Shown: piece by piece, positions 1-64,000 of the stretch
Numbering within the stretch: position 1 is the first letter of the stretch
Layout: each line of letters starts with the position of its first letter
Notes under the pieces: generated by a model
What the model saw: the letters and a program-made list of their open reading frames with translations, nothing else
Told to the model about the DNA's origin: nothing
The model's database searches: none
Translations under genes and position numbers: made by a program
Sequence record: MW272540.1
Direction: 5' to 3' (one strand)
DNA: 64,000 bases

Positions 1-2
1 GG

Positions 3-650
3 GTCGTCCTTACTATTGGCATGATACGCTTTTCCTGTTTGGACGTCAACTATCCAAATCCGCTTTTTGGCAGCTTCACTGTATCTGGATTTTGCTTCTT
101 CCGACCGAATTTTTCCAGTATTTCCCATACTTATCTTTTTTGTCCACTCATCTTTTTCATCGTCAGACATTTTATAATAGCATGGCTTACCGTACATAGG
201 ATTGTTTTCTCCGGATTGGTCAACCCCATTCCTCTTCCTACCTTCTTTAACAGCAGACTTAAATTTATCGTCCATTTTCATTCCACTATTCCAAGTTTTA
301 TATCCGGATTTATATTTCTCTTTCATTATTTTACTGAGTTTTTTATTCAGTTCATCTTGAGAAATAACATTCTTGAATCCACCACGACCACCCAAACGGA
401 TATTATATGTGTCTTCTCTCAGTAAGAACTCTTTGTTAACAACCAATTTCTCTTTTTGATACATTTCATCCTCAGATGAAAAATATTCAATTATAGTAGT
501 TTTAAAATTCTCTTTGCCATAAAATTTAATAGCATTAAGAAGTCTTTTACCAGACCCAAAATACCCATCATCTAAATTTTTTGTCGAATGGACTCCAACA
601 TAGATCATACCATTCAATAAATTTTTCGTTTCGTACATGTAATATATCAT
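3..650 (-). CDS. GIY-YIG (Seg-like) homing endonuclease, 3'-truncated by the window edge
   Basis: Not in the ORF track. Manual translation from ATG 650: MIYYMYETKNLLNGMIYVGVHSTKNLDDGYFGSGKRLLNAIKFYGKENF...YNIRLGG, the Seg-type YxY..YVG..GSG..YN catalytic domain, followed by NUMOD3-like motifs (GENNPMYGK, GKIRSEEAK). SD GGGAG upstream. Confidence 0.9.
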   Translation of the reverse strand, partial: MIYYMYETKNLLNGMIYVGVHSTKNLDDGYFGSGKRLLNAIKFYGKENFKTTIIEYFSSEDEMYQKEKLVVNKEFLLREDTYNIRLGGRGGFKNVISQDELNKKLSKIMKEKYKSGYKTWNSGMKMDDKFKSAVKEGRKRNGVDQSGENNPMYGKPCYYKMSDDEKDEWTKKISMGNTGKIRSEEAKSRYSEAAKKRIWIVDVQTGKAYHANSKDD

Positions 651-691
651 TTAAAAGTCTCCCATTTTTATTATTTAGGGAGACTTTTAAA
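650..691 (-). promoter_or_regulatory. RBS-sequestering hairpin with a late promoter (CTAAATA) in the loop
   Basis: Perfect 14-bp inverted repeat 650-663/678-691. On the mRNA the 3' arm holds GGGAG and the A of AUG; CTAAATA lies at 678-672. Confidence 0.85.
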
Positions 692-704
692 CTATGGGAG
701 ATTT

Positions 705-1616
705 CTAAAAATCACCACTTTGAACCTGCCAGCATTCCAATCCAAGAGATCTCCATTCGGCAACCACGCTATTGCGGTCATCAACACAGAAACAGACATT
801 AAAACGTGGTGCGATATCACGCCAGAAGATTTCCTCTTTGATGATGTTATCAGGACGCTGATCGCCTTTCTCACGTTGGAAGTGGGCATCGTTAGGGATC
901 CCATGCTTATCATACCATGCGGCAGTTTCTTCCATACAAACGCCATCACGACCGGAAACGTTGATGATCAGATAGCCTTTCTCTTTCAGGAGTTTTGCCA
1001 GCATAACCACGTTTTCGCGGGGGGTATCTTCACCAACCTTTGACCAGTCGAAAGCGTTGCGGTCGTTCTTTTCTGCGAGAGTCCCATCAGTATCAAAGAT
1101 AACTGCTTTGGGGAGAGACTGATCCGGTTCGTATTGCTTCTTGGTTGTTTCTTCACAAACCCGGTCAGATGGGTTACGGCGTTCAAATTGTTCATTGAAT
1201 TGAGCAATCATACGATTAAGAACCACGTCACCAACCGCCCAACCACCACGAGTTTTATCACGGCGTTTGAGTTCTTCTTCGGACACCGGGAACCAAATAA
1301 AAACAACTTCGTATCCAATCTTTTCCAGATCGTTAACAAGAACACCACGGAGATGTTCATTCAGATTGGTATCTGAGATGATAACGTTTTTACCGGCTTC
1401 TGCTGCTGCTTTAACCTTACCACGGTTAACCTCAGTCACCAGAGTTTCACGGTCCTTCCCGAAGTTATACGACTTCCAGTTTTTGATTTGGAACAGACTG
1501 CGCCGGGTATCATCACGGTTCACGTTTACCGTTTTACCTTGAGACGTTTTTACCATTGCTTCGGCAAAGGTACTTTTGCCGCTCGAACTTGCACCAATAG
1601 TGATATATGCGTACAT
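705..1616 (-). CDS. pseT: polynucleotide 5'-kinase/3'-phosphatase
   Basis: N-terminal P-loop GASSSGKST, NRDDTR and SDTNL motifs; C-terminal HAD DTDGT, SGRDG and VDDR motifs. Confidence 0.95.
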   Translation of the reverse strand: MYAYITIGASSSGKSTFAEAMVKTSQGKTVNVNRDDTRRSLFQIKNWKSYNFGKDRETLVTEVNRGKVKAAAEAGKNVIISDTNLNEHLRGVLVNDLEKIGYEVVFIWFPVSEEELKRRDKTRGGWAVGDVVLNRMIAQFNEQFERRNPSDRVCEETTKKQYEPDQSLPKAVIFDTDGTLAEKNDRNAFDWSKVGEDTPRENVVMLAKLLKEKGYLIINVSGRDGVCMEETAAWYDKHGIPNDAHFQREKGDQRPDNIIKEEIFWRDIAPRFNVCFCVDDRNSVVAEWRSLGLECWQVQSGDF

Positions 1617-1625
1617 AGTATTTCC

Positions 1626-2102
1626 TTATTTGAATCGTTGTTTAAGATTTCTAATAGTATTGTCATACTTTTCTTTGTAAGAGTCAATACAATTTTGTTC
1701 GGTTCCCAAACTTTTCTGCATGACGTTAAACATCGATCTGTGATGTTCTTCTATCTCACTATAAGCTTCAGAGAAATATTTTTTAAGGTCTTGGTCTTTG
1801 CTTAATTGAGTTTTCAAATACTTAAAAGAAAATTCCAGATAAGCACCAAATACGCCCATGACACCAGCAAGGTAAGGATATTTGATATTTTTCATGAACA
1901 AAGAACAAACCATCATATCTTTATATGATTGTCTGAGTTCAGAAAGCAGTGGGTTAGAGAAACTATATACTGTTTCACATGCGGAGATCCACCGCAGTTC
2001 TTCTTTTTGTTTAGTAGTTGGACCAACCATAACCGACGGCGGATAAACCGAAGTAGTTTTACAAAAATTTTCAAATACTGGGTCTGTAAATTCTTTAATC
2101 AT
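1626..2102 (-). CDS. hypothetical protein
   Basis: 158-aa ORF tightly packed upstream of pseT, with SD. Confidence 0.7.
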   Translation of the reverse strand: MIKEFTDPVFENFCKTTSVYPPSVMVGPTTKQKEELRWISACETVYSFSNPLLSELRQSYKDMMVCSLFMKNIKYPYLAGVMGVFGAYLEFSFKYLKTQLSKDQDLKKYFSEAYSEIEEHHRSMFNVMQKSLGTEQNCIDSYKEKYDNTIRNLKQRFK

Positions 2103-2119
2103 AAGTTCCTCAATATTGT

Positions 2120-2413
2120 TCAGCTAATGACACCAATTTTAACGACTTCATATTCTTGGAGTTCTTCGAACCCTTTCCCTTTTTTGTGATATTCACTCAG
2201 TTCCGGGTCGGATGGTTCTGAATTATACCAAGGGGTGTCATGCTCACCGGAAAGAACACGTTCCAGAAATCCAACACGATTGGTGATAAAAGGAATAAAG
2301 CAATTAAGCTCAAAACAAGCTTGAACATCGTTCTGAAATTCTCCTTCAGACCCAACAGTATGGATCCCAACGAAAACCCCTTCAGTACCTTTTTTACGAA
2401 GTGCATAAAACAT
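2120..2413 (-). CDS. hypothetical protein
   Basis: Start moved to ATG 2413 (MFYAL), which has a GGAG SD and removes the overlap with the upstream gene. Confidence 0.65.
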   Translation of the reverse strand: MFYALRKKGTEGVFVGIHTVGSEGEFQNDVQACFELNCFIPFITNRVGFLERVLSGEHDTPWYNSEPSDPELSEYHKKGKGFEELQEYEVVKIGVIS

Positions 2414-2415
2414 AA

Positions 2416-2661
2416 TTATTCTCCCAATACCTTTTCGAAGTTTTTTAACAAATCCGATATCCAACAAGGTTTAATGTCATTATGATAAACGGTTTTCATA
2501 TAATTAGCAATAGCCTTCTGGCGCTTTTCGCTATTGGTATGTTTGTTCCAAAGCAGGATACATTCACCAAGACAGACCATCTCACGTTTGGTAAGTTTTT
2601 TAGAACAGACCAGTTCATAAAAAGCATCATTAACTTTATTTGCATCAATCTGTTTCGACAT
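2416..2661 (-). CDS. hypothetical protein
   Basis: 81-aa ORF in operon packing. Confidence 0.6.
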   Translation of the reverse strand: MSKQIDANKVNDAFYELVCSKKLTKREMVCLGECILLWNKHTNSEKRQKAIANYMKTVYHNDIKPCWISDLLKNFEKVLGE

Positions 2662-2716
2662 GTTTGATCTCGTTTTTAATTATGTATCGGATCCGTTCTG
2701 CTATTGCTAGAACTTC

Positions 2717-2848
2717 TCAATATACAACTTTACGACATTGAATCCATTCACTATGGCATTTTTTGAATTCTAACGGGTCACGAAGATATAATTTAGCCAT
2801 TTCTTGACAGTGACTTTCTGTTTCTTCGTTCTTAAATGGTTTGACCAT
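2717..2848 (-). CDS. small hypothetical protein (43 aa)
   Basis: Manual translation MVKPFKNEETESHCQEMAKLYLRDPLEFKKCHSEWIQCRKVVY; GAGG SD; fills a gap in the operon. Confidence 0.5.
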   Translation of the reverse strand: MVKPFKNEETESHCQEMAKLYLRDPLEFKKCHSEWIQCRKVVY

Positions 2849-2851
2849 GAT

Positions 2852-3109
2852 TTACCTCAGTTGAGAATCTTTACTTCCACGACGATTATAAAGACTGGGT
2901 TGTTTCTTGTCAAGGAAAGATTGACAAGAAATGCAATAATGTACCACCAACGCCATACGTCTTTTTTCGGGAATTCGATCCCCACATTCTCGACAATGTG
3001 TAGAAGATACACCATGGAATAAATTGGATCTGGCAAAATCTACCCCGTTATCAACGGTTGCCTTTATTGTGTCTTGAAAATTGTCACAACCACCAAATCC
3101 AACAGCCAC
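2852..3109 (-). CDS. DksA/TraR-family C4 zinc-finger protein (YbiI-like)
   Basis: CRECGDRIPEKRR...YCISCQ zinc finger; the C-terminus YNRRGSKDSQLR matches E. coli YbiI as recalled. Confidence 0.88.
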   Translation of the reverse strand: MAVGFGGCDNFQDTIKATVDNGVDFARSNLFHGVSSTHCRECGDRIPEKRRMALVVHYCISCQSFLDKKQPSLYNRRGSKDSQLR

Positions 3110-3112
3110 GAT

Positions 3113-3316
3113 TTATTCCTCATCATACAATGGAGAATCAATGATACCAGATTCATATCCCAAAATATAGCTATATGCAGTAGATGCGTCAACAAAACAA
3201 CCTAACAATAATTTCTTTTTGTTTACTAACCTGATCTGGTCATTAAACAATACAATTTCAACCTCATATTTTTTACATTTTTCTTGTAAAGACAGATAAT
3301 CAAATATTTCCTTCAT
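3113..3316 (-). CDS. hypothetical protein
   Basis: 67-aa ORF, AAGG SD, operon packing. Confidence 0.6.
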   Translation of the reverse strand: MKEIFDYLSLQEKCKKYEVEIVLFNDQIRLVNKKKLLLGCFVDASTAYSYILGYESGIIDSPLYDEE

Positions 3317-3325
3317 ACAATTTCC

Positions 3326-3577
3326 TTAATATTGTTCGACGATAAATTTAGGAACCATCACACGATAGGTTTCAAAATCTTCTAGCGTAGCATCTCGAAT
3401 GACCTTTCCAAAAATATGAGTTGGGTCCTCAGACAAGAACGGGTATCCGCGAGAGATCATCCCTCGCAAAATTCCAATGGTGTTTTGGTCTTCTTCATAA
3501 ATATAACCAAGTGCATATTCGTTAACAACTACATAACGAACCTTTCGAATCCCGTTATCATCGTACCACCGACCCAT
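3326..3577 (-). CDS. hypothetical protein
   Basis: 83-aa ORF with GAGG SD. Confidence 0.65.
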   Translation of the reverse strand: MGRWYDDNGIRKVRYVVVNEYALGYIYEEDQNTIGILRGMISRGYPFLSEDPTHIFGKVIRDATLEDFETYRVMVPKFIVEQY

Positions 3578-3579
3578 TT

Positions 3580-3840
3580 TTACTTTACCTCTTCCAGAAC
3601 ATCATCAAGCCAATCGAAATAATCTAGGTCACCATCGAAGGAAGACGAAACATTATCAGGATATGCGAGAATATAATCTCCGGAATGGTTTACGATTCCG
3701 TCAACCCAACTAAGGCCCGAGAACCAAGCCGCATCATGACCAACACCGGTTAGTGTGATTACATGACCGAAGCAATCGCCGTGCTCTTTTGCTACTTCAC
3801 CTACAATCCGAAAATTCTTACCAACTGAATATTTTTCCAT
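3580..3840 (-). CDS. hypothetical protein
   Basis: 86-aa ORF with GAGG SD. Confidence 0.65.
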   Translation of the reverse strand: MEKYSVGKNFRIVGEVAKEHGDCFGHVITLTGVGHDAAWFSGLSWVDGIVNHSGDYILAYPDNVSSSFDGDLDYFDWLDDVLEEVK

Positions 3841-3892
3841 TATATTTTCCTCTTTGTTTCTATTAATAATTTACAACATATTGAACAAGAGA

Positions 3893-4255
3893 TCAAACCA
3901 TTTCGTAATTTTTTTCGTAAGTTCCGATGTTGATACGAACGTAGTAACCAGAATCGAAATAGTCTGTCATCACATCACTTTTATCGTAGTTCTTGCTGTT
4001 CAGTGCAGCATAGACTTTAGCCATAACTTCGTTTACACGTTCATCCGTGGTGTTCTTCACACGATGCGAGAAGGAATCATAACCGTTTTTAGCAGCATCT
4101 TCACCGAAGATGGAGATGTCGAAATCGGCCTTCGAAATGGTCATGATGATCGTGGAATAGTTCTTGATAGCAAATGAAGCTTTCCAGTTTTTCGGAAGAA
4201 CCTTTTTCACTTCAACAACCAAGGCCGCTTTCAGCTCTTTGTTCATGTAAGCCAT
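3893..4255 (-). CDS. conserved phage early protein (SDxMTDYFD motif)
   Basis: Start moved to MAYMNK (ATG 4255) after AAGGA; directly downstream of a sigma70-like promoter. Confidence 0.7.
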   Translation of the reverse strand: MAYMNKELKAALVVEVKKVLPKNWKASFAIKNYSTIIMTISKADFDISIFGEDAAKNGYDSFSHRVKNTTDERVNEVMAKVYAALNSKNYDKSDVMTDYFDSGYYVRINIGTYEKNYEMV

Positions 4256-4288
4256 TTCTCTTTCCTTCTCTCTTGTTGGTACAGATGT

Positions 4289-4316
4289 ATAGTAACACAA
4301 TGACGACCAAACGCAA
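4289..4316 (-). promoter_or_regulatory. early sigma70-type promoter
   Basis: TTGCGT-16-TACTAT with extended -10 TG. Confidence 0.6.
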
Positions 4317-4320
4317 TAGG

Positions 4321-4503
4321 TTATGGATAAAAATATTCAAAGTTACCATACAAAGATTCGCCATCCGTATCATAACAGATCTTAACATAACAAGGGTAGG
4401 TGGACGGTTCCTGATAACCAACCACATCAAAGTTGATTTTCGATTTTAGTTCCTTATCGTCATTTACCAAAACATAACCTAGCTTGGTGATATCTACATA
4501 CAT
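4321..4503 (-). CDS. hypothetical protein
   Basis: 60-aa ORF with AAGGA SD, directly behind a consensus promoter. Confidence 0.65.
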   Translation of the reverse strand: MYVDITKLGYVLVNDDKELKSKINFDVVGYQEPSTYPCYVKICYDTDGESLYGNFEYFYP

Positions 4504-4535
4504 AAAATATTCCTTTTGTTAATTTTTACTTTTAA

Positions 4536-4564
4536 AGTCTAAAATAAGTTTTTGATGATGTCAA
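4536..4564 (-). promoter_or_regulatory. early sigma70-type promoter
   Basis: TTGACA-17-TAGACT immediately after a terminator. Confidence 0.75.
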
Positions 4565-4567
4565 ACA

Positions 4568-4591
4568 AAAAATCGCCCGAAGGCGATTTTT
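4568..4591 (-). terminator. Rho-independent terminator with C(UUCG)G tetraloop
   Basis: AAAAATCGCC-TTCG-GGCGATTTTTT after the vs.1-like gene. Confidence 0.85.
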
Positions 4592-5099
4592 ATTTAATGC
4601 AATCACAGTTCCGAAGGAATCTAACGTTTTTGGCAACAGTTTCTACATAGGTCTTGTTAGACCCGTAACCTGCATTAAAACTCTCAACAACTTTTCTCCA
4701 ATTCCCACCACGAACTTTTTTCCAATAATCTAGCTCCATTAAAGCATAGTTGGCTGAAGATTCCATAGAATTGATCAACTCATTTCTCAACTTGATTCTA
4801 GACCTATAAGACATTTTAGAACCAGTCAACTGCTCAATTCTCTTAGTTGTGGATCTCAGGTTGTTTTGAAAAACACCATAATCACCACTTTTCTTATTAA
4901 TTAGGTTGACTCCGGCACGGCTTTCTGTCAGGGCAATAGCCGCCAAGGTCAGACCGTAACCAGATTCATTACCAAGCTCGTAAGCCCGTTGAATCGTGTA
5001 GATCTGATTTTCTGTCAACTCTTTATTTTCATATACCACTGCATTAGCAGTGAGCGAAGTAAGGGATAAAAGGACCCCAAAAAGTAAACCACTTTTCAT
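4590..5099 (-). CDS. vs.1: SLT-domain lytic transglycosylase-like protein with signal peptide (T4 Vs.1-like)
   Basis: Hydrophobic N-terminus ending TANA; AAIALTESRAG, DYGVFQ and SFNAG lysozyme-like motifs. Confidence 0.75.
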   Translation of the reverse strand: MKSGLLFGVLLSLTSLTANAVVYENKELTENQIYTIQRAYELGNESGYGLTLAAIALTESRAGVNLINKKSGDYGVFQNNLRSTTKRIEQLTGSKMSYRSRIKLRNELINSMESSANYALMELDYWKKVRGGNWRKVVESFNAGYGSNKTYVETVAKNVRFLRNCDCIK

Positions 5100-5160
5100 C
5101 TTCGAAAAATTCCTCTATTGGTGAATAAGTGGACTTCATAACTCAAAGAGCAAAAGCCCA

Positions 5161-5179
5161 AGGTCTATTATTTAGACCT
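5161..5179 (-). promoter_or_regulatory. late promoter CTAAATA within a 7-bp hairpin
   Basis: AGGTCTA-AATAA-TAGACCT on the minus strand; CTAAATA at 5175-5169. Confidence 0.55.
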
Positions 5180-5187
5180 ACCTAAAC

Positions 5188-5217
5188 AGAGTATCACAAA
5201 AACAACATCAAAGTAAA
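5188..5217 (-). promoter_or_regulatory. early promoter
   Basis: TTTACT-18-TACTCT with TG extension; the same -35 is seen at 22750 and 48705. Confidence 0.5.
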
Positions 5218-5222
5218 GGTAT

Positions 5223-5338
5223 TTTTAGTTTCACTTGCAATCAAACTATAAAGTTTCTATAAGTATTTATATAGAAGATCTATAATTAGAAAAACGATGA
5301 GCGAAGCGAATCCGCGTAGCGTGACTCACTTCGTTCGT
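5223..5338. repeat. dispersed non-coding element, copy 1 (AT-rich core 5223-5287 plus GC-rich module 5294-5338)
   Basis: The core matches 48769-48833 at 59 of 65 nt; 5323-5338 is the exact reverse complement of 48726-48741. Confidence 0.9.
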
Positions 5339-5372
5339 CATTTAAGGGGTCTAGAATGCTCTATAACGAATT

Positions 5373-5708
5373 CTATATTAGGATAGTACAATCCATAAGG
5401 TATGTCATATGAACGATTAATGTAGCCCCTTCAAGGTGGTATCCTTTGACGTATATATCTGATACTTGGTCTTCATATTGTTCGCTAACAAGACTTTCAA
5501 TAATTGAAAACGTGCCAATTATACTTTCTTTTACTAGGTCGATCTCTTCATCAGACAAAAGGAAGTGTAATTCTTCACAATACATCTTTGCTTTTTGGCC
5601 TTGTGTCCCATTAGTTACGCTGTTTGTGCATGGGTTAATATAGAATTCCGTGGAACCGACCAAATGCACAACAGTTTCATTAAACTGATCAATAACCATG
5701 AGAACCAC
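5373..5708 (-). CDS. hypothetical protein
   Basis: 111-aa ORF, overlapping start with a GGAG-like SD. Confidence 0.65.
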   Translation of the reverse strand: MVLMVIDQFNETVVHLVGSTEFYINPCTNSVTNGTQGQKAKMYCEELHFLLSDEEIDLVKESIIGTFSIIESLVSEQYEDQVSDIYVKGYHLEGATLIVHMTYLMDCTILI

Positions 5709-5976
5709 CTACAAAATTTTCTACCCGGATTTCATTGTAATCCAGTTTTGCAATAACACAACCACAAGATTCACAATTAGACAGTTCTTCCATGAGTGAA
5801 TCTTTGTCTTTAGACGATCTTACCAAAGAATCAGCCTCATCTTCGCTAAGACGGAGAACGATAACAACTCCATCACTAACAGACGACAGGGTGTTAATTA
5901 CATCGATATTACTTGGTGGGATTACTTCCCAACCAGAAAAATCATAGTTCTTATTCAGTAAAATTTTAAGAAGCAT
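5689..5976 (-). CDS. hypothetical protein
   Basis: 95-aa ORF, operon packing. Confidence 0.65.
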   Translation of the reverse strand: MLLKILLNKNYDFSGWEVIPPSNIDVINTLSSVSDGVVIVLRLSEDEADSLVRSSKDKDSLMEELSNCESCGCVIAKLDYNEIRVENFVGGSHGY

Positions 5977-5979
5977 ATT

Positions 5980-6489
5980 TTATTCCCCAGTCATAGTTGC
6001 AACTTGTTCGATTACGCTGGCTGCCTTTTCGATAGACAGACCGGAAATGATGCAGTTGTTTTCTCGCCCAGTCTCATATTTAACTTTCATACCGGTATGT
6101 TTTGAAACTTGTTCCCCATTCATATCTGGATGGTGGAATCGAACGATAACATCAGAATCCAGAGTTCGACCCAATACGATATAAAAATGGATATCTTTAT
6201 ATTTTACGTTCGGCATTGTTTTGTTTTTAAATACTTCCGCATCTGGTAGTTCTACCTTCAGAATATCGATGGCCGCAGGAACCAGTTCATTGAGTTCTGC
6301 TTCTCGTTGTTCTTTCTTGAGTTGCCGTTCGAATTTTTTCAAGCGATTTTCTACATCGATTTTAAGGTCATAGATAGATCCAAGCTCGGTCCCACTCGGT
6401 TTGTGGATGAACATACCATCTAGTTTCATGGTGACTTCTGACTGATTCCAACCGTATGCTTTACAAAAATCCGATAGTGTATGACTCAT
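5980..6489 (-). CDS. hypothetical protein
   Basis: 169-aa ORF with GAGG SD. Confidence 0.75.
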   Translation of the reverse strand: MSHTLSDFCKAYGWNQSEVTMKLDGMFIHKPSGTELGSIYDLKIDVENRLKKFERQLKKEQREAELNELVPAAIDILKVELPDAEVFKNKTMPNVKYKDIHFYIVLGRTLDSDVIVRFHHPDMNGEQVSKHTGMKVKYETGRENNCIISGLSIEKAASVIEQVATMTGE

Positions 6490-6523
6490 ATTTTATCCTC
6501 TGTGTTTTTATATAAACAGTCTA

Positions 6524-6901
6524 TCAAACCAAATCGCTGTTGGTCAACTCATTTTTAGACAATTCAACAATAATTTTTACTGGAATTGTGACCGTGTATA
6601 CAGATTTTTTATCGGGGTCTTCTGATGACTTTTTAAAATCTATGTCAAATCCATTCTGTTCGAATTTTCCAAAAATGCTGGTGTATACTGAATCTTGAAT
6701 ACTCTCAGGACATTTGGAAATTTCATTAATAAAATCGTTAACGTAGTTAGTTGTAAACGTTGTAGATGTTTTTCTGTTACGGATCATACCATCCGTAATA
6801 CATTCGTAAATCGTATTTACAGTTTTTGTGATCTCTTGATTGCTTTTTGTCAAAATTTCTTTTGCAATATATGATGCGTTTACTTTATCCATTTTCAACA
6901 T
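6524..6901 (-). CDS. hypothetical protein
   Basis: 125-aa ORF with AAGGA SD. Confidence 0.7.
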   Translation of the reverse strand: MLKMDKVNASYIAKEILTKSNQEITKTVNTIYECITDGMIRNRKTSTTFTTNYVNDFINEISKCPESIQDSVYTSIFGKFEQNGFDIDFKKSSEDPDKKSVYTVTIPVKIIVELSKNELTNSDLV

Positions 6902-6904
6902 CCT

Positions 6905-7222
6905 TTATAAAATTAACAGGTCGTGTATTTTGATTTCACCAAATTCAACTTCGATGTTATCTTCTGCGTCGGGCCACCCAGATGAAGTTCGTACCCAAGC
7001 CCATTTGTGGGGTATGGAGATTATAACTAAAACCTCCTTGTTTTTCATCTCATCTGTATAAATTTCTTTCAAAATCTCTTCTGCAAACTCATCACTGTAA
7101 TTTTGAAAGTCTTCTACAGCACAACCGTGGTTTGTGTATTCTTTGGTGTCAAATGTCATAGTGACCTCAAAGTCATCTAAAACACCATCTCCGATATATA
7201 ATGTCATTTTGCTATAAATCAT
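6905..7222 (-). CDS. hypothetical acidic protein
   Basis: 105-aa ORF, operon packing. Confidence 0.7.
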   Translation of the reverse strand: MIYSKMTLYIGDGVLDDFEVTMTFDTKEYTNHGCAVEDFQNYSDEFAEEILKEIYTDEMKNKEVLVIISIPHKWAWVRTSSGWPDAEDNIEVEFGEIKIHDLLIL

Positions 7223-7223
7223 T

Positions 7224-7922
7224 TCAAAGACCTTTTCCTAAAAACCATGTCTGACACAATTTGAATTGGTTGATAACGTGAGCATAGGACCCTTTACCTG
7301 TGTAGGAATAGAAGAATCTGTCTTCTGTCACACTCCCGTATTTGGAAATCAGAGACTCCCAAAGTGCAATCGCCTTTTTCGTTGGCTTGTACTTCATATA
7401 AGCACCACTTGGTGCCTTTACTTCGGTATTATTTTTTGCAAACTTCAAAATCTGATCAGTAACCAGATGTTTGTATGCAGATGGTACGTCATCCATCACA
7501 TCAAGAGTTCGACCACTACCAACTTTACATACCCGCAGTGTGTGATAAGTTGCACCTTTACAACCAAGAGACATAGCAATTTTTCGCCAAGTATTATCGT
7601 GTCCTGATTTATCACGATTAACATAATCTACAAGGTGAGCGATTTCGTGAGGGATTGTTTCATTGTAGATATGCTCCCATGCTCTTTCACAAGAAACCAT
7701 CAGATCGAGGTTGATCTTGATATAATATTCTTTGGAAGATTGCAATATACCATTAACAACATTCATTTTGGACCGGTATCCGGCTCGGCCTGCTGACCTA
7801 CCTTTACAGGTGGAAAACTTGTATTTGAACCCTTCCATCTGTGGGTAGATTTTTATGGCCTGCTCCATTACTACATTAATGCGGTCCAAAACAAGCTTTT
7901 CTGCAATGGCCTTCAAATTCAT
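7224..7922 (-). CDS. SprT-like zinc metalloprotease
   Basis: GRSAGRA, YIKINLDL, ETIPHEIAHL (HEXXH) and GHDNTWRKIA motifs. Confidence 0.88.
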   Translation of the reverse strand: MNLKAIAEKLVLDRINVVMEQAIKIYPQMEGFKYKFSTCKGRSAGRAGYRSKMNVVNGILQSSKEYYIKINLDLMVSCERAWEHIYNETIPHEIAHLVDYVNRDKSGHDNTWRKIAMSLGCKGATYHTLRVCKVGSGRTLDVMDDVPSAYKHLVTDQILKFAKNNTEVKAPSGAYMKYKPTKKAIALWESLISKYGSVTEDRFFYSYTGKGSYAHVINQFKLCQTWFLGKGL

Positions 7923-7986
7923 AATTTCTCTCCATATCTCTTAGTCAACACAGACGTCATAACACAGAGAGAAATCAATGCAAGCA

Positions 7987-8619
7987 CTATTTTTTATAAA
8001 TTTGAAAACTTGGTTGGCGACATTCGCTTTCTTCGTCTCGGGTTTCGTTAGAGATAATGATTGAGACTACACCGTCCCTAGGGTAACCTTTAAAAGCCTT
8101 TACCCGCCCATGACAAAGCTCGCTACCAGACCCATATCTGGTATTGATGTACAACACAAGATCCCCGATTTCTATAGAACGACCGTCGATGTCTTTTGCA
8201 GAGAGTTCCATCGATTCACGTTCTTTCTTAGGGTCATACCGAACTAGAACTTCTTCAATTTTTTCACCTTCATCCGGTATAATAACATAACAGGATTTTG
8301 ACATTAAAGTAAATTTAGGATTATTTTTCTTACCTACCCATTTTAGACGACCATTAACGTAATATTTTGAATTATATGACGTTTCTCTAGAATATGTCCT
8401 CCAATATAGAGTTTTGTGATTATCAAATTCCCCATCAGCTGGTATGAATTTTGCAACACTACCCGTATAATCCCCACTAGTTACATAAATGTAACAATAT
8501 CCATGTTGTTTTATGTGTTCAACAACCCTGACCATGTTTATATATTCTTCACTTTCCAAAAGTGATGACTCTTTTCCTAAAAATGAACCATATACTCCAA
8601 ACTTCGTTATCTTTTCCAT
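7987..8619 (-). CDS. hypothetical protein
   Basis: 210-aa ORF, coupled to the upstream stop. Confidence 0.75.
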   Translation of the reverse strand: MEKITKFGVYGSFLGKESSLLESEEYINMVRVVEHIKQHGYCYIYVTSGDYTGSVAKFIPADGEFDNHKTLYWRTYSRETSYNSKYYVNGRLKWVGKKNNPKFTLMSKSCYVIIPDEGEKIEEVLVRYDPKKERESMELSAKDIDGRSIEIGDLVLYINTRYGSGSELCHGRVKAFKGYPRDGVVSIIISNETRDEESECRQPSFQIYKK

Positions 8620-8954
8620 TACATAGTTACCTTTTCGATTACATCGAAAAATTCAGCATCGTTTGGAATCACCAATGAAATTTCGGGTTCTTCTGTATCA
8701 AAACATTGATATACCGGGTCGAAATAAAAGTCCCAGATCTGATCTGTTGGTCCAAAAAAGAGGGTATATGGATCTTTCTCTTTTTGTGTGTTGCTACTGA
8801 AAGTGATTGTGATATTACACTTTTCGTAGTCTGTGTTTTTGATATCATTCATAACTTCAGTATAATAATCAATCGCATTGTATATAGATTGGATATGATC
8901 CAGTTTGTGTTGTTCAGATTTATATTTCAGAACTAACTTATGACGTCGCATCAT
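8619..8954 (-). CDS. hypothetical protein
   Basis: 111-aa ORF, ATGA overlap. Confidence 0.7.
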   Translation of the reverse strand: MMRRHKLVLKYKSEQHKLDHIQSIYNAIDYYTEVMNDIKNTDYEKCNITITFSSNTQKEKDPYTLFFGPTDQIWDFYFDPVYQCFDTEEPEISLVIPNDAEFFDVIEKVTM

Positions 8955-9226
8955 TTTTTAAATCCCAATTCTTTTATGTATTGATCCTTGACGTATTTGT
9001 CGAGGGTTTCATGATCGATACCATGCATAAATTGCTCTAATGATCCTGTAGAAAATATAACAAGATTATCAATAAAATGCAATGTATCTTGGAAATTCTT
9101 GTAAAGTTGACCTTTCGCCAAGCTTACAATGAATTTTGATAAATTTTCTATATCCGGTTCCATGTTGTGGATATAAATTTGCACAACCCTTCGGGATTGT
9201 GCTTTGTTTAATCGAAAATCACTCAT
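8951..9226 (-). CDS. hypothetical protein
   Basis: 91-aa ORF with overlapping junctions. Confidence 0.65.
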   Translation of the reverse strand: MSDFRLNKAQSRRVVQIYIHNMEPDIENLSKFIVSLAKGQLYKNFQDTLHFIDNLVIFSTGSLEQFMHGIDHETLDKYVKDQYIKELGFKK

Positions 9227-9458
9227 TTGGAATATATCCGAGTTCGTCTAGCATTTTACATGCACTATATATTGTTAGCATATAAAATGCAACTTCAACC
9301 GGGATACCATGAACAGTTGTTTTATAAACAACGTCTTTTAGCATACCGGGAAGATTGTTATCATAGATATCTTTTAGCGGGTCTTCCAAATGTCTGACTT
9401 GTGGATTAGCAGCCTTATATACGATATTTGTGATGTTCGCAACTTCAGTCCATTTCAT
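9219..9458 (-). CDS. hypothetical protein
   Basis: 79-aa ORF, operon packing. Confidence 0.65.
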   Translation of the reverse strand: MKWTEVANITNIVYKAANPQVRHLEDPLKDIYDNNLPGMLKDVVYKTTVHGIPVEVAFYMLTIYSACKMLDELGYIPNE

Positions 9459-9629
9459 TTAAATCATCTCCAAATCTGCATCATGATGGATCTCTACGGG
9501 TTTATCGCAAAAATCACAAGTCGTCTTTCTTCCTCGTGGGTCCACAAACCAACCGTCAATTTCTTTTTTGCAATGTGGGCATACCACATAAATACCAGAT
9601 AATCTTACACCAACTTCAGTTACTTTCAT
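9459..9629 (-). CDS. small zinc-ribbon protein (56 aa)
   Basis: Manual translation MKVTEVGVRLSGIYVVCPHCKKEIDGWFVDPRGRKTTCDFCDKPVEIHHDADLEMI; exactly fills the gap between neighbours. Confidence 0.7.
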   Translation of the reverse strand: MKVTEVGVRLSGIYVVCPHCKKEIDGWFVDPRGRKTTCDFCDKPVEIHHDADLEMI

Positions 9630-9910
9630 TTTGTAAATCCAAATTTAGCTATTTCATTAACCAGTCTATTGTGAAATTCTTTAAAATTAACAGAATCTCC
9701 ATACGTAGGCCACTCACATTCTAAGAAAAATCTAGCCAACACGTTTAGTGTTTCTTCCCGTTCAATTGTATCCATTCCCCACTTTTCAATACCATCCAAT
9801 AGATCAAAATTTTTCCGATAGATTATTTCAACCTTATCAACCGGAATAGATATACCCGCATATTTCTGTAAAGTATCAGAAATTTTTTGATAAATTTTCA
9901 TTTTATACAA
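9626..9910 (-). CDS. hypothetical protein
   Basis: 94-aa ORF with overlapping junctions. Confidence 0.65.
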   Translation of the reverse strand: MYKMKIYQKISDTLQKYAGISIPVDKVEIIYRKNFDLLDGIEKWGMDTIEREETLNVLARFFLECEWPTYGDSVNFKEFHNRLVNEIAKFGFTK

Positions 9911-10484
9911 ACCCCTTTAATGTTTCAACCATAGCATACCCATGCCAAGTTACTTCTGCAAGCTCTTTTTCATACTTTTTGATATTTTCTTTGGTAAACC
10001 AATACTCGTTTCTGTCCTTCTCTAACACGTTCACCCCGACATTTTCAAGCCGTTCAAAATAGGTTTTACAACAGAATGGAATGAACCCACGTTTCAACCA
10101 CACAACCCGACCATCCATAATCGCAGAAGTGAAAACTTTTTTAATTCTCAGTTCTTCACAAATTGCAACAGAACAGGCTAACATCTCGTTAACCAATCCT
10201 TTACCTTTAAACTCATCACTGAGTACAAAGGTATCATGTTCATAATACCCAGTATGAAGGTTGATACAACGGATCATACTGAGTTTACCAACACAGGACA
10301 AAGAAAATTCGTAGCTAGATCCTTCCTCTTTAGTGACAAGAAGTTCCATACGATGGCCCATCTCTGTACCAGAAATTTCTATGGCTTTTGCCGCGAATTT
10401 CATAAAATGCTTGACAATTATGTTAACCATCTTGCATGGAACAAAGCCGTTTTCGTCATCATAGTTTTCGTATGCAACTTTCAT
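9903..10484 (-). CDS. probable GNAT-family acetyltransferase
   Basis: FVLSDEFKGKGLVNEML resembles GNAT motif A; KVFTSAIMDGRVVWLKRGF resembles motif B. Confidence 0.6.
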   Translation of the reverse strand: MKVAYENYDDENGFVPCKMVNIIVKHFMKFAAKAIEISGTEMGHRMELLVTKEEGSSYEFSLSCVGKLSMIRCINLHTGYYEHDTFVLSDEFKGKGLVNEMLACSVAICEELRIKKVFTSAIMDGRVVWLKRGFIPFCCKTYFERLENVGVNVLEKDRNEYWFTKENIKKYEKELAEVTWHGYAMVETLKGFV

Positions 10485-10538
10485 CGTACTACCTCGGAAA
10501 AGTTTATATCCATAATTCTACACGACTTGTTTTGAAAG

Positions 10539-10829
10539 TCAACTATAATCGAACAAAAATTCTTTTACTTCGTCAGGTTTGAAAACCAAATCACCTTCAG
10601 TTTGAAAATACCAGTTGTTTGCATGACCTTGTTCCCAGTTCAAGGTAACAAGAAACACATCTTTATAACATGGTGCAGAACCCGATTCTTTGGTTCGGAT
10701 CACCAATTGTGCGTCGTATTCCATGTAAATGGATTCACACATGTATTCTCGAAAAGGTTTCCATCCCAGAGAATCGTAATATTCGTTCATATCCATGGTC
10801 ATTCCTCTTCTTCTGTACAGTATTCGCAT
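10539..10829 (-). CDS. hypothetical protein
   Basis: ORF; the true start is probably MTMDM near 10802. Confidence 0.6.
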   Translation of the reverse strand: MRILYRRRGMTMDMNEYYDSLGWKPFREYMCESIYMEYDAQLVIRTKESGSAPCYKDVFLVTLNWEQGHANNWYFQTEGDLVFKPDEVKEFLFDYS

Positions 10830-10912
10830 ACATCATCGATACCCCCATCAAGGGCACCACCACATTCTGGACAAAAACACACTGGTTGATAAATGATATC
10901 GATGATTTCCAT
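10799..10912 (-). CDS. small zinc-finger protein (37 aa)
   Basis: Manual translation MEIIDIIYQPVCFCPECGGALDGGIDDVCEYCTEEEE; GAGG SD. Confidence 0.6.
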   Translation of the reverse strand: MEIIDIIYQPVCFCPECGGALDGGIDDVCEYCTEEEE

Positions 10913-10914
10913 AA

Positions 10915-11211
10915 TTATTTCCTCATTGACATAATTAGTTCGATTATCACTCGTTCACCGTCAGCTTGCTTGATCAGATTATCCGCTTGCCAACGATAAC
11001 TTGATTCCGTATCTACACAACGAGAATACACTTTAGAAAGCCATTGGTCAATACCTTTCTTGTAAGTTTTTTCGTAGTCGTTACATTGACCTAGTTCTAT
11101 GAAATTTCCATCAATTTCTGTGACCAAGTGGTATCGTCCACAATAGACCACTGAGAAGCACCCGAGTTGGTCTATTGGTTTTGAGTGGTCCATATGCTGA
11201 TAAATCTTCAT
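10915..11211 (-). CDS. hypothetical protein
   Basis: 98-aa ORF, ATGA overlap. Confidence 0.65.
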   Translation of the reverse strand: MKIYQHMDHSKPIDQLGCFSVVYCGRYHLVTEIDGNFIELGQCNDYEKTYKKGIDQWLSKVYSRCVDTESSYRWQADNLIKQADGERVIIELIMSMRK

Positions 11212-11507
11212 TCTTCGATAACCTCACAACACACGCGACCCTCGTTGATATCTTCTGGTATAAAAAGGTTCATTCCAGCACCGTAATATTTCCCATTAAA
11301 TTTTGTCCTTATCATCCCATCGGAATATGAATAGGTTTCAAGTTTTTTATCCGACTCGAAATCGTATTTCACACCAACACGGATATCTTGAAGGTAAGGA
11401 ATGATAATTTTACATGATTCCAATTCTTCCTCATCAATAAACCGAATCATTTCTGCTTTTTGTTCTTCTGATGCAAACCAGATTTTATAACTAAACATAT
11501 CTACCAT
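11208..11507 (-). CDS. hypothetical protein
   Basis: 99-aa ORF with AAGGA SD. Confidence 0.65.
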   Translation of the reverse strand: MVDMFSYKIWFASEEQKAEMIRFIDEEELESCKIIIPYLQDIRVGVKYDFESDKKLETYSYSDGMIRTKFNGKYYGAGMNLFIPEDINEGRVCCEVIEE

Positions 11508-11524
11508 ATTAATTCCTTAAAACG

Positions 11525-11548
11525 AAAAGGGAACCCCGAAGGATTCCC
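11525..11548 (-). terminator. Rho-independent terminator (UUCG loop)
   Basis: GGGAATCC-TTCG-GGGTTCCC-TTTT. Confidence 0.85.
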
Positions 11549-11557
11549 GTAACTTCA

Positions 11558-12514
11558 TTATACTTCTCTAGCATTAGTCAATAGGTTTTGTGACTTTTGA
11601 CGAGAGATTTGGTTTTTACGACCACGCCAATGTTTACCACAATCTGTACATTTGTACTGTTTGAATTTACTGACTTCAGTATATGCAAATCCAGCATCTT
11701 CAAATTCATGACTACCACAAGTACATGTGAATTTATCCGAATCTGTATACAGGGAGAAATTCGGGAGACGGTCAGACCAAGGAGCCAATTTAATATACAG
11801 CTCTTGAAGGGAAACAATATCATCAATATTGTAATCTTTCATTTCATCCCATGCTTCAATATTCCCAGCCATACATTCCTTCCAAAGCTCGAAACCGGGG
11901 AATTTATTATGTTTCGATTTTTTGGTTTCTGTGCATAGTTGGTCTGTCATATATTCAAGCTTACGAGATGTAAACCCAAATGTGCGTTTTGCGATCTCCA
12001 TCGTATCGATGTGTCTGATACCAGAGAATGGTTTCATACCATGGATAATCATACGAGCGCGAATTTTTGGTACGTCGAACCGACGACCGTTTTGATGGAT
12101 AACAATATCGGCTTCGTCAAGAAGTTCCCAAAGAACTTTAAGCATATTGGAATCATCGGTAATATCGTTTTCAGCTCTCTGATCCATATAAATGATATCT
12201 TCACTATCAAACCATTTTGCAGCAAAACTAAGCAAATGCCAATCTTGTTGAATTTGATTCAGACCTACGTTTTCTTTGAAAAGTCGCCATACGTTTGCGA
12301 GAATTGGTGCAGTTTCAATATCAAGAAGCAATACACGAGGACCCGTTTTGAGGTCGTCGATAATATCGTTTTCCTTCATATATCGTTCATAGTAATAATT
12401 TACAGAAGATTTAGAGATACCTAGAGCCTTGGCAATAGACCGTGATCCCATCTTCTTATTTTCCTTCATGTCAACAATTTGACCAATCAGGCTGTTATAA
12501 TTCTTAACGGACAT
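11558..12514 (-). CDS. RNase H-fold DEDD 3'-5' exonuclease with N-terminal HTH and C-terminal zinc ribbon
   Basis: LDIET, NGRRFD, HIDT and YNIDD motifs; SRSIAKALGISKSSV HTH; CTCGS...CTDCG. Confidence 0.8.
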   Translation of the reverse strand: MSVKNYNSLIGQIVDMKENKKMGSRSIAKALGISKSSVNYYYERYMKENDIIDDLKTGPRVLLLDIETAPILANVWRLFKENVGLNQIQQDWHLLSFAAKWFDSEDIIYMDQRAENDITDDSNMLKVLWELLDEADIVIHQNGRRFDVPKIRARMIIHGMKPFSGIRHIDTMEIAKRTFGFTSRKLEYMTDQLCTETKKSKHNKFPGFELWKECMAGNIEAWDEMKDYNIDDIVSLQELYIKLAPWSDRLPNFSLYTDSDKFTCTCGSHEFEDAGFAYTEVSKFKQYKCTDCGKHWRGRKNQISRQKSQNLLTNAREV

Positions 12515-12623
12515 TCTTTATACCTTTCTTTTTGAATATGTATCATTATAACATAATGTCCTCATGTTCTGTATAATATAAAGGGGTTGAATACTCAACC
12601 CCACATCTCATTTACAACTATAT

Positions 12624-13868
12624 TTACCAGCAATTCCTTTGGTTAAACTCATGGCTGACATCTTCAATAACTTCGTATTTCCAAGTACGAAGTTTGGCAT
12701 GGTCATATCCATGAGGAATAGCAACTACGTGTTCAGGATTAACCTTACACAGAATAACCCGGTCATGTGGGCAATGGGAGTAATTCGGGATATAACTCTT
12801 AGCTGCCACATGGTAACCACTGGAACACTCATTATTTCGGTCTGGGTCTACTTCAAAAGGTAACATTTCTGGAACCGAACCGATTGAGTTATCTACACTC
12901 TTTGTATAGATATCCAAATAATCGTTGGTAACCCGCTTGTATGCAAGGAAGTGCCCGTCTTCGGTGATCTTGATGTCGTTATGCTTCAGGAAGTCGAAAA
13001 GCTCATATACGGCTTCACGGCGAGGATTACGAACAAGGTTCTTCAGGAATTCAACCAAAGTAGAAACATCTTGACCGGCTTTCCAAGACTCTATAATTCT
13101 ACGGGTCATATTGGTGTCCAGAACAACATCTTTATATGTCAGGATGTTACCCTCGATCTTGATATCCCCATTTACATAGTTTTCAATTGCTCGTTTGACG
13201 GAAATTAAACCAACCGCTTTTTCTACATCATTTTCATAAATCAGAACATTCCGAGCTTCTTCGAATTTAGGATGGCTAGAATCTGCTGTATAAGCTTCCC
13301 CATCGACATAGCAGTTAATGAACGAATGACCACAGTTCCAAGAACTCACGACTTCTTTTTTCGGTGGTTCAACTACAATTTCAATTTCGACATATTCGGT
13401 CGGAGTTTCTTTCACAAGAACAGAAGCAACCGCCTTTTCGTGTTTTTTCTGGATACCCTTATGACGTCGAACTACATCACCAACCGTGGAACGGGGAATA
13501 CCGGTTTGTCGAGAAATCTCATTTTGACTAAGACCGGATTCGTGGAGACGAATGATTTTTTGATCTCGGGTTTCTTCAACCGGTTTATTTTCAGCGAAAT
13601 CAAAATTTGCCGCATAGAAAATATCAATAAGTTTAGCCGGGGTTATTTCTAGAAGTTCATCAGAAACAGATTGGAACAGCTTTATATCTGGAATATCGAA
13701 ATCAAATTCCTCTTCTAGGATCATAACCAGTTCGATCACATCAAGTTCATCCAAACCAAGATCACCAAATGTGTCTGTAGGTTGAATAACATCTCGTTTT
13801 GTGAATCCAAATTCTTCAATCAATGCTTTATGAAACACTTCTGAAATATTTTCTTTCGTAATAATCAT
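12624..13868 (-). CDS. rIIB: rIIB protein with N-terminal acyl-carrier-protein-like domain
   Basis: The C-terminal ~310 aa carry the rIIB HTH and LFDFLKHNDIKITEDGHFLAYK, CSSGYHV and KLRTWKYEV motifs. The N-terminus DLGLDELDVIELVMILEEEFDFDIPD is ACP-like. Start MIITK follows GAGG. Confidence 0.92.
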   Translation of the reverse strand: MIITKENISEVFHKALIEEFGFTKRDVIQPTDTFGDLGLDELDVIELVMILEEEFDFDIPDIKLFQSVSDELLEITPAKLIDIFYAANFDFAENKPVEETRDQKIIRLHESGLSQNEISRQTGIPRSTVGDVVRRHKGIQKKHEKAVASVLVKETPTEYVEIEIVVEPPKKEVVSSWNCGHSFINCYVDGEAYTADSSHPKFEEARNVLIYENDVEKAVGLISVKRAIENYVNGDIKIEGNILTYKDVVLDTNMTRRIIESWKAGQDVSTLVEFLKNLVRNPRREAVYELFDFLKHNDIKITEDGHFLAYKRVTNDYLDIYTKSVDNSIGSVPEMLPFEVDPDRNNECSSGYHVAAKSYIPNYSHCPHDRVILCKVNPEHVVAIPHGYDHAKLRTWKYEVIEDVSHEFNQRNCW

Positions 13869-13876
13869 TTTAATCC

Positions 13877-16159
13877 TCATTTGGATTGGGGGAAATCATC
13901 CCCCAACACATTTTTGTTAATTTCATCTTTCAGAACACCATCAATTGTAATATAGCTGAAATTTCTAGTTTTAGTAGTCATTAGAGTATATGCCATAATG
14001 TGGTCTTTCTTAAGTTTTTCTGTGAAATCTGTAATTTTTTGGGTTTGTTCCAACTTGACCTCAGAAACAATATTCCCATATTTTCCCATGTAGTCAGCAG
14101 GTAGGATAGTCTCACAATATCTAAACAGGCGGTCAAGGTAACCATCCCAATCTTTTTTAAGACTCAGTTTGAAATGGCTAATAATCTCTTCTGTATAATT
14201 ATGTAGTGTTAAGTCATTAATGAAATAACCTACTTTATCTTTCGAGAATTGTTTTTCCAATTCACTTTGCATGATTTTGGAAATATCAGATTTATCCAAT
14301 CTCTTCAGATTTTTATTCTTTTCGGCTTGTTTAGTATGTACCTTATTGAGTTTGAAAACATTCTCTTTAAGGATATCACTAACCATTGCCAAAATGTAAT
14401 CTTCTACTTGAAGATTCATTTGTGTTTCGTCTGAGTCAACAACGTGTCCGTGGATCATACCCACATAATATCCAGAAAGGTCCTTGATGTCTTTTGAAAC
14501 ACAATAAATCTCTTGGATCCCGGTGTTTGGAGAATGGTATTTTACGTTGGGTTTACCTGCTCGGCTTTCTACTGGATTGTTTTTTCGCCATTCTTTTCGC
14601 CGTTCTGATTGAAGTTCCTTTTCGCGAGCAATGATATCCGGTCCATACTTTTCCCAAACCTTATTTGCATCAACAACTTCGATGTCATCTTTGTGATATC
14701 GTTTTGCGATCTCAACAAAGACGTCTTTAACGATTTTGGAAATCCTCTTATTATAATGGTTAGTATTGAAAACAATCATAGAGCCATTATTAATGTAACC
14801 TTCTTCGTGAAGCTTCTTAAGCTTTTTTCTGTACCCACGTTCATCGGTATCAATTAATACCATCGCAGCATTCAAACGGAATTGGTTATATCTCGGGTCA
14901 ACAAAAGAATCCACCACATAAGTATAAGCATCCGAAGAATACCGACTTGTATGATAAGAACGTTTTCGGTTGTAGATCCTACCGTTGGTTGTCCCCATTC
15001 CTGATGTGCGATAGGTAGTGATATCTTTATTTTTTGGATCATCCTTAACAAGGGAAATATACCTCAACCAAGGACTCGAAAGTTCAAAGGAATTATAGAA
15101 CTTTTCCCAATCCCTCAACGATTTACCGTTGTGGAAAATATCATTACAGATTTTGCTGAAAATAGAATTACCCTGCTCAAGTTTTTTGATTGCATTAATC
15201 TTAGCTCTTGCGTCTTTTTGACCTTCAATCGCTTGATCTACCATCTTAATAACTTGGTCGTTATACGTCTGGAAATACGACTTCAAGGTTTCCATAGTAT
15301 GTTTATCTAGGCTCAACTCTTCCCGGTTTGGAAGCATATTAACGGAACCCATCGGAAAATCTATGAATCGTTTCGCATTAGCCGGGAAAAATATTTCCGC
15401 CAGTGTATTTTCGAATACGTCTCGTGGGATCTCATAAGGAACACCACCCATCACCGCATACACACCAGATTTGTATAGTTCTGGTGAAGAACAATCGTTA
15501 TTCTCCCAATCTTTATAATTCAAAAGATCGATAGACATCCCTTTATATTTCGGGTAATAACCGTTCTTATCAAATGTGAAGTACACATACTGACTTTCTT
15601 TGATGAAGGTTGGAATATCATCTTCTTTAACCGGAATGACGATTTCAACGCCTGTAGGCTCGTCTGAGGGGCCTTCGAACACAGGAACACAGTTTGGTTC
15701 ACCGTCGTTCATATAAATGCTATAAACGGTTTTGGTGCCGTTAAAATAGGACGTTACGGTAAAGTTTGTAGTGTAGCAAAACGGACTTTTCGAACCTAGA
15801 CCAAATGCCCCGATAAAATCGTCTGATTGGTCTTTAGACGAAGCAAAATAAGTTGCGAAAAGTCGAAAAATATTTTCTTTATCAAGACCAATCCCGTAAT
15901 CTCGAAGTTTCCATTGGAGATCCAGAATAGAAGGGAGAGTAACATCAAAATATTTTGGTGGACTGCCGCCTGCTAGTTCCAAGGCTTTATGACCATCGAT
16001 AGCGTTACAGCTCAACTCACGAATAAAAGCACGGATCTTATACTTATACAACCCAGAAGAAAGAATTGTATAAGCTTTCTTGTTAAATTCCATCCCATAG
16101 GTACGCCCTTCTTCCGTAGTCGAGCTATGGACCGGGGAGTGATGTTCAACCATTTTCAT
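13877..16159 (-). CDS. rIIA: rIIA protein
   Basis: GHKL ATPase motifs IRELSCNAIDG, DYGIGL, ASSK, IGAFGLGSKS; PNREEL; adjacent to rIIB. Confidence 0.95.
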   Translation of the reverse strand: MKMVEHHSPVHSSTTEEGRTYGMEFNKKAYTILSSGLYKYKIRAFIRELSCNAIDGHKALELAGGSPPKYFDVTLPSILDLQWKLRDYGIGLDKENIFRLFATYFASSKDQSDDFIGAFGLGSKSPFCYTTNFTVTSYFNGTKTVYSIYMNDGEPNCVPVFEGPSDEPTGVEIVIPVKEDDIPTFIKESQYVYFTFDKNGYYPKYKGMSIDLLNYKDWENNDCSSPELYKSGVYAVMGGVPYEIPRDVFENTLAEIFFPANAKRFIDFPMGSVNMLPNREELSLDKHTMETLKSYFQTYNDQVIKMVDQAIEGQKDARAKINAIKKLEQGNSIFSKICNDIFHNGKSLRDWEKFYNSFELSSPWLRYISLVKDDPKNKDITTYRTSGMGTTNGRIYNRKRSYHTSRYSSDAYTYVVDSFVDPRYNQFRLNAAMVLIDTDERGYRKKLKKLHEEGYINNGSMIVFNTNHYNKRISKIVKDVFVEIAKRYHKDDIEVVDANKVWEKYGPDIIAREKELQSERRKEWRKNNPVESRAGKPNVKYHSPNTGIQEIYCVSKDIKDLSGYYVGMIHGHVVDSDETQMNLQVEDYILAMVSDILKENVFKLNKVHTKQAEKNKNLKRLDKSDISKIMQSELEKQFSKDKVGYFINDLTLHNYTEEIISHFKLSLKKDWDGYLDRLFRYCETILPADYMGKYGNIVSEVKLEQTQKITDFTEKLKKDHIMAYTLMTTKTRNFSYITIDGVLKDEINKNVLGDDFPQSK

Positions 16160-16183
16160 TATTACAAATTCCTCATAAATTTA

Positions 16184-16456
16184 TTAGACAACAGACAAAA
16201 ATTGCTCAACTTCATCAGCAGAGAAGTGATAGATAAGACCATCGATTTCTTGTGGTTCACCATCGATAGAAATAACAAATTCGGTTCCAGTATCCCAAAT
16301 ATCCGCACTTACCAAATAAAAAGTATCAATACCTTCTTTATCTAGAAAATCCACGACTTTTTTATTTCCCAAATCACCAGATTCTAGAATTTCACCATAA
16401 TTGATGAATTCTTGCTTATGATTTTCGCTTTTGAATCGAAACCGCATATTATGCAT
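16184..16456 (-). CDS. hypothetical protein
   Basis: 90-aa ORF with GGAG SD. Confidence 0.65.
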   Translation of the reverse strand: MHNMRFRFKSENHKQEFINYGEILESGDLGNKKVVDFLDKEGIDTFYLVSADIWDTGTEFVISIDGEPQEIDGLIYHFSADEVEQFLSVV

Positions 16457-16457
16457 T

Positions 16458-16790
16458 TTATTTCTCCATTTCGTGGTCTAGATAAAGGTCTAGCCATTCA
16501 TTAGCCAGATCGTCAAGGTTTGGATTATCATAACCTAAAATCAATTTCCAATCAACCGTTTTTTGGTTTATAGATTTTTCATTTTTGATTGCTTCGTGTA
16601 GCTTCGTAATCTCGATTAGAACTTCATCAATCTGTTCAATATCGTTTTCTTCACAAAACGTCTTCCATTCTTGGATTTGAAGCCCATACCAAGAGTATAG
16701 CTTATCACGAATAAACCAAACTGGTTTCTTTTTTCCGATGGATACAGTGTGGCTCACTTTTTTTGATAAGTCAGATAGATTAGATCTCAT
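16458..16790 (-). CDS. hypothetical protein
   Basis: Start moved to MRSNL (16790) to avoid overlapping the topoisomerase gene. Confidence 0.65.
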   Translation of the reverse strand: MRSNLSDLSKKVSHTVSIGKKKPVWFIRDKLYSWYGLQIQEWKTFCEENDIEQIDEVLIEITKLHEAIKNEKSINQKTVDWKLILGYDNPNLDDLANEWLDLYLDHEMEK

Positions 16791-16842
16791 ATTTTCACCA
16801 TTATACGATATTGGGGTTAACAATGTCAACCCCTTCAATATA

Positions 16843-18849
16843 TTACTCTTCGTCTTCCATCCAATCTTTTCTGAGGGAAGAGAGTTTACCAAAGAACATT
16901 TCTAGGGATTCATCCGACTTCGTATCTACGTCAATCACCTCAAGATATGGGTCTCGAATACACTTCTTGTAATCTTCCAGCTTTAGCTGACCCAAACCCT
17001 TAATGTGTTTATGTACCCAACCCTTTCCAACGAATTTTTTGTTGTTGAATTCGTTGGTATCATAACACCATACGGTTTCTTTACCTTTAGTGCTGATATA
17101 CTCAGGTGTACGACATACCAACAATCGACCTTGATCGATGAAATGTTTCCAATACTTGTGGAACAGAGAAATTATCAATGGACTGATATGACCTCGACCA
17201 TCCGGATCCGCATCCACAAGAATCGCGACATAATCATAATTTGCAGATGTGTTTCGTCTAACCCCTGATTGCTTCCGATACTGCTTAACATTCGGACTCA
17301 TTTCACGAACCCACTCAACCCCGGAGATTAAGTCCCTTGCTTGTTTCCAAACCCCATTTACAAGAACCTCGTCGTTTTCAGCAACAACTAAATCCCCGTT
17401 TCGATAAAAGTCTCCCGGTGGTTGTTCTTTGCTTTCATCAAGGGGCATACCCATGATCGAAACAATCTCCGAGATTTCTTTATTCTTCATCACCTTGGCT
17501 ATATTGTCCTGTTTATGAACAGACAACAGTTTACCACGAAGTGGGAACCCGCCTTGTGTATCTTTATCTCGACTAGATGCAAAAAATCCAATTGCGGAAT
17601 CACCTTCTGTCAAGAACAGAGTTGTTTCAAAACCCTTTTTACCATATTTGTTTGCTGCAACATGCTTTGGTACGTTAGAAGATAATGCCTTCTTTTGTGC
17701 CTTTGTTGCAAGTGCTTTTTCGATAGCATCACGTTTGGCAATTGCACTCTGTACAATTGGCATGATTACCGATTCGTTAGAGATAACCTTTTTGGCTAAT
17801 GACTTGAAGTCAATATCACAATGGTCCTTGATTTGACCGTTTGAGTTACTAAGTCTTTCTTTAGTCTGCCCATCGAATTTCGCACCAACGAAATTACGTA
17901 GAGAGATAAAAATCAAGGTATTTTCTTTAATACGAGCCTTGTTAATTTCGACTTTAAATTTTCTCTTGATCATAGGTGTTAGTTCATCACACAACCCGTT
18001 GATCAGATATTCAACATGGTTCCCACCTTGTTTAGTGTGGACACCGTTCACATAGCTTAGTTGTCTGAATTCGTCAGAAGTTCCGATAAAGAAAGAACAA
18101 TTATCATTTTCAAAAACGATAGGGTCCCCGAAATCTGAAGAGAACTTTTTGAGCTTTGATTCTACACGTTTTTTGTTAAATGTAAACTTTACTTGTGGAA
18201 ATAAAACAGACAGGATTTCCACACGAGAACGGATAACGTCTATTAGATCATCACAGATGTTAAAAACGCCAAACTTCCCGATCAGATCTGGTATAAATTC
18301 AACTGTTGTACCCTGTTTCCCGCCTTTTGTTGTCGAATAGTCTTGATTTTCTGCGTTTTGGGTGCAATAGATTGTTACTGTGTTTTTCCCGTCGCATGTG
18401 GACGCACGAAACATAGTCGAATATAGGTTTGTAAGTACAGACCCAACACCATTTTTACCAATCCCTTTTCTTTCTTTATCGAAGTTGCCACCGGATCGGG
18501 CGCGAGTATAACAAGCCAATGGGTAAGGGATAATCTCACCTTCTGGGGTTTCCACATCATACTGAGGGATCCCACGACCGTTATCCGCGATGGTGATGCG
18601 ATTTTCTTGATCGTCGATTGATACATCAATTTTATTTGCAAATTTAAAATCAGTGCGGATTGCTTCATCTACAGAGTTATCAATAATTTCATCGATAATC
18701 TTTGCCATACCGGGAATATATCTTTTTTCTACGAATGTACCGTTATCCAAGACGACATGTGTCTCTTCAGATACAGACCCAATATACATATCTTCGTTCA
18801 TAAAGATATGTTCATAATCTGATAGAATTTTACCTTCTTGTTCCTTCAT
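16843..18849 (-). CDS. 39: DNA topoisomerase II large subunit (uninterrupted gp39+gp60)
   Basis: EIIDNSVDE, DNGRGIP, GKNGVG, LTEGDSA, PLRGK, DADPDG and KGLG in one frame. Confidence 0.95.
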   Translation of the reverse strand: MKEQEGKILSDYEHIFMNEDMYIGSVSEETHVVLDNGTFVEKRYIPGMAKIIDEIIDNSVDEAIRTDFKFANKIDVSIDDQENRITIADNGRGIPQYDVETPEGEIIPYPLACYTRARSGGNFDKERKGIGKNGVGSVLTNLYSTMFRASTCDGKNTVTIYCTQNAENQDYSTTKGGKQGTTVEFIPDLIGKFGVFNICDDLIDVIRSRVEILSVLFPQVKFTFNKKRVESKLKKFSSDFGDPIVFENDNCSFFIGTSDEFRQLSYVNGVHTKQGGNHVEYLINGLCDELTPMIKRKFKVEINKARIKENTLIFISLRNFVGAKFDGQTKERLSNSNGQIKDHCDIDFKSLAKKVISNESVIMPIVQSAIAKRDAIEKALATKAQKKALSSNVPKHVAANKYGKKGFETTLFLTEGDSAIGFFASSRDKDTQGGFPLRGKLLSVHKQDNIAKVMKNKEISEIVSIMGMPLDESKEQPPGDFYRNGDLVVAENDEVLVNGVWKQARDLISGVEWVREMSPNVKQYRKQSGVRRNTSANYDYVAILVDADPDGRGHISPLIISLFHKYWKHFIDQGRLLVCRTPEYISTKGKETVWCYDTNEFNNKKFVGKGWVHKHIKGLGQLKLEDYKKCIRDPYLEVIDVDTKSDESLEMFFGKLSSLRKDWMEDEE

Positions 18850-18855
18850 TTTACC

Positions 18856-19206
18856 TCACTTTAAAAAACCATAACGTTTCAGGATCTCTACTGACTTTTC
18901 GTCATCGAGAGAAACGGAGTTATATCGATTATTTATATTCAACTCTTTGTACATAGTATAATTGATTTCCGGAGGAACATGGATATAGTTTGTCAAAAAG
19001 AATGCTGGTTCGTAATCGGCTTCGTAGCAGATGTAAGATTGGTTTTCAATAAATTTCAGATCGACCAACTTATATGATCCGCAAATATCACCATTGATAC
19101 TTTTTGTACTTACCCAAAACATTCGAGCCGAGCAGTATGGTTTTTCTTTTAGGCGGTCTTTTGCGACCTCTACCAGTTCTGGCCTGTGTTGATGTTCAAA
19201 ATTCAT
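18856..19206 (-). CDS. hypothetical protein
   Basis: 116-aa ORF with GAGG SD. Confidence 0.7.
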   Translation of the reverse strand: MNFEHQHRPELVEVAKDRLKEKPYCSARMFWVSTKSINGDICGSYKLVDLKFIENQSYICYEADYEPAFFLTNYIHVPPEINYTMYKELNINNRYNSVSLDDEKSVEILKRYGFLK

Positions 19207-19242
19207 GTGTGTTCCTCAATAAAGAAAGGGGATAGTCTCCCC

Positions 19243-19617
19243 TTAAATTTTTTCGAGATAATAACTAGAAGTATCTTTTGATTGGTCTTCTACCTTTGTT
19301 GCAATGTAAAACGCCTGACGGCTACCATCTGCAACTATATAATATCGGTATACAATGTATTGATTGTATACATTTTTGGTATAGAAATAATCGTCACCAA
19401 TGATATATTCAAAGAATTCCTTTGTTAGATGAGATCCAATTATCACAGGTAGTTCAACATTAAGGTTACCGTTACCGGTCCCGCTGGATACCCTGACACG
19501 ACACGAATTTTCTATGGATGGTCTCACGAACCAACTATCTTTATTGAAATCAAATGGGTTTTCTGGTGATATTGGGAAATGTTTAATCGCCCATTCTTTA
19601 GCAATTTCTCTATGCAT
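19243..19617 (-). CDS. hypothetical protein
   Basis: 124-aa ORF, TAATG coupling. Confidence 0.7.
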   Translation of the reverse strand: MHREIAKEWAIKHFPISPENPFDFNKDSWFVRPSIENSCRVRVSSGTGNGNLNVELPVIIGSHLTKEFFEYIIGDDYFYTKNVYNQYIVYRYYIVADGSRQAFYIATKVEDQSKDTSSYYLEKI

Positions 19618-19790
19618 TATTCCACCTTGGAGTATACAACAACCCCATCATATTGTTCATATTGACAAACCAAGGATCCGTCTTTGTAGAAAGACATGAT
19701 GTGACCATCTGCATCATAAGAAGTTTTGGATTCCACACCATCAGCATAAGCCAGTTCTTCGAATTCTTCTTTAGTGATATCTACCATCAT
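19617..19790 (-). CDS. hypothetical protein
   Basis: Start moved to MMVDIT after GAGG. Confidence 0.6.
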   Translation of the reverse strand: MMVDITKEEFEELAYADGVESKTSYDADGHIMSFYKDGSLVCQYEQYDGVVVYSKVE

Positions 19791-19794
19791 TTTA

Positions 19795-20457
19795 TCATCC
19801 TCTTTGTGAATTTGGGTCAACATCCGTTGGGATTGGTTCTAACCCATACGAATATCGTTTTGAGTACAGCAACATCATAACATCCCTTGCTGCATCATGC
19901 AATGAATTATGTTTTGTGAACCCCGGTAAACTACCTACCGGGAGCGGGCAATAAGTCACATCCCGAGATAGGTTAGATTCTATCGCAGTCCTAACTTCAC
20001 GGAAATTGTTAAACATCACTGGCATGTTATCAGTTACTTCGTCATCTTTCAAGTGATAAACGCAACTAAACCAACTACGTAGCCAAACGACATCCATTTC
20101 ACCACGAGTCCAGATATGAGATTTCTTAAATTTAACACCGGTATCTAGGAAGAACTGTCTCAACTCTTCGGCGGATTCGTACAAAGACTTATCCTCAGAT
20201 GAGGGTTTTAGGAGAAGTTTAGCAGCATCCCCCTGTTTTTTCCACCACGCCAGCGTACTCTGGCTATATGTTCTACCAAGATATTTTTGCGACTTGATGT
20301 TAAATTTAAACTTTTTACCACATGCAACTAATTCATTAAAATTTGGAGTATTACTTGGATCCATTATAAACGGAATTATAGAAAATTCAACAAGAATCGC
20401 ATTTTCAACTGTATTCAATGATTCGAAGTCGATTAGGTAATCTGTTATCGGGTCCAT
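19795..20457 (-). CDS. dexA: exonuclease A
   Basis: IDFES, KFNIKSQK, STLAWWKKQ, WTRG and HNSLHDAARD match T4 DexA. Confidence 0.9.
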   Translation of the reverse strand: MDPITDYLIDFESLNTVENAILVEFSIIPFIMDPSNTPNFNELVACGKKFKFNIKSQKYLGRTYSQSTLAWWKKQGDAAKLLLKPSSEDKSLYESAEELRQFFLDTGVKFKKSHIWTRGEMDVVWLRSWFSCVYHLKDDEVTDNMPVMFNNFREVRTAIESNLSRDVTYCPLPVGSLPGFTKHNSLHDAARDVMMLLYSKRYSYGLEPIPTDVDPNSQRG

Positions 20458-20948
20458 TACGCTGTCCCCGAAGATCCAATCCCAGCATCACCACGAGAAG
20501 TAACATTTTCAAACTGTTCAACACGATTAAATTTCAGTTGGTTGAATACCGGGATGAACACCATTTGACAGAACCGTTCCCCTGCTGGGATATGAAGAAC
20601 CTTATTGAAACTAATGGGGTCTTGTTCGTTTACGTAATGTTCATTTCGAACCTTAACCATGATTTCACCTTGATAGTTTCCATCAATCAGACCCACGGTG
20701 TTAGCCAACCGAGTATAAAATTTGAAACCAAGACCAGAACGAGGGAGGACCATGGCAGCAATACCAAGACCCGGAACACCAGTATCAAATTGGCTCATAT
20801 CAAATCGCATACCAGTATTGACAACAATTTCTTCACCGGGTTTCAACATAATTGGTTCTGGTGTTCGCAAGTCAATTGCCGCATCACCGTCGCGTTGAAA
20901 ATCTGGCATCACATCATATTCGAAACCACTAATAAAATTCATTTGCAT
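20457..20948 (-). CDS. dut: trimeric dUTPase
   Basis: All five motifs: AAIDL, RSGLG, GLIDGNYQGE, GERFCQ, RGDAGIGSSG. Start moved to 20948. Confidence 0.93.
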   Translation of the reverse strand: MQMNFISGFEYDVMPDFQRDGDAAIDLRTPEPIMLKPGEEIVVNTGMRFDMSQFDTGVPGLGIAAMVLPRSGLGFKFYTRLANTVGLIDGNYQGEIMVKVRNEHYVNEQDPISFNKVLHIPAGERFCQMVFIPVFNQLKFNRVEQFENVTSRGDAGIGSSGTA

Positions 20949-20949
20949 T

Positions 20950-21336
20950 TCATACCTCATTTTTAATTTTATCTGCCAAGAATTTGGCAAGTTCTTTCCT
21001 AGCCTGACCATAAAAGCCTTGATACATATCATCAATTTCGTCATATGCGATATATGGGCAGCTAGTAGAAATACCATCGTTATATGGTACTGGGTACAGA
21101 TCATTTCCAGAAAACAATTCCCATTCTACCCAATATCGTTTAAATACGTCGGATATGTCATCTTCATATCCACGGATATACCTTTCGTCAATACAAAATT
21201 TCCAATCTTGGTTACAAAGACCAATCTCCTGACACCACCATTCTGGAAAAATACCATTGGATACATTTTCCAGAATTTCCGAAACTTTCATCCCATAATC
21301 TTTTTCGTAATCATCTTGTTCATCATACATTCTCAT
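20950..21336 (-). CDS. hypothetical protein, paralog of 21323-21643
   Basis: Shares IGLCNQxW, WxxFSG..YPV and YG..RK.LA.FLA.K motifs with its neighbour. Confidence 0.75.
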   Translation of the reverse strand: MRMYDEQDDYEKDYGMKVSEILENVSNGIFPEWWCQEIGLCNQDWKFCIDERYIRGYEDDISDVFKRYWVEWELFSGNDLYPVPYNDGISTSCPYIAYDEIDDMYQGFYGQARKELAKFLADKIKNEV

Positions 21337-21643
21337 TTTCCTTCAACTTCTTGGCTAGGAATCCGGCTAGACGCTTACGAGATTCGCCATACATACCGGT
21401 ATATTTGCTTCGATTGGAATGATAAGCACCCCTAGCACAACCATCTTCATCATCAACGGGATAATCTTCAAACCCACTAAATTCATCCCATTGATGAAAA
21501 TAAAAATAGAAAATTTCTTTTACTTTATGATATTCGATACCACACATGAAATACCAGTTTTGGTTACAAAGACCAATATCTTTAGCCCAAACTGATGGGA
21601 ATTCCCCTTGGCTTACCATTTCAAGAACTTCATAAACTTTCAT
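21323..21643 (-). CDS. hypothetical protein, paralog of 20950-21336
   Basis: Same shared motifs as the adjacent paralog. Confidence 0.75.
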   Translation of the reverse strand: MKVYEVLEMVSQGEFPSVWAKDIGLCNQNWYFMCGIEYHKVKEIFYFYFHQWDEFSGFEDYPVDDEDGCARGAYHSNRSKYTGMYGESRKRLAGFLAKKLKENENV

Positions 21644-22704
21644 TATTTTAACCTCTTATGTCCATATTTTCGCCATTTACTTAATGCATCAACCGCTCGT
21701 ATTCCACTATATGTGTTTTCTCTAATAAATTCCATTATTTCGTCAACGGTTGCACCTTCGTCTTTGATCATATCATTGATATCCTTTGAAGTCCAAGGAC
21801 AATCAATCCATATGACGATTTTTTCGGATGCGTTTATCAGTTTTTCCATTCTCTTTATTGTATCATAAGATCTAGGTTCGTTGTCAAGTACCCATACCCG
21901 ATTATTTTCAAATGGAGAGTCTTCTAATGCCATAGAACCACCCACAATAGCACAAGCGTTTGGGATAAACACACTATCAATAGGACCTTCTAACATATAC
22001 ACGGTTTTTGATTCGTCAACCCGTTCCATTCCATAAACCTTTGACGCATCATCATCTGCCTTGATGGTCAGATATCGTTGACTTTTTTCAACGTTGGTCA
22101 ATGCCCGTCCTTGAATAGAAGAATATGTACCATCTTTATTATAAATAGGTATTACCAACCGATATTCTTTTTTGTCATCGTATTTATAAGTTTCTGGTTT
22201 AATATTATTTGCTAACTTCTTCCATTCATCAGTAAAAAAGAAAAGTTTGTGTTTGTCTTTCGGGATCTTGCGACGATTTACCCAACCAATAACCGGGTGT
22301 GTTTCTGGCAGATCTGCAAGACAAATGGAATATGGTATTTCATTTTTCTTAATCTGTTCTTTCTTTACTTCTTTTTTCTTTTCTTGGTAAACAGGTTCCC
22401 AAGAATCCTCTTTGTTTGCATATTTTTCTTTAGCAAACTCTCTATACATTTCCGGTTCGTATTCGTATAGGTAATTTGTCAGTTTCATGTTTCTGCCGCA
22501 GTTATAGCAGCCAAATCGAACATGACCCTCTGATTCATAAAACCAACCACGAGTTTTGTGATATTGTGTTGCACTATCACCACATATAGGACACCGGAAG
22601 TTATATTTAACTTCAACACCGCGAGAGTGGTCGGTTGTTAGTTCCATCCTATAAGAGAGCATGGTTGCAAACTGTCTCTCGATTATAATTTGGTTAATCA
22701 TCAT
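21643..22704 (-). CDS. 61: DNA primase
   Basis: FRCPICGDS..GCYNC zinc finger, RLVIPIY, QGRAL, EGPIDS, DNEP and KDIND. Confidence 0.96.
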   Translation of the reverse strand: MMINQIIIERQFATMLSYRMELTTDHSRGVEVKYNFRCPICGDSATQYHKTRGWFYESEGHVRFGCYNCGRNMKLTNYLYEYEPEMYREFAKEKYANKEDSWEPVYQEKKKEVKKEQIKKNEIPYSICLADLPETHPVIGWVNRRKIPKDKHKLFFFTDEWKKLANNIKPETYKYDDKKEYRLVIPIYNKDGTYSSIQGRALTNVEKSQRYLTIKADDDASKVYGMERVDESKTVYMLEGPIDSVFIPNACAIVGGSMALEDSPFENNRVWVLDNEPRSYDTIKRMEKLINASEKIVIWIDCPWTSKDINDMIKDEGATVDEIMEFIRENTYSGIRAVDALSKWRKYGHKRLK

Positions 22705-22725
22705 GTTGTGTATACCTCTGGAAAG

Positions 22726-22755
22726 ATTATATCACACCTATTTGGAAAAAGTAAA
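22726..22755 (-). promoter_or_regulatory. early promoter for primase
   Basis: TTTACT-18-TATAAT with TG extension. Confidence 0.7.
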
Positions 22756-22775
22756 GCCCCTTTCGGGGCTTTTTT
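22753..22775 (-). terminator. Rho-independent terminator after 61.1
   Basis: AAAGCCCC-GAAA-GGGGCTTT hairpin on the minus strand. Confidence 0.75.
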
Positions 22776-23223
22776 AAGACTTCAAAGTCTTTTCTATTTT
22801 ACGTCTTTTCTTAACACCTAACGAAGCAGGACCTTTATCTACAATATCACCAGACTTGACACCAGAAGCAATATTAGTTGGATCGCCATCTGCATCCCCA
22901 GCTACCATTGCTTCATATAAAGCCTCTATAGACTGCTCTGGCTGTCCGTAGCGTTCGGTAAGGGCATTGTATCCCGCCTTAGCCGCAAACAGATTAGCGG
23001 CTGTCTGACCACCGTATTTTTGCAATCCCTGTTTTAGTGTCCGGATTGTAGAATGAAAAGATGTATAAGCAGACTTTTCCCTAACTGTATCGGGTCGTTT
23101 GATGAGGTTACCTTGATCGTCAATTAGCCCCAATTTACAAGCTTCCCAATTCCTGAAGGGTTTTCTTATTAAGTCTATCATACGTGCAGCGTATACCGCA
23201 TCCATAACCCTTTTGATTGACAT
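22774..23223 (-). CDS. 61.1: gp61.1-like conserved protein
   Basis: KPFRNWEACKLGLIDDQGN and C-terminal IASGVKSGDIVDKGP; position between 41 and 61; late promoter at 23266-23260. Confidence 0.8.
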   Translation of the reverse strand: MSIKRVMDAVYAARMIDLIRKPFRNWEACKLGLIDDQGNLIKRPDTVREKSAYTSFHSTIRTLKQGLQKYGGQTAANLFAAKAGYNALTERYGQPEQSIEALYEAMVAGDADGDPTNIASGVKSGDIVDKGPASLGVKKRRKIEKTLKS

Positions 23224-23262
23224 ATATTTTTCCTTTTAAAAAGGGGATTACCCCCTATTTAT

Positions 23263-24831
23263 TTAGTCATCCCAAGGTGCAGAATCTTCATCGATCATCC
23301 CGGCGATATCTTCGTTAAAATCGATTTGGACCTTACTTAGATTGCGTTTGAACAGAACCGGTCCCAGTGGTTTGGTATCGATAATGTCGGCGATTTCTGG
23401 CTCTATTTCAACAGCCACCGAAGTCACATCATCACCCTTACGAACAACGATAGAGTCGGCGCTAATATCCGAGCGTTCTTCTAGATCTTTTCTCTCGTAA
23501 ACAACCGTATATGGTGCAGTATCATCAAGATCTGACCAACGCATTTTACCCTTTTCAACCACCATACAGAATTTGTTATGGGTGTTGATATCACCATATC
23601 GGGACTTCAATTGTTTGAACAATTGCTGACCAAGGGAGATAAGGTCTTCGTCTTCGGAAATCGCCAATACGAAATCGCAACCATGAAGGAGAGCATACGA
23701 ATCTGCAATGTCGGCTTTGTCAATTTCAAGACTACCAGATGACCCACGGTTTGTTTGAGCACCGGACCACGCAACGATTTTCTTTTCAATTGCCAAACCA
23801 CGGACTTCCTCGGAAATCGCTTTGATGAAGGAATATGAATTGTCAGAAAACTTCATCCGAGACGAAGCCATGATACCAAGATAGTCTACCATGATAACAT
23901 CAGGTTTAAAACCCTTTTTCATCTCCAATTCATCCATCAGGTTTCTGATGTGATTTACGTTGGCTCCCGAAGTAGGAAATTGTTTAACAAACAATTTACC
24001 AAGTTTTTTGCCAAGAACCTTTTTATTAAAACGGTTCATGAACTCGGATTTTTGAACCAGACCACTATCCAGATCATCGAGAGAAATATCCATCAGGTTA
24101 GCGTCAATACGTTTACCTACGGTTTCTTCGCTCATCTCAAACGATACATATAGGACGTTAAGTCCGAGCTGCAAATATTCAGTTGCAAGGTGACACAAAC
24201 CGATAGACTTACCAACACCAGTACCGGCAAGAATAACGTTCAACGTACCCAGTTCGACCCCACCTTTCGTAATCCGGTTTAACATATGATTTAGGAAAGG
24301 GATCTTGTTTGTTTTCTTATTATAGGACTCCCAGCGATCTTCTGCTTGTGCCATATAATCATGACCAATGTCAAAAGTAAATCCAACTGACAAGGCAGTT
24401 TTCATAATTTCTGGAATAGCGCCGATATCCTTTATTTTCTTGTCTTGCTCGTCAAGGGGCTTAGAAAAGTTTTCTCTAATTTGAATACATTCGGAAATAG
24501 CGATATCCATAGCTCTTTCCTGACAGAACTTTTCTGTTTCCTCAACCAACCATTTAGGATCTTCCGGAATTTGTTCAATTCTGGAAATCAATACCTTACT
24601 TTGGTCATATTCTACCTGACTAATATTTTGTTTCTTTTCAATCATTACACCCAGCGCATTAACGGAAGGTGCTTTATTATGCTTTTTTGCATATTCATGG
24701 ATCATCTCGAATGCAATTCGATATGGACCCCTAGCAAAGTATTCAGGTTTCAAAAATGGATATACTTTACCAAAAAATTCGCTGTTATAGACCAGATTAT
24801 TAATAATGATCTGGGACATACTGACACTCAT
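23263..24831 (-). CDS. 41: replicative DNA helicase
   Basis: AGTGVGKS, SFEMSE, VDYLGI, GAQTNR and QLKSRYGD; start MSVSM after GAGG. Confidence 0.96.
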   Translation of the reverse strand: MSVSMSQIIINNLVYNSEFFGKVYPFLKPEYFARGPYRIAFEMIHEYAKKHNKAPSVNALGVMIEKKQNISQVEYDQSKVLISRIEQIPEDPKWLVEETEKFCQERAMDIAISECIQIRENFSKPLDEQDKKIKDIGAIPEIMKTALSVGFTFDIGHDYMAQAEDRWESYNKKTNKIPFLNHMLNRITKGGVELGTLNVILAGTGVGKSIGLCHLATEYLQLGLNVLYVSFEMSEETVGKRIDANLMDISLDDLDSGLVQKSEFMNRFNKKVLGKKLGKLFVKQFPTSGANVNHIRNLMDELEMKKGFKPDVIMVDYLGIMASSRMKFSDNSYSFIKAISEEVRGLAIEKKIVAWSGAQTNRGSSGSLEIDKADIADSYALLHGCDFVLAISEDEDLISLGQQLFKQLKSRYGDINTHNKFCMVVEKGKMRWSDLDDTAPYTVVYERKDLEERSDISADSIVVRKGDDVTSVAVEIEPEIADIIDTKPLGPVLFKRNLSKVQIDFNEDIAGMIDEDSAPWDD

Positions 24832-24855
24832 AAAAATCCTCTTATCTAACGAAAA

Positions 24856-24891
24856 CACCCACGTTTCAAATTTTGGTTCGGAACGTGGGTG
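24856..24891 (-). terminator. probable terminator between the Hint-like gene and 41
   Basis: 10-bp stem CACCCACGTT/AACGTGGGTG with a 16-nt loop, followed by TTTTCGTT. Confidence 0.55.
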
Positions 24892-24906
24892 ATACTTACT
24901 TACATT

Positions 24907-25425
24907 TTAACGTATTTTTGCAGGAACATGAAGTATACCGGTGTCGTTCAACACAAAAGGCTTGTCGTCCTTGGTCAAGATGTTCATCCAGAACTTCGCT
25001 TTATACTTTGGAGTTTTCTTAACACGAGTCATACGCCGCGTGATCTGACCGTCTGGCATAGCATAGTGAGACACCATTAACGCCTGTCTTTCACCAACGA
25101 AGTCATAGAAGCTTAGAACCATATGGTTCTCACAGCACAACCACGACTTTCCGTTTTCCATAGTGATTTCCCACACTTCCGGGTTAAACGGCTCGGTAAA
25201 TTCAGTGTCTACCATTCTGGTAATCTCTGCATATTCACCGGTTTTGGTTGATGGCAAAAGAACGGTATAACCATAGATAATTTGCATTACCTGATACATT
25301 GTCCAAGTAGTTGGGCGCATATCACCCCACATTTCAGGACAATAGAACGTTACTAGGGTATCTTCTGGAAACCCGTTAATATCATAACAGTCATTACGAT
25401 CACATTCTCTGGTTACTTCAGTCAT
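24907..25425 (-). CDS. free-standing Hint/intein-fold protein with degenerate splicing residues
   Basis: GFPEDTLVT (block A), VWEITMENGKSWLCCENHMVL (block B), MNILTKDDKPFVLNDTGILH (blocks F/G); start lies 2 nt after the gene 40 stop. Confidence 0.65.
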   Translation of the reverse strand: MTEVTRECDRNDCYDINGFPEDTLVTFYCPEMWGDMRPTTWTMYQVMQIIYGYTVLLPSTKTGEYAEITRMVDTEFTEPFNPEVWEITMENGKSWLCCENHMVLSFYDFVGERQALMVSHYAMPDGQITRRMTRVKKTPKYKAKFWMNILTKDDKPFVLNDTGILHVPAKIR

Positions 25426-25426
25426 T

Positions 25427-25711
25427 TTATTTCCTTTTGAAAATATCAAGGAATCGAATATACCAAGGTTTGGCTTCTTCGAAATTAAATTGAGCAATCA
25501 AGGCACGTTGAACATGTGGAAATAGAATTTCCTTCTCTTCCTCATGTGGTGTAGACCAATCAATATGCATTTTACCGTCATGAAATTGGACATCATGGAC
25601 ATAAGTTAGATAATGATCATCTCCAATACGAATAACCAACTCTTGGGTGACATTGCGCAATGCTTCCTTAATAATGTCTTTGTATTTATTTTCGTTATAC
25701 TCTTCTTCCAT
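25427..25711 (-). CDS. 40: head vertex assembly chaperone
   Basis: IKEALRNVTQELVI, HLTYV-like segment, FPHVQRALIAQ; position between uvsX and 41; late promoter at 25751-25745. Confidence 0.85.
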   Translation of the reverse strand: MEEEYNENKYKDIIKEALRNVTQELVIRIGDDHYLTYVHDVQFHDGKMHIDWSTPHEEEKEILFPHVQRALIAQFNFEEAKPWYIRFLDIFKRK

Positions 25712-25747
25712 AACACATCTCAGAAGAGGTGGTTTCCCACCTCATAT

Positions 25748-26164
25748 TTAGGGGATGATATTAAATTTAGTTCTATTTGTGTATACAACCGGTGCGACAA
25801 TCTCATCAAAGTCGGTTTGGTGCTGAAACCCATCTTGAACTAGAAGATGACTATAACCCCGTCCCCTTAGATCCATTGGGTGTTTCACCACAATAAAACG
25901 AGACATATTTTGCAATTTCATGGATTTTACACAGTCTTGAATAATTTTATTATCGAATACCTCATTTAATTTTTTAATTTGGTATTTGATCTCATCAAAT
26001 ATTCGACCTCGGTTAGGTTCCATTATAATTACAGTCTTAAACTCACCAAAATATGCGTCATAAACTGCTTTGGTTGTTGGGTCATCAAAAAATCCAAAAT
26101 GAGTTAGATAGTATCCGTAGTCGTCACGAAGGTGTATGAACAGCTGTATTTCTTCTTCAGTCAT
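25748..26164 (-). CDS. hypothetical protein inserted between uvsX and 40
   Basis: Start moved to MTEEE (26164). Confidence 0.7.
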   Translation of the reverse strand: MTEEEIQLFIHLRDDYGYYLTHFGFFDDPTTKAVYDAYFGEFKTVIIMEPNRGRIFDEIKYQIKKLNEVFDNKIIQDCVKSMKLQNMSRFIVVKHPMDLRGRGYSHLLVQDGFQHQTDFDEIVAPVVYTNRTKFNIIP

Positions 26165-26207
26165 TTTGTGTTCCAATAGGGGGTTCAAGCCCCCCATTTA
26201 TGGTTAA

Positions 26208-27317
26208 TTAGCCGAAAAGTTCTTCTACTTCGTCGAATACTTCTTGGGATACCTCAACCGATTTGAGTTTATACAATTCAGTACAAGCACGTTTAAATGG
26301 TTCGTGTGCAAACAGAGGTTTCCAGAACTCAAGAGAATTTGTTTCCACCTCAGTCCATTTCGGTTCATCTTCAGAGATGATACTAAGTTCCCCGGTTTCT
26401 TCGTCCAATAGGTATCTCTGGAAGCGGGCATTTTGTGGTTTATCAACAAACCCAAGGTCCAGCGCCAGTTCCAACATACCAGAGTATGTATTAATACCAC
26501 CTTCGAACGTAACTTGCAAGGGGAGCTTCGATTTTTCCTTGATATAACGACTCTTCTCGGCGTTCATGATGAAATTATAACCAAGAAGCTCTTTACCATC
26601 TTTCTCTTGTTGTTTACCAAGAATAATAACGGTATCAGCTGAATACATCGGACCAGTACCACCAGACATAACAGTTTTACTGAACATCTCTTGTGTTTCA
26701 TAGGTGTGGTTTACGGCAATACATGGAATATCGAGCACAGTCAGATATGGAGTAACCATACGGAAAAGACTCTTGATCTGTTTTGCTCGGGTCATATCTT
26801 GTGCAGATTTTTCTGATTTTGCATCTTCTAGTTCTTTCTTGGATGCGACGTTACCAATGGAATCAATAAAGATAATTACTTTATCGCCACGATTGATAGC
26901 TTCCAGCTTTTTAACAATGTCGAACTTAAGTTCTTCCACGTCAACAAACGGACAATGGACAACTCGGTTAATATCAACCCCCTGAGAGGTAAAATAGTCC
27001 GGGGTAGAACCAAACTCGTTATCGAAGAACAGACAAACCGCGTCTTTATACTTACGAAGATATGCAGATACCAACACCAAACTGAGATTTGATTTAAAGT
27101 GTTTCGATGGACCAGCAATACAGGTTAAACCGGGTTTTAGACCGCCGTCAAGATAACCAGACAACATCAGGTTAATAATGGGAACCCGAGTTCGAATCAC
27201 ATCTTTATCATTAAAGAATGTACTCTCTTTTAACATAGAACTCATTTTGTTAGATGAAGTTCCTACAAGACGTTCCAGAAGTGCACCAGTATTAGCAGTT
27301 TTTGCTTTTTTTGCCAT
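26208..27317 (-). CDS. uvsX: RecA-like recombinase
   Basis: AGPSKHFKS, DNEFG, IDSIGN, AVNHTY and MSGGTG. Confidence 0.97.
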   Translation of the reverse strand: MAKKAKTANTGALLERLVGTSSNKMSSMLKESTFFNDKDVIRTRVPIINLMLSGYLDGGLKPGLTCIAGPSKHFKSNLSLVLVSAYLRKYKDAVCLFFDNEFGSTPDYFTSQGVDINRVVHCPFVDVEELKFDIVKKLEAINRGDKVIIFIDSIGNVASKKELEDAKSEKSAQDMTRAKQIKSLFRMVTPYLTVLDIPCIAVNHTYETQEMFSKTVMSGGTGPMYSADTVIILGKQQEKDGKELLGYNFIMNAEKSRYIKEKSKLPLQVTFEGGINTYSGMLELALDLGFVDKPQNARFQRYLLDEETGELSIISEDEPKWTEVETNSLEFWKPLFAHEPFKRACTELYKLKSVEVSQEVFDEVEELFG

Positions 27318-27385
27318 TTTATTTTTCCTTTAAGTTATCTTATGTGGGTATTATATCATTTTTACAATACCCACTTAATTTTGAA

Positions 27386-28558
27386 TTAGAAGTCGAACAA
27401 GTCTTCAAGAGAAGTAGTTTTTTCTTGAGTCCAACAAACAGCGTCACAAATAGCCTGTAACGGTTTTTGGAAGTGCTTGCAATACATCCCTACGAAATCA
27501 ATATCCTTTTCTGGAATTATCCCAAAATCTTCAGGAATTTTATCACCAGAAGGCCACGCGATTGTTTCGATGTGGAATTTATTAGGAACCTTCAACATCG
27601 CATACTGGATTTTTTCACCAGAACGGATCGGGTCCACATAACTTCCTTTTTCTGTCAGGTCATGGCAAATCTTGTTGTAGTTGATCGCAGCTCTAACGTG
27701 ACCGGGACAACCACTAACAGGAGTAAAGTTTTCATGATTCTTTTCGATGTTATTGGCACTACTTACTTGTGCAATACGTCTATAATCCTGCTTACTGTAC
27801 TCGTCACGGACTTTCTCAACATGGTTGTGTAGGTCGGTCTCGGTCTGTGTCAGGATGATGTCTATGGCGGTTTCAAGCTGTTCTGACGCGAATGGTGGTG
27901 TGCTACTACGTCTAGTTTCGATACCCATGATCTTGAGCTTAGGAACCACATTACCATGTTCGTCAATTTTTCTCTTACCTTCGTTATCCCAAACAGAAAG
28001 AGCATATCGCTTTTTCTTAGTCCAGAATCCACGAGTTGCGATTACTTCTCGGTCCATAAACAGTTTATGATCGAAATAGTTCATATAGTCTTTCAATTCT
28101 CTATATGACGCATCAATATAAGGTTCTACTTTTTCTTTTGCGAAACGATCTAGCAAATCAACCCATTCAATAACTGGAACATCACCGATTTCAACCCCAC
28201 GCTTTTTAGCTAGAAGTTTTACAATCCCATCGGCTCGAACATATTGTGAGTCAGTATCACAATATACAACATAATCGATTCCACTTGTCCCACACAACTT
28301 ATTGAAATACTCATTGGTCTTTCTGGAAATCCATTTAATTGCAAGTTGTCCACCCATGGTAATAGATTCCGCCATTCTGAGGTCATAATATCTACCTACC
28401 GGGTGACCCAAAGAACCATAAAGTGAGTTAATCAATACCTTTTTTGCTTGTTGGGTGACGTTACACACCTTTTCGTATTTTCTACAATCTGAAATGAGCT
28501 GCTTTAGCTCATCATCAGACATATTATGAAGTTGTTCATCAGTATAATCTAGATTCAT
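27386..28558 (-). CDS. 43B: DNA polymerase, C-terminal subunit (gp43B)
   Basis: KVLINSLYG (motif B), YCDTDS (motif C), KKRYAL, GIETRRSSTP. Confidence 0.95.
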   Translation of the reverse strand: MNLDYTDEQLHNMSDDELKQLISDCRKYEKVCNVTQQAKKVLINSLYGSLGHPVGRYYDLRMAESITMGGQLAIKWISRKTNEYFNKLCGTSGIDYVVYCDTDSQYVRADGIVKLLAKKRGVEIGDVPVIEWVDLLDRFAKEKVEPYIDASYRELKDYMNYFDHKLFMDREVIATRGFWTKKKRYALSVWDNEGKRKIDEHGNVVPKLKIMGIETRRSSTPPFASEQLETAIDIILTQTETDLHNHVEKVRDEYSKQDYRRIAQVSSANNIEKNHENFTPVSGCPGHVRAAINYNKICHDLTEKGSYVDPIRSGEKIQYAMLKVPNKFHIETIAWPSGDKIPEDFGIIPEKDIDFVGMYCKHFQKPLQAICDAVCWTQEKTTSLEDLFDF

Positions 28559-28827
28559 CGACGCGCACTCACTTCTATATCGTTAATAATAAAATCCATA
28601 CTATTACAATCCATATCATAATAAGGATTTGAACCATTCTCGATAATGGTATTTTTTCTGTGATTTAGAAAATCTTTCATCCGTTGGATTGTTGCTTGGC
28701 TAACAGGCTGAAATAAAAACATCGCTTTGAATTCTTCTAAATCATATTTTTTATCCGTGTCGTTCTGCAAGGATACGTGCGGCTCGTGTAGCAAGTGCAT
28801 CAGCTTTAAACTCCTCTTTTTTGGCAT
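28555..28827 (-). CDS. small ORF in the 43A/43B intercistronic region; start uncertain (ATG 28722 would give 55 aa)
   Basis: Open frame ending in an ATGA overlap with the 43B start; its 5' part overlaps the end of 43A. Confidence 0.4.
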   Translation of the reverse strand: MPKKRSLKLMHLLHEPHVSLQNDTDKKYDLEEFKAMFLFQPVSQATIQRMKDFLNHRKNTIIENGSNPYYDMDCNSMDFIINDIEVSARR

Positions 28828-30268
28828 CTTTACGTTGCAAGAATACTTTTTCTACTTCAATCGGAAGAAAACCGCGCTTCGCGTTGTCGTATCGAACACC
28901 GTTTGCTGCAACAGAATATTTTCCTTCGTGTGGTACTTCATATTGTTTGGTAACTAAACCCATACCCTCAATATCTGGAACCATACGGTCTTTAACTAGA
29001 ATTTTTGGGAAATCTAATTGGTCAACCAAAGTCTCAGGAGAAATATTCTCAGACATGATGATGTGTGGATACAGAGAAGTTAAGTCAAAAGACAACAACC
29101 ACTCATACAAGCCGGGTTTTGGTTCTTTAACAAACGCACCCGCAAACTTAGACCGTTGGGCATGTTTGTTTTCTGGAATAATTACGTGTTCTGCCAACAG
29201 GCTATTATAAATAATAGCGTCCCATGTTTTTAGTGGGCTGAATACGTCAGGTGCGTTTATTCCCGCATAATACGAAACTGATGCAATCAGGAAGATCAAA
29301 CTTAGCCGTTCTTCCAACTTCTTGATAATTTCAACGTCTCGGATCGCATAGTCAATATAAGTTTGTGGGTCTTTCGTGGCAAACATCAAATATGTTTTAT
29401 ATGGCATTTCCACTTTATTAATACCCAGCTCACATTCCGCGATTGTATCCAACTTATAGTTTGGTCTGGTTGTGAATGTAAATTTCTTATATGCAGCCAT
29501 GAAATCAACACAGTTAACACCCTGAATGACATAAGTAACCACATCATCATCGTTGTCGTCTTTTGATATAACCTGTGTGGTCTCTCCAAACGGTGAAAGT
29601 TTATGGATAAATCTCTCACCAAGCACCTTTTTAATACGACCAATCACATAAGGAATATCAAAGAATTCACTATTCCAACCGCTTAGATAATGCGGTGTGT
29701 TGGTAACAAAAAATTGCAAGAACTTAACCAAAACGTCTTTTTCGGATTCACACTTGATATATTCAACGTCATGTAGAACTTTACCATCAATGATTGATTT
29801 TTCTACATCCCATTCGCGAGTTGTCCAGATATAGTATTTCTTTTTCTTTGTACTATAGATCTGAATTGTATCAATTTCATATTCATGTTCTATTGCATGT
29901 GGGAAAGGTCCATCGGTTGGGACCTCGATATCCAAAAACATGATATCAAGCATAGTGTAATCATAAACAGAATTAGCCCCATAAGTATCAGAAATATACT
30001 GGAATGTATAATTGTCCATTCCCAATACTTCTTTACCCATAGACTGCATCTCTTTAAACCATTTTCTAGCTTCTCCAATAGAATCTAGTGATTTGGGAAG
30101 ACACCGACGACCATAGATGTCTCGATATGGAGTTTCAATGTGATCACCAACGTGGCGATATAGGGTTGGAGCGAACCTAACTTTACGAATCTGGTCTTGT
30201 CCAGCATCGTTAAAATATCGGTCATAGATGGTGTTTCCATCCATCCAAACGCTTGTATAAAAATTCAT
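28751..30268 (-). CDS. 43A: DNA polymerase, N-terminal subunit (gp43A)
   Basis: Exonuclease motifs LDIEV, GWNSEFFD and YAIRD; polymerase motif A SFDLTSLYP; start MNFYT after AGGAG. Confidence 0.95.
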   Translation of the reverse strand: MNFYTSVWMDGNTIYDRYFNDAGQDQIRKVRFAPTLYRHVGDHIETPYRDIYGRRCLPKSLDSIGEARKWFKEMQSMGKEVLGMDNYTFQYISDTYGANSVYDYTMLDIMFLDIEVPTDGPFPHAIEHEYEIDTIQIYSTKKKKYYIWTTREWDVEKSIIDGKVLHDVEYIKCESEKDVLVKFLQFFVTNTPHYLSGWNSEFFDIPYVIGRIKKVLGERFIHKLSPFGETTQVISKDDNDDDVVTYVIQGVNCVDFMAAYKKFTFTTRPNYKLDTIAECELGINKVEMPYKTYLMFATKDPQTYIDYAIRDVEIIKKLEERLSLIFLIASVSYYAGINAPDVFSPLKTWDAIIYNSLLAEHVIIPENKHAQRSKFAGAFVKEPKPGLYEWLLSFDLTSLYPHIIMSENISPETLVDQLDFPKILVKDRMVPDIEGMGLVTKQYEVPHEGKYSVAANGVRYDNAKRGFLPIEVEKVFLQRKDAKKEEFKADALATRAARILAERHG

Positions 30269-30286
30269 CTTATCTCCTGATAAAAA

Positions 30287-30309
30287 TTGAGGATCCGATG
30301 GATCCTCAA
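30287..30309 (-). promoter_or_regulatory. hairpin just 5' of the 43A SD (candidate gp43 translational operator or terminator)
   Basis: TTGAGGATCC-ATC-GGATCCTCAA, then TTTTTATC-AGGAG-ATAAG-ATG. Confidence 0.65.
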
Positions 30310-30336
30310 AAAATGATAACACGTCTAACCAATCTA

Positions 30337-30702
30337 CTAGATATTTTTATTGAAGATGTATTTACTCTTCAATGTCCAATATTGACGGTCTTTGTGTGGA
30401 ATGACATGGAACTCATAACGCTTCGGCGGTTCGATCAAGTCTATAACAGTACACAGACCCCATGACTCAAGAAGGGAAACGATGTCATCTCTACGGTCTA
30501 TGTCTTCTTGTGAAATAACTACGTCTCTACCATCCCGGCGTAACAGTTCTTTGAAGTGGGCAATATAATAAAAGCCATTTTTCTGAATGATGTGGCAACT
30601 CTGCCACATATGTTTCGTTTCTCGATTTGCGATACCAATCCGGGTCAAAGTTTCACGGATCATCAAAAAGTCTTCAGTTTCTTCAATACCAATTCTAATC
30701 AT
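30337..30702 (-). CDS. regA: translational repressor
   Basis: FLMIRETLTRIGIAN, QSCHIIQK, YIAHFKELL. Confidence 0.96.
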   Translation of the reverse strand: MIRIGIEETEDFLMIRETLTRIGIANRETKHMWQSCHIIQKNGFYYIAHFKELLRRDGRDVVISQEDIDRRDDIVSLLESWGLCTVIDLIEPPKRYEFHVIPHKDRQYWTLKSKYIFNKNI

Positions 30703-30708
30703 ATAATT

Positions 30709-31293
30709 TTACCATTTAGATGCGACTTTGTAAAGCCGTGCTTTTTCTGATTTATTAGGAAGGAAGCTAAGAAATTCACAGTCTGGTGAATTTATCATAC
30801 ACTTCATTTCTTTTTTAACTTGGTTAAGTTCTTTTTCGTCATGCAGCTCTATAAATTCAGAGGCTTTCTTGTCGGATACGTTATAATGGCGAGCCAATAC
30901 TTTTACAATCAATTGATGGTCGTAATCACATTCCTGATTAATAGGCTTAACGAAAGGTAATTTGCATTTTGTAATTGTATGATACAAATAATCATAATGC
31001 ATTTGATCGGTTATATTACCAGCCCACATATTCAACTCAGAAGCGTATCCATTCATAGTTGGGTGATATGACAAAGCCCTATTAATGCTATATTGGTCGT
31101 AACTGGAAAATTCAAGGACGTTTTTATATCCAGTTTTCTCAGTTACATTTTTGATTATTTTATATAGGGCTTTTTCTTCGTCTTCCTTGAATTCTTTGCT
31201 AAGTTCTTTAACGCGAGCCCAATCTTTTGCATCCCAAGCTAGACGATGTTCATTTGGGGTTTCTAAACCTAGAAATTCAAGACTCATTTCCAA
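30709..31293 (-). CDS. 62: clamp loader small subunit
   Basis: Position between 44 and regA; QYSINRALS, ELN, QMHYDYL. Confidence 0.88.
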   Translation of the reverse strand: MEMSLEFLGLETPNEHRLAWDAKDWARVKELSKEFKEDEEKALYKIIKNVTEKTGYKNVLEFSSYDQYSINRALSYHPTMNGYASELNMWAGNITDQMHYDYLYHTITKCKLPFVKPINQECDYDHQLIVKVLARHYNVSDKKASEFIELHDEKELNQVKKEMKCMINSPDCEFLSFLPNKSEKARLYKVASKW

Positions 31294-32264
31294 TTAACCT
31301 CACATGCCAGATCAGAAAGCATATCCATCATATGGATTTCCAAATTCGGGACCTCATTAACATATTTCTGGTTTTCTGCAAGGATCTTGATCATCATTCG
31401 ATAAGATTGACCGTGTACAAGGGGCTGTGCCCGTTCATAAAACGCATTAATAAAGGATGAATAATCAGAACATAGATTCGGGACCATCATACGAATTTCA
31501 ACCAGTTTCTTGGCTTTGATAAGCTCGAATAAGTGTTCCATTTCACGAGTGGACCGCATAGAGGAAGATAGAACACCCTCATCGATATAGCCACACGAGC
31601 CATATTTGTCCATCTCAGTGATCACACTGCGAATATTCGGGAAGTTCTTTTTAACAAGGGTAGCAATCGCTCGCTTGTCTTTAACTTCAATACCTTCAGC
31701 CTCACAAATCGCCAAACAACGAACGATAGCTTCTTTCATCATCCGAGCTTCGTCGGCTTTAGCCAACTCCGGTGTATCTTCTACAATTACCCCAAATTCA
31801 AATACCCGGAAACGAGATTTAACAGCGGAAGGAATAACTTCGGCGTTGTTACAAGTCATAATGATAGAACAGTTATCACCGTATGCTTCCATCCAACTAC
31901 GCAACTCTTCATGAACAGCTCGCATATTTTGGTTATCACCTTCGTCAATAATAATAACCTTACCACCTTTTTTACGAGTCGCAGTATTCGCAAAATCGGT
32001 CATGCTGGTTCTTAGGTCATTAATACGAAGTTGTCCACCAGTAATAAACATCATTTCCGCATCTACATCATTAGCTAGAGCCATAGCGGTTGTTGTTTTG
32101 CCTGTACCCGGAGACTTTGAACAAAGCAACATGTGGGGGATCTTGCCTTTTTTGATGATCCCGTTAAATCGTTCGATATCATGGCGAGGGAGGATACATT
32201 CTGAAATGGATTGTGGACGGTATTTCATTTCAATCATGTGGTGGGTATTATCAATAGACAACAT
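31284..32264 (-). CDS. 44: clamp loader large subunit
   Basis: KYRPQSISECIL, SPGTGKTT, IIDEGD, SRF. Confidence 0.96.
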   Translation of the reverse strand: MLSIDNTHHMIEMKYRPQSISECILPRHDIERFNGIIKKGKIPHMLLCSKSPGTGKTTTAMALANDVDAEMMFITGGQLRINDLRTSMTDFANTATRKKGGKVIIIDEGDNQNMRAVHEELRSWMEAYGDNCSIIMTCNNAEVIPSAVKSRFRVFEFGVIVEDTPELAKADEARMMKEAIVRCLAICEAEGIEVKDKRAIATLVKKNFPNIRSVITEMDKYGSCGYIDEGVLSSSMRSTREMEHLFELIKAKKLVEIRMMVPNLCSDYSSFINAFYERAQPLVHGQSYRMMIKILAENQKYVNEVPNLEIHMMDMLSDLACEVNWK

Positions 32265-32291
32265 ATTTTATATTCCTCAAAAATTCTTTTA

Positions 32292-32603
32292 TTATTTCAT
32301 GTTAGAAAAATATTCATCTCTATTGTCTATTATATCTTGTGATAACGGACAATTTGAATATTCTTCGTCAAAATCTACATAACCAGACCATTTTCCGTTT
32401 ATGTATAAACAGTATTCCACAACCGGAGCACACCATGTTATATCAATAAGAGATTCATCAACATCAATTCTATTTGATATCAATTTCCTCACCCTATCGA
32501 TATTATGTTTTGGTTCTGGTCCTGCATAATCCCAATGATAATCATCACAATCCCCATTACTTTCGTAATGGGAATCGATTTCTTCCAAAGTTAATTTAGA
32601 CAT
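32292..32603 (-). CDS. hypothetical acidic protein between 45 and 44
   Basis: Start MSKLT is coupled to the 45 stop (TAATG). Confidence 0.65.
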   Translation of the reverse strand: MSKLTLEEIDSHYESNGDCDDYHWDYAGPEPKHNIDRVRKLISNRIDVDESLIDITWCAPVVEYCLYINGKWSGYVDFDEEYSNCPLSQDIIDNRDEYFSNMK

Positions 32604-33295
32604 TAGGAAATGGTAGATGCTTTGTTCATAGAAATCACATAAGTGACTTTTGGACACTTGAATTGTGCAGCACCTTGAATACAAGACACTTCAGTATCAC
32701 CATCAAGATATGCCAAGTGTTTCATATCAAAACGCATATCAAAATCACCAGAATATTGAGTATCACCGATCACAATATCAAACTGATTGCTCTCTTGGTC
32801 AGATACACCACCGGATTTATCAACGTAGAACAAACGAGCGACGATCTTACCGTCTTCTTTGATGAACTTGAGCATATTCAGCTTAAGCGTCGAACTCATT
32901 GCCTGAAGGCGGGATACGTCGTCTGAGTTCAGATTAAAAGATACTTTCGCCGGAGGAAATACGATTGGCTTTTTCGGATATACAATCTTGCTTTCCGGGC
33001 TCATGATCAGAGTTGCTTTAGCACCAGACTCATGTTTAAGATTCAGTTTCAGATCTTCATCACCTTCTGCAACGGACATTTCGACTTCACCTTTGAAGTT
33101 GTTCAAAACCCCTAGCATTTGATCCATCGCATACAGACAAATTTTTTCTTCAAATACATCTTCAACAATTGCCTCTGCATAGATATTACCGTCAGCGGTT
33201 CGGGTATTGATATAATTACCCGGCATGATTCGAATGGATGGGTTAATAGAAGAAAACAGCTTCAGGATATCGATAGTGGACTTATTAATTTTCAT
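32603..33295 (-). CDS. 45: sliding clamp
   Basis: MKINKSTIDILKLFSSINPSI, YAEA, IVYPKKPIVFP. Confidence 0.95.
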   Translation of the reverse strand: MKINKSTIDILKLFSSINPSIRIMPGNYINTRTADGNIYAEAIVEDVFEEKICLYAMDQMLGVLNNFKGEVEMSVAEGDEDLKLNLKHESGAKATLIMSPESKIVYPKKPIVFPPAKVSFNLNSDDVSRLQAMSSTLKLNMLKFIKEDGKIVARLFYVDKSGGVSDQESNQFDIVIGDTQYSGDFDMRFDMKHLAYLDGDTEVSCIQGAAQFKCPKVTYVISMNKASTIS

Positions 33296-33319
33296 TTACA
33301 ACATTACCTTTTAGTCAGA

Positions 33320-33511
33320 TTAGAATTTTTGAAATGCTTCCCAATACTCATGGGTTCCATTTAGTATTTTTGACAACTCCAGCGGTTCGAAACGGTCTTG
33401 TAATACTTCCATAGTTACAACCATTTCAATGGGGTTATCGGATACTTTATTTGTTAGGACCCAGAGGTTTTGAGCCTCTGGGTAAACTTCGTGTAGATTA
33501 TCAAACATCAA
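33320..33511 (-). CDS. 45.2: gp45.2-like protein
   Basis: FDNLHEVYPE..NLW at the expected position downstream of 46. Confidence 0.7.
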   Translation of the reverse strand: MMFDNLHEVYPEAQNLWVLTNKVSDNPIEMVVTMEVLQDRFEPLELSKILNGTHEYWEAFQKF

Positions 33512-35850
33512 TCTCTTTCCATTACTGTGAAACGACCTTTCTTAGTCATTTTAATATGACTTGTGAAGCTATCGTCCCTATTTTCGACTCGGTGAGAAAT
33601 GATGAAGGTATTACCACCAATTTCAGCAAGAAGTCTATTCACAGCATATACACCCTCAGAATCCATACCACCATCGAAAATCTCATCGAGAATTAACATG
33701 GAAATCTTAGTACCGGAAACTATAGATGCGATATAACGCCATGTGAAAAGAAGTGCAATATTAATTCGTGCCTTTTCACCTTGAGAGAAGGACATATAAC
33801 TAAATTCTTCTCTACCCCTTGATTTAATGGATTCTTCAAACGAATCATCGAGAGAGAATACATAATCCGCACCAGTAATAGAGAGATATTCATTAATTTT
33901 CTTGTTGAAAAGTGGAATATATTTCTTAACGATATTGGCTTTAATACCGTCGTCCTTCAACATATCTTTAATTATACCACGGCAATACTTTTCGTTGAAC
34001 AATTCTTCTCGATCTTTGCCTTTAGAAATAAGCAACTCCGAAACCTCGGTCAGTCTTTCCGAGACAAATTGCTTCTCTTTAAGCTTGTCAACTTCGAGCT
34101 TCATAGATTTCGCAATTTCTGCGTTATCTTTTGCACTATTTTCAAGATTTTGTATTGTCTGTTCCAGATTATACTTGGTTTTATTGAAAGAATCAACTAA
34201 TTCTACATATTCTTTCTTTGCAACTTCGATTTCCTTATCTAGATCTAACTCAATACGGTCTAGTTTCATTTGGCTATCATTAAGATCCCGTTCCTTGCTA
34301 AGAAGTGAACTAGCCTTTTCGGTTTCCAAAGAAATAACCTTGCGTTGGGTTTCCCCTGAAATAGATTCCAAGCGGGTTTTCGCTTGTGTAATTTTGGTTT
34401 GAAGCTCGATAGTCTCTTGGGATGCTTTCATATTAGCATCAGAGATTTCATCCAATTTAGACTTTTCAAATTGAGATTTCTTCTCGTTATATTCTTTTTC
34501 CAAACTCTGATACAACTCAACAGACTTCTTCGCTTCTGTGAATTTATCATCTCGGGTTTTTTCCAGATCGATTTTCTTAGACTCATATTCAGCCAGCTGT
34601 TTTTTCGCCGCTTCTAATTGAGACTTAGTTTCTTCGATGTGTGGGTGACCCTCTGATACATTCGCCTGACATGTAGGACAAACACCATCAGCAAAATTGG
34701 AAAGAATTGAAGTCTTCTCACGGATGATGTATTTTTTCTCTGCTATATCACCATCTAATTTTGAAATTTGTTGGTTGATCTCGGTTGGGTCAAAGTGAAT
34801 CCGATTATCTTCTGGTGGAAGTTCTTCAAACACACGACTTTCGATTTTAGAAATCAATTCATCAAGTTCTGATTTTACGTTCTGGTACTTGGATTCGAGA
34901 TCTTTAATTTCTGAAATATACGAAGATTCGTCAACTACCTCATTTTTAGCAGCATCAATCCGTTGGTCGAAATCTTTATTGATTTCTTCTATTTCACTAG
35001 ACAGTCTAATAATACGGGCTTGTAGATCAATTTTACCCACGGAATATTTTTGTTGAATATTACTAACAATAGATTCAACAACACTCTCATCTGGTTTATT
35101 TTTCAGATGAGTTTCCAGTTCGGTTTGTTTTGATTCGATTTCATCCTTATAACCTTTTACTTTAGCTACGATATTTCGGATCTGGTTACTTTGGGATTCA
35201 ATCATTTCGTCATTCTGACGCTTTTGGTCTTCGAGGGAACGTAGAATCGTGTTTCTTTCGTTCTCAATACCATTAACCTCAACATCCAGAAGGTCCATCT
35301 TGGTGTTAAGCTGCTTCAGAGCCGCTTGGTTGAGTTTGTTCATATCACCCAATACAGACAGTTGAAGAAGGTCTTCAACCATTGTACGACGGCTTTCAGG
35401 CTTCAATTCCATGAAGGGGGTATACCCAGCAGTACCAAGAACGATAAGTTGCTTAAACGACTCATGAGATACGTTTAGTACGTCTTCTTCTAGGATACGT
35501 TGATATTCGGTGGCAGAAGCGGCTTCGGCAATTGGTTCACCGTCAACGGTAACCTTAAAGATGTTAGGTTTGATTCCTCGTTCGATATGAACGACTCGAC
35601 CATCAATCGTAACCTCACCTTGTACATGAAGGGCTTTCTTGTTAATGGTATTAACAAGCTGTTCCTTTTTCAATTTCCGATAGGGTTTACCATAAAGGAG
35701 AAATGAAATAGCTTCAATCATAGTGGATTTACCGGCTCCATTACTCCCAGTGATAAGAGTCTTTGTGCTTTCATCCAACTGTACGCGAATTGGTGCAGCA
35801 CCAACAGACAGGATATTTTTGTATTCGATCCAATTAAATATAATATTCAT
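33508..35850 (-). CDS. 46: recombination endonuclease ATPase subunit (Rad50/SbcC-like)
   Basis: GSNGAGKST, CPTC hook, FSQGEK, LILDE. Confidence 0.95.
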   Translation of the reverse strand: MNIIFNWIEYKNILSVGAAPIRVQLDESTKTLITGSNGAGKSTMIEAISFLLYGKPYRKLKKEQLVNTINKKALHVQGEVTIDGRVVHIERGIKPNIFKVTVDGEPIAEAASATEYQRILEEDVLNVSHESFKQLIVLGTAGYTPFMELKPESRRTMVEDLLQLSVLGDMNKLNQAALKQLNTKMDLLDVEVNGIENERNTILRSLEDQKRQNDEMIESQSNQIRNIVAKVKGYKDEIESKQTELETHLKNKPDESVVESIVSNIQQKYSVGKIDLQARIIRLSSEIEEINKDFDQRIDAAKNEVVDESSYISEIKDLESKYQNVKSELDELISKIESRVFEELPPEDNRIHFDPTEINQQISKLDGDIAEKKYIIREKTSILSNFADGVCPTCQANVSEGHPHIEETKSQLEAAKKQLAEYESKKIDLEKTRDDKFTEAKKSVELYQSLEKEYNEKKSQFEKSKLDEISDANMKASQETIELQTKITQAKTRLESISGETQRKVISLETEKASSLLSKERDLNDSQMKLDRIELDLDKEIEVAKKEYVELVDSFNKTKYNLEQTIQNLENSAKDNAEIAKSMKLEVDKLKEKQFVSERLTEVSELLISKGKDREELFNEKYCRGIIKDMLKDDGIKANIVKKYIPLFNKKINEYLSITGADYVFSLDDSFEESIKSRGREEFSYMSFSQGEKARINIALLFTWRYIASIVSGTKISMLILDEIFDGGMDSEGVYAVNRLLAEIGGNTFIISHRVENRDDSFTSHIKMTKKGRFTVMERD

Positions 35851-36125
35851 TATTTTGTCATCTCTTCTAATTCATCACTCATATTAACAATAGAATCAAC
35901 CACGTATTTATAAAATACATAATCATTCAGATCAGGATACATTACCAATGGAAATTCTTTGTTTATTTTATATCCACGACGATTTACCTCACAAAAAACA
36001 CAAACGCGAATTGTGTATGGGGATTTGTCAATGTCTTTAATTTTTAATGTGTAATCATGATAAAAAGGAATTTTATTATCTACCATTTTACACAACTTCA
36101 CAAAATCAATATCTTCGATCTTCAT
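35850..36125 (-). CDS. hypothetical protein
   Basis: 91-aa ORF coupled at both ends. Confidence 0.65.
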   Translation of the reverse strand: MKIEDIDFVKLCKMVDNKIPFYHDYTLKIKDIDKSPYTIRVCVFCEVNRRGYKINKEFPLVMYPDLNDYVFYKYVVDSIVNMSDELEEMTK

Positions 36126-37150
36126 TAGCTTGCTTCCGTATAAAGAGAACTGGCAAGTTTTTGTGTCAATAATTTGTGTTCTTCGTCTAGGTCCATCTCT
36201 TCGATTGCTTCTCGGAAAAGTTGAAATACTTTTTTGACTTCGATTTCATCTCCTTCGTCGTCAGTTCCACCGACCTTAAAATCTTCAAGATTCTTTTGGG
36301 TTATGCGCTCACAAACCTTTTCCATCTCAGTCAGAAATTTATTGAGGTCTTTATCTTCTTTCTCAATAATCAACTGAACACATTTATTCTCAAATTTCGG
36401 AACATCCGTGAGATCTAAGTCGGAGTAATTTGCTTTAACATGCCACATATTTTTATTTGGGATAAATTCAACTTCTTCTGTGTCCGTATCAAACACATAG
36501 AATCCACGAATATCGTTACAATCGTTCATTGTAAGGGTGTATGGGCTACCCAAATATTGAACATTACCTTTCTTACTAGCGGTATGATAATGACCAGAAA
36601 AAGCGATTTTATAACCACTCAAAAAATCTTTATCTTCCCCACCCATAGACGGAATACCAGAATAAAAATCAAATCCCATCAGCTCCCAATGACCAATAGA
36701 ATATTCCGAATTACTTTCAGAGATAAACTTTCGGATCTGATCTTTATTCGATTTACATTCCCAAGGGATGATATCGAATAAAATAGAACCTAACGAAATA
36801 GTGGTTGGTTCATTATAAACCTTAAATAAAGGATCACTGAAAAAATTCTCATGAACTGAGTTTGGCATCACTTGGTTTTTAAAATGCATATCGTGATTAC
36901 CAACAAGAACATGGATCTTATCGAACACGGTTTCTAGATTTGGACGAACACTTTCCCGCATAAATCTAAGGGTTTCTTGTGTTACACCGGCTCGAACATC
37001 AAACCAGTCCCCAGACTGGATCATGACACTAATCCTATTTTTATCAGCATATTCGCACATCTGATTGATGAAATCAAGCTGAATATTCTGAACGTATTGA
37101 CTATCTTTTCCCTCTCCTAAATGGAGATCACCACACATAATAAATTTCAT
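36125..37150 (-). CDS. 47: recombination endonuclease nuclease subunit (Mre11/SbcD-like)
   Basis: GDLH, GDWFD, GNHD, GHWE, SGHYH. Confidence 0.96.
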   Translation of the reverse strand: MKFIMCGDLHLGEGKDSQYVQNIQLDFINQMCEYADKNRISVMIQSGDWFDVRAGVTQETLRFMRESVRPNLETVFDKIHVLVGNHDMHFKNQVMPNSVHENFFSDPLFKVYNEPTTISLGSILFDIIPWECKSNKDQIRKFISESNSEYSIGHWELMGFDFYSGIPSMGGEDKDFLSGYKIAFSGHYHTASKKGNVQYLGSPYTLTMNDCNDIRGFYVFDTDTEEVEFIPNKNMWHVKANYSDLDLTDVPKFENKCVQLIIEKEDKDLNKFLTEMEKVCERITQKNLEDFKVGGTDDEGDEIEVKKVFQLFREAIEEMDLDEEHKLLTQKLASSLYTEAS

Positions 37151-37164
37151 ATTTTACCTATATT

Positions 37165-37191
37165 AAAAAGCCCACCCTATGGGATGGGCTT
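37165..37191 (-). terminator. Rho-independent terminator
   Basis: AAGCCCATCCC-ATA-GGGTGGGCTTTTT on the minus strand. Confidence 0.75.
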
Positions 37192-37199
37192 GCGCTTCA

Positions 37200-37580
37200 T
37201 TAAATGTTACATACTGGGGTAGTTTTATCGGAAGTACGTGGAACCAAGAACGAATCTTGATCTTGTTTCGCAAACGCCTCTGCCAGAATAATATCGGTTC
37301 GTTCTTTCGAAGTCAACCACATAGCGTGTAGGGTTTCTTCGTCCAGTGGTTTTTGTTGACAAATAACACGAAGTTTGGTAATCGCGTATTTGTAACCTTC
37401 TTCATTACATGTTACCAGACAATCCCTAGCATGACTAGTGAGTCGAGAGATTTCTTTTTTGTTTTTATTGTAGTGTTTGGTAGCAAGTTTTTCAGCTTGT
37501 TGTTTTTGAAACTCGGTCAACTCAAACTGGCGTTGTTCTTCAAGCTCATCATTCATTTTCAATTCCTGTTGTTCAGTCAT
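37200..37580 (-). CDS. a-gt.4: a-gt.4-like conserved protein
   Basis: KLATKHYNKNKKEISRL..YKYAITKLR; position between 55 and 47. Confidence 0.7.
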   Translation of the reverse strand: MTEQQELKMNDELEEQRQFELTEFQKQQAEKLATKHYNKNKKEISRLTSHARDCLVTCNEEGYKYAITKLRVICQQKPLDEETLHAMWLTSKERTDIILAEAFAKQDQDSFLVPRTSDKTTPVCNI

Positions 37581-37797
37581 AATGTATATAATCTAACCTA
37601 TTGCTATTTTGATATGTAATTGTCTTAATTTTACCATACTTTAGATGTGGCTTTAAGTTTTTCGGGTTTTTATAATCGAAGTCGATAGGAAACCCGTTTG
37701 ACTTCATTTCAACCAATAAAATATATTCCAAGCCAGTCCAATCAAATCCACATGTTTCTAGCATGTCATAAAGATCAAGAGTTATCGATTTCATCAT
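37573..37797 (-). CDS. conserved hypothetical protein (a-gt.5 position)
   Basis: Start moved to MMKSI after GAGG; overlaps the end of 55. Confidence 0.55.
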   Translation of the reverse strand: MMKSITLDLYDMLETCGFDWTGLEYILLVEMKSNGFPIDFDYKNPKNLKPHLKYGKIKTITYQNSNRLDYIHYD

Positions 37798-38329
37798 CGG
37801 ATTCCTCTTCTTTATCATTTTCGTAATCGTACAGCCAATCTAATTTCCCTTCAACCTCTTCATCTTCTTCTTTGTCTTTTTTCTTTATTGACTCTTCATA
37901 AGAAGAAACCTTATTAACAAGGTCGAGATAGAAATCTGGATCAACCATTTCTGTCATATCACCATCTTCAGAATCATAAACACATTCAATGAAATATCGA
38001 TTTTTTGTCGCTTCTTTCTTTTTTTCTTTTCTGATTTCATCAAAGAAACATCTTGCCGCGATCATTGTAATATAAGAGTGTGCATTTTCATATTTTGTTT
38101 CATCGAACTTATGAATTTTTCTGATCAGGATTTCCAATGCTTCGGAAACCATATTTTCTTTCCATACATCGGTATATCTACGGAATCGATAATATTCGGT
38201 AAGTCCGTGGACGATGTTATATATCGCCAACCCTAAGCTATCTGACATTTTTTTGCTGGGGTCTTCTCTATCTTTTTTCCATTGCAAAATATCTGCAACT
38301 AGTTTTTTGTTGTCTACATATACGGTCAT
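37775..38329 (-). CDS. 55: late-transcription sigma factor
   Basis: YVDNKKL, IVHGL..YYRFRRYT, MVSEALE, NAHSYIT. Confidence 0.95.
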   Translation of the reverse strand: MTVYVDNKKLVADILQWKKDREDPSKKMSDSLGLAIYNIVHGLTEYYRFRRYTDVWKENMVSEALEILIRKIHKFDETKYENAHSYITMIAARCFFDEIRKEKKKEATKNRYFIECVYDSEDGDMTEMVDPDFYLDLVNKVSSYEESIKKKDKEEDEEVEGKLDWLYDYENDKEEESDDEIDNS

Positions 38330-38383
38330 TGTTCACCTCAATCTATATAACCCCATTATATCATAACGAGGTCACATACTGGA

Positions 38384-39832
38384 TTATCCCTTTCTTCTAT
38401 TATCGATCCATTCTCTGACAAGAATTATATCCTTTGGTTCCAAAATGGATAATTTACGACCTATTTGTTTTTGATAATAGGATAAAGCGGACTGTTCTTT
38501 TTTATCGAGAGAGAACATAGATTTGAAACTTTCTTTTCTAACCCTTGGAGTAGTTTCTTTCTTTCTTGGTTTTCTTTCTTTGATTGCGGTTATCATCAAA
38601 CTTTCGTCGATAATCGCATCTGGTAGGTACTTTGACTTAAGATAATCAGCGACTCTCATATCTGGCACAATCAACCGGACCGGTGCCATACTTTTATTGT
38701 CTCGGATCTCTGTTCGCAAACACAGCTGAAACGCAGGTTCTAGGTACTTTGATACCAGAAATGCATCCGTCAAACTGTCTACGTCCAACCCTTGGTTATA
38801 GCTAAGTGATCTCAATAGCTCCAATTGCCAAGGGCTTGGGTTGTATGAGAACAACGCAACGGCGGTACTAAAGTTCATATAGCTGTTCATACCATGTGGG
38901 TTATATGGTATCTTTGTTCCACCATTAAGGGGACCACGATATGAATTTGTCGTATATATATAATTAACAGGGCCAACGACGTTGTAAACAAGATCTTTCA
39001 CTTTGTTGTATACCGTTTCTCCCCCAATTTCTATATCCGAAGCATATCTAGACCAGTTACCATCATACACAGGAATTATTTCTATTCGATGTGTATTCCG
39101 ATAATTACGAAAATCAAGATTATTGACCAATGGACTTTCTATGAACTTCCAATTTGAATACTCTTTAAGAACAACCCCGGTAAACGTCTCTTGAAAATTA
39201 GCACAAGCAATTGTAATTTTTTTAAACAACCCCCAATTTTGGGTGCTCATATCCTCAACGAAATAAGCGCAATTGTCTTTTACAATTACCGGGATATCAA
39301 CAAGAAGTGCCTTAACCAAAGGGAATACGCTATTAGATACAACGTCTAGATTATGCAATCCATCCATTGCGATATCTTCTAGCGTTTTTCTATGTTCCTC
39401 TATAATGGTCATTCTTCCGTTTGGTGCGATATTACAATATCGCGATACCACATCAATATTAGTTTTAAACTGAACTTGACGAAGATCTACCATATCAGGT
39501 ACTTCATCAATATACAATTCGTGCCCCTCGAACATTTCGAAATATGGAAAGTTCATTAGTGCTGAGTGTGTAATAAAAATAACTCGATAATTTCCAATCG
39601 ACTCTTTGATCGATTCAAAAACAGATGCACGTTTTTTAATATTGTCTGTATCAAGAATAATAGCATCACCATAACCCAAAGTCATGGTGAAAAAATCATA
39701 TGATTGTTTTGATAACTGACAAGAGATAGAAGCAATGATAGTTGGTTTCTTGCTTCTACCTACGTGCTTCAAGATTGCTTTCGTTTTACCACTACCGGGG
39801 ACTGAGGTTAGAATCTCAACCGTTAATCCCAT
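38384..39832 (-). CDS. putative superfamily-2-like helicase/NTPase
   Basis: Walker A VPGSGKT at the N-terminus, FITH, Walker B LYIDEVP; basic C-terminal tail. Confidence 0.7.
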   Translation of the reverse strand: MGLTVEILTSVPGSGKTKAILKHVGRSKKPTIIASISCQLSKQSYDFFTMTLGYGDAIILDTDNIKKRASVFESIKESIGNYRVIFITHSALMNFPYFEMFEGHELYIDEVPDMVDLRQVQFKTNIDVVSRYCNIAPNGRMTIIEEHRKTLEDIAMDGLHNLDVVSNSVFPLVKALLVDIPVIVKDNCAYFVEDMSTQNWGLFKKITIACANFQETFTGVVLKEYSNWKFIESPLVNNLDFRNYRNTHRIEIIPVYDGNWSRYASDIEIGGETVYNKVKDLVYNVVGPVNYIYTTNSYRGPLNGGTKIPYNPHGMNSYMNFSTAVALFSYNPSPWQLELLRSLSYNQGLDVDSLTDAFLVSKYLEPAFQLCLRTEIRDNKSMAPVRLIVPDMRVADYLKSKYLPDAIIDESLMITAIKERKPRKKETTPRVRKESFKSMFSLDKKEQSALSYYQKQIGRKLSILEPKDIILVREWIDNRRKG

Positions 39833-40088
39833 TATCTACCCCAAAAATTGACGCATCATGACATTCAAGAATATACCCAACTGCGATTTCACGCAACTTA
39901 AGTTTATGGATATCCCCAATATGGCTAGTTACCTTTGCCATAGAGTCAACAATGATATCAAGGAATTTTGGGGTGACAATCTGATTATTATCTACCCTTG
40001 TTTGTACGCTATCCAGAATATGTTTTTTACATAGGTTCTGAATACTAATATAATTATCACGAGTTAGTTTCATTTTCATATTTCCCAT
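39816..40088 (-). CDS. hypothetical protein
   Basis: 90-aa ORF with overlapping junctions. Confidence 0.6.
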   Translation of the reverse strand: MGNMKMKLTRDNYISIQNLCKKHILDSVQTRVDNNQIVTPKFLDIIVDSMAKVTSHIGDIHKLKLREIAVGYILECHDASIFGVDNGING

Positions 40089-40653
40089 TTTTCATATTCT
40101 TTTCTACTAGATTCCAATATCGATAACCTAGTTTTCGAAGAGACTTATTATAATCTTCTTCGGTACACTTATTTCCATGTAACCGTTTTGCGTCCTTTAT
40201 CAGACGAATTTGAAAATCAGTAGTCGTTCGACACTCTATATACATCAACCCAGCAAAGCTAGGGATATCTTCAACTGTCAATAAACCATGAGGAACAATA
40301 TACCAGAAGTAATTTAAAAGTCTACCCTTTTCTAATGCTTCATACTTGGTCATTTCTTCGTAGATATAACCACGTTTTCCGTCCGGTTTTGGTGTTCGAA
40401 AACTAACCATTTTCTTAGCATCGTTCTTGAAATCGGCCCGACTTATTTTAATTTCAAACTCATCTCGGAATCCACTCTTTCTAAAAGCCAATAAGTCGGC
40501 TTCTAGGTCAGAAGTATAATAACAATTTGGAACTATTAGATCATATTTCTTCTGCATTGGGTAGTATGTTCCAAATGCACCACAAATCATAGATTCCGTT
40601 AACTTAGATTCTATTTCCGTATAGATCTCTTTTCTCTTTTTAATTATCGCCAT
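40057..40653 (-). CDS. MmcB-like PD-(D/E)xK nuclease
   Basis: EADLL..DEFEIKISRADFKND..NYFWYIVP..FAGLM. Confidence 0.7.
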   Translation of the reverse strand: MAIIKKRKEIYTEIESKLTESMICGAFGTYYPMQKKYDLIVPNCYYTSDLEADLLAFRKSGFRDEFEIKISRADFKNDAKKMVSFRTPKPDGKRGYIYEEMTKYEALEKGRLLNYFWYIVPHGLLTVEDIPSFAGLMYIECRTTTDFQIRLIKDAKRLHGNKCTEEDYNKSLRKLGYRYWNLVEKNMKNGKYENETNS

Positions 40654-40921
40654 ACAGTTCCTTAAATTGTTTTATTGATCCAATATAAGAACCATTTACA
40701 AATATTCTTGGAAAAGATGTTGGTCGATATGGTAATTTTGCTCTGTTTTTACATTCATCAAATTTATCCAATATATAATCAAAACCAATCGGATTATCTG
40801 ACTTTTTAAGAACGGGTATCAGTTCATACTGATACCCCTTTTCGATACAGAGTCTAATAGTGTCAATACAACCAGCACAATTTGCAACTTCTGGTGGTAT
40901 ACCATAGATCTCTACTTTCAT
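40640..40921 (-). CDS. nrdH: glutaredoxin (NrdH-like)
   Basis: KVEIYGIPPEVANCAGC, FPRIF; start moved to 40921. Confidence 0.8.
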   Translation of the reverse strand: MKVEIYGIPPEVANCAGCIDTIRLCIEKGYQYELIPVLKKSDNPIGFDYILDKFDECKNRAKLPYRPTSFPRIFVNGSYIGSIKQFKELYGDN

Positions 40922-41145
40922 AACTCTCCCCTCATAGCGAACCCCTTTTGTAAGGTCCCCCACCAAGATTCGAGTTTATCCCTTTCTTCAGATTCACCGG
41001 GATAATTTTCTTTATGGAAATCTATAATAGCCCGAAGTGTATTAAGATCTAACAAAGTAAATTTACGACCGTAGAAGTGACAATAGACAACATCGTAACT
41101 CAATCGGTCATAGTTAAATTTAGGAAGAGTAATTTCGGAATTCAT
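40918..41145 (-). CDS. hypothetical protein
   Basis: Start moved to MNSEI (41145). Confidence 0.55.
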   Translation of the reverse strand: MNSEITLPKFNYDRLSYDVVYCHFYGRKFTLLDLNTLRAIIDFHKENYPGESEERDKLESWWGTLQKGFAMRGEL

Positions 41146-41389
41146 CAAAGCCTCCGATAAGAGTTTCACCATCAAAAATTTGAGGCATAGTAAACCCAGT
41201 AAGCTCCAAACCAAGAGATTTACGACGCTCACCCAGCTCTTTTTTATTAGTTCTGGAAATCTCAGAAGTCCCTTCTTTCAGAATAGGTTTAAATTCAAAC
41301 TCAATACCGCGAGATTCCGCCAACATCTTGGCTTTAATGCATGGTTTGCATTTATAATTATCTGGGTCAAAACCATAAATCGTAATCAT
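41120..41389 (-). CDS. nrdC: thioredoxin/glutaredoxin
   Basis: IYGFD..CKPC, TMPQIF, IGGFD. Confidence 0.9.
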
Positions 41390-41772
41390 TTATTTTTTCC
41401 TTTTTGTTTTGGGTAAATCGATTCTGTAAATGTACGAGTAATAACGTCTTGTTGTTGCTCTCGGGTCAATGCATTAAATCGAACAGCATAACCAGAAACT
41501 CGAATAGTAAGTTGTGGATATTTTTCTGGATTTTGAATAGCATCTTCCAGTGTTTCTTTGTTAAGAACATTAACGTTTAGGTGTTGACCACCTTCAATTA
41601 CCGGGATGTGTTCCACATCAATTTCAACCAACAATTCTGCGGCATGTTTCTTAAATTCAACCACATCAAAAGATTGACCTTCTAGAGAGGGATTTTTCGC
41701 TACAGCAACTACACCGGTTACATCATCTTCAGTTAGAACAATAAATTCTTTATTGTACATGTAAGCTTTCAT
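41386..41772 (-). CDS. grcA: autonomous glycyl radical cofactor (GrcA / T4 Vs.6)
   Basis: [26 protein letters not shown]. Confidence 0.95.
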
Positions 41773-42242
41773 TTTAATTCCTTCAAATTGTAAATATTTT
41801 GGTTTGACGAACCCTTCCAAATCAAATTAGGATCTTTTAGTTCTTCTTCAAATCGACCATCGACCAAGACATCTATGTATTTCATTATACCACACATGGA
41901 CACATCTTTTGAAATCTCATCGAGGGTATAACCAGTCCACAACCAAATTGTTTTATTTGGGTACTTGTCTTTAAACCAAACAACAAACCGCAACACACCA
42001 CCACGGTTTTTGTGGAATAACGGGTCCCCACCAAGCAAGGATATACCATCTCGGTTAATCAATGAGTCTTCCATATCTTTTTCAACAAGTTTATAGATAT
42101 CCATATCCGACCCGTTATCATAATTCCAAGTGTGCTTAGAAAAACAACCCTTACACATATGATCACACCCAGAAAACCAAATGGAGGAACGAGTCCCCCA
42201 TCCATTTACTACATCTAAACTTTTATAATCCGCAATTTTCAT
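41769..42242 (-). CDS. nrdG: anaerobic RNR activase (radical SAM)
   Basis: [25 protein letters not shown]. Confidence 0.95.
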
Positions 42243-44081
42243 AGATGTTTTACCCTTCTCACCGATTCGTTATGTTTTCCATCGTTGAATGGTCTTTTTT
42301 CCACATCACCCAAATATCCACAAACCCGGCGACGAACGTCTAATTTATCACCATCGTGGTTCCCACAAGAAGGACACACATAACCTTTTGATGTCGGGTT
42401 CATCTCACCTTTATACCCACAATCAAAACACTGGTCGATTGGTGTATTTGTTCCATAATATGGAGTATGTTTATATGCAAAATCCCATACATCTTCTAGA
42501 GCTTTGAGATTATTTCTCATATTAGGGAATTCCCCATAAGAAATAAAACCACCTTTGGAGAAGGTAATAAAGTCTCGCTCAAACAAGATCTTATGATATG
42601 GATCTGTTTTATGCTCAACATCAAGGTGGAAAGAGTTGGTGTAATATCCTTTGTCATGGACTGAATGAATGTGATGTTTCTTATCCAATTTGACAAATCT
42701 TTCACACAGAGACTCACTAGGAGTACCGTACAAAGAGAATGCAAATCCGGTTTCTTTAGTCCATTCGTCTGTAATGTACTTCATTTTTCGTAAAACAGCA
42801 AGACAAAACTCTTGTTTTTCCTTGTTGTTAAAGATATGTGACGGATCGTTAAAATTAATGATCTCACTTACCTCATGTAGTCCGATATAACCACAAGACA
42901 CACTAGCTCTACCATTCTCAAACAGATGAAACACATCATCATCAGCGTTTAAACGAGCCACAGCCCCGTTCATGTACAGGATGGGGGCAACTGATGCCTT
43001 AACGCCTTTGAATCGCTCTATGCGAGAAATAAGTGCCTTCTTGACGATTTCCATCCGGTCGGAAAGACACGCCATGAATTTTTCTTTATCACCACCAACA
43101 TCAAGGGCAATTCTCGGTAGGTTTAGGGTAACAACCCCGGCGTTAAATCGTCCATCGTGTACCTCTTCACCAGCTTCATTTTTCCATGGGTTAAGGAAAG
43201 AACGACAACCCATCGGCGCTTTAAAACTGCCAGTAACTTGGACAACTTGGTCATAACTAACTATATCAGGATACATACGCTCGGATGAACATTTTAAAGC
43301 CAGTTGCTTAATGTCATAGAACGGATCTGACGATTTGAGATTATGACCATCTTTGAGAATAAAAATCAGTTTCGGGAATACCGGCGTTTCATGGTCATCA
43401 CCAAGACCATCCATACGAACACGAAGAATCATCTCTTGGATCAGTTTCGCCTCTGGTGAAGTCCCCAGACCAAAAGACAATGTGGTAAATGGGGTTTGAC
43501 CTTGTGACGTACTCAATGAGTTAATTTGGTACTCGATGGTTTGCATAGAGTCATATACGATTTTACGTAGAGTATTTTCGACGTATTCTTTTTTATTCGG
43601 GATTTTATAATGGATTGCTTCAGCACATAGACGGTTATAATCCATCTTAACGTACTCTTCCAATACCAAATCGATATTGGCAATTGTATTACCACCATAA
43701 ATGTGATTAGCAACTTGAGTGATAATCTGGGTAATAATATTTGCAGCAGTTTTAACGTTTTTTTGGTTTGCTAATTTTCGCATTAGACAAAGTGAATCCA
43801 TGATCGAACATGTCTTTGACATTAATCAACATACAATTAAAAAACGGGAGAAGTGGACTATAACCAAGATCGTGGAAATGGATAATACCATCTCGGTGCG
43901 CGTCCAAAATATCAGGGGATAAAAAAGTGCTTGCATATGCTTTGCTTACAGCACTAGCCAACGCATCTCGTTTTGTGGGGAAGATCTTCAGATCCTTATT
44001 AGCATTCTCTTTTGTTAATTCTGGGTCGGAATCACCAACAATGCTCATTACTTCTTTATAAAGATTCATATTACTTACCAT
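42239..44081 (-). CDS. nrdD: anaerobic ribonucleotide reductase, frameshifted in an A7 run at 43758-43764
   Basis: The N-part (ENANKD, HFHDL, NCML) and C-part (YGG, QTPF, FPKL, MGCRS, RRVCGYL) join as ...KPKNVKTAA... if one A is removed. Confidence 0.9.
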
Positions 44082-44131
44082 TTCAGTTTCTCCAAAGAAG
44101 AAAAGGAACCAAAATAGGTTCCTTTTCAATT

Positions 44132-45262
44132 TTATTCAAAGTCTAGGGTGGACAAAATTTCTGGTGTTAAGTCTGACTCTACAGCGGAGGTTAGATATGA
44201 ACTGATTTCAACCTCTTGCGGAGCCACCTGCACAGTTTCAGAATTAAGCCATTTAGTTACCCATGGGAGCGGATTCTTTCGCTTCTGGAAAGAACTAGGA
44301 AGACCGGCAGAACGCATACGGTTATCTGCGAGATATTCCACATACTCACAAAGTATACGAGTATTTAGCCCATTTAGAGACTTATCACCAAACAAATATT
44401 CTGCCCATTCCTTTTCTTGGGCTACAACTTCTTCGAAGATCTTTACTGCTTTATTTTCAAGTCTTTTCGCGATTTCAGCAAATTCAGGATCATCTTTCCC
44501 AGATTGCCATTGATTTAGAATTGTTTGGGTTGCCTTCAAATGAAGATTTTCATCTCGGGCAATAAATTTCATGATTTTTGCACTACCTTCCATTAGCCCG
44601 TTTTCGGCAAATGAAAAGTTACAAATAAAGCTCACATAGAAGCGGATAGCTTCAAGAGCATTGATAGTATGGACACAAAGATAAAGTGCTTCTTTGAGTT
44701 TTGTACGTTGTGCATTGATAATCGATTCATCCAAACCGATATATTGCATCGCCTCATACTTTTTGGTTTCCTCTAAAACAGAATCATAATATTTTGTAAT
44801 TGATTCCGCTCGTTTGATAATTTGGGGGGTTAACATTACCTGATCGAATACTTCAGTCGGGTTTGGATACACCGCCCGGATCATATGTGTATAAGAATCA
44901 GAGTGGATACATCCCTCAGTCATAGTCCACGCGGTGATGAAGTTTTCAAGAGTTACATCACTTACATGGGGAAGAAGTACCAAGTTCGGACCTCGACCTT
45001 GAATTGAGTCAAGGAGAGATTGAACAAATAGGTTTTGTGTATATACGTGTTTGGCATGTTCACTTAGTTTTGGAAATTGAATACCGTCGTTAGACATATC
45101 AACTTCCGTTGGTCGCCAGAAAAAAGACATTTGACGATCCATAAGGTCATAAAATTTTCGATGTTTCATAGTGTCGAAACGTTGTACGTTCGGTTCTTCA
45201 CCAAAAAACATATATTGGTTTGTGTGATCTACAATATTACGGTTAAAGACAGTGGAACTCAT
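44132..45262 (-). CDS. nrdB: aerobic ribonucleotide reductase beta subunit
   Basis: FFWRPTEVD, DSIQGR, IHSDSY, EAIRFY, RDENLH, APQEVEISSY; no intron. Confidence 0.97.
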   Translation of the reverse strand: MSSTVFNRNIVDHTNQYMFFGEEPNVQRFDTMKHRKFYDLMDRQMSFFWRPTEVDMSNDGIQFPKLSEHAKHVYTQNLFVQSLLDSIQGRGPNLVLLPHVSDVTLENFITAWTMTEGCIHSDSYTHMIRAVYPNPTEVFDQVMLTPQIIKRAESITKYYDSVLEETKKYEAMQYIGLDESIINAQRTKLKEALYLCVHTINALEAIRFYVSFICNFSFAENGLMEGSAKIMKFIARDENLHLKATQTILNQWQSGKDDPEFAEIAKRLENKAVKIFEEVVAQEKEWAEYLFGDKSLNGLNTRILCEYVEYLADNRMRSAGLPSSFQKRKNPLPWVTKWLNSETVQVAPQEVEISSYLTSAVESDLTPEILSTLDFE

Positions 45263-45304
45263 TACAAAATCCTAGATGAGTGGGGGTTTCCCCCCACAGG
45301 TTAA

Positions 45305-47563
45305 TTAGATAGAGCAGCCAGCACAATCGGCTTCTTTGACAAATTCAACATCAGCATCTGATGCGTCGCGAGTGTTATGGTAATAGAATGACTTAATACC
45401 ATACTTCTGAGCAAATACTAGGTCCCCCAGCATTACACTCATTGGCAGTTTCCCATTAGGATATTCAGTTGGGCTATAGTTTGTATTTACGCTAATTCCT
45501 TGGTCGAAGAACTTTTGGAATACCGCACAAATACTCAAATAACCTTTATTCCCACCATTACGAACCATGTTCCACAATGTTTCATATTCATCAGCTAAAA
45601 TATCAGCCTCTGGAACCAACATATTGAAAGCACCATCTTTAGACGCTTTTACAGAAAGAATTCCACGAACTGGTTCAATACCGTTGGTCGCATTCAGTAG
45701 TTGCGAACTACTCTCTGCTGGCATTTGAGCAGACAAGGTATCATTACGCATTCCATAAATTCGGACTTGTTTACGCAACCATTCCCAATCTTGTTTAAGA
45801 TTGTTATCAACCAGTTCATCTACATTTCGATTATACCAATCAATAGGGAGCTGCCCACGAGACCATTTGGTCCGGTCATGCCAGTTGCTTGCCCCACGCT
45901 CTTTAGCCAGTTCCATACTTGCTTGGATCAGGGAGAATTGCATAGCTTCGATATGTTCGTGTACAAGTTCCAAAGCTTTCGGATCATTGTAAGTAAGGAA
46001 ATTTTTAGCCAAGAAATATGCTAAGTTAACAACACCGATACCCAAAGCCCGACGATTTTTAGCCTTCTCGGCAGCTGGTACTGGATAATCTTGATAATCC
46101 AAAAGGTTATCCAGAGCACGAACCATAATACGAGCTAAACGCAAATAATCTTTGATCGATTTGATTTTCCCAAGGTTAAACGCGGAAAGTGTACAAAGTG
46201 CGATTTCTTCTTGAATATCACCCATAGGATACGTTGGAAGATTAATCTCTTTACATAAATTGCTCATCTTGATTTTTTCAAGATATGGAGTGTATTTATT
46301 CACGTTATCAACGAACATAATATAAATACGACCGGTAGAACTACGCTCGGTCATCAAAGCAGAGAACAAATCAGCTGCTTTAACACGTTTCTTACGGATC
46401 ACATGGTTCAATTCCAGAGCTTCATATCTTTTCCGGAATTTTGTATCGTCTGAATCATAAAAATCATCGTACAAACGACCACCATCAACGTCAGGGCTGA
46501 ACAGGGTGATATATCCGTTGTTTTTCAAACGTTCAAAAAACAGTTTGTTTATATGAACAGAATAGTCAAGGTGACGGATCCGGGTTTCTTCGGTTCCCTT
46601 ATTGTTTTTCAAAACCAACAGCTTTTCAACTTCCAGATGCCACATAGGATAGTTCATGGTAGCACTACCACCACGCACACCACCCTGAGAACAGCTTTTA
46701 ACTGAGGTTTGAAAGTGTTTCCAGAAAGGGATTACGCCAGTATGAACAACTTCACCAGAGCGGATTTTAGAGCCTTCAGCGCGTATCCTACCACCATTAA
46801 TACCAATACCAGCACGTTGGGAAATATATTTCATGATAGCTGAACTCGTTTTAGAAATAGATTCTAGACTATCACCGGATTCAATTTTCACACAAGAACT
46901 AAATTGTCTAGTTGGTGTACGAACACCAGCAAGGATCGGTGTTGGTAAAGAAAATTCGAATTTTGATACTGCATCGTAAAAATCTTTCACATATTCCAAA
47001 CGCTTTTCTTTGTCTTTCTCATCCTGATGTAGACACATAGAAATAAGCATATACGCAAATTGTGGGGTTTCAAAAATTTGTTTTGTGGAACGATCTTTCA
47101 CAAGATACTTTTCTTTAAGTTGCATCGCACCCGCATATGTAAATTCATAATCTCGGGTATGATCAATAAATTTATCGATTTTATCGATCTCTTCCATAGA
47201 ATATTTTTTAATAATATCCGGATCATATACGCCAATTGCAACCAGATTTACCACATGCTCATGTAGAGACGGCGGATCAAATTGGTTATATACCTCTTTA
47301 CGAAGAGAATACATAGTAGAACGACCGGCAACATATTGATAATCTGGCTCATCTACAGAGATCATATTGACGGCTGCTTTAATTACTTGATTTTGAATTT
47401 CTTTGGTTGACATACCATCTGTAATGGATGGTAGAGCAGCATCTAGAATACTTCTCGGGGAAGCTTCTAGTCCATCACATGCAAATTGAAGAACCTTCAG
47501 GATCTTATCCTCTGAGAATTCTTCTGTGATACCGCTAGATTTAACTACTTTAGTAATGTGCAT
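45305..47563 (-). CDS. nrdA: aerobic ribonucleotide reductase alpha subunit
   Basis: ATP-cone start VVKSSG, PTPILAG, FSSC, NLCKE, MPAESSSQ, SFYY, CAGCSI. Confidence 0.97.
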   Translation of the reverse strand: MHITKVVKSSGITEEFSEDKILKVLQFACDGLEASPRSILDAALPSITDGMSTKEIQNQVIKAAVNMISVDEPDYQYVAGRSTMYSLRKEVYNQFDPPSLHEHVVNLVAIGVYDPDIIKKYSMEEIDKIDKFIDHTRDYEFTYAGAMQLKEKYLVKDRSTKQIFETPQFAYMLISMCLHQDEKDKEKRLEYVKDFYDAVSKFEFSLPTPILAGVRTPTRQFSSCVKIESGDSLESISKTSSAIMKYISQRAGIGINGGRIRAEGSKIRSGEVVHTGVIPFWKHFQTSVKSCSQGGVRGGSATMNYPMWHLEVEKLLVLKNNKGTEETRIRHLDYSVHINKLFFERLKNNGYITLFSPDVDGGRLYDDFYDSDDTKFRKRYEALELNHVIRKKRVKAADLFSALMTERSSTGRIYIMFVDNVNKYTPYLEKIKMSNLCKEINLPTYPMGDIQEEIALCTLSAFNLGKIKSIKDYLRLARIMVRALDNLLDYQDYPVPAAEKAKNRRALGIGVVNLAYFLAKNFLTYNDPKALELVHEHIEAMQFSLIQASMELAKERGASNWHDRTKWSRGQLPIDWYNRNVDELVDNNLKQDWEWLRKQVRIYGMRNDTLSAQMPAESSSQLLNATNGIEPVRGILSVKASKDGAFNMLVPEADILADEYETLWNMVRNGGNKGYLSICAVFQKFFDQGISVNTNYSPTEYPNGKLPMSVMLGDLVFAQKYGIKSFYYHNTRDASDADVEFVKEADCAGCSI

Positions 47564-47602
47564 TATTTTCTCTCTTGTTTTTATCCATTATACCACAATA
47601 CC

Positions 47603-47609
47603 CTAAATA
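47603..47609 (+). promoter_or_regulatory. late promoter
   Basis: CTAAATA about 30 nt upstream of the + strand endonuclease start. Confidence 0.65.
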
Positions 47610-47637
47610 AATGTATATTTAGAATATTGAGGAAATT

Positions 47638-48537
47638 TTGATGAACTATGGACATTGGACTACTGATGAAAAATTCGATCCAAGGGATATTCTTGGATTT
47701 GTTTATATGATATACTTCTCCAACGGGAAAAAGTATATTGGTGCTAAACGAGTATGGAAAAACCTTAAACGTCCACCTGCCACATACAAGAGGCAAGGTA
47801 AAACAGAATTTATAGAATCTGATTGGAGAAGTTACCGATCCAGTTCTAACGAAGTCGTTGAGCTGGAAGCAGCCGGTATCGAAATAACCGAAATGCGTAT
47901 CTTGGCAACGTATGATTCGTGGGGTAAGGTTCTTCTTTGTGAAGCAATGCTTCAATTCTCTTTGAATGCATTGTCCTCTGATACATACCTAAACAAACAG
48001 ATCGAAGGTTTGTTCACATCTGCATGTTTTGATAAAAAAGTATATAATGACGTTGCCCGATGCGTAGCAATCGAGCAATACGACCCGACCACACCACAAG
48101 TAATCGTTTATCGCGGTGGTGATCGAAGTATCATATGTGATAAACCAACCGCCAAAGAGTATATCAGATCAGGGTGGTCTGTTGCTTCACTTCCTTCAAC
48201 ATATCAACGTAAAAGCTATCCAATGATACCATACACAATCAAGTGTAAGGATACTGGGGAAGAGATTACAATATGTGATTTCAAAAAGCAATATGAAGTT
48301 GCAAAAAAACTTGAATGTCCTGCTGGGGACCTAAGTCGCCTTAGAGCTGGTGAAATCCTTAACATTGGGACTTTCACCATGAAAGATGTTAGGTCCCCCC
48401 AAATGTGGGAGAAGGACGGACAATTTTATTACAATGCTGCGGACCTTAAAAATGCTGGGGTAGATAAAAAAGATTGTATCCATCACCCGGCAGAAGACCG
48501 AGAAGCATATAGGATCAGGCTTGCATTAGCAGTATAG
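47638..48537 (+). CDS. GIY-YIG (Seg-like) homing endonuclease
   Basis: GFVYMI..KKYIG, DWRSYRSSS, EAMLQF, YLN. Confidence 0.85.
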   Translation: MMNYGHWTTDEKFDPRDILGFVYMIYFSNGKKYIGAKRVWKNLKRPPATYKRQGKTEFIESDWRSYRSSSNEVVELEAAGIEITEMRILATYDSWGKVLLCEAMLQFSLNALSSDTYLNKQIEGLFTSACFDKKVYNDVARCVAIEQYDPTTPQVIVYRGGDRSIICDKPTAKEYIRSGWSVASLPSTYQRKSYPMIPYTIKCKDTGEEITICDFKKQYEVAKKLECPAGDLSRLRAGEILNIGTFTMKDVRSPQMWEKDGQFYYNAADLKNAGVDKKDCIHHPAEDREAYRIRLALAV

Positions 48538-48648
48538 CCAAGCACCAACACAGAAGACCCACTCATACCATAAAGTAATGAGTTGTGGGTTAGTCCGATA
48601 ACATGCTGGAACAAGATTGATTCGGATAGTTTTTTGTTCGGTTTTCAT
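48526..48648 (-). CDS. small protein (40 aa) with a hydrophobic C-terminus
   Basis: MKTEQKTIRINLVPACYRTNPQLITLWYEWVFCVGAWLYC; AAGGA SD and its own promoter. Confidence 0.5.
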   Translation of the reverse strand: MKTEQKTIRINLVPACYRTNPQLITLWYEWVFCVGAWLYC

Positions 48649-48681
48649 TTTGTATTCCTTTTAATGGTAGTTTCTAAGAGA

Positions 48682-48710
48682 ATCCTAACATAAGATTTAG
48701 ATCAAGTAAA
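48682..48710 (-). promoter_or_regulatory. early promoter
   Basis: TTTACT-17-TAGGAT with TG extension. Confidence 0.6.
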
Positions 48711-48725
48711 GATTTTTTAGGAAAC

Positions 48726-48833
48726 ACGAACGAAGTGAGTCGCCGGAGGCGGTTCGCTACGCTCACAATTTTAGTTTCACTTGTAATCAAACTATAAAAT
48801 CTCTATAAGTAATTTAATAGAAGATCTATAATT
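48726..48833. repeat. dispersed non-coding element, copy 2 (GC module 48726-48765 plus AT core 48769-48833)
   Basis: Matches copy 1 at 5223-5338, with the GC module inverted and on the other side of the core. Confidence 0.9.
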
Positions 48834-48863
48834 TGATTTCATATGATACTATTATAAGGACAG

Positions 48864-48892
48864 AAAAGCCTACCCTTTTGGGTAGGCTTTTT
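48864..48892 (-). terminator. Rho-independent terminator after gene 35
   Basis: AAAAGCCTACCC-AAAA-GGGTAGGCTTTT on the minus strand. Confidence 0.85.
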
Positions 48893-48895
48893 CAT

Positions 48896-51800
48896 TTATA
48901 CTATCTTCCATAAGGTGTTTTGGAATTTCAAACCCACTTCACCGTTTGGTCTTATATCTATGACTTTATATTGACTTGATGGTTCAATCCATTTATCCAC
49001 ATCTGGGTCTTTAGCTATAACATAGTTACCAGATCCAATTGCAGCATATTTAGTTTGAACAATACCATCAATATTTAGTTGTATTTCCAATTCGGTGTAA
49101 GGAGTTATTTTCCCTTCAAATTCGATGATCATACTATAAGAAGAACCACCACTTACAATTTTGGAGATTTTATTATCGTAGATATAAACGTCATCTTTGA
49201 GTCTGCCGTTTCCAGCCACATCACCAATTGAAGAATCCCAACCAACTACGCCACCACCAGTTTTCAATAAAACGGATCGCAATTTCTTACGGAAAGTTAA
49301 GCTGTTCTGTATAATATTGTTGGATGGTATGACATAACCATTATCAGCTAGTTTATATACACGCGAACTTGAAACCATATTAGAACTTTCAATCATATCA
49401 ACTTGTCTAACAACAGATGCGTTATTTCTCAAACACATATTTGATGATATACCATCAACGTGATTATATGTAGAGTTATTAACAACACCATTTGTTTTAA
49501 TAGATAGGTTAGGAAAATTATATTGAATATCAACATCAAATTCTTTACCAGCAACAAAACCATGGTTTACAGTAATGTTACTAATTGTAGTTCCGCGATT
49601 TTTTACAACGAATTGTAATGTTGTTCCTAATAGGGTAACGAATATTCCATGGGTTTTATCTGTATTATCCAAATAATAACCAACAGTAAAGTTATCACCC
49701 AAAAATCTTAATCTCCACGATTCTTTTTGTGGCATCCATGCAGGTAAGATATTTAGATAGTTGTTATTCGCTAAATTTGGAACCCAAGAACTCATAGTAT
49801 TACCAATCATTTGAGGTTCTTCAAATTCTTGGAAGAAATAGTTAGATGTAGCAACGTCAGTCCCCATCGCATCGGTCTTTGTTGTATACACTACCAAACT
49901 ACGTATTGTTACGATATCACCGTTTCTGGCATTTGGCACACATACATACAGACCTGAATCATGAGTCGATTCTGTGTGGTTTTGATACAATACACCCTTA
50001 TATCTTCCAGTCGGAAGGGATTTCATAATACTACCAACACCAACGGTTGTACCATATACATCCTTTAAATATAGTGGTCGTGGACAATCTATATCATATT
50101 CTATACGGAATCTACCCCTTGGCGGTAAATTTAAATTGAATGTCATCCCACCTTCGGAAACGTCTTTGATAAATTTAAATCGGTTGTTACTTAAAACCTG
50201 AATAGGCTGGTTTAATTCATCTGACATTTTCCATTTTGATAGATCAACTGTATCATATACCAATACCTTAGAACCGTTTTGATCTTCTATCCCAGTTGAA
50301 TAGTAGTTCAATCTAGATTCTGGGTTGTTTATATATGTTCTAGCATCGTTATCACCAACCATGGTAATATCCCATATATTACCATTCCAACACTCGGTTT
50401 TATTATATCTTCCACCAATAGTTCTAATAACAGAACCAACTTTTAATTCCAAAACAAGACTGTGAGGAACATACGGAGCCAACACACCCCCAGTATACGG
50501 TTTTCCATCCAGCTGCACAATAGAAAAATATTGACCTGATATATTCAATGTTCTTGTTTTTGTGAGATATATCCAACCACCTTGCAACTCTTGGGTATTT
50601 GTACTTCTTCCGTCAAACAAATACATGTTGAAATCTGTTAAATTAAGAGTGAAGTTCAGAGTTATATATCCATTTTTGTTTAAGGAATATAGTGGGGGAA
50701 TTTCTAAACAAGTACCACCATTGAAATTATATGTATATTTTTTGTTCTTCACCCATTCAATAACTGGTTTTTCGCTATTTATATCTGGGTCCGTATAACA
50801 ATCAACGTCGAATTTGAGGTTTGTCATATTACCGGAGGTAATCCAGTTTTTACCATCTAGTCTAAAGAAGAAAAGGTGTCTCGGTTGTAGATTTACAGCA
50901 GATTGTCTCTCTGCTATTACTTCGTATCTTTTATTCAACTCGATACCAGTATTCAAGACTGCACCGTTGTTTTCTACTATTGTAACCCAAGCTTTAGATC
51001 CGGCTTTCATCCCAGCAGGTATTAGTTGACTTCCCACACCACAATATAACCAACCACCACCCGCATCAGGTACTATATCCGAACCAGAATAATAGATACC
51101 ACTAGATGGGCTAGATCCTTTGATGAAATTAAGTTTCTCTGATTGTGAATACTCATAATATCTAGAGTTATTAGGAATTAGATAATCTTCATATTCTGAT
51201 GTGATAATATAACCATTCATTTCAGAACCAACTCTAATTTCTTGGAAAGTTCTTTTATCTAGATCTTCAATTACTTCAGTACCTATAAGAACACCATTTA
51301 CATAGAATTTGATATTTGGGCTATCTACTTCCAATTTATACAGATATTCTTTGTTGCAAGAGACGATACCATTTGATCTAATTGTTTTTCCTGCATAAGT
51401 CACTGTATGCCCCATACCAAGAGGGTCTGATTGTGTTGTCATACCAATAAATATTGTGTCATCAGAGCCAGAACCAATCCTATTTGCTGATACGTTGGTG
51501 TCGGTATATACCATTGAAATGGAATATGCAAACTTTCTACCAACAACAAGAAATGGGTCTTTTATATATTTTCCGTCGTTATATAAAAATTGAGGAAAAC
51601 TAACAGGTTCCAAATTCCCATACTCAAAAGCGGTGACGTTCTTCTCTTTAATGCTACCTACTATATCACCACCAGTCTCTACAGCATCCTCTGTGATGAA
51701 ACCCCACTGACCTATTGTCGCTTTACCATCTTTTTGTACATTAGGTTTTTTTCTAAAAATAGAAACAGATCTAACCCCAGTAGTTCCCACGTATTGCGAT

Positions 51801-52675
51801 TTGATAGGCCACGATGTTGCATAGACCATGATACGATCTATTCCATTAGGGACAACAAAATCATTGTATACAGAATCCCATTGACCAGATGTATCTAAAG
51901 AGCTTACATATCCGGATGTAACGGATGTAGTCCCGTTATATCCAATGTAATAAAATCTAACAGATTCCCCTGCCGCAGCGGCAAGATCATCTCTATATGT
52001 ATCTAAACTGAATCTTAATGTCTCACCCTGATTAACTATCAGTTCGGAAAGCAAAACTTTATTCAGATACATGTTTATTTCTGGTGTTGTAGTTTTGGAA
52101 TTCATATATTCTTTTTGGTCAGATACAATAGAATTACCATATCCAACTACACCGATATCTGCAAATGTATCAAAAACGACTTCAAGAGATACTTTAATAG
52201 CAGAACTAACGCCATATTGTTCAACCATAATCTTTTTCAGACCACAGTCATATATAGCTGCATATCTGGTATTTTGTGTTCCGGTTGTTGGGTCCCAATG
52301 ATTATTCCACCCAATACTACCGATTTTCTTAAAGTAGTTGTTTATTGTGGTAGTTGTTGCATTTTCACCATGTGATATCATCAAAATAATTCCAGATGTA
52401 ACCGAAGACATCCAACCTTCGAATCTATTCACATCTGTACTGTTTTTAAAATTAAAAACGTCTCGCATACCAACGCTGAGATCGTTATTTATACTAACGC
52501 ATTCGAGGCCATCAACCTCAACAGGGTTAATAGAAAATCCGTTAATAGCTAATATCTTTTTTTCTGTATTCGTTTTTGGTGAAATTTTTATCTGATTAAG
52601 ACCAGAGAAATTTTCGGAAAGTTTATTAGACTTAATCCCACCATTCGAAATACTTGATATAACAAGTTCGGCCAT
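48896..52675 (-). CDS. 35: long tail fibre hinge/connector protein with large C-terminal extension
   Basis: Follows gene 34; RYAAIYD..LEVVFDTFADIGVVGY resembles T4 gp35 SYAAFY..LDVVFDSLEDVGATGF; 1259 aa. Confidence 0.75.
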   Translation of the reverse strand: MAELVISSISNGGIKSNKLSENFSGLNQIKISPKTNTEKKILAINGFSINPVEVDGLECVSINNDLSVGMRDVFNFKNSTDVNRFEGWMSSVTSGIILMISHGENATTTTINNYFKKIGSIGWNNHWDPTTGTQNTRYAAIYDCGLKKIMVEQYGVSSAIKVSLEVVFDTFADIGVVGYGNSIVSDQKEYMNSKTTTPEINMYLNKVLLSELIVNQGETLRFSLDTYRDDLAAAAGESVRFYYIGYNGTTSVTSGYVSSLDTSGQWDSVYNDFVVPNGIDRIMVYATSWPIKSQYVGTTGVRSVSIFRKKPNVQKDGKATIGQWGFITEDAVETGGDIVGSIKEKNVTAFEYGNLEPVSFPQFLYNDGKYIKDPFLVVGRKFAYSISMVYTDTNVSANRIGSGSDDTIFIGMTTQSDPLGMGHTVTYAGKTIRSNGIVSCNKEYLYKLEVDSPNIKFYVNGVLIGTEVIEDLDKRTFQEIRVGSEMNGYIITSEYEDYLIPNNSRYYEYSQSEKLNFIKGSSPSSGIYYSGSDIVPDAGGGWLYCGVGSQLIPAGMKAGSKAWVTIVENNGAVLNTGIELNKRYEVIAERQSAVNLQPRHLFFFRLDGKNWITSGNMTNLKFDVDCYTDPDINSEKPVIEWVKNKKYTYNFNGGTCLEIPPLYSLNKNGYITLNFTLNLTDFNMYLFDGRSTNTQELQGGWIYLTKTRTLNISGQYFSIVQLDGKPYTGGVLAPYVPHSLVLELKVGSVIRTIGGRYNKTECWNGNIWDITMVGDNDARTYINNPESRLNYYSTGIEDQNGSKVLVYDTVDLSKWKMSDELNQPIQVLSNNRFKFIKDVSEGGMTFNLNLPPRGRFRIEYDIDCPRPLYLKDVYGTTVGVGSIMKSLPTGRYKGVLYQNHTESTHDSGLYVCVPNARNGDIVTIRSLVVYTTKTDAMGTDVATSNYFFQEFEEPQMIGNTMSSWVPNLANNNYLNILPAWMPQKESWRLRFLGDNFTVGYYLDNTDKTHGIFVTLLGTTLQFVVKNRGTTISNITVNHGFVAGKEFDVDIQYNFPNLSIKTNGVVNNSTYNHVDGISSNMCLRNNASVVRQVDMIESSNMVSSSRVYKLADNGYVIPSNNIIQNSLTFRKKLRSVLLKTGGGVVGWDSSIGDVAGNGRLKDDVYIYDNKISKIVSGGSSYSMIIEFEGKITPYTELEIQLNIDGIVQTKYAAIGSGNYVIAKDPDVDKWIEPSSQYKVIDIRPNGEVGLKFQNTLWKIV

Positions 52676-52691
52676 TATGCCCCCAAATTAA

Positions 52692-52715
52692 AAAGCCACC
52701 CCGTAGGATGGCTTT
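52692..52715 (-). terminator. hairpin/terminator between 34 and 35
   Basis: AAAGCCATCC-TACG-GGGTGGCTTTTT on the minus strand. Confidence 0.6.
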
Positions 52716-52719
52716 GTTA

Positions 52720-55700
52720 TTAACTAATCCAAACAAAGTCAACAGACTTGGTTACTGGGTTCGCTCTTATTTCTAAGAATTCCCCGTTACCAACTGCTAT
52801 CCTAAGTTTATTTACGGTTGTTGTTCCGTTGAAGTTTGCATCACCGTTTGTGGTTATTGCCTTACCAGAGTTGATGATCAATTCGCCAGTCATGGTATCA
52901 CCGCCTTTGAATACGCGAGACCCAGAAGTTGTATTTACATCATCAATCACAGCATCCAAGTAATCTTTTCTGATAGCATCATCCGGATCCATAGGTAAAG
53001 AACTACCTATTTTAACTTGTCCGTATACTTTCAAATTACCATTCGATTCGAATGACGATGTGTTAGCGGGAGACGCTACCCCGTTCGGACGAATAGTCAA
53101 TCCACCAAGTGAACCAATAGTCAAACTTTCGTTTAGAGCAATTGTGATACCACTCTTCGATGTGTTACCCATCCAAAGGTTTTGAATACCATTTCGTTTA
53201 AAATAAGTATCGTGAATGAAGGTTTTATTACCAGAAATAGTTTCTGCAATACTTCCTTCGGACCTAACATATCTCAACTCGGAATAACCGAATCTAACCA
53301 GCTCGTTATTTCCTGACGGGTCCTGACCACCGTTAGAAACTCTACCAGAAAATGATGTTGCAGTATCGTAGAACTGAGCAGCAATAACGCTAGAACCTAT
53401 TCTCTTCAAGGTAAATGGACTATTCAGACCACCACCAACCCCAGCATCCCAACCAGAACTATCAGTTGAGTTTGTGAAAGATATAATGGTGTTATGTGTA
53501 GAACTACCAGAATCATTAAGAATCAGTTTACATGTCCCTTTTGAAATAGTAACATCTTGCGAGAAGGTCATCGCACCTGTGATTGTTTGTGCTACGGTAC
53601 GACGAACCCAATCAGTAGATGGTATTCTATTTCCAGCGACTTCCATTGCGCTTGCGCTAACAGCAACGGCTTTCAGTGGCAGATAGTTAGCCAATGCAGT
53701 GTTAAGACCACGAGGTGAAACTAGAACATCTCCATGAGCATAACTAGATAAGGTTCTGGTGGAACCTAAAATATCGTTACCTTCAAACACAGAGTTAGCA
53801 GCACTACTATTTGTTAGAATAGCTGTGATACCTACACCATAACGGGTATCGGTCATTCTGTAACCAGTACCAGACCGGATCCCGGTGGTCATGGTAAGAG
53901 GTGTAACCGCCTTGGTGTTATTTGTACCTGTATCGACATCAGATTGAGTCGCAATATACAGAATACCAGTCTGTGTGGTTGAAGCTTGTCTCGCACTTAA
54001 TTTCTTAGGTGTGATTGCAACGTTATCAAGGGATGCCCCCGACATATCATTAGCTTCGATCTGGGTAGCCACTCGCAGGGAACCGCGCTGTATTTCCGTT
54101 GGAACCTGTATGTTGATAAGTTGACCATCCCAAATGTTTCCTTGAGAAGTCAAACCAGAATCGCTTGATACGGTGATACGGTCACGCGACAACCAGTTTC
54201 CGAATGTTTTAGGAGTAACAAACCATTTGTCATGAAGAATACCCGCATCAACTTCAAGTTGAGTAGCCGTTTCGGCTAGACCCCATCTGGTTTCAGTCGC
54301 CTGTCTATTCACCAGTCCTTTGATACTTACATGTACGTTATCTTCAGTTGGTGGTGTGTTGCTCAATACTTCAGTTGAGTTTGCAGCTCTTGACAACCCG
54401 GTAAGAGTTGCTGTAGCCTGTCTTCCTTCAAGTGTTGAAGCAGTCACAACCAATGCACCATTTGTGGTGTTGGCAGCCCCGGTATTTGCTTCCCCTTGTG
54501 TAGCCAAGAAAACCATCCCTTGGGAGTTTTCTGTTGCTACTTTTTCAAACAAGGTTTTCGGGGTGATAACCTTAATATGATCGTTAAAATCGTGAACCCC
54601 AGTACCAGCGGTTGTTCTGGTAGTCTGTTTGGTTCCACCAAAAGCAACGAGAGCAGACAAGCCGGTCATAGTTTCAGTTGCTACCCTACCATTTAATGTT
54701 TGTGGTGTGATAGCAATCTGAGCCCAGTTTTCACCAGTACCGGATTGTGCATTTGCTTGTGCTTGAGTCGCGACTTTAAGCAGACCTCTCATTGAAGTGG
54801 TCGCCAGACGGTCATTTAGTAAAAACGGGGTGATTATCACACCGGACCAAGCTTCGTCATTGAGGTTTCCGGTAGTTGCTTTTGATTCTGAGTTAGTGGA
54901 TAATCTCGCAATCCCACGACGAGTACCAGTAGCGGTTTTGTTTGCAAGTGTTTCTGATGTAACAAAATCCTCACAATCTGGATTCTGACCGGTTACAATG
55001 TCTTCTTTGTTCTTGTTTACGCTATCCTGTGACGCGATTGCAGCCATACCGTAAAAATCTCGGACGTTACGGTCCACCCGGTAAGGGATCTCGCTCATTG
55101 TGACAACTGCCCAAACATCCTTACCAGAACCTAGGGCATTTTTGAAGAATACGAATTCCCATTGCTCGCCACGGTTTTGAATATTAAATGATTGCGTTTT
55201 TGTCAGATGTGTATTAAGATCGGATAAAAGAGCACGATACGCACTAATTCTAGGATTGGTTAACGTATCTCCATCTGGCATGAAATAATCATTCGTGCTA
55301 GTTCCATCTACGTTCAATACTAAGGTGGATCCTTGTACCATATAACGTGTATCTACAAAGAAACTATCACCTTGTGCTGCATCCCTTGGGAATGTAACTG
55401 TAACGGTTGACGGGGTTTCTGTGTAGATCACAAGTTGGTCATTAGGTTCACCCTTGTATGTTGCAGTTTTTACGCTTTTCCATCTCGATTTACTGTCAGA
55501 GTCGAAAACTCTCCAAGCGTTTTGGTTTGCGTCAAATACAAACATACCCCAATCAGTAGAATCAAACATTGCGGTTTTAACTGGTGTACTTCCTACTGAT
55601 ACTATGATATTATGGGTACTATTGGAATGAACAGACACATACGTTTTTGTGACCGGGTTATTACCATCAAGGTCATATGTGCTAATTGTATCCCCATGTT

Positions 55701-56409
55701 TTGCGTATCTTGGTAGGGTAATGTTTATCCCACCAATGTACTGGGTTTCCCTTACAAGTTGGTCCCCGACAAAAGCCTTATAGTATCCACCAGATGGATA
55801 GCTACGGTTACTTATTATTTTTTTACGAACGTCCCCACGATATTCTATTTGAGGAATCCAATCGTTACCGTTCAAAATAAAATACACTGTTGAGTATGGA
55901 GCTGTTATCTTATAGATAGGCTCACCACCAATAGTTCTACCGTTTCCGGATACGTCAATTGTGTTGTCGTGTAGGTTTGTTCCGTTATCTCTGATAACGA
56001 TCATATCACCCTGCAAAGCAGACGTAGGCATGGTAAAACCGATATCTTGCCCAGATGATTGAACCACTACATGCTCACCAGCCAAAAGGTTGGTTTGAGC
56101 TGGTGCATTCGATGTAACCATTCTCCAACTTGGGTCAGTTCGAACTGGTTTCCATTTTGACTGAGTAAATGCTTCTGGGGTTGTGATATCAACCAAACAG
56201 ATATATATTCTGTTGTTGTATATTGCTGCAAAATCTTTTTCATACTTGCGGTTTGGATCGTACAGTTGGATGGTGTTTTTATCTATGAACGCCTGTACGT
56301 TCATACCGTCCAATGGATCTGTAAAGTCTGGATAACCAACGTTTACAAGTTGTTTACCAGCTGCATCTAAACCGTCTGTAACTCGCAATGGTATTCTATT
56401 ATCAGCCAT
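52720..56409 (-). CDS. 34: long tail fibre proximal subunit
   Basis: GLDAAG..VNVG, repeated G..xAT..E..xG....VTP units; start MADNR after GAGG; late promoter CTAAATA at 56453-56447. Confidence 0.93.
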   Translation of the reverse strand: MADNRIPLRVTDGLDAAGKQLVNVGYPDFTDPLDGMNVQAFIDKNTIQLYDPNRKYEKDFAAIYNNRIYICLVDITTPEAFTQSKWKPVRTDPSWRMVTSNAPAQTNLLAGEHVVVQSSGQDIGFTMPTSALQGDMIVIRDNGTNLHDNTIDVSGNGRTIGGEPIYKITAPYSTVYFILNGNDWIPQIEYRGDVRKKIISNRSYPSGGYYKAFVGDQLVRETQYIGGINITLPRYAKHGDTISTYDLDGNNPVTKTYVSVHSNSTHNIIVSVGSTPVKTAMFDSTDWGMFVFDANQNAWRVFDSDSKSRWKSVKTATYKGEPNDQLVIYTETPSTVTVTFPRDAAQGDSFFVDTRYMVQGSTLVLNVDGTSTNDYFMPDGDTLTNPRISAYRALLSDLNTHLTKTQSFNIQNRGEQWEFVFFKNALGSGKDVWAVVTMSEIPYRVDRNVRDFYGMAAIASQDSVNKNKEDIVTGQNPDCEDFVTSETLANKTATGTRRGIARLSTNSESKATTGNLNDEAWSGVIITPFLLNDRLATTSMRGLLKVATQAQANAQSGTGENWAQIAITPQTLNGRVATETMTGLSALVAFGGTKQTTRTTAGTGVHDFNDHIKVITPKTLFEKVATENSQGMVFLATQGEANTGAANTTNGALVVTASTLEGRQATATLTGLSRAANSTEVLSNTPPTEDNVHVSIKGLVNRQATETRWGLAETATQLEVDAGILHDKWFVTPKTFGNWLSRDRITVSSDSGLTSQGNIWDGQLINIQVPTEIQRGSLRVATQIEANDMSGASLDNVAITPKKLSARQASTTQTGILYIATQSDVDTGTNNTKAVTPLTMTTGIRSGTGYRMTDTRYGVGITAILTNSSAANSVFEGNDILGSTRTLSSYAHGDVLVSPRGLNTALANYLPLKAVAVSASAMEVAGNRIPSTDWVRRTVAQTITGAMTFSQDVTISKGTCKLILNDSGSSTHNTIISFTNSTDSSGWDAGVGGGLNSPFTLKRIGSSVIAAQFYDTATSFSGRVSNGGQDPSGNNELVRFGYSELRYVRSEGSIAETISGNKTFIHDTYFKRNGIQNLWMGNTSKSGITIALNESLTIGSLGGLTIRPNGVASPANTSSFESNGNLKVYGQVKIGSSLPMDPDDAIRKDYLDAVIDDVNTTSGSRVFKGGDTMTGELIINSGKAITTNGDANFNGTTTVNKLRIAVGNGEFLEIRANPVTKSVDFVWIS

Positions 56410-56464
56410 TGTAGTATCCTCGTTTATTAAAATAGTTCTCACAATGTATTTAGGGAGAAAACAA

Positions 56465-57388
56465 ATGTCATTGTCTCATTTAATGGAAGGGTTGCCAGAT
56501 ACCCATTTCATTGACTATAGCCAAATAGTAATATCCAATATTATGTATCATTTTGATGATGAAGATGCGATTTCACCAAAGATCGTTCGAAATATAATCA
56601 TCGATACAATCCGTTCTCATGTAATTAAAAACAAACAAGAATATCCAAATGTTGTTATCGGAGTTGATTCGAGTGAAGGATATTGGAGAAGTAAACTAGC
56701 TTATTATTACAAGAAAAACCGGATTGCCAAAAAAGAAGGGTCCGCTCGTGATTGGAACTCGATTTATTCTGCTATGAACGCAATCCGTCAGGAACTGATT
56801 GACCACCTTCCATATAAAACCATTTATGTACCGGGAGCGGAAGCAGATGATACCTTCGGTGTTCTGATAAAATACTTCAAAGAGCAAGACCCCGGTGTTA
56901 AAATACTAATAACCTCTGCTGATGGAGATTTCACGCAACTACAGAGGTTTTCTGGTGTGAAACAGTGGAATCCCATGCATAAGAAATGGGTTAAACCTGA
57001 ACATGGTAGCCCAGAACGGGATCTACTTTATAAAATCGTGAAAGGTGATGCGAAGGATGGTATTGCTAATATCTATTCTCCATCCGATATTCTTTATAAG
57101 AATAGTCTTCTTGAAAAAGAAGAACGAACCAAACAGAAATCAATTAGAAAAGAGTTGATTGCGTCTGTATTCGCAGCTAAAGACCCAAAAAGTTTATTCA
57201 CTGGTGAAGTTTTAGACCGATATAATGAAAATGAAAAACTTATCGATTTAAAATTAATTCCTGACGATTTAAGTGATAAGATCATACAAGAATATGAGAA
57301 TTTTAAACCTGCTCCACGTGGTCGTCTAACCAACTATTTTATCAAATCTGGTATGGTTGAAATGATCGGAAAAGAATCTGAATTTTAA
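56465..57388 (+). CDS. rnh: RNase H (5'-3' exonuclease, FEN family)
   Basis: IDYSQI, GYWRS..YYKKNR, GAEADD, SADGDFTQL, KGDAKDGIA. Confidence 0.95.
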   Translation: MSLSHLMEGLPDTHFIDYSQIVISNIMYHFDDEDAISPKIVRNIIIDTIRSHVIKNKQEYPNVVIGVDSSEGYWRSKLAYYYKKNRIAKKEGSARDWNSIYSAMNAIRQELIDHLPYKTIYVPGAEADDTFGVLIKYFKEQDPGVKILITSADGDFTQLQRFSGVKQWNPMHKKWVKPEHGSPERDLLYKIVKGDAKDGIANIYSPSDILYKNSLLEKEERTKQKSIRKELIASVFAAKDPKSLFTGEVLDRYNENEKLIDLKLIPDDLSDKIIQEYENFKPAPRGRLTNYFIKSGMVEMIGKESEF

Positions 57389-57393
57389 GGAAA

Positions 57394-57702
57394 ATGAAAA
57401 TGGCTAAGAAAGAAAAACCTGTATTTAATATCCACTCATCCAAAAAAGAGTTGGCACAACTAGTAAAGACCTGCTACGAACATATGAAGAAAATAGAGAT
57501 GGAACGTGAAGGTATCAAATCTGCTAAAGATGCTGCTAAGGCTATGGGTGTGGAAACGTGGAAATTTAATGATGTTCTGAAAATGTATGTGAATCAAAAC
57601 CGTGATGAAGTAGAACAAGAAAAAGAAGAGACTTTAGATCTTTTCGATGAGTTGTTTAGTAATGGATTCAAGGCATCCCCGGATAATGATGAGGATGAGT
57701 GA
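57394..57702 (+). CDS. dsbA: dsDNA-binding protein
   Basis: Position between rnh and 33; IEMEREGIK..AK..FNDVLKMY. Confidence 0.8.
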   Translation: MKMAKKEKPVFNIHSSKKELAQLVKTCYEHMKKIEMEREGIKSAKDAAKAMGVETWKFNDVLKMYVNQNRDEVEQEKEETLDLFDELFSNGFKASPDNDEDE

Positions 57703-57941
57703 TGGCTACAGAAATGGATAAGATTGAATTTAGCAAAAAAGTGGAAGAAGTAACCGAAAAACTAGGATCTAGTTTGGTTGAATCCTGCTTTATTGTCGCC
57801 GATGAAATGGGGGTCGAAGAAGAACATATCCCCGCACATATTCACCCAGTATTAAAAGAAAAGATCCGTATTGAGGCTATTTCTAATAGAACTCTTCGGG
57901 TTGAACAAGATAACAACCTAGATTTCCTATTCGACCAATGA
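57699..57941 (+). CDS. 33: late transcription co-activator
   Basis: SLVESC..IHPVLKEKIRIEAI..LR; acidic-hydrophobic tail LDFLF. Confidence 0.88.
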   Translation: MMATEMDKIEFSKKVEEVTEKLGSSLVESCFIVADEMGVEEEHIPAHIHPVLKEKIRIEAISNRTLRVEQDNNLDFLFDQ

Positions 57942-58603
57942 TTAAACTAATTCTCCCTCCAAAACCAAAAATGATGATTGATGGGAGAAGCTGTTATCGC
58001 CTTTATAGGTCTTTGAAGACCCAATTTTCAAACCCTAAATATAGGGTGATTAAAGGTGGTGAATGGAAACTCCTATCTACTACTGAAGCCACATTCAATA
58101 AAATGTCTCGTAAGTTCGTGTATGAGCGTCTAGCTAAAAAATACGACCTTGGTACTTTATGTGGTATAATGATAACTAACTTCTGCTCTAATCCCGATAT
58201 GTGGGGTGGTGATATTGGAAATGAAGACGCTCATGATCATTACTTAAGAACAATCGGAAAGTATGATAGAATGTCTTTAGTGTTCAAAAAAGAAGTTGAA
58301 GACTTATTGAGGAAATCAAAATCTAAAGGTATGTCCTTTCGTGATATGATATCCCCAAAAGATGGTCAACCTTGGTTATTTAAGTACGTTCAACAAGACG
58401 TAATAAGTTATGAAACTATGCTTCTATTGGATTCAATATTCAATTTCATTGATTCATACGACACATTGAATGATCATGTTTGGTCTAACGGTTATTCTAG
58501 CCGAATCAAAGCCTATCGGTTGATGGTTGAAATAGATAAATCAAAAGTAATGAAAAATTTCAAAAAAATAATCGAAGATTATAAAGAACTAAACAATATT
58601 TAA
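57938..58603 (+). CDS. 59: helicase loader
   Basis: MIKLILPP, FVYERLAKKY, WGGDI, ISYET..LDS. Confidence 0.92.
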   Translation: MIKLILPPKPKMMIDGRSCYRLYRSLKTQFSNPKYRVIKGGEWKLLSTTEATFNKMSRKFVYERLAKKYDLGTLCGIMITNFCSNPDMWGGDIGNEDAHDHYLRTIGKYDRMSLVFKKEVEDLLRKSKSKGMSFRDMISPKDGQPWLFKYVQQDVISYETMLLLDSIFNFIDSYDTLNDHVWSNGYSSRIKAYRLMVEIDKSKVMKNFKKIIEDYKELNNI

Positions 58604-58625
58604 AATATCTCAAAGGAAAAATAAA

Positions 58626-59579
58626 ATGTCTCTATTCGTTCGCCGTAAACAAGACCCGTCCCAACTGCAAGCCCAACTGGAAGCCGTTTCTGGTAGTGGT
58701 GGTTTTCAACAAGACCTCACTGAGTGGAAACTGACAGTTGATAAGAAAACCAAAGAAGGTTCCGCTGTAATTCGCTTCCTGCAACCCTCCGATCTGGAAG
58801 GTAAAGAAGAGTGGCCCACCTTTGTTAAAGTATCTTCTCACTTTGTTGAGCGTGGCGGTAAGTATTACGTTGAAAACTGTACCGGTGGTACTTTTAAGAA
58901 TTATGACGGTTGCCCTGTTTGTCAGTGGCGAGCTGCCCAAGGTTGGGACTGGAATAGTGAAGCTGATAAAGAAGCTGCTCGTAAATCTGGTACTGGTATC
59001 AACCATAACTATTGGGCAAACATCTTCGTTGTAAAAGACCCGGCGAACCCGGAAAACGAAGGTAAAGTATTCAAGTTCAAATTCGGTATTACCGTACTGA
59101 AGATGATTATGGCAGCCCAGAAGGGTGATGAAGAAGTTGGGGAAATGCCGGTCGTTGTTACCGATTTCGATAACGGTGCAAACTTCCTGATCCGTAGTAC
59201 CAAAAAGAGCGAAAAGCATGGTACTCTGGAAACTTCTAAATTCTTGGCACCTAGCCCTCTTCCGGGTCTGGAAACCGAAGAAGTTCAAAAAGCAATCGTT
59301 GAAGGTCTGCAAGATCTGCGTCCTCTGGTTGCCCCGGACCAATTCAAGCCCGTAGATGAGCTTCAGAAGAAATTCGATAAGATCATGGGTGTTCGTGGTA
59401 CTGCGGCTTCTTCTAAGAAAGCTAATGAAGAACTGGACGAGTTTGAAGCAGATATGCAGAAGTTTGAGGAAAAGGGTTCTCCGGAAACCAAAACCAAAGC
59501 TCCTGTTAAAGAAGAAGTCATTGAAACCTCTGTAGGTGGTGGTGATGACGATCTGGATGACCTGCTGGCTGGTCTGTAA
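58626..59579 (+). CDS. 32: single-stranded DNA-binding protein
   Basis: SAVIRFL, ENC..CPVC zinc site, YWANIFVVKDP, GANF; acidic tail DDDLDDLLAGL. Confidence 0.97.
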   Translation: MSLFVRRKQDPSQLQAQLEAVSGSGGFQQDLTEWKLTVDKKTKEGSAVIRFLQPSDLEGKEEWPTFVKVSSHFVERGGKYYVENCTGGTFKNYDGCPVCQWRAAQGWDWNSEADKEAARKSGTGINHNYWANIFVVKDPANPENEGKVFKFKFGITVLKMIMAAQKGDEEVGEMPVVVTDFDNGANFLIRSTKKSEKHGTLETSKFLAPSPLPGLETEEVQKAIVEGLQDLRPLVAPDQFKPVDELQKKFDKIMGVRGTAASSKKANEELDEFEADMQKFEEKGSPETKTKAPVKEEVIETSVGGGDDDLDDLLAGL

Positions 59580-59590
59580 TATAGAATCCA

Positions 59591-59620
59591 AAAGGGAGCC
59601 GAAAGGTTCCCTTTATTTTT
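59591..59620 (+). terminator. Rho-independent terminator
   Basis: AAAGGGAGCC-GAAA-GGTTCCCTTT-ATTTTT. Confidence 0.85.
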
Positions 59621-59621
59621 G

Positions 59622-59650
59622 TTGACTGACTAATAAAACTCATTTATAAT
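59622..59650 (+). promoter_or_regulatory. early sigma70-type promoter
   Basis: TTGACT-17-TATAAT. Confidence 0.85.
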
Positions 59651-59680
59651 ATCGAAACAAAACTACTATGAGGATTTTTT

Positions 59681-60310
59681 GTGAAGAATAAAAAGAAAGT
59701 GATTACTACGGATATCGACGGTTGTGTGGTTCAATGGCAATCTAACCTTGTGTTTTTTGCTGCTGAACATAACTTGCCAACTGATACGATCATCGATATG
59801 ATCTTGGATGAGAAATTTAGACCGATGCACGAGATCTTTGATTGCTCTCCTGCTTTTGGTGACCAACTACTTCAAAAGTATAATGAAAGCAAGTGGATCC
59901 GTGGTCTTAAGCCTTACGATGATGCACTAAAAATTATCAATGAATTAAAGGAAGAATTTGATTTTGTTGGCATTACCGCACTTGGAACTAAGTTTGAAGT
60001 TGCTGCTAATCGTATGTCAAATTTGAATGTTCTTTTTCCGGGGGCGTTTAGGGAAGTTCTGATCTGTAATCATAACGAGAGTAAAGAACAATTGTTCAAT
60101 CAAGCATATGAACACTATGGCGACCGGATTTGTATGTATATTGACGATCTGGATAAACATTGTTCTGTTGCTGAACGAGTATTCAACCAAGAACGGAATT
60201 TGAATATCCCTATTATTCGTATGGACCGTCGGATGGTTGACGTATATCCGAAGGGTCAGAATATGTATGCTATTGACCATTTCAGTGGAATTAAGGAATT
60301 TCTTAAATGA
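59681..60310 (+). CDS. 30.2: HAD-family hydrolase (gp30.2-like)
   Basis: TDIDG, ITALG, YIDDL; GTG start after GAGG; upstream of ligase. Confidence 0.85.
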   Translation: MKNKKKVITTDIDGCVVQWQSNLVFFAAEHNLPTDTIIDMILDEKFRPMHEIFDCSPAFGDQLLQKYNESKWIRGLKPYDDALKIINELKEEFDFVGITALGTKFEVAANRMSNLNVLFPGAFREVLICNHNESKEQLFNQAYEHYGDRICMYIDDLDKHCSVAERVFNQERNLNIPIIRMDRRMVDVYPKGQNMYAIDHFSGIKEFLK

Positions 60311-60690
60311 AAAAATGTTATGTGTTTGTTCATCGTGGTGTAAAAGGTAGTTATACTGGTATTCAGGCTTTACACGCTGCGGTTCGGTTGGTTAGTCAGA
60401 ATCAAGACCATCCAGATATTAAAGCGTGGGCAGATGAGTTTGAAACTGTCGTAATTCTTGACGGTGGGAATTCTAGCAATATGCGCACGATTTATAGCCT
60501 GTTGACATTTGCTGACAACCCGTCAGCAACATTCAGGGAAACCGACATGGATAATCTGGTTACTGCAATTGCATATGTTCCGTCAGAAGTTGAATATATG
60601 GATATTGAAAATATCAAACTAAATGGAATTGGTAATCTATCTAGTTCAATTGTTGATGTCATTGCAAATTCAAAAACACATAGAGGTTGA
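60307..60690 (+). CDS. PTH2-like (peptidyl-tRNA hydrolase fold) protein
   Basis: GIQALHAA, W...ETVVIL, FRETD..VTAIA pattern of phage PTH2-like proteins. Confidence 0.6.
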   Translation: MKKCYVFVHRGVKGSYTGIQALHAAVRLVSQNQDHPDIKAWADEFETVVILDGGNSSNMRTIYSLLTFADNPSATFRETDMDNLVTAIAYVPSEVEYMDIENIKLNGIGNLSSSIVDVIANSKTHRG

Positions 60691-60692
60691 TA

Positions 60693-62258
60693 ATGGGTAT
60701 TCTAGATATTCTAAACGAAATTAATAATGTTCGTGGTAGTGCAAAACTGGATGTTTTGAAATCCCATTCTGATAATGAGATTCTTTCTCGTGTGTGCCAA
60801 ATGACGTATAGTAAACAAATCACATTTGGTATTAGCAAAAAGACATTTCCAGTCGTATCGTCTCATACTGGGGAATGTAGCCTTGAAAAGGCATTAACTT
60901 TCATGATGGAAAAATTTGCAACTCGGGTCTTTACTGGTGGGGATGCGATCAACCGACTTTCTGAAATTCTAAGCGAATTGTCTGAATCGGATTCGGAAGT
61001 GGTTAAAAGGATCATGTTTGGGGATCTGGATGTTGGTATTAACGTATCCACTATTAATAAAGTTTGGGCTGGTCTTATCAAAGAACAACCCCAGATGTTG
61101 AGTAGTCCAGAGAACCCGAAACTCATTGAAAAAATCCTGAAGGGTGGAAACGCATTTGCTGAACTCAAAGCTGATGGAGCACGTGGATTTGGAGATGTTA
61201 CCGGGTTGTCTGATGAAGATGGGATCCATTTTTTCACCCGTAGTTCTAATGAGTATTTGTGTCTAGAACGCATTAAGAAAGCGATTGACCAAATGCAATG
61301 CGTTGGTTGGGTAATCGATGGGGAATTCGTTGTACGTGCCGAGGAAGCGCCAGAAATCGATGTTATGGCATCGCTCATGGGTGACATTGAAGAAGTAGAA
61401 CTCTCAAAGAGTGATAAATATAAAACCGTTTTTGACCGGGAAGCTGGTAACGGTATTATGAACAAATCTTTAAAGAACACGATTACCCCAGAAGAAGCTA
61501 ATCGGGTCGTATATCAAGTTTGGGATATCACCCCACGCGATGTATATTACGGACTTGCTCCCTGCCTAAGTCACATGACTCAAGAATATCGTCGAAACAT
61601 TCTTATTGACTTTTTGAGCCAGATCGATGATGATTGTATTCAGATAATCGATTCCACCCCAGTAAAAACACTGGAAGATGTGAGACGGGTATATCAAGGT
61701 TACGTGAAGGACGGATTCGAAGGGATCATCCTGAAAGATGGTAATTCTCTTTGGGAAGATAAGAGAAGTAAATCTTTTGTTAAATTCAAAGAAAAATACC
61801 CGTTTGATCTTGAGATTGTGGAAGTATACGAACACGATAAAGACCCTAACAAAGTTGGTGGGTTTGTAATGGTATCTGCTTGCGGGACTATCAAAACTCG
61901 TGGTGGTAGTGGTTTGACTGATACAACCACCATTAAGGTGTACGAAGGTAACTCAGGATGGAATCGCAACCAACATCTTTATGAACACCACAAAGATAAA
62001 GCAGGTAATTTCATCGAACTTCCTATCCCAATCGAAGACCGTGATGTTTTGGATCGAGAAAAGTTGATGAAAATGCACAAAGATGGTATGCTTGTTGGTA
62101 TGATTGTCGAATGCGAAGTAAACGCACCAACGACATCAAAAACAAGAAAAGCGGGGGAACCAGAGTTTAGTTTCTTCTTGCCTATCATCAAGAAATTGCG
62201 TTATGATAAAGACAAAGCAAATCGTTATGAAGACGTTTTTGTAATCGATGGGGAGTAA
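60693..62258 (+). CDS. 30: ATP-dependent DNA ligase
   Basis: PQML, ELKADGAR, IDGEF, WD, FEGIILK, VKFKE, FLP..R.DK. Confidence 0.96.
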   Translation: MGILDILNEINNVRGSAKLDVLKSHSDNEILSRVCQMTYSKQITFGISKKTFPVVSSHTGECSLEKALTFMMEKFATRVFTGGDAINRLSEILSELSESDSEVVKRIMFGDLDVGINVSTINKVWAGLIKEQPQMLSSPENPKLIEKILKGGNAFAELKADGARGFGDVTGLSDEDGIHFFTRSSNEYLCLERIKKAIDQMQCVGWVIDGEFVVRAEEAPEIDVMASLMGDIEEVELSKSDKYKTVFDREAGNGIMNKSLKNTITPEEANRVVYQVWDITPRDVYYGLAPCLSHMTQEYRRNILIDFLSQIDDDCIQIIDSTPVKTLEDVRRVYQGYVKDGFEGIILKDGNSLWEDKRSKSFVKFKEKYPFDLEIVEVYEHDKDPNKVGGFVMVSACGTIKTRGGSGLTDTTTIKVYEGNSGWNRNQHLYEHHKDKAGNFIELPIPIEDRDVLDREKLMKMHKDGMLVGMIVECEVNAPTTSKTRKAGEPEFSFFLPIIKKLRYDKDKANRYEDVFVIDGE

Positions 62259-62285
62259 TCCCCAATCAAATATGAGGAATATATT

Positions 62286-62477
62286 ATGGTAGTTGCATAC
62301 ATTACATACAAAGGTGTTGTAAAAGAAACCTCAGTGAATAACAGGGGTTTTGTAGATTTCGGTGTGGTGGGGGTTGACCCGTCACACCTGATCCATACAC
62401 CTACCAAATTCAACCCCAATACCTTCACAGATAAAGATGGAAACATTCTTTTTATTAATGTGAGGTCCAAAAAATAA
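62286..62477 (+). CDS. hypothetical protein
   Basis: 63-aa ORF with GAGG SD. Confidence 0.6.
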   Translation: MVVAYITYKGVVKETSVNNRGFVDFGVVGVDPSHLIHTPTKFNPNTFTDKDGNILFINVRSKK

Positions 62478-62487
62478 CGAGAGAACA

Positions 62488-63789
62488 ATGACAGAAGAAG
62501 TAACTTTAACACCAAGTCAACAACGTGTTATTGATTTTGTTATGAATGGAACCGGACACGTTACTGTGTCCGGACCTCCGGGTAGTGGTAAAACCTTCCT
62601 TGCAAAATATCTGATTGACGCGATTGGTGATTCCCTTGGTGTAACATTGGCAGCCCCAACACACCAAGCAAAGATCGTTCTATCTGAGATGTCTGGTATG
62701 GAAGCATGTACCATTCATAGCCTAATGAAAGTGCATCCAGAGACTCTAGAAGATATTCAAATATTCGACCAAAGTAAAATTCCAGACCTTAGTAAACTCA
62801 GATGGTTGTTTGTTGATGAGTGGTCAATGTATGACAAAAAACTCTTCCAAATAATCATGAAGTCAATCCCAGCGTTTACTCGTATTATTGCCTTTGGAGA
62901 TAAAGACCAAATCCAGCCAGTTTCACACGAACCGGGGGTTTTGAGTCCTTTCTATACAGACCCTAGATTTACCCAAATAGAAATGACTGATATTATGAGG
63001 CAGTCTTTGGATAATCCAATTATTCAAGTGGCAACCGATATCAGAGAAGGTGGTTGGATTCATCATAACTGGAATAAAGAAAATAAAACCGGGGTTTTTA
63101 AGGTCAAGAGTATATCAGAACTGGTAAATTCCTATCTTCGTGTTGTCAAAACACCTGAAGACCTTATTAATTATCGCTTCCTTGCTTATACAAATAAAGT
63201 AGTTGACAAGGTGAATGGTATTATCCGAAAACATGTATACAAAACAGATAAGCCCATTATCGAAGGTGAAAAATTAGTCCTTCAAGAACCAGTAATGGTT
63301 GAGCACGATGATGGTATTATTGAAACTATATACACCAACGGAGAAACTATCACAGTTAAAAGTATTGAAGTACGAAATGATACCGTTCATATCGATGGTA
63401 GTCCGGATTTCAATATCGAATGTGCTAGTATTTTAGCTCGTTCCGATTACTCTGGGATTGAACATAAGTTTTCTGTTTTTTATGGAAATGAGGCTAAAGA
63501 GGAATTCGACTTTAGAATTTCTGAGGCCGCTGGTGTGATTAAACAAATGCCTCGTGGTGTCTCACAAAGAAATGCGTGGGATTCGTTTTGGTGCGCTAAA
63601 AAGCGTTATATTGACGTTAAGTCTCTTGGGGCTTGTACGATACATAAAAGCCAAGGATCCACCGTTAAAGGCGTTTGGTTGGCCCTGCATGATATTAGCT
63701 ATGCAGACGATAGTCTCCAACAACAACTGTGTTATGTTGCAGTAACCAGACCTACCCAGTTTTGTCTATATTTCGATGGGTCTAAATGA
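62488..63789 (+). CDS. dda: Dda SF1B DNA helicase
   Basis: GPPGSGKT, AAPTHQA, VDEWSM, GDKDQI, TIHKSQGST, YVAVTR. Confidence 0.96.
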   Translation: MTEEVTLTPSQQRVIDFVMNGTGHVTVSGPPGSGKTFLAKYLIDAIGDSLGVTLAAPTHQAKIVLSEMSGMEACTIHSLMKVHPETLEDIQIFDQSKIPDLSKLRWLFVDEWSMYDKKLFQIIMKSIPAFTRIIAFGDKDQIQPVSHEPGVLSPFYTDPRFTQIEMTDIMRQSLDNPIIQVATDIREGGWIHHNWNKENKTGVFKVKSISELVNSYLRVVKTPEDLINYRFLAYTNKVVDKVNGIIRKHVYKTDKPIIEGEKLVLQEPVMVEHDDGIIETIYTNGETITVKSIEVRNDTVHIDGSPDFNIECASILARSDYSGIEHKFSVFYGNEAKEEFDFRISEAAGVIKQMPRGVSQRNAWDSFWCAKKRYIDVKSLGACTIHKSQGSTVKGVWLALHDISYADDSLQQQLCYVAVTRPTQFCLYFDGSK

Positions 63790-63804
63790 AGGGGGTTATT
63801 CCCC

Positions 63805-63811
63805 CTAAATA
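63805..63811 (+). promoter_or_regulatory. late promoter
   Basis: CTAAATA upstream of uvsY.-2. Confidence 0.65.
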
Positions 63812-63838
63812 CCTATATAATCCAAAAGAGGAAATATA

Positions 63839-64000
63839 ATGGAAAATTGTATTATTTGTAAACAACCGGTAAGTGATTACGACGCTGTGAAAACTCCACA
63901 TGGTACAGTTCACTCTGGTCCTTGTCTTAGTTATTACAATGACGCATCAAAGACAACTAATCTGAATGAATCAGACCTTGGAAAAGAGCTGGAAAAGGTG
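63839..64000 (+). CDS. uvsY.-2: UvsY.-2-like protein, partial
   Basis: MENCIICKQPV..TPHGTVHSGPC matches the T4 pattern CVVCK..GPVHPGPC; GAGG SD. Confidence 0.8.
   Translation, partial: MENCIICKQPVSDYDAVKTPHGTVHSGPCLSYYNDASKTTNLNESDLGKELEKV

Follow-up and report, generated by a model that had tools for sequence, protein, structure and literature searches.

Genomic Context of the Repeated Element

The window analyzed here is a 64,000-nt stretch of the record MW272540.1 of Aeromonas phage ZPAH1, a 230.9-kb T4-like myovirus of the subfamily Emmerichvirinae in the family Straboviridae, and a window coordinate equals the record coordinate minus 62000. Two intergenic regions of the window carry the same element, and the genes flanking both of them are all encoded on the minus strand. 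Copy 1 is located between vs.1/SLT (4590-5099, minus strand) and orf170 (5373-5699, minus strand). Copy 2 is located between a 40-aa ORF (48526-48648) and gene 35 (48896-52675, minus strand), the end of which is marked by a hairpin terminator with a 13-pair stem and a T-run (48863-48892) outside the repeat. Beyond the small ORF at copy 2 are a gene for a SegE-type homing endonuclease (47638-48537, plus strand) and a 752-aa ORF (45305-47563), which is placed as nrdA in phages 65 and CC2.

Direct comparison of positions 5223-5287 and 48769-48833 revealed differences at 6 of the 65 positions, and a repeat search identified the largest direct repeat of the window here (68 nt, 90% identity), all others being 34 nt or shorter with about 70-85% identity. 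The hexamer CTATAA occurs at 5246, 5257, and 5280 in copy 1 and at 48792, 48803, and 48826 in copy 2, with spacings of 11 and 23 nt in each, and TAGAAGATCTATAAT is exact in both. The original prediction, which had been made from the letters alone, was thus borne out with respect to the 65-nt core recurring with six mismatches, the spacing of its three motifs, and the end common to both copies. It had also described a bipartite, intergenic, and non-coding element with a functional appearance, and this description holds, as the copies are overlapped only by unconserved ORFs of 20-38 aa; for the same reason, a small conserved peptide was rejected as a candidate. When 5 kb around copy 1 was searched by megablast, the whole piece matched ZPAH1 at 100% identity, but only approximately 120 bp, corresponding to the element (hereafter, the cassette), matched other Aeromonas phages, at several places per genome. 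Copy 2 is not a misassembly, an objection that had been anticipated, because the independently sequenced phage Aswh_1 has the identical arrangement in a single alignment piece (98.3%).

The AT-rich core of the cassette was delimited by the repeat and by an alignment of 20 cores. In copy 1 (plus strand), the predicted interval 5223-5287 stands as the repeat, and the core proper (79% A+T) shifts to 5226-5291, from TAGTTTCA to TTAGAA; the core of copy 2 spans 48772-48837 (plus strand). A GC-rich module adjoins the core of copy 1 at 5296-5339. A module stands beside the core in both copies, in copy 1 as predicted; that of copy 2 (48727-48766, minus strand) lies on the opposite side, between the core and the ORF at 48526-48648, and is inverted; the repeat search likewise detected the copy 1 module as an inverted match to that of copy 2.

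Outside the repeat, vs.1/SLT has its own early-type promoter (5190-5218, minus strand), composed of TTTACT (5218-5213), 17 nt, and a TG-preceded GATACT (5195-5190), as well as the late-promoter motif CTAAATAA (5168-5175, minus strand), which is shared with late genes. The former confirms the leftward promoter that had been placed next to the element, and its -10 hexamer is of the ordinary ZPAH1 early type. Ordinary early promoters of ZPAH1, consisting of TAGTTGAC, 17 nt, and (TG)nGATACT, lie upstream of dozens of genes. The late motif of the subfamily is CC(C)TAAATA(A), not the TATAAATA of T4, and is found upstream of gp23, 22, 20, 19, 24, 15, 13, wac, 9, 48, 4, 36, and 5.1; gp26 also has it. 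The core of the cassette belongs to neither class, being neither the late motif nor an ordinary early promoter.

Six Conserved Sites

A local blastn search that included the rest of the genome identified exactly six copies in ZPAH1, at 16.0, 67.2, 110.8, 134.4, 177.7, and 209.6 kb of the record. Phage CC2 (Ceceduovirus) possesses six cores, and phage 65 (Ishigurovirus) possesses seven at six sites. Conservation in relatives, for which a BLASTn check had been suggested, extends to 21 matching Aeromonas phage records from two genera, all of them Emmerichvirinae. The same six gene neighborhoods are occupied in ZPAH1, 65, and CC2, namely s1 (copy 1) upstream of vs.1 near alc, s2 (copy 2) separating the end of gene 35 from the nrd cluster, s3 separating gp54 from gp26, s4 close to ndd and gene 52, s5 within a stretch of small unknown genes, and s6 after inh, so that several sites adjoin core genes (gp54/gp26, gene 35/nrdA, and vs.1).

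The three phages also agree in how the core is oriented to its flanking genes, with antisense cores at s1 and s3 and sense cores at s2, s4, s5, and s6. The exception is s2 in ZPAH1, where the core alone is flipped in comparison with the same site of phages 65 and CC2. A search for box occurrences (see below) found a second, inverted box, TGAAATCAAA, at the 3' end of this flipped copy (48832-48841, minus strand); it makes the core two-faced by restoring a gene-sense box and TATTAA, and therefore a box still faces the downstream genes. At the four sites with early-type downstream genes, the core is sense in nearly all cases; at s1 and s3, it is directed away from the two late genes. The distance from the module to the start codon at sense sites is about 20-110 nt. 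An active inversion switch was considered and rejected, as ZPAH1 and Aswh_1, which are collinear across s1, s2, and s6, show no rearrangement at s2 and s6.

Cores of one genome share approximately 90% identity, as do those of ZPAH1 and CC2 when compared with each other; identity to phage 65 is approximately 78%. The surrounding 6 kb show 66-83% identity between phages and, in the more distant pairs, cannot be aligned at s2 and s5, while the cassette itself aligns; the core is far better conserved than the neighboring coding DNA. Same-site pairs of cores from different phages are no closer than different-site pairs, and the modules at s1, s2, s3, and s6 of CC2 are identical. The family is therefore constrained, and its members change together, with gene conversion, or else co-evolution with whatever factor reads the copies, keeping them alike.

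On the circular map, the cassettes are spaced much more evenly than expected from random placement (CV 0.21-0.23, P 0.001-0.002), a post hoc statistic that counts as one observation because the three genomes are collinear. Their density is one per 38 kb; for T4, the figure is five or more origins per 169 kb (PMC3016281). Such a distribution invites the possible, though rather doubtful, reading, first raised by the original prediction of a candidate origin, that the six cassettes could be replication origins resembling oriF and oriG of T4, primed by R-loops, with any promoter or terminator effects on neighboring genes being secondary. The concerted change of all copies in a genome would be expected with one trans-acting reader, and an orientation that is free of the neighboring genes, pointing away from late genes at s1 and s3, would suit an origin as well. 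Against this, the even spacing was noticed after the fact, and the sites do not coincide with strand-switch points.

Promoter-like Elements and Duplex Instability of the AT-rich Core

In the alignment of 20 copies, nearly every core position is conserved, and the box TGNAATCAAA (5236-5245, plus strand, in copy 1) is invariant. The box ends 12 nt (11 nt in phage 65) before TATAAG or TATAAT. Candidate promoter P1 of copy 1 (5235-5263, plus strand) may be composed of TTGCAA (5235-5240), a 17-nt spacer, and TATAAG (5258-5263), in which case the box would occupy positions -34 to -25. This spacing of box and -10 hexamer is the geometry of a T4 middle promoter, which has its box near -30, although the box sequence differs. 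The arrangement TTGCAA-17-TATAAG of ZPAH1 corresponds to GTGCAA-16-TATAAT in phage 65 and to TTGCAA-18-TATAGT in a prophage copy described below, and P1 carries G instead of T at -7 in both ZPAH1 and CC2. A sigma-70 consensus scan flagged no promoter and no site scoring at least 9/12 in the two window copies; the prophage version was flagged as sigma-70-like.

A second -10-like hexamer, TATAAT (5281-5286, plus strand; candidate promoter P2), lies approximately 22 bp past that of P1 and is followed by the invariant TTAGA. Its initial T, its A, and its final T are invariant in all 20 copies and the other positions vary (TACAGT, TATACT), a pattern that is, to judge from the aligned copies, the signature of a working -10 element. 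No -35 element for it was found at 16-18 nt. The predicted start, 6-8 nt after this distal hexamer, falls on the first bases, or the 5' edge, of the GC-rich module. The only three CTATAA hexamers of the core, with their spacings of 11 and 23 nt, are parts of these -10-like TATAA elements, which speaks against iterons, and the repeat search of the window detected no longer direct repeats inside the cassette.

Each genome contains 16-18 occurrences of the box. Those outside the cores are not followed by core sequence, and TGNAATCAAA was accordingly rejected as a general middle-promoter box. Also rejected as a T4-type late promoter was TATAAATA, which is present on the reverse strand of the ZPAH1 and CC2 cores, because the late motif of the subfamily is a different one and the cores of phage 65 lack TATAAATA. 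In a limited search for a MotA homolog, no Pfam MotA domain was detected in the ORFs between asiA and gene 52.

Among 63,940 windows of 60 bp, arranged in a non-overlapping list, the least stable duplex is the core of copy 2, and the fifth is the core of copy 1; the window of the copy 1 core itself ranks 166 of 63940, and the overlapping window starting at 5238 is the one ranked fifth. The unstable tract lies downstream of P1, yet it includes the promoter elements themselves. An origin would be consistent with this instability and with a box approximately 30 bp before a -10 element and a following AT tract, as in the minimal T4 origin of approximately 100 bp. In such a process, a factor-dependent promoter consisting of the -30 box and the -10 hexamer could fire through the AT-rich unwinding tract, and the RNA hybridized to its template, stabilized by a GC-rich hybrid and by hairpins of the displaced strand, could prime leading-strand synthesis. 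The comparison with T4 also raises difficulties, as its origins have no sequence motif in common and do without a GC hairpin, and its unwinding element lies downstream of the promoter, where the GC module is found here. There is also no known initiator protein, and the limited search of the ORFs between asiA and gene 52 detected no MotA domain.

Fold and Orientation of the GC-rich Module

The module of copy 1 (5296-5339) is a GC-rich imperfect palindrome with conserved arms and a central hairpin that folds on both strands. Its calculated fold has -23.2 kcal/mol (z -4.15) on the plus strand and -25.4 kcal/mol (z -5.95) on the minus strand, where no shuffled sequence was as good. The module is thus foldable, as had been claimed, but TAGCGT as a whole is not the loop, which consists of GUA/UAG inside TAGCGT. 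Generic modules fold barely better than their shuffles (z -1.3 to -1.8) and have no clean U-tract in the direction of the core.

The two arms, one resembling GTGAGCGAAGCGAAC and the other CTCACTACGTTCG, have conserved sequences. In form A, represented by copy 2 on its minus strand, the order is GTGAG..CGAAC, the central hairpin, and CTCAC..GTTCG. Nine distinct central stems, including CGCC, CGGC, ACGGC, CCC, CGCG, GGCG, and CATGC, are always paired, and their loops of 3-4 nt are unconserved. RNAalifold retained CGAAC/GTTCG as well as the central stem and showed two pairs with compensatory changes, so that the covariation check proposed for the module came out positive for the central hairpin. 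The arms vary without compensatory change and therefore look like sequence signals rather than helices, and a pseudoknot of GTGAG/CTCAC crossing CGAAC/GTTCG was rejected for the same reason. It was also observed that the arms contain small hairpin motifs with a G-N-A loop, GCGAAGC, GCGTAGC, and GTGAAAC, with ACGTAGT on the other strand. Motifs of this type give DNA mini-hairpins of unusual stability.

Relative to the core, the module occurs either way round. The s6 module of ZPAH1 is the exact reverse complement of that at s3 and s5, the module of copy 2 matches those at s3, s5, and s6 identically, and hybrid arm orders occur at s5 of phage 65 and s4 of CC2. No solo GC modules were found away from cores. 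In the direction of the core, the T-rich complement of TTAGAAA comes after the module. Pairing of the arms is almost perfect in copy 1, where a T5 tail follows on the gene strand, and a terminator scan flagged the same stretch (5287-5339, minus strand; hairpin, then CGTTTTTCT); this copy is therefore a good predicted terminator just after orf170. Most copies have a weak T-run only. The GC module behaves as a putative transcript hairpin or terminator.

As fallback readings, the original prediction had named a structured RNA or a protein-binding platform, both of which are possible. One specific form, in which the cassette would be the gene for a trans-acting structured RNA of approximately 50-100 nt with its own promoter (a decoy or an antisense regulator, for example), is considered unlikely. 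A conserved, structured segment directly after promoter elements, in a unit independent of the promoters of neighboring genes, would fit such a gene, and a core-driven transcript at s2 and s3 of ZPAH1 would meet a nearby hairpin terminator. The two module orientations would, however, yield complementary RNAs from some copies, the loops are unconserved, no consistent terminator follows the module, and no Rfam family was matched, copy 1 returning only noise (E 0.4-2.8, far below gathering scores). Mimicry of a CRISPR repeat, suggested by the ...TTAGAAA end followed by a hairpin, was rejected, as no CRISPR-repeat family was among the Rfam matches.

The cassette might instead act at the DNA level as a protein-binding or topology element, a phage counterpart of REP/BIME (RIP) elements, in which the GC palindrome and an AT-rich site for a bending protein or topoisomerase would form a domain boundary or a recombination hot spot. 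The conservation of the arms without compensation, with covariation confined to the central stem, points in this direction, as do the even spacing, the two orientations of the module, the inversions of core and module that occurred in evolution, and the RIP-like placement of the prophage core between two inverted GC units. The IHF consensus is WATCAANNNNTTR, and the invariant AATCAAA(N)TATA resembles half of it; the match is imperfect, with TAA instead of TTR. This reading is just as improbable as a trans-acting RNA, since there are only six copies, no binding protein has been identified, duplex binding does not need a central hairpin with conserved structure, and no inversion distinguishes ZPAH1 from its 98% relative at s2 and s6. 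For an origin, either orientation of the module would provide hairpins on the displaced strand.

A Copy in an Aeromonas Prophage

Viral, metagenome, and bacterial genome collections were searched with a degenerate pattern of the core, which yielded the known phages, close environmental relatives, and one copy in the chromosome of Aeromonas rivipollensis DSM 24593. This copy is approximately 75-83% identical to the phage copies and resides inside a prophage with terminase, lysozyme, and Ant genes, in a 1.5-kb non-coding region that contains three TGACACTAT repeats; the rest of this region matched no phage record. Its core is flanked by perfect 28-bp inverted repeats, each consisting of an arm and a hairpin, and such terminal repeats are limited to the prophage copy. 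Rfam matched it below threshold to plant MITE-derived miRNA hairpin models, which is due only to its long inverted repeat. The lysozyme of the prophage shares 50% identity with the T4-like e lysozyme that these phages encode, and a fragment of a SegE-type endonuclease is also shared, indicating that DNA has passed between the two kinds of phage. A local tblastn search found only these two, and a trans-acting factor common to prophage and phages was rejected on that basis. Scanning IMG/VR with a 16-mer of the module produced 33 single hits; as none of them continues past 20 nt, they were set aside as chance matches.

The prophage copy gives reason to consider that the cassette could be a repeat without function for the phage that is selfish or was once mobile, either MITE-like or carried along with homing endonucleases. 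Its perfect terminal inverted repeats fold like MITE-derived hairpins, the same prophage carries the T4-like lysozyme and the SegE-type fragment, and a SegE gene stands beside site s2. Nevertheless, this explanation is very improbable: the six sites and their orientations are kept across two genera, the core is conserved far beyond the adjacent coding DNA, the phage copies lack terminal repeats, there is no transposase, and no target-site duplication was seen in the bases flanking the prophage copy.

Proposed Function of the Cassette

Based on its anatomy, the cassette is tentatively proposed to be an autonomous promoter/stem-loop unit, a variant of the PeSL (promoter-early stem-loop) type, that would punctuate transcription. 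Of approximately 115 bases, it would comprise a 66-bp, easily melted AT-rich core and a GC-rich module of approximately 45 bp at the transcript start. Within the core, the box TGNAATCAAA may act approximately 30 bp before TATAAG/T, followed by the invariant TAnnnT (TATAAT) and TTAGA. RNA polymerase could initiate in the core, probably with the help of a phage-specific factor because a -35 element is lacking, and the transcript would open with a stable stem-loop. Transcription that comes from the other side could be stopped by the same stem-loop together with the T-rich complement of TTAGAAA, so that the cassette would be a promoter one way and a terminator the other, hence its presumed role in punctuating transcription units. 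Copy 1 would then end the orf170 transcript ahead of the promoters of vs.1; copy 2 is flanked by the terminator of gene 35 on one side and by the nrd gene cluster on the other. The repeat family was observed, as were its synteny, spacing, conservation, hairpin covariation, and duplex instability, while promoter activity, termination, and a purpose for the transcript are what we infer.

The cassette is a separate unit because it lies outside both promoter classes of the phage and several neighboring genes have promoters of their own. At s1, s2, s4, and s6, ordinary promoter-like sequences intervene before the downstream gene, and therefore these genes may not need the cassette; it often has a terminator upstream and, on its other side, the promoter that belongs to the downstream gene. 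Own promoters of several neighboring genes are equally in line with an origin. Several observations sit poorly with the proposed promoter/stem-loop unit: a module in both orientations is odd for a sequence-specific RNA, six evenly spaced copies are unlike what a local regulatory element would predict, the cores at s1 and s3 oppose the flanking genes, and ordinary early promoters look different.

Overall, transcriptional punctuation ranks first among the readings, followed by the R-loop origin; the topology element and the trans-acting RNA share the next place, and the selfish repeat comes last. Punctuation explains the anatomy at least as well as an origin does, and the two are compatible, since origins of T4 are promoters as well. 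A more far-reaching proposal, which is speculative and regarded as improbable, albeit not to the degree of the topology element, is that the origins of the Emmerichvirinae are the six cassettes, conserved in sequence, served by a dedicated factor, and using an R-loop on a GC hairpin, and that the cassette captured by the prophage could be replicated or switched on by a superinfecting T4-like phage.

Among T4-like phages, the choice of replication start and the partition of transcription are known in detail for T4 alone. A family of origins, if true, would be the first sequence-conserved one in this group, and six defined cassettes make both an origin role and a special promoter class with its own factor directly testable. 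Breaks in the published genome assemblies of this group are likewise explained by the cassettes, which in addition mark the exchange of DNA between an Aeromonas prophage and virulent T4-like phages.

Comparison with Known Systems

A search of the literature on phages 65, CC2, ZPAH1, and P19 and on the subfamily found no description of the element. Evenly spaced direct repeats of approximately 12-22 nt, which are the feature of iteron origins (T4 oriE, plasmid-like), are absent from the cassette. It also differs from MITEs and invertons, as the phage sites are fixed across genera and the orientation at s2 and s6 is equal in ZPAH1 and Aswh_1. On the gene strand, copy 1 resembles an intrinsic terminator in its long GC-rich hairpin and T5, but the arms are conserved in sequence over six sites and several phages, and the module is always attached to a core.

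REP elements occur in the hundreds, are chromosomal and not tied to promoter elements, and can terminate or stabilize RNA. Like REP/BIME (RIP) elements, the cassette has intergenic, GC-rich imperfect palindromes in either orientation and an AT-rich segment that is a candidate for protein binding. In contrast, it is present in six phage copies that contain promoter elements, and binding of IHF or gyrase is putative here.

The oriF (uvsY) and oriG (gene 34) origins of T4 are approximately 100 bp long and consist of a promoter of the middle-mode type together with an A+T-rich unwinding element (PMC3016281). T4 has at least five origins per genome, with no shared sequence motif (Kreuzer and Brister 2010, PMC3016281). 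The cassette is similar to oriF and oriG in its length of approximately 100 bp, its putative promoter with a -30 box in place of a -35 element and a -10 hexamer, its A+T-rich instability, and the presence of several dispersed copies per genome. It differs in that the cassettes share both a common sequence and a GC hairpin, neither of which T4 origins possess; in addition, its box is not a MotA box, no MotA homolog was recognized, and an origin role is putative.

The anatomy of the cassette is closest to the PeSLs of other T4-like phages (Arbiol 2010, PMC2839356; Comeau 2014, PMC4122927). PeSLs of RB49/phi1, T4/PST, and KVP40/nt-1 are approximately 100 bp long and have demonstrated promoter and terminator activity (PMC2839356, PMC4122927). 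Both are composite intergenic repeats of approximately 100 bp with an AT-rich promoter part and a stem-loop able to terminate, both activities being predicted ones in the cassette; their copies are similar enough to recombine, and their sequences differ between phage groups. PeSLs lie where close relatives differ by insertions, deletions, or replacements; around the cassettes, ZPAH1 and Aswh_1 are collinear across s1, s2, and s6, and among more distant phages the flanks of s2 and s5 cannot be aligned. PeSLs are numerous and lie in hyperplastic regions next to ORFans, whereas the cassettes occupy six fixed, syntenic, and evenly spaced sites. The 3' end of a PeSL provides the ribosome-binding site and start codon of the downstream gene; the cassette is not fused in this way and is antisense at two sites. 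PeSLs possess a clear -35/-10 sigma-70 consensus with the stem-loop upstream of or inside the promoter, while the cassette has an invariant -10 without a -35 and a hairpin downstream, at the predicted transcript start, and the ordinary early promoters of ZPAH1 are of a different sequence class from it. If the cassettes are just promoter/terminator units, the result would be a modest one, in which the PeSL concept gains a further phage group and another layout.

Cassette cores in ZPAH1 and related phages

ZPAH1 is classified in Ishigurovirus together with phage 65, yet the AT-rich cores of its cassettes, the non-coding repeats of about 115 bases that join a promoter-like core to a GC-rich hairpin module, are of the type found in the Ceceduovirus phages CC2 and AP1. 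Comparison of the whole genomes of ZPAH1, phage 65, and CC2 gave a ZPAH1 core identity of 90% to CC2 versus 78% to phage 65, and the DNA flanking the ZPAH1 cassettes lies at roughly the same distance from phage 65 as from CC2. At site s3 of phage 65, between gp54 and gp26 (L042 2152-2352), two complete cores stand face to face, separated by a different, GC-hairpin-rich spacer.

The published sequence of phage AS-zj contains N characters and truncations within two cassettes (L052 ~4870-4890; L053 ~2570-2580), which suggests that the repeats are sites of assembly collapse and explains why some records show fewer copies. In the AP1 record (L066 1-419), a CDS annotated as "hinge connector of long tail fiber distal connector" overlaps the start of the core at site s1 by ~15 bp (locus position 405); this CDS, which adjoins alc at the position occupied by vs.1 in the other phages, is probably a mis-annotation.

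A cassette core in an Aeromonas prophage

One cassette core is also present in a prophage of the Aeromonas rivipollensis DSM 24593 chromosome (L065 7270-7900, the same stretch as L056 7410-8050), where perfect 28-bp inverted repeats lie on either side of it. Around the core, 1.5 kb of non-coding DNA contains three TGACACTAT direct repeats together with additional GC units resembling the module arms, the conserved flanks of the central hairpin. The same prophage carries a T4-like lysozyme (50% amino acid identity) and a SegE fragment.

Surroundings of site s2

Between nrdA and the s2 cassette, on the opposite strand, lies a SegE-type GIY-YIG homing endonuclease gene (window 47638-48537, + strand), which is kept at the same position in phages 65 and CC2. 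Gene 35 has at its end a 13-pair hairpin flanked on either side by T-runs (window 48863-48892), which is likely a two-way terminator and is distinct from the cassette repeat.

Early and late promoters

In the intergenic gaps of ZPAH1 1-62 kb (L002 and L003), the ordinary early promoters share the pattern TAGTTGAC, 17 nt, (TG)nGATACT, often with a conserved leader, TTGTTGAAAC(G)A, downstream. The word GAAACGA is common to this leader and to the phage 65-type module arm (GTGAGTGAAACGAAC).

The motif CC(C)TAAATA(A) occurs at window 5168-5175 on the minus strand and in the upstream regions of ZPAH1 late genes (L004, L005), being found upstream of gp23, 22, 20, 19, 24, 15, 13, wac, 9, 48, 4, 36, and 5.1. 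CC(C)TAAATA(A) appears to be the late-promoter motif of the subfamily, unlike the TATAAATA of T4.

Follow-up and report, generated by a model that had tools for sequence, protein, structure and literature searches.

The rIIA and rIIB genes are among the founding genes of molecular genetics, and rIIA is the customary partner of rIIB. T4 rIIB (NP_049889, 312 aa) starts at a helix-turn-helix (HTH), continues into the rIIB core, and is encoded immediately downstream of rIIA. rIIB function is characterized by protection from Rex-type exclusion and by rapid lysis in mutants. The biochemical mechanism of rIIA/rIIB has been described as unclear (bioRxiv 10.1101/2023.05.28.542683).

Acyl carrier proteins (ACPs) are the second group of relevance here. 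E. coli AcpP, like Vibrio harveyi ACP (2L0Q), has a four-helix fold; it is free-standing and has a phosphopantetheine serine. Helix II of AcpP is the partner-binding element, and residues Leu42-Val43-Met44, Phe50, and Ile54 are required to bind SpoT, FabZ, FabA, and PlsX (PMC3340395). An ACP can also serve as a binding partner and not as a shuttle, as is the case for AcpP in MukBEF and for mitochondrial ACP in complex I and with LYR proteins; in none of these cases are ACP and partner fused. Of apo-ACP and holo-ACP, the former is the stronger inhibitor of glycerol-3-phosphate acyltransferase (review PMC3896788), a precedent for an ACP that is active without its cofactor. That is, in the inhibition of E. 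coli PlsB, cofactor-less ACP acts through protein binding, the ACP being host ACP that accumulates unmodified. The PP-binding fold likewise outlives its serine in the inactive carrier domains of polyketide and non-ribosomal peptide synthases. Phages also encode ACPs as separate small proteins (PHROG 5934/4154). In IMG/VR, such free-standing phage ACPs account for at least 78 of the 80 best ACP matches, and the serine is kept at 80 of 81 scored sites in IMG/VR ACP loci; these phage proteins are presumably true carriers.

The window, i.e., the whole stretch of 64,000 nucleotides from sequence record MW272540.1 that was analyzed, is from Aeromonas phage ZPAH1, a T4-like phage of the Straboviridae, Emmerichvirinae. 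Its rIIB protein begins with a domain that has the ACP fold of AcpP and of the free-standing phage ACPs, and differs from both in being covalently fused to another protein. It differs from the serine-less synthase carriers, which lie within megasynthases, in being on a phage protein without known enzymology. The features of the locus are as follows.

12624..13868, minus strand: rIIB gene, 414 aa, a single uninterrupted open reading frame with its stop codon at 12624-12626; the modules are, in order, ACP fold, linker, HTH, linker, and rIIB core
13593..13868, minus strand: ACP-fold domain, residues 1-92, four helices, seen by PF00550, PDB ACP matches, AlphaFold2, and Foldseek
13746..13748, minus strand: phosphopantetheine-serine position, Glu41, codon GAA, the first residue of helix II and the equivalent of AcpP Ser36
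13704..13748, minus strand: helix II, the "recognition helix", residues 41-55, ELDVIELVMILEEEF (alignments A2 and A4)
13575..13592, minus strand: flexible linker, residues 93-98, with low pLDDT and gappy, variable alignment columns
13449..13574, minus strand: HTH, residues 99-140, matching HTH_SB, HTH_23, and other HTH families; basic, pI about 10
12636..13343, minus strand: rIIB core, residues 176-411, PF26926 Phage_T4_rIIB (precomputed PF26926 match)
12825-12827, minus strand: Cys348, invariant in the rIIB core
12810-12812, minus strand: His353, invariant in the rIIB core
13874..13878, minus strand: Shine-Dalgarno sequence GAGGA; it precedes the ATG of rIIB by 5 nt and shares bases with the stop codon of rIIA, TGA (13877-13879)
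13877..16159, minus strand: rIIA gene, 760 aa, matching phrog_612 at 3e-143, directly upstream of rIIB in the same orientation

The open reading frame is 100% identical to the annotated ZPAH1 rIIB, QQG33950.1, and the gene order topoisomerase, rIIA, rIIB, exonuclease is common to ZPAH1 and its relatives. The assignment as rIIB follows from homology of the core, an HTH ahead of the core, and a position directly downstream of rIIA, as in T4, in a T4-like genome. Residues 92-411 match the rIIB family phrog_609 at 3e-98. The ZPAH1 and T4 proteins are 36% identical over 316 residues (E = 2e-65), with T4 residues 5-311 aligned and T4 residue 5 paired with ZPAH1 residue 95, so that HTH and core are homologous end to end. 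T4 rIIB also has the motif with the equivalents of Cys348 and His353. Whereas T4 rIIB starts at the HTH, ZPAH1 rIIB has 94 additional N-terminal residues, which form the ACP fold. The preliminary description of this DNA had called the remainder a normal rIIB beginning with its HTH, and had stated that T4 rIIB has no ACP domain; both statements agree with the phrog_609 match and the T4 alignment.

A fusion of this kind could be produced artefactually by a sequencing or annotation error that merges a separate small ACP gene with rIIB. The same continuous frame is found in independent genomes, however. Aswh_1, at 98.9% nucleotide identity, has the same open frame, as do 15 further Emmerichvirinae isolates. 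Thus, all 17 of the 17 sequenced Emmerichvirinae isolates, which span two genera, carry the full-length domain in frame, the serine site being occupied by Glu, Gly, or Asp. No stop codon separates the domains. In a start-codon scan, the only Shine-Dalgarno sequence was at codon 1 of rIIB, and no ATG, GTG, or TTG was found between codons 50 and 151 of ZPAH1 rIIB. Since a T4-type rIIB has no internal start codon to begin from, the fusion is obligate and the protein is made as one chain. The sole apparent relative without an ACP, P0010 (305 aa), at first resembled a close relative of phage 65 rIIB that naturally has no ACP, and was rejected: its gene call is cut by the end of the contig, and the C-terminal half of the ACP lies in frame upstream. 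We regard an artefact as practically negligible. Two findings that the preliminary description had named as fatal to its proposal, a downstream translation start and a sequencing error hiding a stop codon, are thereby disposed of.

Several independent lines of evidence identify the N-terminal fold. The Pfam PP-binding family PF00550 matches residues 25-66 at 29.5 bits (E = 9e-7; the gathering cut-off is 20.8), and the PHROG ACP family phrog_5934 matches ZPAH1 rIIB at 3e-12. Searching the PDB with phmmer gives V. harveyi ACP at 1e-9 and E. coli AcpP at 2e-8, and BLASTP aligns the domain with AcpP at 25 identical residues of 54 (46%, E = 1e-13). Residues 35-61 read GDLGLDELDVIELVMILEEEFDFDIPD, and a residue-by-residue recount returns the 19 of 26 positions identical to AcpP that were reported at the outset. 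A word-indexed protein search with residues 1-95 returned no match besides ZPAH1 rIIB itself, and the same search with the domain alone returned only two ordinary ACPs, the index being too strict for a short diverged query. In the AlphaFold2 model, helices at residues 5-20, 41-55, 61/63-68, and 77-92/94 give the four-helix ACP topology, with the long loop between helices I and II that is typical of the fold, and helix II begins exactly at Glu41. In a Foldseek search of the PDB, each of the best ~45-50 matches is an ACP at probability 1.00; the match to V. harveyi ACP has TM 0.74 and rmsd 2.7 Å, and the target-normalized TM reaches 0.82. The domain is close to AcpP in size and departs from it in an insertion of ~4-8 residues ahead of helix IV. 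Residues 1-92 have a net charge of about -16, and the pI of residues 1-90, 4.05, is equal to that of AcpP (4.05). The ACP domain and its negative charge, both proposed in the preliminary description, are thus upheld, and the structure prediction that it proposed as a check gave the expected fold. pLDDT falls below 50 at residues 91-96 and exceeds 90 in the rIIB core. The linker, residues 93-98, differs in sequence and length between relatives.

At the position of the phosphopantetheine serine, the canonical Asp-Ser-Leu is replaced by Asp40-Glu41-Leu42, without a local Ser or Thr; the sequence and the codon table bear out the reported replacement of serine by Glu, codon GAA at 13748-13746. Phosphopantetheinyl transferases cannot do without the hydroxyl group of the serine that starts helix II. 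The domain is therefore predicted, as had been proposed, to be an ACP fold that is not loadable at the canonical site. Mitochondrial ACP complexes need the acyl-phosphopantetheine arm; the ZPAH1 domain, without the serine, could not bear one. It might be supposed that the domain has remained a carrier and is loaded at some other, non-canonical position, as the ACP fold and the acidic helix II recognized by AcpS are intact. Given the transferases' need for serine, the lack of a nearby Ser or Thr, and the Gly or Asp found at the site in relatives, we consider this highly improbable.

The residues found at the serine site over all rIIB fusions are S, D, N, G, and E. All five are commonplace in the first helical turn, so Glu needs no special explanation as a charge mimic. 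Glu occurs at the site in four or more architectures, and no serine codon can be reached from it with fewer than two nucleotide changes. It is possible that Glu41 mimics the phosphodiester of holo-ACP; the recurrence of Glu fits this idea, but helix N-terminal preferences predict the same set of residues. A stepwise path from Ser (AGT) through Gly (GGA) to Asp (GAT) or Glu (GAA) is compatible with the codons and gives no direction.

In contrast to the variable serine site, which is E, G, D, or S in alignment A2, the rest of helix II is conserved. Helix II is identical to AcpP residues 35-50 at 11 of 16 positions, compared with 15 of 55 in the remainder of the domain. Among the relatives, Asp43, Glu46, Leu47, Met49, and Glu52 are invariant (AcpP Asp38, Glu41, Leu42, Met44, and Glu47). 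ZPAH1 has equivalents of AcpP Asp35, Asp38, Glu41, Leu42, Val43, Met44, Glu47, Glu48, Phe50, and Ile54, and thus retains all five of the client-binding residues Leu42-Val43-Met44, Phe50, and Ile54. AcpP Thr39 is Val in ZPAH1, and no rIIB fusion has Thr at this position. No part of any ACP is better conserved than helix II; its conservation partly underlies the detectability of such domains and also stabilizes the fold.

We tentatively prefer, with a little less than even confidence, the reading that residues 1-92 are an ACP-derived domain that has abandoned carrier chemistry and acts as a protein-binding module. The domain, translated in one chain with the HTH and core and held by the flexible linker, would expose that face of helix II, acidic and hydrophobic, by which AcpP docks onto all its clients. 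Its most likely role would be either to anchor the rIIA/rIIB machinery to one of the proteins with which host ACP normally associates or to compete with host ACP for such a protein. A plausible partner would be a lipid-synthesis enzyme associated with the inner membrane, e.g., PlsB or PlsX. Binding through helix II, the partner, and the consequence for infection are inferences. The decoy role, or the recruitment of an ACP-binding host or defence protein, that the preliminary description suggested may likewise apply; what bears on it here is the likeness of helix II to that of AcpP. Several points weigh against the binding-module reading. The conservation of helix II bears in part on detection and also on the stability of the fold. 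The AlphaFold2 model, at pTM 0.54, leaves the ACP domain unplaced relative to the remaining rIIB. Also, at least one known client, SpoT, fails to bind apo-ACP and would therefore escape.

ACP modules recur across the rIIB family. The survey covered the top 270 of ~8,000 rIIB clusters. ACP modules are found in the architectures ACP-HTH-core, HTH-ACP-core, core-HTH-ACP, and core-ACP-tail. The ACP trait needs at least eight changes on a tree of 252 rIIB cores, and well-supported branches force at least five of them. P0210 differs from its nearest relative, P0180, by an inserted ACP module. ACP is the sole non-HTH accessory Pfam family among 122 diverse rIIB representatives. The custom ACP profile used was built partly from the fusion domains themselves, and independent Pfam scores confirm eight fusions above threshold. 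P0004, P0011/P0013, the phage 65 type, and the P0023 group were assigned by the custom profile and alignment; for phage 65, whose N-terminus is below Pfam detection, an independent BFVD model also has the ACP fold (rank 2, TM 0.71). Among the distant rIIB proteins with an ACP module, the DS[LF] serine is present in six and absent from six; with one metagenomic relative inside the Emmerichvirinae clade, that of ZPAH1, the motif is kept in seven fusions. The proposed survey of homologs thus found ACP modules, with a varying serine site, in distant rIIB proteins as well as in the 17 isolates. An IMG/VR scan with the Emmerichvirinae N-terminal alignment found nothing beyond three known isolate genomes. 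Given the recurrence of ACP in other domain orders and the seven fusions that keep the serine, the change from Ser to Glu came secondarily, inside a general association of rIIB with ACP, and does not define it. In literature searches on rIIB with ACP, phage ACP, and ACP-like domains, an rIIB-ACP fusion was not described.

This recurrence bears on an alternative, namely that the ACP partner is rIIB itself or rIIA. The core would be ACP-binding or ACP-dependent, with ACP supplied in cis in the fusions and as host AcpP in trans for T4-type rIIB, and the serine-less ZPAH1 copy would be a structural subunit or regulatory plug. PP-binding domains are usually fused to proteins that act on them, as in FAS, PKS, and NRPS, and ACP is the only non-HTH domain on rIIB and has been gained repeatedly. 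Seven fusions keep DS[LF]; of the six scanned with Pfam, five score 42-50 bits and the sixth, P0009, 24.3 bits. The core residues invariant over 150 diverse rIIB representatives, Cys348, His353, Asn281, Tyr359, Lys392, and Arg394, fit a catalytic or ligand site, and MukBEF and mitochondrial complex I, both represented among the fold matches, contain ACP as a structural subunit. On the other hand, the core has no fold or sequence likeness to solved enzymes, as neither a Foldseek fold search nor a profile search of PDB sequences found a PDB relative. The AlphaFold2 model shows no confident docking of the domains, the loss of serine in seven lineages is unexpected if carrier chemistry mattered, and the literature searches found no published rIIB-ACP interaction. 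We consider this alternative unlikely. In that reading, the fact that ACP, alone among non-HTH domains, was fused to rIIB repeatedly and independently implies a core that is ACP-binding or ACP-dependent, possibly an enzyme using Cys348 and His353, with T4-type rIIB using host AcpP or acyl-ACP in trans; as a claim about the core, this seems rather doubtful. The presence of ACP on only ~5% of sampled rIIB representatives indicates that the module is dispensable for rIIB function generally, and this frequency counts against the binding-module reading.

The acidic ACP fold may instead be an intramolecular regulator that masks the neighboring basic HTH until released by a signal, comparable to the autoinhibition of DNA binding by an acidic region in sigma-70. 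The charges are suited to this, as the pI is 4.05 for residues 1-90 versus 10.15 for residues 97-145, the HTH region, and ACP adjoins the HTH in three of the four architectures, all except core-ACP-tail. Yet P0053 has an ACP and no recognizable HTH, a long linker parts the two in P0210 and P0253, and T4-type rIIB functions without a mask. Mere acidity, moreover, would not demand the AcpP-specific Leu-Val-Met, Phe, and Ile. Such a mask is reckoned to be improbable.

The ACP domain is under purifying selection. dN/dS is below 1 in every pair, ranging from 0.14 to 0.65 in the ACP domain, with the peak in the phage 65/avDM6 pair, and from 0.09 to 0.16 in the rIIB core. The domain is retained although synonymous sites are saturated between the two genera. 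That its dN/dS is above that of the core counts against the binding-module reading. The serine-less versions score 29.5, 28.2, 21.4, and 16.9 bits on Pfam PP-binding, or not at all, compared with 42-50 bits for five of the six scanned versions with the serine; they are drifting, a further point against that reading. So is P0012, a member of the ZPAH1 clade with another N-terminus. These features could be those of a decaying relic, in which an ancestral rIIB acquired a working carrier that later lost its serine and persists as a stable acidic spacer with no specific function; the lower or undetected Pfam matches, the dN/dS of up to 0.65, P0012, and the P0023 group, in which only a helix-II-like remnant is left, are all consistent with decay. 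What a relic does not predict is a domain that is full-length and in frame in 17 of 17 isolates of two genera despite saturated synonymous divergence, dN/dS below 1 in every pair, invariant helix-II residues, and confident four-helix models for both ZPAH1 and phage 65. We judge decay to be quite improbable.

Domain fusions are among the few clues to a protein's working partners that can be had from sequence alone. The ACP fusion turns a vague "membrane integrity" role into concrete questions about AcpP or client binding, phospholipid synthesis, host range, and prophage exclusion. If the binding-module reading holds, ZPAH1 rIIB would be a natural viral case in which a carrier-protein fold has been put to use solely for binding. 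If, instead, the rIIB core is ACP-dependent, the rII system, Rex exclusion, and lysis inhibition would be tied to membrane-lipid metabolism.

Aeromonas phage ZPAH1 (MW272540.1) is a 231-kb T4-like phage (Straboviridae, Emmerichvirinae, Ishigurovirus). Its record is 100% identical to the window, and window positions are record positions minus 62000. Its rIIB lies in the usual early-region order, i.e., topoisomerase II large subunit, two small ORFs, rIIA, rIIB, and exonuclease, on the minus strand throughout. The relevant features are as follows.

11558-12514, minus strand: HTH-RNase_H_2 exonuclease, HTH N-terminal (phrog_403, 'DNA polymerase exonuclease subunit', 2e-113)
12624-13868, minus strand: rIIB, 414 aa, uninterrupted ORF, ATG at 13868
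12810-12827, minus strand: motif C-S-x-G-L/Y-H, rIIB codons 348-353, with Cys348 and His353 invariant
13874-13878, minus strand: rIIB Shine-Dalgarno GAGGA, 5 nt before the ATG, overlapped by the rIIA stop TGA (ATGAGGA, 13874-13880)
13877-16159, minus strand: rIIA, the upstream neighbour of rIIB

The rIIA stop falls within the Shine-Dalgarno sequence of rIIB, which points to translational coupling; an in-frame ATG at 13880, the alternative start, lacks a ribosome-binding site. The rIIA-rIIB-exonuclease order is kept in every relative examined. At 27386-30268 and 42239-44081 (minus strand), the replicative DNA polymerase is recorded as a pair of CDSs separated by a small ORF, and two overlapping CDSs are given for the large subunit of the anaerobic ribonucleotide reductase; each case is either a split gene or a frameshift.

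Residues 92–411 match phrog_609 (rIIB) at 3e-98, and T4 rIIB residues 5–311 align to ZPAH1 residues 95–408 with 36% identity. The T4 N-terminus gives HTH matches only, bearing out the preliminary description, in which T4 rIIB has no ACP domain. Judged by homology, HTH, and synteny, the ZPAH1 protein is a bona fide rIIB. In the core, Cys348, His353, Asn281, Tyr359, Lys392, and Arg394 do not vary among 150 diverse representatives of the family, which numbers about 8,000 clusters; the pattern resembles an active site or a ligand-binding site. No PDB relative of the core was found, by fold or by sequence. rIIB is an anti-RexAB factor whose mechanism is described as unclear (bioRxiv 10.1101/2023.05.28.542683). 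Expressed alone it is toxic, and it also triggers a CARD/gasdermin defence system.

The N-terminal domain is an ACP by fold. Residues 35–61 read GDLGLDELDVIELVMILEEEFDFDIPD. Pfam PP-binding matches residues 25–66 at 29.5 bits (gathering score 20.8), PHROG ACP family 5934 matches residues 3–63 at 3e-12, and the top PDB sequences are V. harveyi ACP (1e-9) and E. coli AcpP (2e-8), the latter with 25/54 identities by BLASTP. AlphaFold2, run with a 70-sequence alignment, gave a model with mean pLDDT 88, in which ACP helices (5–20, 41–55, 63–68, and 77–92) are followed by an HTH (101–136) and an alpha/beta core, with disordered linkers at 91–96 and 145–147. The comparison with ACP folds that the preliminary description had called for was clear: Foldseek returned ACPs as all top matches (probability 1.00), both for the whole model and for a separate model of residues 1–99, with TM 0.74 and rmsd 2.7 Å to V. 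harveyi ACP. A 74-aa metagenomic ACP, P0002, ordinary and serine-bearing, has an exact 15-residue match, ELVMILEEEFDFDIP, to the ZPAH1 domain. Bacterial AcpP is much nearer to this domain than to those of phages 65 or CC2, which could reflect slower drift or later exchange with an ACP gene.

The first description, of an ACP domain with Glu in place of serine fused to rIIB, is correct in every detail. A sequencing error hiding a stop is not seen, as the same open frame occurs in Aswh_1 (98.9% nucleotide identity) and other isolates; with protein identity of about 55%, the architecture is shared by phages 65, 65.2, avDM6, and CC2 and by eleven CC2-like isolates. Nor could translation begin beyond the domain: the stretch between codons 50 and 151 contains no ATG, GTG, or TTG, and HTH and core are therefore never produced without it.

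The codon matching AcpP Ser36 is GAA (13748-13746), confirming the reported replacement of serine by Glu (Glu41) and, with the fold, the idea of a non-loadable ACP. The domain shares the fold of acyl carrier proteins and passes the Pfam threshold but fails the defining serine test, and is therefore not to be classed as a carrier protein. The site reads LDELDVIEL (GAA) in ZPAH1 and Aswh_1, LDGLDVVEL (GGA) in the phage 65 type, LDDLDVVEL (GAT) in the CC2 type, and LDSLDVVEL (AGT) in P0009, a metagenomic CC2 relative on a syntenic 42-kb contig. In the alignment of these ACP domains, Leu39, Asp40, Leu42, Asp43, Val44, Glu46, Leu47, Met49, Glu52, Glu53, Asp56, and Asp58 are invariant, whereas the serine site, 'invariant' in real ACPs, is variable. 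Across rIIB-ACP fusions, the sequences indicate that serine was lost several times, with Glu the commonest replacement. Phosphate mimicry by Glu41 is not required: helix N-termini commonly have S, D, N, G, or E, and helix II of the AlphaFold2 model begins at Glu41.

A word-indexed search yielded 765 rIIB homologues, with precomputed Pfam placing PF00550 on two distant ones, and an exhaustive profile search yielded 8,066 clusters. An ACP profile was run on 253 stored rIIB sequences and matches were checked by Pfam; the family sample comprised the roughly 270 sequences nearest to the ZPAH1 clade.

Domain architectures of rIIB homologues
ACP-HTH-core: Emmerichvirinae clade and P0004
HTH-ACP-core: P0011 and P0013, motif DEL, syntenic 223-kb contig
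core-HTH-ACP: P0028, DSF, 42.8 bits
core-ACP-tail: P0053 (DEL, 28.2 bits) and P0253 (DEL, 21.4 bits)
core-linker-ACP, with or without C-terminal HTH: P0210 (DSL, 50.4 bits), P0194 (DSL, 43.3 bits), and P0186 (DSL, 45.4 bits)
degenerate helix-II remnant, Asn at the serine site: P0023 group

Since ACP modules recur in several architectures, ZPAH1 rIIB is one case of a specific, recurrent rIIB-ACP association. The Ser-to-Glu change is real but secondary to this general link. P0210 and its nearest relative P0180 have the core, linker, 'AAWPFP' motif, and C-terminal HTH in common and differ by the ACP, so the module was inserted or lost. On a quick FastTree of 252 cores, the trait changes at least 8 times, at least 5 of them forced by well-supported branches. 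When 122 representatives were scanned with Pfam, the accessory families were all HTH, bar PP-binding and two related ACP families. An IMG/VR scan added two serine-bearing rIIB-ACP fusions (L038 and L065); among its best 80 ACP matches, at least 78 were unrelated to rIIB, mostly small free-standing ACP genes, and serine was present at 80 of 81 sites scored.

In L065, a 77.6-kb contig, one open frame (frame +1) spans at least 843 aa and has a rIIB-core-like segment (303–439), a canonical serine-bearing ACP (544–613), and long low-complexity Ala/Pro/Lys-rich flanks. The metagenomic P0023, P0025, and P0033 (about 392 aa) carry a helix-II-like stretch, KKDNFDAVELGMRIEE, after the core, with Asn at the serine site, and a CxxC…CxxC zinc-ribbon-like C-terminal tail. 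The rIIB of Aeromonas phage phiAS5 (Chrysonvirus; L005:1171-2466, 432 aa) is extended differently at its N-terminus and lacks an ACP; two HTH-like repeat copies (…GRGVLARELNIGESAARKMIELV… and …GRTVLAKRLNIKESEARKIIEA…) precede the usual HTH.

The Emmerichvirinae-like clade of the core tree has 11 rows (support 99), 9 with an ACP. P0012 (551 aa) is its sole member without a detectable one; its unrelated 230-residue N-terminal region holds 'RDELDV', possibly a remnant. P0010 was rejected as an ACP-less close relative because its gene call ends at the contig end.

On the evidence, computational throughout, carrier chemistry is excluded for the ZPAH1 domain, and seven lineages can dispense with it. 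The domain is nonetheless retained, folded, selected, and obligatorily co-translated. ACP-domain dN/dS is 0.14–0.65, below 1 for all pairs measured, with lower values (0.09–0.16) for HTH and core; a slowly decaying relic is a weaker reading. Likewise weaker is an acidic mask over the basic HTH. The domain has pI 4.05, its pI and net charge are those of E. coli AcpP, and the adjoining HTH has pI 10.15. Because the domain is kept without carrier chemistry and with its helix-II face conserved, we read it as most likely an ACP-derived binding module; the role first suggested for it, decoy or recruiter, is a hypothesis, so that the first interpretation is supported in part. Helix II is identical to AcpP at 11/16 positions (other parts, 15/55), and the equivalents of AcpP Leu-Val-Met, Phe50, and Ile54 are kept, residues whose mutation abolishes binding to SpoT, FabZ, FabA, and PlsX (PMC3340395). 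The partner of such a module could be a host ACP client; apo-ACP inhibits glycerol-3-phosphate acyltransferase more than holo-ACP does (PMC3896788). Alternatively, the partner could be rIIB/rIIA itself, on the view that fused modules work together; the existence of serine-bearing fusions and the invariance of Cys348/His353 support this.

Public records label ZPAH1-type proteins rIIB only, the precomputed Pfam table has PF00550 for ZPAH1 rIIB, and no mention of an ACP domain on rIIB was found in the searchable literature. The rIIB-ACP link is a specific, testable biochemical lead on the rII problem.

Follow-up and report, generated by a model that had tools for sequence, protein, structure and literature searches.

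The window, a stretch of 64,000 nucleotides from sequence record MW272540.1 that was analysed at its full length, is in the region considered here 100% identical to the Aeromonas phages Aswh_1 and ZPAH1 (Straboviridae, Emmerichvirinae, Ishigurovirus). The genes here run in the order 43A / small ORF / 43B, uvsX, an ORF of 138-149 aa, 40, ASwh1_154, 41, an ORF of 149 aa, and 61. We scrutinized ASwh1_154, which is annotated as a hypothetical protein and is predicted to adopt the HINT fold. The features at and around this gene are as follows.

23263-24831, minus strand: gene 41, DnaB-type replicative helicase, with its annotated ATG at 24831
24852-24891, minus strand: terminator-like hairpin (24856-24891) with UUUU (24852-24855) in the interval between the HINT ORF and gene 41, recognized by fold energy
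24907-25425, minus strand, stop codon included: predicted HINT-fold ORF of 172 aa, ASwh1_154, phrog_16672, from the ORF call and the annotation
25427-25711, minus strand: gene 40, head vertex assembly chaperone of 94 aa, from PF11113 (E 2e-17), phrog_999 and alignment with T4 gp40
25431-25436, minus strand: Shine-Dalgarno-like AAGGAA within the 3' end of gene 40, upstream of the ASwh1_154 ATG, read off the sequence
25726-25743, minus strand: small hairpin GAGGTGG-GAAA-CCACCTC upstream of gene 40, just after CTAAATA, from sequence

The preliminary description of this DNA had placed a 172-aa ORF at 24907-25425, starting 2 nt after the stop codon of gene 40. The ORF, on the minus strand, and its neighbour were confirmed. 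The ATG (25425-25423) and the TAA (24909-24907) are in place, the upstream neighbour is identified as gene 40 by its PF11113 and phrog_999 matches, and exactly 1 nt lies between the gene 40 stop codon (TAA, 25429-25427) and the ATG of ASwh1_154. A 196-aa version of the ORF starting at a TTG, as proposed by an ORF finder, was rejected; it overlaps gene 40, and the homologues give it no support. Alignment with T4 gp40 showed that the C-terminus of gp40 is complete. The N-terminus of gp41 is complete as well and aligns in relatives from its first residues, which rules out the start of gene 41 as an extein remnant. A GTG at 24858 falls within the terminator-like hairpin upstream of gene 41.

Several other features of the neighbourhood were recorded. 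The DNA polymerase gene 43 (27386-30322, minus strand) is in two parts, 43A at 28751-30322 and 43B at 27386-28558, with a 90-aa ORF (28555-28827) between them. The annotation of phage 65 names the same split 'split polB', and no intein-like sequence was seen at the ends of the 43A and 43B halves. The 138-149-aa ORF in the interval between uvsX and gene 40 (25748-26197, minus strand) corresponds to phrog_20104, with no function assigned there; it is kept in the Aeromonas relatives and missing in one divergent metagenomic lineage (L007), where gene 40 comes directly after uvsX. A palindrome, GGGGGCTTGAACCCCC, is located at 26179-26194, just past uvsX. No Rfam family reached its gathering score anywhere in the 64-kb window, and an intein profile run over 434 ORFs revealed neither paralogues of ASwh1_154 nor true inteins elsewhere in the window.

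ASwh1_154 gave a full-length profile match to phrog_16672, a PHROGs family without assigned function, with an E of 1.3e-72, the alignment running from residue 4 to 171 of the protein and from position 2 to 168 of the profile (171 positions). By tblastn against about 50,700 phage records, the gene was found in 21, all of them Aeromonas phages of the genera Ishigurovirus and Ceceduovirus. Large protein searches (a word-indexed search of 5.8 billion proteins with both single sequence and profile, and a full HMMER search of 1.84 billion cluster representatives) returned only about seven clusters, which constitute the family itself, with identity down to 23%. A search of IMG/VR with the family member P0006 found no relative, and our literature search found no paper that describes ASwh1_154 or the phrog_16672 family.

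The order of gene 40, HINT gene and gene 41 is also present in phage 65, avDM6, CC2, and two divergent metagenomic lineages (L006 and L007). Inspection of relatives demonstrated that the whole slot, with the hairpin between the ORF and gene 41, is the same in all six loci examined; AsSzw2 was left out, its record being full of N here and the apparent match length inflated. In T4, as had been stated before, no gene lies between 40 and 41, which are adjacent with only 9 nt between them. In Angelvirus AsFcp_4, gene 41 directly follows the gp40 match and the HINT gene is absent. The gp40 match in AsFcp_4 (L051, 3001-3225) is mostly in unannotated sequence and shares about 30 nt with the end of the annotated CDS before it. 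Since the gene is kept in this slot in the six loci and absent in T4 and AsFcp_4, it represents a lineage-specific insertion at a conserved core-gene junction. The distance from the gene 40 stop codon to the start of the HINT ORF is 1, 3, 3, 1, 3, and 5 nt in the six loci, so that the relation of the two frames is not kept. A conserved fusion of gp40 to the HINT domain by readthrough or frameshifting, in a Hedgehog-like layout, is thereby ruled out.

We examined the signals flanking the ORF. The hairpin at 24856-24891 has arms of 10 bp and a folding energy of −19.7 kcal/mol (z −4.2), and none of 200 shuffled sequences was as stable; the hairpin and U-tract described earlier in front of gene 41 are thus real features of this interval. 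All six related loci have a strong hairpin at this position, with differing sequences. The late promoter that had been assigned to 25751-25745, however, did not hold up. The site reads CTAAATA instead of TATAAATA and overlaps the ORF before it at its stop codon. L006 and L007, in which another gene directly precedes gene 40, do not have it. No canonical TATAAATA motif was found in the HINT-gene region, and a scan for sigma-70-type promoters gave sites no more numerous than in shuffled sequence. In T4 the uvsX-40 unit is transcribed early/middle. With the late promoter rejected and a hairpin and U-run following the ORF, the HINT ORF is the last cistron of a uvsX-(x)-40 unit, insulated from gene 41 by a terminator-like structure. 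The late timing proposed in the preliminary description loses its support with its promoter, and expression of the HINT protein would follow the uvsX-40 unit rather than late transcription.

Two further signals were noticed. In CC2, a perfect TATAAATA (L005, about 4012-4019), located just before the hairpin and gene 41, overlaps the HINT ORF at its stop codon; the window, phage 65, L006, and L007 lack this site. At the place of the small GAGGTGG hairpin upstream of gene 40, phage 65, avDM6, and CC2 have an inverted-repeat-looking sequence, as judged from the alignment.

The fold of the protein was predicted with AlphaFold2. The model of ASwh1_154 (mean pLDDT 82, pTM 0.78) is disordered in residues 1-12 (pLDDT below 50) and all-beta with short helices in the remainder; its first strands comprise residues 19-20 and 24-28, and its last strand ends at His166. 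When the model was compared with the PDB by Foldseek, the best 50 matches were all HINT domains, 33 of them at E ≤ 1e-3. The VidaL intein was the best match (E 5e-6, TMt 0.75), and gp41-1 gave TMt values of 0.68-0.72. The other matches included a hyperthermophile intein, NrdJ-1, BIL2 of the Tetrahymena BUBL locus, RadA, NpuDnaE, SspDnaB, Mtu RecA, Aes123 PolB1, and Hedgehog. For P0007, the most divergent member (23% identical), the model had a pLDDT of 91.5 and a pTM of 0.86, with the last strand ending at His157. Its best 50 PDB matches were again HINT domains only, with NpuDnaE at a TMt of 0.78. A HINT fold is thus predicted on both models, with E-values as low as 2e-6 and TM reaching 0.78, the two being not fully independent since they were built on one shared alignment of 7 sequences. 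This structural comparison supports the Hint fold that had been suggested from the sequence.

In BFVD, a library of viral structures, the CC2 orthologue came first. Next were mostly large phage proteins (terminases, DnaB helicases, polymerases, and ribonucleotide reductase), along with a few stand-alone 'Hint module' proteins of about 144-172 aa from other phages. Terminases, DnaB helicases, polymerases, and ribonucleotide reductase are kinds of phage protein that often host inteins.

Three segments of the protein resemble conserved intein blocks, and are located as follows.

25348-25374, minus strand: block-A-like first strand GFPEDTLVT, residues 18-26, from alignment and model strand boundaries
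25114-25152, minus strand: block-B-like segment GKSWLCCENHMVL, residues 92-104, from HMMER and hhalign comparison with the gp41-1 intein
24925-24993, minus strand: block F/G-like C-terminal strands, residues 145-167, from a column listing, with a sequence alignment of low confidence

The motifs quoted in the preliminary description are all present, with GFPEDTLVT at residues 18-26, CCENH at 97-101, and FVLNDTGILHV at 157-167. As for the intein-like blocks read from them, block B is supported by sequence, blocks A and G are not supported by sequence statistics, and the block assignment as a whole is supported through the fold prediction. A search of all PDB sequences with the family profile returned the gp41-1 intein first, with an E of only 0.14 and a match over block B. 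Pairwise comparison of the family with natural gp41-1 by hhalign gave a probability of 88% and an E of 2.8e-6 over 24 columns up to the block B His, a value that overstates the significance because gp41-1 was picked as the target after the PDB search had flagged it. With a set combining gp41-1 and the Aes509 PolB split intein, the hhalign probability was 84% over 51 columns. A small intein profile searched against the 434 window ORFs of at least 50 aa ranked ASwh1_154 first, with an E of 0.064.

Outside block B, hhalign gave no significant similarity of blocks A and F/G to gp41-1 or to the Aes509 PolB intein. Searching the PDB with the N-terminal block alone yielded chance matches only, to CD55 and family-11 xylanases, and the C-terminal block alone gave no match. 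Pfam and NCBIfam scans of the seven members returned nothing significant, and ASwh1_154 itself had no match. The best Pfam score in the family was that of P0002 on Intein_splicing (PF14890), with an E of 0.041 and 14 bits against a cut-off of 35.8 bits, in the block B region. As a calibration, Bethlehem gp52, a bona fide mycobacteriophage intein that is large and carries an endonuclease, scored an E of only 0.009 on PF14890.

In IMG/VR, 38 contigs (L013 and L014-L050) encode a peptide identical to block B of the gp41-1 split intein. On L013 (7582-10719), gp41 is fractured into an N-part with IntN and an IntC with the C-part, and two ORFs of 221 and 187 aa lie in between, in agreement with the 'fractured gene' layout (PMC2677866).

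Whether the residues for splicing are retained was judged from the defining intein features given in PMC3196547. Gly18, His166, and Asn148 probably occupy intein positions A:1, G:6, and F:4; the mapping of A:1 was taken from fold boundaries, and that of the F and G positions is of low confidence. At the putative position 1, Gly18 (25374-25372) is invariant in all seven members, in place of the Cys, Ser, or Thr of class 1 inteins, and the residue before it varies (N/A/T/T/N/C/E). His101 (25125-25123) is also invariant and aligns with the block B His of gp41-1 in both HMMER and hhalign, as is expected of position B:10. The Thr of the block B TxxH motif is replaced by C/A/P/S in the family, and the F:4-aligned position is Asn or His, not Asp or Cys. 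In the block F/G-like region, His166 (24930-24928) and Thr151 are invariant. His166 is followed by V/Y/F/F/G/G/A and then by P/A/S/S/S/S/S; Asn, Gln, or Asp next to it was found in none of the seven members (Val-Pro in the window protein), and the C-terminal Asn with a following nucleophile is absent. The class 3 signature (Trp B:12, Cys F:4, Thr G:5) is likewise absent, the aligned residues being V/T/I, N/H, and L/M/V. No Cys is conserved in the family, and P0007 is without any Cys.

Gly at position 1, the absence of a terminal Asn, and Asn or His at F:4 would make splicing impossible by any of the three described mechanisms, and we infer that the protein can neither splice nor cleave itself. 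A one-residue shift in the terminal alignments leaves these conclusions unchanged. The splicing nucleophiles are thus gone, as had been claimed, with Gly at position 1 and no terminal Asn in any member. A BIL-type domain, the other identity that had been suggested, is not supported, for want of Cys1; position 1 is Gly, and the phage protein stands alone. After the last strand, His-x-Ser is present in five members of the seven and His-Val-Pro in the window protein (24922-24930, minus strand, residues 166-168). The H-x-S sequence recalls the HN/S junction of gp41-1, and may be a fossil of the C-extein +1 Ser.

The protein also has nothing to splice, in view of its short tails and the intact gp40 C-terminus and gp41 N-terminus. 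The N-terminal tail is 17 aa long, poorly conserved and disordered, and the C-terminal tail is 5-10 aa. The ORF has its own ATG and Shine-Dalgarno sequence between a complete gp40 and a complete gp41, and is no in-frame insertion within a host protein. The absence of both an endonuclease domain and exteins, noted earlier from the letters, is therefore confirmed, with 17 aa before the fold and 5-6 aa after it.

In spite of the lost chemistry, purifying selection on the gene is strong, with a dN/dS of 0.049 for the HINT gene when phage 65 is compared with avDM6, along with 0.055 for gp40 and 0.016 for gp41. The frame is intact in every lineage, and members are 163-175 aa long down to 23% identity. 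Besides the start Met1, seven columns of the family are invariant, namely Gly18, Glu75, Pro82, His101, Gly126, Thr151, and His166. Identity between the window phage and phage 65 is 37% for the HINT protein, 51% for gp40, and 83% for gp41; the HINT protein changes faster than its two neighbours.

ASwh1_154 is very probably a stand-alone, splicing-incompetent protein with a predicted HINT fold that is held by selection. For the fuller reading that we prefer, we estimate a probability of roughly 0.6: the protein would be a stand-alone HINT domain of mini-intein size, derived from a phage mini-intein. After the loss of host protein and splicing chemistry, it would have stayed on as a plain phage protein, passed on by vertical inheritance in Emmerichvirinae-type Aeromonas phages. 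This agrees with the domesticated intein relic of the preliminary description, which is supported by the predicted HINT fold, the free-standing ORF, the absence of a splice-junction nucleophile, and the purifying selection. The protein would now act as a non-enzymatic protein-binding module. Its binding site may be the vestigial splice-junction cleft, since the former position 1, both His, and the block F Thr are all invariant; Gly18, His101, Thr151, and His166 were assigned to the old active-site motifs by sequence.

No intermediate form, either a homologue embedded in a host gene or one with nucleophiles, was found. In Aes509 (L053, JN377902.1, 1763-6413), the C-terminal half of PolB is split by a Ser1 split intein, a gene for a VSR-type endonuclease lies between the PolB halves, and a gene for an HNH homing endonuclease lies directly downstream of gene 40, in the slot of the HINT ORF here. 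PolB split inteins in Aeromonas T4-like phages, together with a homing endonuclease after gene 40, make mobile-element traffic at this junction plausible.

As to what the protein binds, gp40 is our preferred candidate, and tentatively so. The HINT protein would be made in step with gp40 and might act with it in prohead/portal-vertex initiation. The preference comes from the translational coupling to gene 40 in every locus, where 1-5 nt separate the two; as genes in T4-like genomes are often closely spaced, the coupling carries little weight. Our second choice, the gp41 helicase or the replisome, is only about half as probable. It leads to an alternative account, of equally low probability, in which the protein is an accessory of gp41 or the replisome, not of gp40, and descends from an intein once within a gp41 gene copy. 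The gene is located directly upstream of gene 41, in sequence its product is related only to the gp41-1 intein of cyanophage-like gp41 genes, and a basic loop, K-Y-K-A-K at residues 140-144, is conserved. However, the similarity to gp41-1 spans only 24 columns, and the ORF tails show no similarity to the gp41-1 insertion site, next to an intact gp41 N-terminus. Furthermore, the terminator-like hairpin insulates gene 41 in all six loci, and the protein is acidic overall, with a pI of 5.2-6.2.

That the protein is still an enzyme is less probable than that. Like a BIL/BUBL domain, it would then use its His pair in a non-canonical autoprocessing, or to cleave or ligate a partner with a nucleophile of its own. 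A purely structural scaffold does not require an invariant catalytic His pair, which may be a sign of residual chemistry; His101 (B:10), His166 (G:6), and the position-1 Gly are all invariant even though average identity falls to 23%, and the best structural matches include BIL2 of the Tetrahymena BUBL locus. The residues that such chemistry would draw on speak against it. There is no conserved Cys, Ser, or Thr at position 1 or F:4, the Ser at position +1 is replaced by Pro in the window protein and is found in only 5/7 members, and a terminal Asn, Gln, or Asp is found in none, P0007 moreover having no Cys at all. Residual non-canonical chemistry in the HINT protein is therefore unlikely, and we give slightly less credence still to a cleft of Gly1, His(B:10), and His(G:6) that works as an active site on a partner bearing the nucleophile or the scissile bond, such as gp40, the portal, or gp41. 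If true, this would be the first trans-acting, extein-less HINT enzyme in phage, an intein-descended factor for protein cleavage or ligation.

A decaying intein pseudogene, that is, a functionless selfish remnant like the Arthrobacter Arth_1007 intein, is highly improbable. The loss of the catalytic nucleophiles fits such a remnant, as does a site downstream of gene 40 where mobile elements land (the HNH homing endonuclease of Aes509), and Arth_1007 offers a precedent (PMC3196547). Neutral decay is nevertheless contradicted by the selection data, with a dN/dS on par with that of gp40 and an intact frame of 163-175 aa in every lineage, and the seven invariant columns include both active-site His, whereas Arth_1007 lost its block B His. 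Equally improbable is the absence of any HINT domain, the likeness being an artefact of structure prediction from a shallow alignment: this alignment has only 7 sequences, no Pfam or NCBIfam match reached threshold, and short-piece searches hit CD55 and xylanases by chance, but two confident models matched HINT domains only in their best 50 PDB matches (TM up to 0.78), block B agrees independently by sequence, and the bona fide Bethlehem gp52 intein itself reached only E 0.009 on the same Pfam model.

Inteins are generally regarded as nothing but selfish insertions. To our knowledge, few are well documented as having been kept for a new job, the classic case being yeast HO/WHO, in which the endonuclease part was kept. 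What the present locus holds is a bare splicing domain without nucleophiles, held by selection in a fixed slot of the T4-like uvsX-40-41 core. Its role, if found, would show reuse of the HINT fold after the loss of splicing, and would add a component to prohead initiation (through gp40) or to the helicase module. The biological reach is modest, since the family is tiny and confined to one phage subfamily.

Among known systems, the phage mini- and split inteins gp41-1, VidaL, NrdJ-1, and Aes123 PolB1, which come from T4-like phage replication genes, have the same predicted HINT fold as ASwh1_154 and a similar size, with a core of about 150 aa. They have in common with it a block B segment with its His and an invariant His ending the last strand. 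In contrast to these inteins, ASwh1_154 has no host protein and has its own start codon and Shine-Dalgarno sequence, with Gly for Cys/Ser at position 1, no terminal Asn, and Asn or His at F:4. BIL and Hedgehog autoprocessing domains likewise have the HINT fold in common with ASwh1_154 and use it for something other than canonical splicing, but they keep the Cys1 nucleophile and are fused to the protein that is processed, whereas ASwh1_154 has neither nucleophile nor cargo. ASwh1_154 thus lacks the defining features of intein classes 1-3 and of BIL domains, and belongs to the HINT superfamily at the level of the fold only. The stand-alone 'Hint module' ORFs in BFVD (A0A8S5P792, A0A2Z3EFP0, and A0A8S5VRF6) are also small single-HINT phage proteins; they have no detectable sequence relationship to ASwh1_154, and the whole-database searches return its own family only.

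Two other cases concern inteins that no longer splice. The Arth_1007 intein of Arthrobacter sp. FB24 is of phage origin, has 66 aa of exteins in total, and cannot splice (PMC3196547). It is a single pseudogene that lost the block B His with its endonuclease motifs still there, unlike ASwh1_154, which represents a conserved family under purifying selection with both His kept. The yeast HO/WHO endonucleases are intein-derived stand-alone genes with no exteins and no splicing, selected for a new role (PMC7282813). They kept the LAGLIDADG endonuclease, gained a zinc finger, and lack motif G, whereas ASwh1_154 is the bare splicing domain, with no endonuclease and with the motif-G-like His kept.
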